From positions 1 to 19,504 of IMG/VR virus record IMGVR_UViG_3300029746_000007: a DNA stretch of 19,504 nucleotides; one strand, written 5' to 3'. Below are positions 1-19,504 of this stretch, piece after piece; the stretch's first letter is position 1; each line of letters opens with the position of its first letter. Source of the DNA: a virus. Taxonomy: Duplodnaviria > Heunggongvirae > Uroviricota > Caudoviricetes. The notes under the pieces are model-generated. The model did not search any database, had not been told where the DNA came from, and saw only the letters and a list, made by a program, of their open reading frames with translations. The position numbers were made by a program, and so were the translations under genes.

Positions 1-647
1 TGCGAGATGATAACTGTTGATTTTCGGCAATCTCTAGCTTCGATGATTTCAAAGAGATCACGGCACTTGTCAAGATTTAAGTCCATCAATCCAAAATCAT
101 CTATAACAAGAAGATCATAACCGGCCATCTTGTTTGAATACTCATAGTAATTATCTTCACTATGTGCATGGGCGGATTCTTGAAGCAGATAATTCGCACG
201 GATATATTTAACAGTCCTCATTTGATGTAGTGCTGTGACGCAAAGTGCACATGCAACATGTGTTTTGCCAGCTCCTGCTCCACCTGTAATCAAAAGATTG
301 TTCGGTTCATCGATCCAATCACCTTTGGCCAGTAATTCAATGACATGTGTGTTTAACTGCCTCTCTGGATCATAAAGAGAACTATCAAGGTCAGCTGCCG
401 GATATTTTAGTGTTGCTTGTTTTAAGAGCCGATTGAACTTCTTGTTTTCTCTCCCTAACCACTCATGGTTGATGATTTCAGAGAACCTTGTTTCAAAGCT
501 CTCTAATCCCGAATTCGGATTCATAAGTTGGTTTTCAAAAGCTTCTGCCATGCCGGACATACGCATCTTATAGAGTTTGTCCATAAGAAGATTTTGATTC
601 TTTGTAAGTTTGTCGTTATAATTGTATTCTTTCTGTCTGTATGCCAT
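1..647 (-). CDS. istB: IS21 helper AAA+ ATPase IstB (truncated by window edge)
   Basis: Hand translation MAYRQKEYNYNDKLTKESNLLMDKLYKMRMSGMAEAFENQ... with Walker A GGAGAGKT and Walker B LLVIDDFG. SD AAGGTGA overlaps the istA stop. An alternative ATG lies at 653. Not in the ORF track because it runs off the edge. Confidence 0.92.
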   Translation of the reverse strand, partial: MAYRQKEYNYNDKLTKNQNLLMDKLYKMRMSGMAEAFENQLMNPNSGLESFETRFSEIINHEWLGRENKKFNRLLKQATLKYPAADLDSSLYDPERQLNTHVIELLAKGDWIDEPNNLLITGGAGAGKTHVACALCVTALHQMRTVKYIRANYLLQESAHAHSEDNYYEYSNKMAGYDLLVIDDFGLMDLNLDKCRDLFEIIEARDCRKSTVIIS

Positions 648-659
648 AATCATTCACCT

Positions 660-2216
660 TTACTTGTAGTAATCCTTTCCTCTGATGTTTTCATGAGATG
701 GAAGTGATTCCGGTGATGATTCTGGATGCTCATCGCACTCCATCTTTTTAAGCACCTGCCTGTACGTCGAGTAGCGACAGGAGTTCATTTCAATGCATTT
801 ACGAGCGGCTTCTTCTGCAATGCCTTTAGGGATTGCTTTTACTCGATGTAGTATCCCGGCACATGCATTGAATGCTTGCTCTTCGTGCTTAGAAGATTTT
901 AGGATTCGATCAATCAATTCCGACATGGAAGGACCGAACACAGACGCCCAGCGCCTGTAATAGTTTCCATCTTTCGAATTGATTTCTTGATAATAAAGGT
1001 GTTCTGGAGGCATATGCTCATCCGTAGTTATGTACAACGGAAAATCCTTATAAGATCTTCTATGAGTGCAGATCAGACGGTTGTACTGATCACAGATACG
1101 AATCTCAGAAGGTGTAGCTTTAAGGATTGCTGGTTTTCCGCAGTAAGTATACAATACAGAGTAGTAGTGGCCGTCATAATCGATGTGATAATTATTAGGC
1201 ACCTTCAGTACTGCTTTGTAATCACAAGTTGTGTATTCTCCGCCTGGCAGTGGTTTCATACATGGTTTGTCATACTTGATAAACATTTCTTGTCTGGAAA
1301 AAGCTTGATTCTGAAAAGGTCTCGCATTGAGGACGGCTACTATCTTTTTGATATCAGCATTCAAATCCTCAAAGGATGTGTAAATCTTTTCTTTTAACTT
1401 TTCTATAAGATGTGTTTCAAGGTAACGCACATGATTCTCGACCGTTGGCTTTCCCTTAGGCTTACGAGCCGGTGGTGGGAGCACAATCGTATCATAGAAG
1501 TCTTCCAAATCAGAGAAGGTTGACTGTAATACAAGATCATCTTTTGTATGCTTCGTAACAGCTGTTTTTAGATTATCTGGGACAAAGTGTTTAGCAACTG
1601 CACCATAGAAGGATACCGCATGTACACAGCCTTCGATAAAACAAGGAAGTTTTTCATTTGGAAATGCCTCTGCATAGATCATACTGCTCACGCCTAATGT
1701 TGTGGCAAAGATATGAACTCTCATGATTTCACCGGTTGTAACATCCGTCAGAAGTCCAGGCTGGTCGCCAACCCAGTCGATATACATCTTCTCACCAGGC
1801 TTGCGATTTACCGCCATTGAAATTTTTGTGCCACCATAGTTTTCCTGAACAAAACGTTGATAGTATTCATAGAACTGAGATTTTTCATATCCATCTGGAT
1901 TCTTTTCTTTGTAATCCAGCCAACAGAATGAAATATTTACTCTACTGTTTGGGGCATGAATACGATCATAGTAATACTGAAAATCTGGAAGTGGAACTTC
2001 TTTGCGTTGAAGATTTTTCTGTGGGTAAAAGAGGTTCTCTACTTTTTTGGGTGACATAGCTTCAAGCTCGTCAATGGTAAGCTCAAGAGCCTTATATCGA
2101 CTCATGATCAAGTTAAGAGTGCTTGATCCGATTCGAAAACGATCCATAACAGATCTGGTTGGGCACTTATTCAGACGCATCTGAATAGCACCAATAATAG
2201 TGTTGTAGTCCTGCAT
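660..2216 (-). CDS. istA: IS21-family DDE transposase IstA
   Basis: N-terminal HTH; rve-type core PGEKMYIDWVG, VPDNLKTAV, PKGKPTVENHV; C-terminal NYHIDYDGHYYSV; SD AAAGGAGG. Confidence 0.95.
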   Translation of the reverse strand: MQDYNTIIGAIQMRLNKCPTRSVMDRFRIGSSTLNLIMSRYKALELTIDELEAMSPKKVENLFYPQKNLQRKEVPLPDFQYYYDRIHAPNSRVNISFCWLDYKEKNPDGYEKSQFYEYYQRFVQENYGGTKISMAVNRKPGEKMYIDWVGDQPGLLTDVTTGEIMRVHIFATTLGVSSMIYAEAFPNEKLPCFIEGCVHAVSFYGAVAKHFVPDNLKTAVTKHTKDDLVLQSTFSDLEDFYDTIVLPPPARKPKGKPTVENHVRYLETHLIEKLKEKIYTSFEDLNADIKKIVAVLNARPFQNQAFSRQEMFIKYDKPCMKPLPGGEYTTCDYKAVLKVPNNYHIDYDGHYYSVLYTYCGKPAILKATPSEIRICDQYNRLICTHRRSYKDFPLYITTDEHMPPEHLYYQEINSKDGNYYRRWASVFGPSMSELIDRILKSSKHEEQAFNACAGILHRVKAIPKGIAEEAARKCIEMNSCRYSTYRQVLKKMECDEHPESSPESLPSHENIRGKDYYK

Positions 2217-2283
2217 AAAAATGCCTCCTTTCGTAATCTAAAAATAATGACTACGAAAAAACTATAACACTTTATAAGAATGC

Positions 2284-2375
2284 GTGATCCGACGAAGCGG
2301 AAAAGTGTTCCGTTACGACCGGAAACACTGATCCGTTGCTAGCGGAATCGGTGATCCGATGAAGCGGAATTTGCA
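2284..2375 (-). repeat. IS21 terminal region with four ~20 bp transposase-binding repeats
   Basis: Minus-strand TTCCG-N-CGGA(T/A)CA units at 2351-2369, 2328-2347, 2305-2324 and 2284-2302 (outer two match at 18/19 nt), 21-23 bp period, preceded by terminal TG. Confidence 0.88.
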
Positions 2376-3734
2376 AGGTATTTCTAGATAATAATATCCA
2401 TTGCTTATAGCATATTGTTTTTTATAATTATCCTTCCATTGTAAATAATTTAATTCTTGCTCAGGCGTCGTTCCAAACTTCTTTGCCGACATTTCAGCAA
2501 ATCCAGATAACTGATAATGCTGTAATCCATGGACTTCAATAATCAATTTAATATCTACAATTTCGTTATCATATGGTAAAGGTCTATTTGTTTTTGGATT
2601 CAATGGTTTTAATGTACATTTGTGTTCGTGAAGTGTTTTGTATCCTAAATTGTTATTTATGTATTTTCGTACTTTTTCTTCGAGCTTTGATTCATCTCTT
2701 TCTTTCACGCAATCTGGACATTCGAATCCACTAAGGTAGGCAATTTCAATTTTTCTCAATGTATCTGAATGTATTCCACAATTACATTTAAACCAAACTT
2801 TTTTAGCAGACCTTGTTTTATATTCGTATGGTGATTTTTTATTTTTATCAGACCATAACTCCAATACTTCTGGATGTAAATATCCTAAACTGTCAAATTT
2901 ATGAACTCGTGTATTATAACAATATGGACACGTAATTCTATCTCTTGTCGCAGTTAAATCACATGGTTTCGTCTCATATGAACCATGATAATCGACATCT
3001 TGGCACTTAATCCATATCTTTTTCGAATGATTTGTCATCGCTATTTCAAAAGGATCGCAATCATTTTTATCAAAATCCCAATATTTCTCAAGAAAATCAT
3101 CGTCAAAAGTATCAATTCCCCATTGAGCAAGAGAATGACACTTTGGACATTCACATTTACTAACACCTTTGGTAATATTCTTAATCATAAATGGATTAGA
3201 GCCATGTTTTGAATTATTACATTTAATCCATATATTTTTCTTGCTTCCTTTTGGAATAGAATAAATGTCAAAATCTATTTTACTAAAATCAATTTTATCC
3301 AATAGTTCCTTCTTATTATCAATACACCATTTGCCAAATGAATTGCAATATTGACATTTAAATACGACACCCATATTTGTAATTGAATTAATATTATAAT
3401 ACCGTTTAGTTCCACAATCAGGACAAATCATACAATATGAATTATGCTCTGAAAACGAAATATCTTTTGGCGTTATTTTATTATCTTCATAAGACCAATT
3501 ATCAATAAATTCCATGTGATTATTTTTGATACACCAATTATAAAAACTGGTTGTTTTACGTTCTTTCCCAATTAAATTATAAAGATACTCTTTTGTACCA
3601 AGCCTATCACATGCACTTAATGATATGGTATTATATTTTCTATGAGAATCAGTAATAGAATTCGTTGACAATTCTCCGTATTTTTCATAGATAAACTTTA
3701 AATCATTTTTTATTTTCGCTTCTGAATATTTCAC
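2313..3734 (-). CDS. Multi zinc-ribbon (treble-clef, DUF4379-like) protein with C-terminal PD-(D/E)xK/Vsr-like endonuclease domain; 3' end replaced by IS21 sequence
   Basis: Four repeats of W..KN..P..I...S.KK.W.KC...H...CPxC type. C-terminus ESKLE..LPYDNEI..IIEVHGLQHY..DNYKKQYA..YYLEIP. The last 20 codons come from the IS end. GTG at 3734 is preferred over 3830 because the upstream part lies in a structured leader. Confidence 0.8.
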   Translation of the reverse strand: MKYSEAKIKNDLKFIYEKYGELSTNSITDSHRKYNTISLSACDRLGTKEYLYNLIGKERKTTSFYNWCIKNNHMEFIDNWSYEDNKITPKDISFSEHNSYCMICPDCGTKRYYNINSITNMGVVFKCQYCNSFGKWCIDNKKELLDKIDFSKIDFDIYSIPKGSKKNIWIKCNNSKHGSNPFMIKNITKGVSKCECPKCHSLAQWGIDTFDDDFLEKYWDFDKNDCDPFEIAMTNHSKKIWIKCQDVDYHGSYETKPCDLTATRDRITCPYCYNTRVHKFDSLGYLHPEVLELWSDKNKKSPYEYKTRSAKKVWFKCNCGIHSDTLRKIEIAYLSGFECPDCVKERDESKLEEKVRKYINNNLGYKTLHEHKCTLKPLNPKTNRPLPYDNEIVDIKLIIEVHGLQHYQLSGFAEMSAKKFGTTPEQELNYLQWKDNYKKQYAISNGYYYLEIPCKFRFIGSPIPLATDQCFRS

Positions 3735-3774
3735 AATTCTACCTACACTTCCTCCTACACATACAATAAAAATA

Positions 3775-3876
3775 GAACAGTAGAAGAGGCGTGTAGGTTT
3801 CCTCATATGCTTGGTAGCTACTCCAAACACCTACTGTTCCATAATTCTCACAACCAGCTATGACACCAATCATGAG
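3775..3876 (-). ncRNA. Structured 5' leader of the endonuclease gene
   Basis: Minus-strand hairpin CTCATGATTGG/CTGGTTGTGAG (G-U rich), then a multi-stem element closed by GAACAGTAG/CTACTGTTC containing GTGTTTGG-AGTAGCTA-CCAAGCAT and GAGG/CCTC, followed by a T-run. Confidence 0.55.
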
Positions 3877-3920
3877 TACACACATTTATTCTCCATACCA
3901 ATACAGAGAACATATTAAAA

Positions 3921-4005
3921 CGCAGCACATTGCACTCGAAGCAAATACGAATTAACGTACACACTACTTAGCAGGTAGGTTCCAAACCTCATGGATTTAT
4001 GCTGC
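3921..4005 (-). tRNA. tRNA-Ser(GCT)-like, atypical, no encoded CCA
   Basis: Acceptor GCAGCAT/GTGCTGC with discriminator G; anticodon arm CTAC-CT GCT AA-GTAG; long variable arm GTACG/CGTAT; T loop TTCGAGT. Deviations: A at position 8, C53-G61. Confidence 0.78.
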
Positions 4006-4013
4006 ATAAGAAA

Positions 4014-4131
4014 AGAACCCATAAGTTTTTACGCCTACAGGTTCTAAGAAAGGAAGGTAAAACATGAGTGTAATCACAAAAAGAAAACTTCACGTCAAAA
4101 AGCACTATGAGTTTTTGCGCCCATAATGCCT
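4014..4131 (-). ncRNA. Candidate sRNA: two sibling hairpins flanking an anti-SD/anti-AUG linker
   Basis: 12-bp stems at 4100-4131 and 4014-4045 with loops CGCAAAAA and CGTAAAAA; G-U pairs favour the minus strand; linker contains CATGTTTTACCTTCCTTTCTT. Confidence 0.5.
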
Positions 4132-4162
4132 AAGAAAATCTATATTTCTAATAATATTTATC

Positions 4163-4744
4163 TTACAGTCCAAAGATATCTGCTAGAAAATCTAACATCT
4201 CATTCTGATCAAATGCATCTGTACAATAGATACTATGTGAAATATATCTATCTCCGTCGGAACTAGAAACAGTCATTCCGTGTACTTCGCCATCTTCGTC
4301 TTTGGTGAATCTAACATCACAATCATCTTTATGTTCACACATATCACAGTCAATGTCATCATCATGACCACCTAACTCTTCGTCATCCGGTTCAATCTGA
4401 ACAAGAATTTTTGTTTTAGCGTCAGGATAAGATCTTAAAATACACTTAGAATTTACATTTTCCATTGCATAAATTGCAGTTGCCCAAGAAGTAATATATT
4501 CTCCATCTCTTTTTAATTTATCGCAATAAATACGATCGTTAATAATCATAACTTCATATTCGTTTGGATATTCATAATCTAAGTGAATATATCCAAAATC
4601 ATATCCATATAAAACAAGTTCTTTAATAATTTCTTTTGCATCATTATATTTCGCCACAACTGAAATGGTTTCTGTAGAATCTGTAAGTACGTCATCTAAC
4701 ATTTCACAAAATTCCTCAATGCTTTCAAAAGTAAAAGTATCCAA
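4163..4744 (-). CDS. Acidic hypothetical phage protein with small Cys cluster (CDMCEHKDDC)
   Basis: Long ORF in operon orientation. The track's GTG (4753) lies within the SD GGAGTG, so TTG at 4744 is the better-spaced start. Confidence 0.8.
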   Translation of the reverse strand: MDTFTFESIEEFCEMLDDVLTDSTETISVVAKYNDAKEIIKELVLYGYDFGYIHLDYEYPNEYEVMIINDRIYCDKLKRDGEYITSWATAIYAMENVNSKCILRSYPDAKTKILVQIEPDDEELGGHDDDIDCDMCEHKDDCDVRFTKDEDGEVHGMTVSSSDGDRYISHSIYCTDAFDQNEMLDFLADIFGL

Positions 4745-4762
4745 ATAATTCACTCCAATCCA

Positions 4763-5041
4763 TTATGCTTCGTTAACGGCATCCTTAAGTGCTTTACCAG
4801 CTTTGAATTTTGGTGTTTTACAAGCTGCGATCTTCATTGTTTCCCCTGTCTGTGGGTTGTGACCTTCATGTTCAGCTCTTTCTTTTACTCCAAAAGTTCC
4901 AAATCCAACAATCTGAACCTTTCCGTCCTCAATCATACCATCTTTAATTGATTCAATAACTGCATCTACATACACAGCAGCATCTTTCTGCGTTGCTCCA
5001 ATTCTTGTAGCGACTGATTTTGTTAATTCTACTTTATTCAT
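4763..5041 (-). CDS. hup: HU-family DNA-binding protein (SPbeta YonN-like)
   Basis: MNKVELTKSVA...VQIVGFGTFGVKERAEHEGHNPQTGETMKIAACKTPKFKAGKALKDAVN is the canonical HU signature; SD GAAAGGA. Confidence 0.96.
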   Translation of the reverse strand: MNKVELTKSVATRIGATQKDAAVYVDAVIESIKDGMIEDGKVQIVGFGTFGVKERAEHEGHNPQTGETMKIAACKTPKFKAGKALKDAVNEA

Positions 5042-5075
5042 TTAATTAATTCCTTTCGTTCCATATCATTTTTAC

Positions 5076-5198
5076 AAAAATAGAAGAGTACACGCCTGTT
5101 TAACGGTCGCATCTCTTCTCAAGAAATATATAATAACAGCCCATACAATTCCGATTTACGAGAGTTTGAATTATACCGGGTGTAGTATGAGCTGTTAT
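5076..5198 (-). other. Two intergenic stem-loops (terminator/processing signals)
   Basis: 14-bp stem ATAACAGCTCATAC/GTATGGGCTGTTAT (5133-5198) with inner CCGGT/ATCGG; AGAAGAG/CTCTTCT (5082-5119) followed by ATTTTT on the minus strand. Confidence 0.55.
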
Positions 5199-5208
5199 GC
5201 GACTTTAT

Positions 5209-6180
5209 TTAATTTAAAGTTTTAATATGGGTTTTGTTTTCAATAATATTCCCATCTTTGTCAAGACATATAATCATAAATCCTTCTTTCTGAGAATTTA
5301 TTAACTGTCCATCATTATATCTCATTTTATCTGTTTCGCAACAACATCCCTGTTCATAAATCATTGTATTTCCAACTTTATACGAACCAACTCTATGCGT
5401 ATGTGACATTATCAAGGCATCAAAATTATATCCTTCATTACGAAACCAAGATAAAGCTTTTTCCGCAGTTTTTAATGGACTACTTGAAAAAGCTTTCGGA
5501 TGGCAAAATAATTTTCTTTTATATAAAGAAAACCATGTTCCTGTATAATTAATATCAATATCATCAAATACATCGCACAATGGAGCATATTTGATTTTCG
5601 CTTTTGTTCGTCTATCGTAATGTGTAAATCCATCAACAAAAATATAATCAAGAGCTGTTTCCGGCATTAATTCCTGTAATTCGTTGTCAAGATTCTTTGC
5701 CAGATATACTCCTAGACGCAACTCATGATTTCCATGATTAACGAGAACTTTCTTTGGTTTAACCATTTCAATAAGATCAATAATATATTGTCTTACGCCA
5801 ATCATTTCTTCTAAAGGTGATACTCTATATACTTTAGAAAAACGTGATAATGCCATACAGTCAATCAAATCTCCATTCAGTTGCAGAACATCAATCTTTC
5901 CGCTAAACTTGCGAAAGGTTTCTAATGGTTTCGCAAATGGATAATGTAAATCAGAAATTGATAAAATTGTAGTTGCTACTCCAGCGTAACCATTTATATA
6001 ATTATCATATTCTTCATATCCAACTGCTTGTTTCCTTAATTGATCTGGGCTAATATCTAACCCAAGCATATCTCGAATCTCTACCCAATCCATATCTGTT
6101 TCTTTGCGCTTTTTCGCAAGACAGCAACGGAGCTTCCATTCAAAATCTGTTTCATTTTCTAATCTAAATAAATCAGTAAT
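5209..6180 (-). CDS. Calcineurin-like metallophosphoesterase (YonJ-like), probable ATT start
   Basis: Motifs SDLH, NGDLID, GNHE, CHP and SHTH. The frame is open 29 codons upstream of ATG 6093 to an ATT at 6180, which lies 9 nt after SD GAAGGGAG. ATG 6093 has no SD. Confidence 0.88.
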   Translation of the reverse strand: MTDLFRLENETDFEWKLRCCLAKKRKETDMDWVEIRDMLGLDISPDQLRKQAVGYEEYDNYINGYAGVATTILSISDLHYPFAKPLETFRKFSGKIDVLQLNGDLIDCMALSRFSKVYRVSPLEEMIGVRQYIIDLIEMVKPKKVLVNHGNHELRLGVYLAKNLDNELQELMPETALDYIFVDGFTHYDRRTKAKIKYAPLCDVFDDIDINYTGTWFSLYKRKLFCHPKAFSSSPLKTAEKALSWFRNEGYNFDALIMSHTHRVGSYKVGNTMIYEQGCCCETDKMRYNDGQLINSQKEGFMIICLDKDGNIIENKTHIKTLN

Positions 6181-6197
6181 AAGAATGCACTCCCTTC

Positions 6198-6398
6198 TTA
6201 TTCTTCATCTGGAAGTTCAAATGTAAGCTTAAAATCTACAACTTCGACATCATCCGGAATTTCTGCGATTACCTGCTCTGTAATATCTTCTCCAGTATCT
6301 GTATCTACAATTGTCAAATCCTTTACTGAAATATTTTTTAACTGAATATTTTTCTTTGCTGGAGTTGTCTTACTCTCGCTTGTTGTTATTTTAATCAT
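6198..6398 (-). CDS. Small phage protein, possibly YonK-like
   Basis: 66 aa with SD GAAAGGA. Size, basic N-terminus/acidic C-terminus and position just upstream of the phosphoesterase resemble SPbeta yonK; the family call is tentative. Confidence 0.7.
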   Translation of the reverse strand: MIKITTSESKTTPAKKNIQLKNISVKDLTIVDTDTGEDITEQVIAEIPDDVEVVDFKLTFELPDEE

Positions 6399-6445
6399 CC
6401 TTTTGTTCCTTTCATATCAACTATATTTCCAGACTATTCTGGATA

Positions 6446-6474
6446 CAAAAATAGAAGAGTAATAATTACTCTTC
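6446..6474 (-). terminator. Intrinsic terminator-like hairpin
   Basis: GAAGAGTAA/TTACTCTTC stem overlapping the stop of 6466..6717, followed by TATTTTT. Confidence 0.55.
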
Positions 6475-6717
6475 CTCGTCTTCATAATATTCTTCTAATT
6501 CAGGATCTGGTGCTTGAAAACCTATTGCAAATGTCTGTTCAGTCCCGTCACTTTTAGATGCGACTTCTTCATTCCATTCTGCAATAATCGAAGATGGTTT
6601 GATCTTCATAACCTCAATCCATGAGTATAATACATTTAATAATTCATCTGTAACCGGTAACAATACGACACCAGTTATAAGACCGAATATATATGATAAT
6701 AACTTTTTATCTTTCAT
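6466..6717 (-). CDS. Small membrane-anchored protein with acidic tail
   Basis: Hydrophobic N-terminus LLSYIFGLITGVVLLPV; SD AGGAG overlaps the upstream stop. Confidence 0.8.
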   Translation of the reverse strand: MKDKKLLSYIFGLITGVVLLPVTDELLNVLYSWIEVMKIKPSSIIAEWNEEVASKSDGTEQTFAIGFQAPDPELEEYYEDEEE

Positions 6718-6729
6718 AGGCAGTTACTC

Positions 6730-8163
6730 CTAGAGTGTAAATTTCAAACTAGAGTTTGCTATTACAACTCTTGTTGATTTACATTTTCTTTCTAATTCTT
6801 TTTCCAAAGCCGGTTTTAATGTTTTTTTAGCAAGTTCTGACCCATGATGTAATATAATTTTTTGACAATTTATATCTGTATAATTTTCTACAAGCTGATA
6901 GAATGGCGCATGTCCACTCATTGATTTTAATGAATATGAAGAACATCTACATGAATATTCTTTTTGATCAATTGTGACGCTTCTCCTTTTATTGTCTTTT
7001 AACAGAGAAGCTAACGAACCCTCTGTAGAAAATCCAACAAATAATACCGTCGAATTTGGATCAACAATACATTTCTTTAAATGATGTCTTATTCTTCCAA
7101 CTTGACACATACCACTTGTAGATAAAATTAAACATGATTCATCACTAGACACTAAAGCCTTACTATCTTCTGGTTCTTTCACAAAAGTAAAAATTCCACT
7201 TTCTAACATCTTGTCAAAATCTTCTTTGTCTTTACCAACCAAACATTCAGCGTAGTCTTTGAAGATTTTAATCGACAATGGAGAATCTATATAGACTTTT
7301 GGTTTCCACTCTTCATCTTTATACATTTCATATATCATAAGAGCCAATTGCTGAATTCTCGATTGTGCAAAGCTTGGGATTACAACACGACCTTTTAATT
7401 CATGAATCTGTGTCTCAATTATAGATTTAAATTTTTCTAAATCATTTTTTCGTTCTTTTTTACCTGTCTTTAATTTTGGTTTATCTCCATATGTAGACTC
7501 TGCAATTACATAATCACATGTCCTTACCTGCTCATAATGTCCAACAAACCTATTCTCAATTATTTTATTTCCAATATCACCTGTGATCAGAATGGATTTT
7601 GTAACATTATTCACTGTTAAGAATAATAAAACCTGACAACTTCCGAGCAAATGACCGCTTGGTATTAACATAAATGACAATTCATCATCAATGAAAATCT
7701 TCTTATCATATTCATATTCTGATACATAATTCATCATATTAAATACGTCATCTAATCCATATAACGGTGAATAATTCTTATCATGCTGACTATTAATTAT
7801 AAGAACATCACGTTCGTTTATTTCTGCACAATCTTCAGCCATATCTTTTAATACGATAGAAGACCCTTCTGTAACGATGACTTTTGCTTTACATCCTTCT
7901 TTATAAAGTTTAGGGCATAATAAGCAATGATCCGCATGATTATGGGTCAGGAAAATATAATCAATTTCTTTTGGTTTGAATTCTTTATATTTTCGATTAT
8001 TCACCAAGAAATCTTCATATCTATCATTTGTTTGATGTAATCCTGCATCTACCAGAATTTTATGATTTGGTGTAGATATAAAAATAAGGCTTCCTGTAAC
8101 ATCCTCCGAAGAAGGTGAGTCTACAAATGAAACCTTTATTGATTCTTTCTTTTTCTTAGCGAT
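6730..8163 (-). CDS. Metallo-beta-lactamase fold beta-CASP ribonuclease (CPSF73/Ysh1-like), probable ATC start
   Basis: Motifs VTGS, LVDAG, THNHADH, GHLLGS, TGDIG, ESTYG, PSFAQSR, SGMCQVGRI, SGHA and HHG. The track's GTG at 8175 is inside the SD GAAAGGTGG; in-frame ATC at 8163 is correctly spaced. Confidence 0.92.
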   Translation of the reverse strand: MAKKKKESIKVSFVDSPSSEDVTGSLIFISTPNHKILVDAGLHQTNDRYEDFLVNNRKYKEFKPKEIDYIFLTHNHADHCLLCPKLYKEGCKAKVIVTEGSSIVLKDMAEDCAEINERDVLIINSQHDKNYSPLYGLDDVFNMMNYVSEYEYDKKIFIDDELSFMLIPSGHLLGSCQVLLFLTVNNVTKSILITGDIGNKIIENRFVGHYEQVRTCDYVIAESTYGDKPKLKTGKKERKNDLEKFKSIIETQIHELKGRVVIPSFAQSRIQQLALMIYEMYKDEEWKPKVYIDSPLSIKIFKDYAECLVGKDKEDFDKMLESGIFTFVKEPEDSKALVSSDESCLILSTSGMCQVGRIRHHLKKCIVDPNSTVLFVGFSTEGSLASLLKDNKRRSVTIDQKEYSCRCSSYSLKSMSGHAPFYQLVENYTDINCQKIILHHGSELAKKTLKPALEKELERKCKSTRVVIANSSLKFTL

Positions 8164-8192
8164 GGCACTAACCACCTTTCTATAAGTATTAT

Positions 8193-8456
8193 TTACTTGA
8201 TTCCATTAACCATATCAGCATATTTATCCTCAATATAGATATGATTTCTGGTAATACCTACTCCAATATGAGCATAAATAGTTTTTAGATAATTCTTATT
8301 ACCTTTTTCTTTCTTTTTTCCGTCTTTATACTTTTCAATATCATAAAAACCACAAGAATGATATCCACCGATTGAACTATTGGTTCTAACATGAGTTCTT
8401 CCAATAATACCTTTTTCAATTAGGATGTCTAAATCATTTTTACTAATTTCTTTAAT
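8193..8456 (-). CDS. Unannotated 87-aa basic hypothetical protein with ATT start
   Basis: Open frame IKEISKNDLDILIEKGIIGRTHVRTNSSIGGYHSCGFYDIEKYKDGKKKEKGNKNYLKTIYAHIGVGITRNHIYIEDKYADMVNGIK* fills the gap between tRNA-Pro and the nuclease gene. SD GAAAGGAA is 9 nt upstream, and there is no in-frame ATG/GTG/TTG near the 5' end. Confidence 0.75.
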   Translation of the reverse strand: MKEISKNDLDILIEKGIIGRTHVRTNSSIGGYHSCGFYDIEKYKDGKKKEKGNKNYLKTIYAHIGVGITRNHIYIEDKYADMVNGIK

Positions 8457-8507
8457 AGTAATTCATTCCTTTCGTACATTTTTCTCTCCGGAATAGGAGA
8501 GGAGTAA

Positions 8508-8580
8508 TAGGAATAACACGACTCGAACGTGCGACCTCTTGATCCCAAATCAAGCGTTCTACCAACTGAACTATATCCCT
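8508..8580 (-). tRNA. tRNA-Pro(TGG), no encoded CCA
   Basis: AGGGATA-TA-GTTC AGTTGGTA GAAC-G-CTTGA TT TGG GA TCAAG-AGGTC-GCACG TTCGAGT CGTGT-TATTCCT-A forms a full cloverleaf. Confidence 0.93.
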
Positions 8581-8587
8581 AGACAAG

Positions 8588-8663
8588 TTGCTGAAGCCCC
8601 GGAATTGAACCGAGTTTTTACATGGTTATGAGCCACGCCAAGATCCAACCTTTACCACCAGCA
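8588..8663 (-). tRNA. tRNA(CAT)-like (Met/fMet/Ile2 class), atypical
   Basis: Anticodon arm CGTGG-CT CAT AA-CCATG; T arm CTCGG-TTCAATT-CCGGG; acceptor TGCTGG/TCAGCA with internal mismatch; D arm shortened (AAGG-TTGGA-TCTT). Confidence 0.7.
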
Positions 8664-8671
8664 TATGAAAA

Positions 8672-8739
8672 TTGGCAGTAGATGTTTTACCCACCGCCAA
8701 TATATTAATCTTAGTAGGGAGATGAAAAACATCCCCCTA
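8672..8739 (-). other. Two stem-loops 5' of the tRNA pair
   Basis: TAGGGGGATG/CATCTCCCTA and 13-bp ATTGGCGGTGGGT/ATCTACTGCCAAT; G-U pairs fit the minus strand. Confidence 0.5.
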
Positions 8740-8989
8740 TATTCTCCAACGAAGGAGTAATAATATACACGTGTCGCTTATTTGTATTCCGCATTTGCAA
8801 TAATAGCGGAGAGGATAGTTGTGTTGGTATTACGAAATTCGTACGCAAATTTACTCTTGAACATGTTAGACAAGCATCATTGCCCACTTTCTCCTCATAA
8901 GGGGGCATTGGCATATTACTGAAAAACGTTGAAAAATAGGCATATTTTATGTGTATTTTTTGTTCGCTATGTACAAAAAATGGGCATTT

Positions 8990-11602
8990 TTAACAGTTTT
9001 TTGAAAAACATTTTAGTAAATTTGCTGAATTTACTTCATATAATACTTTTAATAAAAGGGATTTATTCTTATTTAATGTTGAAAGAAGTTGTTTTTGAGT
9101 AGATTTTATATTTGGCGTTATAAGAAATGCACGATTAATCATCCATGAAAATAATCCTAGATAATTTTTTGATATTTTTATTTTTTGAATATCTGAAATC
9201 AAATTATCAAAATCTTTCCGCAATAACAAATAATCATTGTCTTCAGAATCTCTAGAATTCGTATCATAAAGACTTAAAGAATATTTTGTAATCAGATCTT
9301 CAACTTTTCTACATGTTCTAATATTATTTGACATTTCAAACTTGTTGAAAAAATGCGTCATTGGAAGAGTAGAAGTTGAATTATGGAACTCTGACAAATC
9401 TAAATTATATAAATAATTCATAGGACATTTTAGTTCTTCGTTTATATTGTCCTTTTTAAAATTCTTTTTGATAAGTAGCCAAAATGACGGATAAAGGTTT
9501 GTTTTTATATCTAAATCTTTTTGGATTCGTTTTATTTCATCTCCAAGATCAATATCAAAACGACGCTTGGCATTGTCTATTGCAACCTGAGCCAAAACAC
9601 TTAAAATACAAACATAATCTACATATTTCTCGTCATTGAAATTGCAAGAATATGTTCTGGCTATTTGTGCTAGATTACTAGACAACCCTATATCTAATTG
9701 TGAATTCGCAAGGTTATTATCAATCAATGCATATTCATCCATAGACCGATTATATTTTTTTGAATCTCTAGGAATGAGATTTACAATAGTAGGATGATCT
9801 GAATAACATTTTTTTGCATGTTGAACTATATCTGGTTGATTGGTTGTATATCCGCTATCAGAGTCCATATCCATCCCATTGTTTCTATCTTGGGCATCAG
9901 TTCCATTCATATTAATCGCAATACATTGTCTTCCTAAATTAAAATATTTATCTAACTTTTTATGATAAGTATTATGTAAGTACGTTAAATTATTTTGACT
10001 ATTAAACGGACTTCTGAAAAATGCAAGATGCTCACCACTGTTAAATCTCTCCGTATAACACTGAATTGTTCCAGGTTCTACAAAAAATGTGTCATCATTA
10101 TCAACAGAATCTTCCTCACCCGTTGCTGCATACAAGAGCATAGCATATGGAGAACCAACTACAACAAGATTTTCTGCATTTTGTATTAATTTTCCACTTT
10201 TCATATTTAATACATAATTTTCAATAATTTTTCTTTTTCTTCTTCTGAAATATGAACTTCTCAAGAAATCTCGATTCTGTTCACATAAAGCAATTAGGAC
10301 TTCGTAATCATTTGAAAAATTCTTATTTTTTTCAAGATACTTTAAGAATTCATCATTGTTCTGTTTAAGCATTTCAACATAATCAACACTTTCTTTAACT
10401 ACATTCTCCATAATAGATTCATCTAAACAGTTAACCATTTGATAGCTCATTCTTTGAACTTTCCCAAATTTACTTTCATGAGCCGTCTTGACAATTCCAA
10501 ACATACAATTATTCTCATAAACTTTTTCACACCAATACTCATAAGATATATCAAATTTTAACCACTTCATTGCATTGTCTGTAGTTATTAATTCTATATC
10601 TTTTACATAATGTTTATTCCCAAACATATCTTTGACGGTAGCAGAGTAATAGTCATCTCCAAAATAATCTTTAAAAAATTGTTGGATGTTCGTACTAAAT
10701 GCTGCCATTTTGCAAAAATGATGCCTCAATAAAACATAACCATTTCCCCATTCGGGAAAGATACTACTGTCTATAAGAGCTTGTCCATCGAATAGAGTAT
10801 TTTTTAATTTATAATTATCAATATGCTCCGCATAGCATTGCCGGTTCTTATCTGTTTTAACAGCAACAACTTTTGTATCGAAATAACGATCAACATCTTT
10901 TAATATTAAAATATTTTTAGGATTGATTTTTACCTTTCCGACTATTGCACTAGATATAAGAGGGGCATAGGCACTAATTTCTACAATAGGAGAATTCTTC
11001 TTTGGCAATTTAATACCCATGTATAAGAATTTTATAGCTTTTTTATATAACCTATCGCATATAAACATACAGGAACCTTTTTTTGCCTTTCCAGTGCTTC
11101 TATATAACATTTTGTAATGAATGGTTTCTCGTTTTATAATATCCCCATTCTTTTTTCTAGTTATATATTCCACATTTACACCGTCGTTATAAAAAATAGT
11201 GCGAATATCTTCTTTGGTATGCTTTAGATATTTTTCTTTATTCAATTGTGCTTCTCTAAATAATTGGGATAATTTTTGACGCTTATTTTTCTTTTTTTGA
11301 ATTTGCGTTTGATATTTAAAAGATTTAGCTAATTTATATTCTGTACGAGCTTTAATTGCGACTTTTTTTAGATGATTAATTTCTTCTTCATACGATCTTG
11401 ATCCAAAATTAAATTCTAAACAGATAATATCTCTAGTAGATTCTTCTTTCCATACTTTTAATCCGTTATCTTTTAGATAATCACTAAATAGACTGTTGGT
11501 AAACATTGCATCTTTGTATTCATAATGATCTCTGACACCATTGTTATATTCATACAAAGTGCTTGCTTCAATATTTTTTATTTTAATTCCAAATTCACTC
11601 AT
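8990..11602 (-). CDS. YonO-like single-subunit (two-barrel) DNA-dependent RNA polymerase
   Basis: 870 aa. Motifs RSTGKAK.GSCMF, LFDGQALID, LLRHHFCK, RMSYQMVNCL, FRSPFNS, catalytic NGMDMDSD (DxDSD form of DxDGD), IGLSSNLAQ and VAIDNAKR; SPbeta-like neighbourhood. Confidence 0.9.
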   Translation of the reverse strand: MSEFGIKIKNIEASTLYEYNNGVRDHYEYKDAMFTNSLFSDYLKDNGLKVWKEESTRDIICLEFNFGSRSYEEEINHLKKVAIKARTEYKLAKSFKYQTQIQKKKNKRQKLSQLFREAQLNKEKYLKHTKEDIRTIFYNDGVNVEYITRKKNGDIIKRETIHYKMLYRSTGKAKKGSCMFICDRLYKKAIKFLYMGIKLPKKNSPIVEISAYAPLISSAIVGKVKINPKNILILKDVDRYFDTKVVAVKTDKNRQCYAEHIDNYKLKNTLFDGQALIDSSIFPEWGNGYVLLRHHFCKMAAFSTNIQQFFKDYFGDDYYSATVKDMFGNKHYVKDIELITTDNAMKWLKFDISYEYWCEKVYENNCMFGIVKTAHESKFGKVQRMSYQMVNCLDESIMENVVKESVDYVEMLKQNNDEFLKYLEKNKNFSNDYEVLIALCEQNRDFLRSSYFRRRKRKIIENYVLNMKSGKLIQNAENLVVVGSPYAMLLYAATGEEDSVDNDDTFFVEPGTIQCYTERFNSGEHLAFFRSPFNSQNNLTYLHNTYHKKLDKYFNLGRQCIAINMNGTDAQDRNNGMDMDSDSGYTTNQPDIVQHAKKCYSDHPTIVNLIPRDSKKYNRSMDEYALIDNNLANSQLDIGLSSNLAQIARTYSCNFNDEKYVDYVCILSVLAQVAIDNAKRRFDIDLGDEIKRIQKDLDIKTNLYPSFWLLIKKNFKKDNINEELKCPMNYLYNLDLSEFHNSTSTLPMTHFFNKFEMSNNIRTCRKVEDLITKYSLSLYDTNSRDSEDNDYLLLRKDFDNLISDIQKIKISKNYLGLFSWMINRAFLITPNIKSTQKQLLSTLNKNKSLLLKVLYEVNSANLLKCFSKNC

Positions 11603-11620
11603 TTACTATCTAATCACCAC

Positions 11621-11824
11621 CTAGTTATATACTTGTTCCCAGAATTCTTCAGCAGAATCGAAACCGCCATAGTCCAAGGATTTTGCATATTTATCATTTA
11701 ATTCTTCATTTGTACGAGAATAGCATTCTTCTAATTCACTACAATTTTCACAATCTTTATCTACACATTTTGAATAGGTATCTCCATATTTGATTACTTC
11801 TAACTTTTCTTCTAAATTTTCCAT
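11621..11824 (-). CDS. 67-aa acidic Cys-cluster protein directly upstream of the RNAP gene
   Basis: ATG at 11824 follows SD GAGGAGGAG; contains CVDKDCENCSELEEC. The track's 134-aa extension overlaps the upstream gene. Confidence 0.78.
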   Translation of the reverse strand: MENLEEKLEVIKYGDTYSKCVDKDCENCSELEECYSRTNEELNDKYAKSLDYGGFDSAEEFWEQVYN

Positions 11825-11828
11825 ATCC

Positions 11829-12086
11829 TTACTCCTCCTCATATTTTTTACATCTTTCTTTATTAGCAGCTTCTTCCATATATAATTTCTCTTCACGCTT
11901 TCTATCTCTTTCAATCTGTTCAGCGATTCTAGAACCTTTATCTTGTCCAATAGAAATGGGGTAGTAGTCTGTGCAAAAATCATACTCCCGGATTTCTCCA
12001 CCATATCTCTTATGAAATTCTTCACGGCTTGGGATATGTAATGTGTTATGGTTCTGTGAGTTTACTGTTTCTGTTTCGTTTGTCAT
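11829..12086 (-). CDS. Hypothetical protein (85 aa)
   Basis: SD AAGGAG; tightly coupled to the next gene. Confidence 0.75.
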   Translation of the reverse strand: MTNETETVNSQNHNTLHIPSREEFHKRYGGEIREYDFCTDYYPISIGQDKGSRIAEQIERDRKREEKLYMEEAANKERCKKYEEE

Positions 12087-12292
12087 ATTTGTTGTTCTCC
12101 TTTTTGTTTATAAAATTATTCATCTCTGGTCATCCTTTCTTGATGTGAGATTAATTGTTTTAGCATCAACTATGAGAACGAAATGTAAATAGGTACGAAT
12201 CTTTTCTATTCCGTCTTTCATTCTCATACGTCATCCAAATGAGAGGTGTTGTTTTATAATGACATCTCTCTACTTATATATTCCCCATATAT

Positions 12293-13099
12293 TTATTTTG
12301 TTTTTGTATTTCTACCTTTCAATTTCCCAAAAGAATCTATATTATATGCTTTCAGCATCTTTTTAAGTGCCCATTCTATTTCTTTTTCGTATCCCTCCTG
12401 ATTCAAGACATAAATGTTTGGTAAATTTTTAGGTGGCTTATTTGGATCTTGTTGGATGCTTCCAACTTCTTTTTTTATAAGAAGTGGATTGATATCTCCA
12501 AATTGAGAAGTTAGATATTTAATACATTGTGTTATACTATCTTTTGATGTCTTTAAATCTTCAGCCATCGTTTTTAAGCTTCTGAAAAAAGCTTCCGGTT
12601 TTTCCTCTGGGTTATATAACACCTCTTCATTGTTAATTTTTGGTCTGAAGAATATGTAAGAATTGATATAGAGAAATGTCATTAATATATTCTCTTTATT
12701 GATACTAGATTCATTCATCATAATGAAATCTAATTGGGACGATGTGATTTTAGAAAAATTTTCTCTTGCTTCAAAATTATCTGGGATAACTTTTATTTCT
12801 ATTCCAGTATCATAACCAATAGAGTCTAAATCTTGTTTTACTACGATCATCTTGTTATTTATCATGTATTCAAGAACGTCTAATATTTCTTGAAAAGCTT
12901 TTGGTTTTCTTTTTGTGGTTTTATATCCATAAAATTCAAGAACCTTTCTGATAGTAATCCAGCTATAGTCCTCGTAGGATCTATATTTATCAATTAGAAT
13001 GTAAGTAATATAAAATTTTCTACTAACTCCAAATTTCGTTTTAATATCCCCCTGGATGTATTCATTTGGGAATCTAGTAAAGTATTCTGTTTTTTGCAA
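12293..13099 (-). CDS. Tandem winged-helix DNA-binding protein (replication-initiator-like or transcription regulator)
   Basis: Two related units (FTRFPN...ITYILI...ITIRKVLEFYG...ILDVLEYM and FSKIT...FLYIN...SLKTMAEDLKTSKDSITQCIKYL...NIYVLN); TTG start after SD AAGGAGG. The function is inferred. Confidence 0.7.
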   Translation of the reverse strand: MQKTEYFTRFPNEYIQGDIKTKFGVSRKFYITYILIDKYRSYEDYSWITIRKVLEFYGYKTTKRKPKAFQEILDVLEYMINNKMIVVKQDLDSIGYDTGIEIKVIPDNFEARENFSKITSSQLDFIMMNESSINKENILMTFLYINSYIFFRPKINNEEVLYNPEEKPEAFFRSLKTMAEDLKTSKDSITQCIKYLTSQFGDINPLLIKKEVGSIQQDPNKPPKNLPNIYVLNQEGYEKEIEWALKKMLKAYNIDSFGKLKGRNTKTK

Positions 13100-13126
13100 T
13101 GCAAACCTCCTTCATTTTTTACGTGA

Positions 13127-13207
13127 GTTCGGCAGACGTCACTTTTGGGTACGTCGGATTTCTAAAAATTGGAATTTTGACGTCACCTTTTGGTACGTCT
13201 GCCGAAC
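13127..13207. repeat. Nested direct/inverted repeats (candidate operator or iteron pair)
   Basis: 21-bp direct repeats GACGTCACTTTTGGGTACGTC (13135-13155) and GACGTCACCTTTTGGTACGTC (13179-13199); 13-bp inverted repeat GTTCGGCAGACGT/ACGTCTGCCGAAC. Confidence 0.85.
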
Positions 13208-13352
13208 CGAAACAAGATATATAACTATTTAAGAAGACAGACTAATACTCCGTAAATGAACTGTCGTCCATTTACTCCGTAATTTTTCATTCGATTGTTT
13301 ATGGTTGGATTGAAGATTAATAAATCAAACAATCTGTCTTCTTATCTATTCT

Positions 13353-14138
13353 CTATCCATGATTAGAAATAACATCACATTTTCTTTCTTCATATCCTTT
13401 TCTACATTCTTCCAAAAGATTATCTACCATTCTTTCAAATAACTTTCTGATTGTCTTATCATGCTCAATAGCATCCAATGTAAAACATGTCTCTAATTTA
13501 TTCTCGTAACAATAATCATCAGCGACTTGACGCAAATCATAATCTGGATACATATCATTGAATTATTTGTAGAGATATTTATATAATTCTCCATTTGATT
13601 CATATCCAAGATAATCCATTAATTCCTCATACTTCGGAAACATCTTAGAAGTCCAGTAAGAATATTTTCTTTTTGGTCTAGGTTGTTCTTCTATATTGTT
13701 AATCTTTTCATTGAGCAGATTTAATGTCTGTGCCATTGCAGCCTGTGTATTGGATAATGATGTAAGGATATCCGTGAATGCTTTCATATCTATATTCTGT
13801 GATGAGAGAATGTTGTTTCTATATGATTCAATGATATCCCATACCCAATCCATGAATTGATTCGCTTTCTTACTATTCGACCATCTACAGATTTCCATAA
13901 TCCCTCTTTCTGTGTAGTAGTAAACTTGATGACCTAATCCATCTGATAAACAAATGGACAAATTGTCCAATCGGTCTTCATGACGTTTATGAATTTTATA
14001 AATTGCGTTCATTGGATCTTTGTATTCTAATGCTTGTCCAATTTGTTCTCTTGTAAGCAACATGTCATCATTCATATTTCTATAGAAGTCACATGATACT
14101 GTACCAAAGGTTTCTGTTGTAATTAGTTTTAGTTTCAT
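13353..14138 (-). pseudogene. Bro-N domain (antirepressor-like) gene split by an in-frame TAA
   Basis: Bro-N pattern TREQIGQALEY.DP..AI.KIH.RH...YYTERGIMEICRWS.SKKANQFMDWVWDII. The 191-aa and 66-aa ORFs are in one frame (AAA TAA TTC AAT GAT ATG), and the second lacks an SD. Confidence 0.75.
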
Positions 14139-14484
14139 ATTTTTCTTATCCTTTCTTTCGTGTGTGTCTTGGTTTTATTTTCTAAGTTTGTGATTATATG
14201 AGTAAGTATTGATGATGAAGTAGTGCAATATAGTATTCTCTGCAAAGATAAATATTTGTTGTGCAATTTTCATTCTGTGATTTGTATTCCGGAATAGAAG
14301 GGTAGAGTTAATTTTTATTACCTATGTCTGTGGAGAAAATCTTAATGATTTGATGTTATTTTTAATTTTTATATACTTAATGTAAAGTTGGTATGGTATG
14401 GATATTTGGATTAAAATTGATGCCATTTATTAAGATTTGGTAGGCGGATATAGAATGATGTATTTTCGGATGATTTAATAGATA

Positions 14485-14516
14485 TGAAATAAGACAGACT
14501 TTATTGCCTGTCTTAT
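14485..14516 (-). terminator. Intrinsic terminator-like hairpin
   Basis: ATAAGACAGGC-AATAAA-GTCTGTCTTAT followed by TTC on the minus strand. Confidence 0.55.
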
Positions 14517-14689
14517 GTTGTGTCTGTTTTATTTTTCTATTGTGCAGCACATCATTCTTTACATGCTGTCTGTGGAGTATTTTTGAGCTGAGAGAGATTT
14601 AAGAGACTTTATGACAGTAGATAGTAAATTGGTAGGGTATGATAGTGGAATTGATTTTAGATGTCATTTTGTGCGATTTAAGTATCTGT

Positions 14690-15184
14690 TTATGCAATCG
14701 CCATATTTTCTGCGGGGATATCAAAAATATTTTTATCTGCATCTGAATCTTTTGTTGATAAGTGATTTGCCGGAAATCCTTGTTCATCTTTATTACAAAA
14801 CCCTTTTACTTTACCGGTTCCACGAATAGATAGAATTGATAATGCTTTTAGCCCGTACGTAGGATTGACATAGATTGTAATTGGTTTGTTTCTACATGGA
14901 ATGTTAATGGAACCGTGTAATATTTGCTACGTAGATGTTTGTATGTAAATATCTCTCGGTATTGTTTTATAAATGTCATATGTTCCGTAATTTGAATAGA
15001 TATATGCATTTGTACATCCAATGTTTAATGTGTGTCTGTCTGTTTCTGATTGATAGCGATTATATGAGCCTTGTGTATATTGGCAATCTGGTATATCTCC
15101 ATAACGTACTTGCTGGATATTGCCTGAAGGGTGGTTAGCCCATGATGGGAATTGGATTAAGATTTCTTCGTTTGTTAATCGCAT
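14690..15184 (-). pseudogene. Hypothetical ~164-aa gene interrupted by an in-frame TAG
   Basis: Strong SD AAGGAG before ATG 15184. After TAG (14927-14929) the same frame stays open 78 more codons to TAA at 14690-14692. Confidence 0.6.
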
Positions 15185-15199
15185 TTTGTATTTTCTCCT

Positions 15200-16650
15200 T
15201 CTCTTGCTCTTGAGTGATTTTGGATGATAGTTGGAAAGTTGGAAAGGATGGTTGGTAGCTCTTTTATATATTCTTTTTTTGTGTGTGAATCTGATTGAAA
15301 ATATGCGTCATGGTAAAAAGTTTCGGTAAATTTTGGAATTTGAGAAATTGTGAGAGGGTAGGAAGATATGGAATTTGCTTGGAAGACTGGGTTTTCATGA
15401 GATAGAGAATGGTATGATTTTAAAATCTGAGATGGCTGTATTTGATAAAAATGGGTATGAAAATGAATGCATTATAATAAGGAAATGATTAGATTCGGAG
15501 AAAACTGTTGATTTATGGGAGGTTTGAGAGTTTTTTGATATGGTTTTGGGGTTGTTGGGGTTATTTTATGGGTGATTGAGTATGAATTTTTGCTGTAAAA
15601 TGGGAAAATTACCGAAAAGCTTACCGAAAGATTTTGAGTGAATTTTGTGTGATTTTGATATTTTTTTATTTCGGTAATGGGGAAGTGAGATAGATTGTGT
15701 GTGGAGATGCCATTAGCAAAATTTTCAGAATTTTCAGACAATAAAAAATGTAAAATACCCCTGTCTTATTTTTGACGAATAACGATAGTAAAAAATCCTT
15801 TATTTATGGGTTATTTTTTGCACTTCTCGAAAAAATGCGAATTGATATACGGTACTGGTATTTTTAGTCCCCCGTATGAAACTAAAATTTTATTAGGTTA
15901 TTGATAAAGTTTTCGTGGGGTAGGGTTCAGATCAGACGGGCAATATCAATCTTTTGTTAGTAACAAAATGATAATAACGATTAACAACAAGGTTCGTAAA
16001 TTTTAGTAACAAATGTTACAAAATAAAAAATATATCATAATGCTATATTATATACCATAATACTAGCTATATAAATAAATACATAAAAATATACTAAAAT
16101 GCGATCATGCACATGATCCAATATATCCAGTATATCCAACTATACTAAACAATAAATATACCTTTATGCTAACTCATATATACCATAATGCTATATTGTA
16201 TAGCTCAACACTTATACAGATCACACAATCCCACCAAACAAACTATACACCAAACTAAACATAACTATACCACTAAAAATACCCATTCAGCAGCCAAACA
16301 CTTATTATCTATCAATTAATACTTATTAACATATTTAAATATATTTCAAATACATTCAAATAATATACCATAATAATATACATACTATCATAATACATAT
16401 ACTATATACAATACTATAATACTATATATCTATATACTATCATACATACTATCTATCATATACATACATATACTACTATATACTACACAATACATATACA
16501 TGCACTATATGCCTATATATATCATTATACTATATTATATACATTGCTATCAGATATCATGTATCTATGCAGTGTATAGCATACATACACTTAATGCATA
16601 ATACCATGCAGAGCATTATATATCATTAGTTCTTTCCTATTATATGCAGT
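15200..16650. other. Long non-coding region with mirror-image G/C skew and short repeats (candidate genome terminus/packaging site or origin)
   Basis: + strand is G/T-rich left of ~15750 and A/C-rich, nearly G-free, right of ~16020. Contains four TTACCGAAA copies, TAACA palindromes and ACTATAC/CATA low-complexity arrays. Confidence 0.55.
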
Positions 16651-16665
16651 TATATGCAATCATTA

Positions 16666-16884
16666 TTATTCTATTACGACACTCAGTTCACACCCTAAAG
16701 CCTTGCACAACCTATCCAATGTATCTAATGTAATGTTCTCTGTTCTATTATTCAATAAGTTGCTAATAGCTTGTTTGCTCAAGCCAGTAGCGTTGCACAG
16801 GTCTTTCTGTCTCATGTTTCTATCTATCATTATATGCTTTATCCCATTTGTTATATCTTCTATGTTATTGTATCTAATTTTCAT
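16666..16884 (-). CDS. XRE/Cro-CI family HTH transcriptional regulator
   Basis: IKHIMIDRNMRQKDLCNATGLSKQAISNLLNNRTENITLDTLDRLCKALGCEL; SD AGGAGG is better spaced to the second ATG (16884) than to 16887. Confidence 0.92.
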   Translation of the reverse strand: MKIRYNNIEDITNGIKHIMIDRNMRQKDLCNATGLSKQAISNLLNNRTENITLDTLDRLCKALGCELSVVIE

Positions 16885-16912
16885 CATTAACCTCCTAAAA
16901 GAGTAGTATTAT

Positions 16913-16953
16913 ATAGTATCATAAAATGATAAAAGTATCAATATAGCAATACT
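16913..16953 (-). promoter_or_regulatory. SigA-type promoter of the XRE gene with overlapping operator
   Basis: TTGATA (16941-16936)-17 bp-TACTAT (16918-16913) with extended -10 TG; imperfect palindrome AGTATCA-N6-CAATACT at 16934-16953. Confidence 0.72.
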
Positions 16954-17008
16954 ACTAATTATTTACATAGATATTATATCATTTTTTGTGTACTATTTTG
17001 CATTAAAA

Positions 17009-17041
17009 AGTATTGATAAAACAATACTATTATGCTATTAT
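17009..17041 (+). promoter_or_regulatory. SigA-type rightward promoter with overlapping operator
   Basis: TTGATA (17013-17018)-17 bp-TATTAT (17036-17041) with extended -10 TG; perfect palindrome AGTATTG-N6-CAATACT at 17009-17028. Confidence 0.78.
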
Positions 17042-17047
17042 TAGTAC

Positions 17048-17775
17048 ATCAAAAAGAGATACGCAAAAAAACAAATCTCTAATTGATATTTATAAAAAAT
17101 ACGCTCAGCGTCATAAAGTTTGGCAGTTCTTAATATTTTACATCTGCATTATCAAAAGTAAACACGCTGAGCCTTGACTGCGATACAAAAACAATAGCCA
17201 CTTGCAAAAACAAGCCGATTGAAAAAGCAAGTATAAAAAATACTAGAGTAGTTAAAAATTGAACGGTATTACATTATAAAAACATTTAAATAAAAATCCT
17301 ATATTTAGGCAAGACAATAATAAGTCCTTATAGGTGTATTACATTGTTAGACTAACAATGATAAATAAATAGCCGTGACGGTGGCAAGGAGTACACGCAA
17401 ACTAGGAATTGCAAAAAAAGTATGAAAGAACTTAAGACTTTCGCAAGGCTCAAGAGTGGCAATGCCTTACAAAAATAATTGTGCTACCATTTTTGGAGAT
17501 CGTCAACAACTCCAATATAAAACAGATTATTGACCGTATGATTCGATGTAAACAACGTTAAAGTTTCAAGGACTGAAAAAGATAGCAACTATCTATCAAT
17601 GATACATAAAAGTTGTAGCGTGTCCGTAAAGCGCACTTGTATATAGGTAACATTACTATATAAAAAAATTGATAGCAAGTAGAAACGGCGTCACCTATAC
17701 GAAAGTATAGCCGGAGATAATAAAAACAATACATTCACAAAAAATTAGCAATCTAAAATATAGATTGCTTTTCTT
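17048..17775 (+). ncRNA. Candidate ~720-nt structured non-coding RNA / leader
   Basis: Bounded by a promoter and a terminator, with no ORF >=60 aa. Many stems separated by A-runs, e.g. GCTCAGCGT/ACGCTGAGC, ACTTGC/GCAAGT, CCTATA/TATAGG, TTGGAG/CTCCAA, CTATCAAT/ATTGATAG and CTATAC-GAAA-GTATAG. Confidence 0.55.
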
Positions 17776-17776
17776 A
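17747..17776 (+). terminator. Intrinsic terminator-like hairpin
   Basis: AGCAATCTA-AAATA-TAGATTGCT followed by TTTCTT. Confidence 0.6.
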
Positions 17777-17954
17777 TTGCAAAAATCAGTAAAGGGTTAA
17801 TAGTTACATCAAATTAACCAAACACTTGAAATTATGCAATACCTTATTAACTCGGTAGACGGTTTCCAGTCCGGCGAAAGTTCACGACTTATTAATAAGG
17901 TTGTAACCCAAAAAGAGAATACATAAACACCACATAAAAAAGGAGATAAAAACC

Positions 17955-18320
17955 ATGAAAATGTATATCAGTTATGAAGAGCCATTCAACGGTAAAGCTT
18001 TTACATCTTCACAAATGCATGAAGTTTACCGTAATCTAGTAGACAAGACAGAGTATCAGGATTTTGAATCATGGCTATATGACATGATAAAATCCGGTAT
18101 CTTTCGTATTATCACAAAAACATCAAATTGTATCGAAACTGAAAAACGTATGACGCAGTTAATCAATGATCTAAACGTAGCAAGTAATGAAACATTAGCA
18201 ATTAAAGAATTTATAACCAATTTAATGTATCGCACTTGCTTATTAGAGCAAGACGCTTTAAAGCTGATGATTGATTTTATCTTTCACGGCACTCTTGAAT
18301 TAAACAAATACAATTTATAA
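17955..18320 (+). CDS. Hypothetical phage protein (121 aa)
   Basis: SD AAGGAG; first gene of the rightward unit. Confidence 0.85.
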   Translation: MKMYISYEEPFNGKAFTSSQMHEVYRNLVDKTEYQDFESWLYDMIKSGIFRIITKTSNCIETEKRMTQLINDLNVASNETLAIKEFITNLMYRTCLLEQDALKLMIDFIFHGTLELNKYNL

Positions 18321-18383
18321 ACAACTATAAATCATACAGAGCAACAAAAAACAAATAAAAAGAAAAGGATAAAGGTGCAAATT

Positions 18384-18962
18384 ATGAGTAACTACTATAA
18401 TTTAGACGGTATTAAAACAGAATTAAATAAAAGATTAAGCTATGAAAAGTCAATCTTAAAAGCGTGGGAAAATGTAACATTTCCAACAAAAAAAGACGGT
18501 ACACCTTTTAAAGTAATGTCTAAAAATTTTGACGGTGCAAAGTTATATCTTGACAATTTCGCATGGCATGACTATGAAAAAAGATTAAAAGTTAATACTT
18601 TCGATGATTTAAACAGATATATTTCAGAAGATATTAATTGTTACAATCAAGTAAAATATATTTCTGATAAATCAAAACTTGAAAAAGTTTCTAACATCAT
18701 GGCTAAAGAGCCAATGTTAGAACAAATATACGTCTATGATTTAGAAGACATAAAAGAAGAAATTCAGAAAACAATAAACAGACATAAAGAAAATATTGTA
18801 TCACTTGAAAAACAGATTGACCAGGCAGAAAAAGCCTACAATAATTTTGTAGCAGACTATAAAAAAGCAATCGAAAACCTTGTAGAAACTTGTGGAGCTA
18901 ATGACAATTCATTATTCTATGCAGTGCGTGACACTGTAAAAGAAAGATATCCATATTGCTAA
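18384..18962 (+). CDS. Hypothetical phage protein with C-terminal coiled coil
   Basis: ATG 18384 follows SD AAGGTG (the track's GTG at 18375 lies within that SD, though it has its own AAGGA upstream). Confidence 0.85.
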   Translation: MSNYYNLDGIKTELNKRLSYEKSILKAWENVTFPTKKDGTPFKVMSKNFDGAKLYLDNFAWHDYEKRLKVNTFDDLNRYISEDINCYNQVKYISDKSKLEKVSNIMAKEPMLEQIYVYDLEDIKEEIQKTINRHKENIVSLEKQIDQAEKAYNNFVADYKKAIENLVETCGANDNSLFYAVRDTVKERYPYC

Positions 18963-18978
18963 CAGGAGGACTAAAACC

Positions 18979-19368
18979 ATGAAAAGGAAAATACTTTACA
19001 TACTCACAACGGCGGTATTAATTTGCACCGCTTTTTTAGTAGGAAGAAACACAGCACCAACTAAAACAACTACGAAAACAGTAACTGTAATGCCGGAAAA
19101 AGTCGATCTTTCCAACAAAGATCAATTCAATTACATATGTGATTTCATGGCAAAAATATCCGATTGGAATTGCGGTGGCGGTACTAATGATGAATTGGCA
19201 GTGTCGACTAAAGACGGCTATGAATTATACGCACAAAAGCAAGAAAACGTATACAGTCCAGACTTAAAACAGTATATCGGATTGAATGAGCTTTCATCGT
19301 GGAACGTTGATGGCTCTACTCTGGAAATAATAACGTTAGACGGGAATACATATACATTTGATAAATAA
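18979..19368 (+). CDS. Secreted or membrane-anchored hypothetical protein
   Basis: MKRKILYILTTAVLICTAFLVG signal/anchor followed by a Thr-rich linker; SD AGGAGG. Confidence 0.87.
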   Translation: MKRKILYILTTAVLICTAFLVGRNTAPTKTTTKTVTVMPEKVDLSNKDQFNYICDFMAKISDWNCGGGTNDELAVSTKDGYELYAQKQENVYSPDLKQYIGLNELSSWNVDGSTLEIITLDGNTYTFDK

Positions 19369-19390
19369 AGTCTATGACGGAAATTTTTCT

Positions 19391-19427
19391 AGCCTATACA
19401 AGCCTAAAAACCTGTATAGGCTTTTCT
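19391..19427 (+). terminator. Intrinsic terminator
   Basis: AGCCTATACA/TGTATAGGCT followed by TTTCT. Confidence 0.7.
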
Positions 19428-19466
19428 GATTAATACAGAGAATACCATATAAGGAGGGGAAATCAG

Positions 19467-19504
19467 ATGTTTAAAGATTTTATCGATTGGAGTTTAGAAA
19501 GTAC
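19467..19504 (+). CDS. Start of a gene truncated by the window edge (MFKDFIDWSLES...)
   Basis: SD AAGGAGG upstream of ATG 19467; open to the edge. Confidence 0.6.
   Translation, partial: MFKDFIDWSLES

Follow-up and report, generated by a model that had tools for sequence, protein, structure and literature searches.

Three genes in the window, which is the whole stretch of 19,504 nucleotides that was analysed, most likely begin at ATT or ATC according to their sequence context and that of their relatives. These predicted starts are ATT 6180, ATC 8163, and ATT 8456. It is quite probable that they are weak codons placed at a normal distance behind strong Shine-Dalgarno (SD) sites, likely for a low protein dose, and that they belong to a clade-wide trait and not to a local switch. 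The phage record is 83.5 kb long and AT-rich (31.9% GC). Its gene set comprises 131 ORF-genes obtained with an ORF and codon-usage heuristic and is not a curated annotation. The related phages are prophages of Lachnospiraceae. They form a clade of large temperate phages of this bacterial family that is distantly akin to the phiCD211-type Clostridioides phages (28-30% identity in the helicase). Konateibacter massiliensis and Eubacterium segne are cultured lysogens. The three genes all lie on the minus strand, and the features of the block are as follows.

5209..6180, minus strand, calcineurin-like metallophosphoesterase gene, 323 aa, predicted start ATT 6180-6178 (Pfam Metallophos, 1.4e-9)
6190..6197, minus strand, SD site GAAGGGAG for the phosphoesterase, immediately following the stop codon TAA of the preceding 66-aa gene
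6453..6475, minus strand, terminator-like hairpin after the 83-aa gene (consensus scan only)
6730..8163, minus strand, beta-CASP / metallo-beta-lactamase nuclease gene, 477 aa, predicted start ATC 8163-8161 (Pfam)
8172..8180, minus strand, SD site GAAAGGTGG of the beta-CASP gene, containing the in-frame GTG 8175
8193..8456, minus strand, 87-aa ORF (orf89), predicted start ATT 8456-8454, stop TAA 8195-8193
8466..8473, minus strand, SD site GAAAGGAA of the 87-aa ORF (read from the sequence)
8507..8581, minus strand, tRNA-Pro(UGG) (ARAGORN; Rfam tRNA, 69.4 bits)
8589..8662, minus strand, tRNA-like element with a CAU anticodon loop (ARAGORN only, mismatched stems)

A sequence-only reading had placed strong SD sites 8-9 nt ahead of in-frame ATT 6180, ATC 8163, and ATT 8456, and this arrangement was confirmed on the minus strand. 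The phosphoesterase has GAAGGGAG (6197-6190), 9 nt, and then ATT 6180-6178; the beta-CASP gene has GAAAGGTGG (8180-8172), 8 nt, and then ATC 8163-8161; and orf89 has GAAAGGAA (8473-8466), 9 nt, and then ATT 8456-8454. SD sites were scored as duplexes with a 16S tail whose motif is present in two of three host genomes. The energies were -12.7, -13.0, and -10.4 kcal/mol, with aligned spacings of 7, 8, and 9 for the three genes in the same order. These spacings fall inside the peak of canonical starts in this genome and a complete relative, at 6-9 nt (211/267). Among ORFs of two genomes that have no SD-led canonical start, ATH codons (ATT, ATC, or ATA) stood at the SD-defined position in 29 of 294 cases. 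The remaining non-canonical codons together did so in 75 of 2535 cases (odds ratio 3.6, Fisher p = 2.8e-7). The SD sites of ATH starts were stronger than those of canonical starts (median -12.95 vs -10.8 kcal/mol, p = 0.013), a difference that falls to p = 0.06-0.07 when the canonical starts are cut at the energy threshold used for picking ATH starts.

The relatives were then read at the start column of each gene. The phosphoesterase frame is open from 6204 and contains, up to ATG 6093, only ATA 6201, ATT 6186, CTT 6183, and ATT 6180. ATG 6093 itself has nearly no SD (-2.2 kcal/mol). The 29 N-terminal residues upstream of it form a stretch that is kept in 71 of 79 usable related loci. Conservation is thus not restricted to the part downstream of ATG 6093, and this refutes a start there. 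In L039 and L065 a TGA is followed by TTG exactly at the ATT column, and in L066-L070 a TTG lies two codons upstream of it. Only ATH codons are present in the start region of L031, L036, and L057. The start is ambiguous in 58 relatives because these possess an in-frame GTG three codons upstream, inside the SD-like TAGGTGGA.

The beta-CASP gene was matched by Beta-Casp (7.6e-25), Lactamase_B (6.5e-11), and RMMBL (1.4e-4) in Pfam. At its start column 20 of 29 related loci have ATC and nine have TTG. The nine TTG loci are a group at 55% identity, with an SD, 8 nt, and TTG at the spot of the ATC. ATC is kept in all 20 loci that range from 66 to 99% identity, a count inflated by shared ancestry. 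GTG 8175 lies within the SD and is not preceded by another (+0.2 kcal/mol). A start there is possible in the window, since the frame is open through GTG 8175, and would add four residues. However, GTG 8175 is dispensable, since among the 20 ATC loci 11 have it out of frame or separated from the ATC by a stop. These 11 loci (L003, L009-L013, L017, L023, L024, L026, and L029) have no in-frame ATG, GTG, or TTG between the upstream stop and the ATC.

No Pfam or PHROG family was matched by orf89. Its frame is open from 8462, after a TGA and two codons before the ATT, and the sole in-frame ATG, GTG, or TTG is an ATG seven codons before the stop. Relative to the related locus L113, 21 of its codons differ synonymously and 25 non-synonymously, the nucleotide differences at the three codon positions number 19/15/37, and conservation reaches down to about 40% identity. 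This pattern of substitution indicates that orf89 evolves as a coding gene. The start column holds ATT in five and ATA in one of six related loci; none of the six has ATG, GTG, or TTG at that exact column, nor a canonical alternative. In P0018 and P0022, two distant homologues from the databases, an ATG lies 3-5 codons upstream. Database homologues of orf89 had been 'rescued' by TGA read as Trp or by extension back through a tRNA gene. The claim that the three genes lack a usable ATG, GTG, or TTG thus holds: none lies upstream for the phosphoesterase and orf89, and that of the beta-CASP gene is inside the SD and lost in over half of its ATC relatives. Alignment of homologous loci was the check proposed in the sequence-only reading, and it shows ATH conserved, or exchanged with TTG, ATG, or GTG, at the same column.

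ATH starts are found well beyond this block. Eight of the 131 ORF-genes in this phage were flagged, as were 17 of 241 in the complete relative. ATH, with its 8 flagged starts, is about as frequent in this genome as TTG (10) and more frequent than GTG (3). Four further genes have comparative support, and one more flagged gene is ambiguous. The four are PolIII-alpha (ATT), a DnaB-like helicase (ATA), a homing-endonuclease-like gene (ATA), and a small gene (ATT). The PolIII-alpha start column contains ATT in 44, ATA in seven, ATG in 10, and GTG in four of 78 loci; in L145 a TAG closely precedes the start region, and in L144 a TAA is followed by ATG at the ATT column. For the helicase, ATA was found in 63, ATC in two, ATT in one, and ATG in seven of 83 loci, and a canonical alternative is lacking in 23. 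The gene at 34006 can be aligned at its N-terminus in 46 loci, with ATT in 27, ATG in 13, and TTG in one, and all 27 ATT loci are without an alternative. Relatives thus retain ATH at a fixed column, in many cases shortly after an in-frame stop. The ATH-start genes of this phage encode a beta-CASP nuclease, a phosphoesterase, PolIII-alpha, a helicase, and an AP2/endonuclease-like protein. In the complete relative they also include a GIY-YIG endonuclease, an RNase H, and a ClpP-like protease. ATH starts fall mainly on nucleases and DNA enzymes. Since PolIII-alpha and the helicase are also predicted to use ATH, a genome-wide way to keep enzymes scarce is likely, and not a local switch.

By the example of infC, pcnB, and the Staphylococcus aureus genes described below, pairing of the host initiator fMet-tRNA(CAU) with the AUH codon would involve a mismatch at the third position, and IF3 would disfavour the resulting initiation complex. 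The strong SD would partly offset the weak codon, and the yield may be about a tenth of that of an AUG start. Such weak, SD-compensated starts could limit the dose of DNA enzymes.

A less probable explanation is near-neutral drift, in which a strong and well-spaced SD makes the start codon matter little, so that ATG, GTG, TTG, and ATH interchange without regulatory purpose. The start column does flip among ATT, ATA, ATG, GTG, and TTG between close lineages in every family examined, which could mean that the choice of codon is nearly neutral. The AT-rich genome and the above-average SD sites of the ATH starts also fit this explanation. Against it, the ATA of the helicase and the ATT of PolIII-alpha, in the loci counted above, span 70-100% protein identity (counts that shared ancestry inflates), and the ATC of the beta-CASP gene is invariant in its 20 loci, with the same caveat. 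The ATH genes are, in addition, mostly nucleases and DNA enzymes. In S. aureus, AUU and AUA starts gave only ~10-30% of AUG expression despite extended SDs (Nat Commun 2026, PMC13009471).

Low dose through weak starts is also favoured over a switch, in which the ATH genes are untranslated in the lysogen and are jointly turned on by relaxed IF3 proofreading or by a phage initiator tRNA. This was the proposal of the sequence-only reading, and it appears unlikely, somewhat more so than drift. AUH is the class of codon against which IF3 discriminates, as established for infC. Lachnospiraceae infC itself shows an SD, 7 nt, and ATT in three of three genomes with related prophages, and IF3-dependent control therefore probably exists in the hosts. 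Sensitivity of the ATH-start genes to IF3 is plausible on this account. A non-canonical start repressed by IF3 is reported for a regulator, the GTC start of Streptomyces sigR (mBio 2017, PMC5472188). However, host infC uses ATT without any phage, and the IF3_C domain was absent from five of five phage records in a search whose control was positive in 10 of 14 known genomes.

The block had been regarded as a special local cluster of ATH starts, a view that does not stand against their spread over the genome. Three ATH genes lie within five consecutive genes here, which given 8 of 131 corresponds to a permutation p of 0.10, and the clustering in this genome is weak. The syntenic block around the beta-CASP gene in the complete relative (G002) is locally ATH-rich, with four of five genes (p = 0.014), and this speaks for the switch.

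The adjoining CAU tRNA had also been given a role. Bacterial initiator tRNAs leave position 1:72 unpaired and carry three G:C pairs at the base of their anticodon stem. The element at 8589-8662 has a paired G-C at 1:72 and only two G:C pairs (TGG...CCA), and thus lacks both initiator features. It has T.T and G.G mismatches in a stem according to ARAGORN, and neither an Rfam tRNA match at E <= 1 nor a recognisable tRNA fold was found for it. It is identical to a Lachnospiraceae initiator tRNA at 50 of 74 positions, and the anticodon arm GGCTCATAACC is common to both. It is probably a decayed initiator-type tRNA. Host-derived initiator tRNA variants do occur in some relatives, a few kb upstream of the beta-CASP gene, and would suit a switch. 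The tRNA(CAU) of L010 is identical to the host initiator at 63 of 74 positions, with U29:A41 substituted for the first G:C pair and with a C1xU72 end, and that of G002 is a U1xU72 form. Both types have the 1:72 mismatch, yet only two G:C pairs. The CAU anticodon is retained in all of these tRNAs, and therefore pairing with AUH is no better than that of the host initiator. Furthermore, tRNA(CAU) was undetected in G001, G003, and G004, all of which keep ATC at the beta-CASP gene, although a true absence is unproven in these records (89, 72, and 86% complete, respectively). Co-inheritance of the ATH starts with a phage-borne factor, either an IF3 homologue or a special initiator tRNA, was not seen in the records searched, of which the three without a detected tRNA(CAU) are incomplete. 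A switch that depends on lysogeny or on the tRNA is thus unsupported. A more specific form would make the AUH-start genes a translation-level regulon of the clade, in which a captured host initiator tRNA expressed by the phage, with U29:A41 at the anticodon stem inspected by IF3 and an altered 1:72, loosens proofreading and boosts nuclease and replication genes only in lytic growth. This is slightly more doubtful than the general form.

There is very little chance that orf89 is entered by frameshifting or coupling from a short upstream ORF and not by initiation at its ATT. A uORF of 16 codons does run from ATG 8479 to TAG 8431-8429, is led by its own SD (GGAGAG, 4 nt, and ATG), and overlaps the ATT, and in L025 a short SD-ATG uORF likewise overlaps the ATA. 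However, the offset of the uORF frame from that of orf89 is not the same in the window as in L025 and also differs in the contig that encodes P0004, no slippery heptamer was evident, and a correctly spaced SD precedes the ATT or ATA in each case. Equally improbable is the ordinary annotation, with the beta-CASP gene from GTG 8175, the phosphoesterase from ATG 6093, and no gene at 8193-8456: these are the first canonical codons in frame, and standard gene callers accept no other kind, but the conserved 29 residues contradict ATG 6093, the coding-type substitutions of orf89 and its reach to about 40% identity contradict a non-coding stretch, and the GTG, itself inside an SD, is lost from the open frame in more than half of the ATC loci.

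Starts at ATT and ATC that are weak and compensated by an SD are of a kind already known. In Escherichia coli, infC, which encodes IF3, starts at AUU and is autoregulated by IF3, and pcnB also starts at AUU. The phage genes resemble these in their predicted SD-led AUU, which would be discriminated by IF3 and limit expression, and the Lachnospiraceae hosts show SD-ATT at infC. They differ from infC in that a feedback loop is not evident in the phage, that nucleases and DNA enzymes are concerned and not a translation factor, and that ATC and ATA are also used. In S. aureus, the starts of cvfC1 (AUU), ccpN (AUA), infC (AUA), and citZ (AUA) lie behind extended SDs. These, too, are Firmicutes genes in which a conserved AUU or AUA follows a strong or extended SD at the usual spacing, and in reporters the start codon lowers the yield to ~10% of that of AUG (PMC13009471). 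They are four chromosomal genes mapped by Ribo-Ret, whereas the phage starts are predicted by sequence comparison and concern ~5-7% of the genes of the clade, including ATC starts, the replicative polymerase, and the helicase. Streptomyces sigR shares the feature that a non-canonical start confers IF3 sensitivity, which is the kind of switch first proposed for this block. It is a single regulator gene with reported experimental proof (PMC5472188), whereas IF3 dependence is not indicated in the phage.

Gene callers limited to ATG, GTG, and TTG truncate or overlook genes of this type. The phosphoesterase called from ATG 6093 would lose its conserved N-terminus of 29 residues, and orf89 could not be called at all. 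The biology would be of consequence if ~5-7% of the genes in this widespread group of prophages from the human gut do start at codons regarded in textbooks as near-exceptional, among them the starts of the replicative polymerase (ATT) and the helicase (ATA). In that case the choice of start codon would routinely set protein dose in Firmicutes phages, and the level of IF3 would become a candidate for a global influence on their gene expression. This can be tested in the cultured lysogens K. massiliensis and E. segne.

The hairpin at 6453..6475 would part a unit of orf89 and the beta-CASP gene from one of the 66-aa gene and the phosphoesterase. The consensus scan that identified it returned three terminator-like sites, compared to 1.3 expected.

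Every gene of the block is carried on the minus strand of the window. Two tRNA-related elements come first in gene order. These are followed by orf89 (87 aa), a gene for a beta-CASP/metallo-beta-lactamase nuclease, an 83-aa gene and a 66-aa gene with ordinary Shine-Dalgarno (SD)-ATG starts, a gene for a calcineurin-like metallophosphoesterase, and an HU-like gene. The sequence-only reading had placed three starts at ATT or ATC codons behind strong SDs, and all three sites are present exactly as written.

8662-8589, minus strand: tRNA-like CAU element, first in gene order
8581-8507, minus strand: tRNA-Pro(UGG), second, before orf89
8456, minus strand: orf89 start, GAAAGGAA, 9 nt, ATT
8163, minus strand: beta-CASP start, GAAAGGTGG, 8 nt, ATC
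6180, minus strand: phosphoesterase start, GAAGGGAG, 9 nt, ATT

The phosphoesterase frame is open from 6204 and its first ATG, GTG, or TTG is ATG 6093, whose SD pairing is negligible (-2.2 kcal/mol). Near the beta-CASP start, the sole canonical codon is GTG 8175; it sits within the SD and has an SD of only +0.2 kcal/mol itself. The orf89 frame is open from 8462, after a TGA, and the one canonical codon in it is an ATG that precedes the stop by seven codons. From the reading of these sites and from related loci, which bear out the earlier observation, translation of the three genes most likely begins at ATT, ATC, and ATT.

The phosphoesterase was compared across 80 loci and L004, with L042 and L071 dropped because they are cut by contig ends. 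In eight loci (L051-L056, L058, and L059) the N-terminal domain is a different one that brings an ATG of its own. The remaining 71 all retain D-L-x-R-L-E-N-E-T-D-F-E-W-K-L-R-C-C, a stretch upstream of ATG 6093. Initiation at ATG 6093, named by the sequence-only reading as an outcome that would count against it, is thus ruled out. L039 and L065 have an in-frame TGA and then a TTG that aligns precisely with ATT 6180, in L066-L070 a TTG is found two codons ahead of it, and L031, L036, and L057 have only ATT, ATC, or ATA (ATH; AUH in mRNA) codons. The start is ambiguous in the 58 loci whose column reads ATA, since these also have an in-frame GTG three codons upstream, within the SD-like TAGGTGGA.

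For beta-CASP, 29 IMG/VR loci of 55-99% identity were aligned. ATC is conserved in 20 and is interchanged with TTG in nine, which form the 55%-identity group and read AAAGGTGG, 8 nt, TTG. Eleven of the 20 ATC loci leave ATC as the sole possible start, because the GTG in their SD is out of frame or has an in-frame TAA behind it. Automatic ungapped extrapolation of start columns goes out of register where a locus has an indel close to the N-terminus, as it did for the nine TTG loci (counted as TAT) and for most of the heterogeneous family of the gene at 54146 described below. The counts for these two genes were therefore taken from the printed codons. Two related loci, L113:1780-1812 and L114:1783-1815, are identical over 33 nt to window 8180-8148 (minus strand), from the SD through ATC GCT AAG AAA AA. 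Beyond this they have a strongly diverged 478-aa beta-CASP homologue (IAKKKLKTDGILFCGEN...), which indicates a mosaic joint directly after the initiation region.

The start column of orf89 holds ATT in five close loci and ATA in L025 (41% identity; GAAGG, 8 nt, ATA), with a canonical alternative in none of them. The syntenic gene of G002, a complete 173-kb related phage, lies at 30327-30509; its N-terminus is similar and its start is an SD-led ATA. An ATG at the exact start column was found in no relative examined. Compared with L113, orf89 has 21 synonymous and 25 non-synonymous codon changes. Differences by codon position are 19/15/37, and this dominance of the third position identifies orf89 as a real coding gene. 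It has no Pfam or PHROG family, and a phmmer search over 1.84 billion representatives returned 18 small unnamed relatives. Database calls of this family read TGA as W, run back through the tRNA, or begin at ATGs 3-5 codons upstream. P0001 and P0003-P0005, which are related to window 8193-8462, were called with Trp for the TGA ahead of the ATT or with the ORF extended through the tRNA-Pro gene to an ATG; the ATH start gives rise to these calls, which are artefacts of annotation. The alternative genetic code suggested by the Trp readings is rejected, as table 11 gives long ORFs over 52-100% of each 5-kb bin and TAA, TAG, and TGA terminate 23, 5, and 4 long ORFs, respectively. A 4-kb DNA search against 50,697 phage records gave tRNA-sized matches only and no close named phage.

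A perfect 6-bp hairpin is found at 8484-8501 (minus strand; CTCTCC, 6-nt loop, GGAGAG). It would sequester the SD of a 16-codon uORF at 8429-8479 (minus strand; ATG 8479 to TAG 8431-8429), and this uORF runs across the ATT at which orf89 is predicted to begin. From hairpin to ATT, the DNA is nearly identical in L111-L115, even with differing upstream tRNAs. The RNA fold around the orf89 start was not significant (z = -1.2).

Since ATT is a common codon at 32% GC, an ATH close to an SD says little alone. The whole 83.5-kb record holding the window (G000) and the complete G002 were therefore screened. Gene-like ORFs were defined by codon usage, and SDs were scored by upstream pairing with the 16S 3' tail, a motif located in two of three host genomes. 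The aligned spacing of SD-led canonical starts has a sharp peak at 6-9 nt (211/267). In ORFs that have no SD-led canonical start, the SD-defined position was taken by ATH codons in 29/294 cases versus 75/2535 for all other non-canonical codons (odds ratio 3.6, p = 2.8e-7). ATH starts were flagged for 8/131 ORF-genes in G000 and 17/241 in G002; one of the eight (at 43689 or 43722) is ambiguous because its ATA is directly followed by ATG. The canonical starts of G000 are ATG (95), TTG (10), and GTG (3), and ATH is thus about as frequent as TTG. SD pairing is somewhat stronger at ATH than at canonical starts (medians -12.95 and -10.8 kcal/mol; p = 0.013, or p = 0.07 once the selection threshold is corrected for). 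The earlier idea of a local cluster did not hold up, as ATH starts are found genome-wide and tests of their clustering give p = 0.10 in G000, a weak signal, and p = 0.014 in G002, a moderate one.

Seven genes of G000, the three described above and four outside the window, have comparative support for their predicted ATH starts. PolIII-alpha (start 76482) has AGGAGG, 9 nt, and an ATT one base past an upstream TAA. Over 78 loci its start column reads ATT 44 times, ATA 7 times, ATG 10 times, and GTG 4 times; four further loci could not be aligned, and the remaining nine count as mis-registered or other. In L145 an in-frame TAG stands just upstream, and L144 has a TAA and then ATG at the same column. 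A DnaB-like helicase (72296) has ATA in 63 of 83 loci, ATC in 2, ATT in 1, and ATG in 7, with ten loci outside these classes. No canonical codon at all is available in 23 of the 83 loci, for example where the TGA of GGTGA opens the frame 1-2 codons before the ATA. A 110-aa gene (34006) had no match in a search of five relatives. Among its 46 loci alignable at the N-terminus, which come from a collection scan and leave out 25 partial matches, ATT was found in 27 (all without an alternative), ATG in 13, and TTG in 1. An AP2/endonuclease-like gene (54146) has ATA in G000, L405, L406, and G002 (SD -19.1 kcal/mol in G002); the frame opens at the ATA in the L456 group, and L463 has ATG at that column. 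The flagged genes of G002 include a GIY-YIG endonuclease, RNase H, a ClpP-like protease, a phosphoesterase, and a kinase-like ATPase.

ATH starts are therefore clade- and genome-wide rather than a local switch, and this has practical weight for gene annotation. The mechanism is most likely ordinary: fMet-tRNA would initiate at a weak ATH codon backed by a strong SD, and the weak start would restrict the dose of nucleases and DNA enzymes. Escherichia coli infC and pcnB have established SD-led AUU/AUA starts that reduce expression. In Staphylococcus aureus, AUU/AUA starts have recently been mapped for cvfC1, ccpN, infC, and citZ behind extended SDs, with about 10% of AUG output (up to 30% for ccpN in rich medium; PMC13009471). 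In Streptomyces, sigR is reported to be controlled by an IF3-repressed GTC start (PMC5472188). Full-text searches of an open-access library turned up no paper on phage-wide ATH start usage, which is no proof of absence. The phage clade is a dense new case of an already known kind of weak start.

The sequence-only reading had proposed that the ATH genes stay silent in the lysogen and are opened by relaxed IF3 or a phage initiator tRNA. Credible initiator-type tRNA(CAU) genes do lie upstream of beta-CASP in some relatives. One type (L010:3665-3738, L013, and L017) is identical at 63/74 positions to a Lachnospiraceae host initiator tRNA. It carries U29:A41 where that initiator has the first of its three G:C pairs, together with a loop C38, C1xU72, and compensatory acceptor-stem changes. 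The other (G002:28495-28567; L285) has U1xU72 and a 3-bp D stem. However, all of these retain the CAU anticodon. The related records G001, G003, and G004 (89, 72, and 86% complete) keep the ATC at beta-CASP, but no tRNA(CAU) was detected in them, and an IF3_C domain was found in none of five phage records. Together with the weak to moderate clustering, these points leave a dedicated IF3/initiator-tRNA switch possible but unsupported. The window's "atypical CAU tRNA" at 8589-8662 was called by ARAGORN only and has mismatched stems; the Rfam tRNA model over 8380-9000 (E <= 1) matched tRNA-Pro only. No credible GAU- or UAU-anticodon tRNA with initiator features was found, and G000 and the complete G002 hold only CAU, Pro, Arg, and Ser tRNAs. 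Two candidates were not taken as credible AUH readers: a "tRNA-Ile(UAU)" of G001 (C1:169092-169165; L318:1293-1366), which is ARAGORN-only and unlike an initiator, and a tRNA with a UAU anticodon loop in the related record G005 (C1:10560-10646; L316), which has a long variable arm (Rfam 47.5 bits).

Helicase relatives occur in Lachnospiraceae genomes, including those of two isolates, Eubacterium segne BX4 (L293) and Konateibacter massiliensis Marseille-P3773 (L296); in the latter the helicase frame opens two codons ahead of the ATA. The clade is temperate, given the provirus classification of one viral record. Among cultured phages, those of the phiCD211 type from Clostridioides come closest (helicase identity 28-30%). 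In three Lachnospiraceae genomes (L300, L301, and L302) infC reads TGGAGGTG, 7 nt, ATT AGC GA(A/T) TTA ATG, with its first ATG four codons past the ATT. The hosts thus appear to use the classical infC arrangement, from which IF3 discrimination of AUH starts is likely in these cells.

Elsewhere in the window, a 518-aa protein with a Mu-transposase C-terminal domain (1.8e-13; 660-2216, minus strand) adjoins a 505-aa protein (2313-3830, minus strand) with three DUF4379 treble-clef zinc-finger repeats (9.8e-18). Start candidates for the latter are a GTG at the frame opening or a GTG/ATT about 32 codons in.
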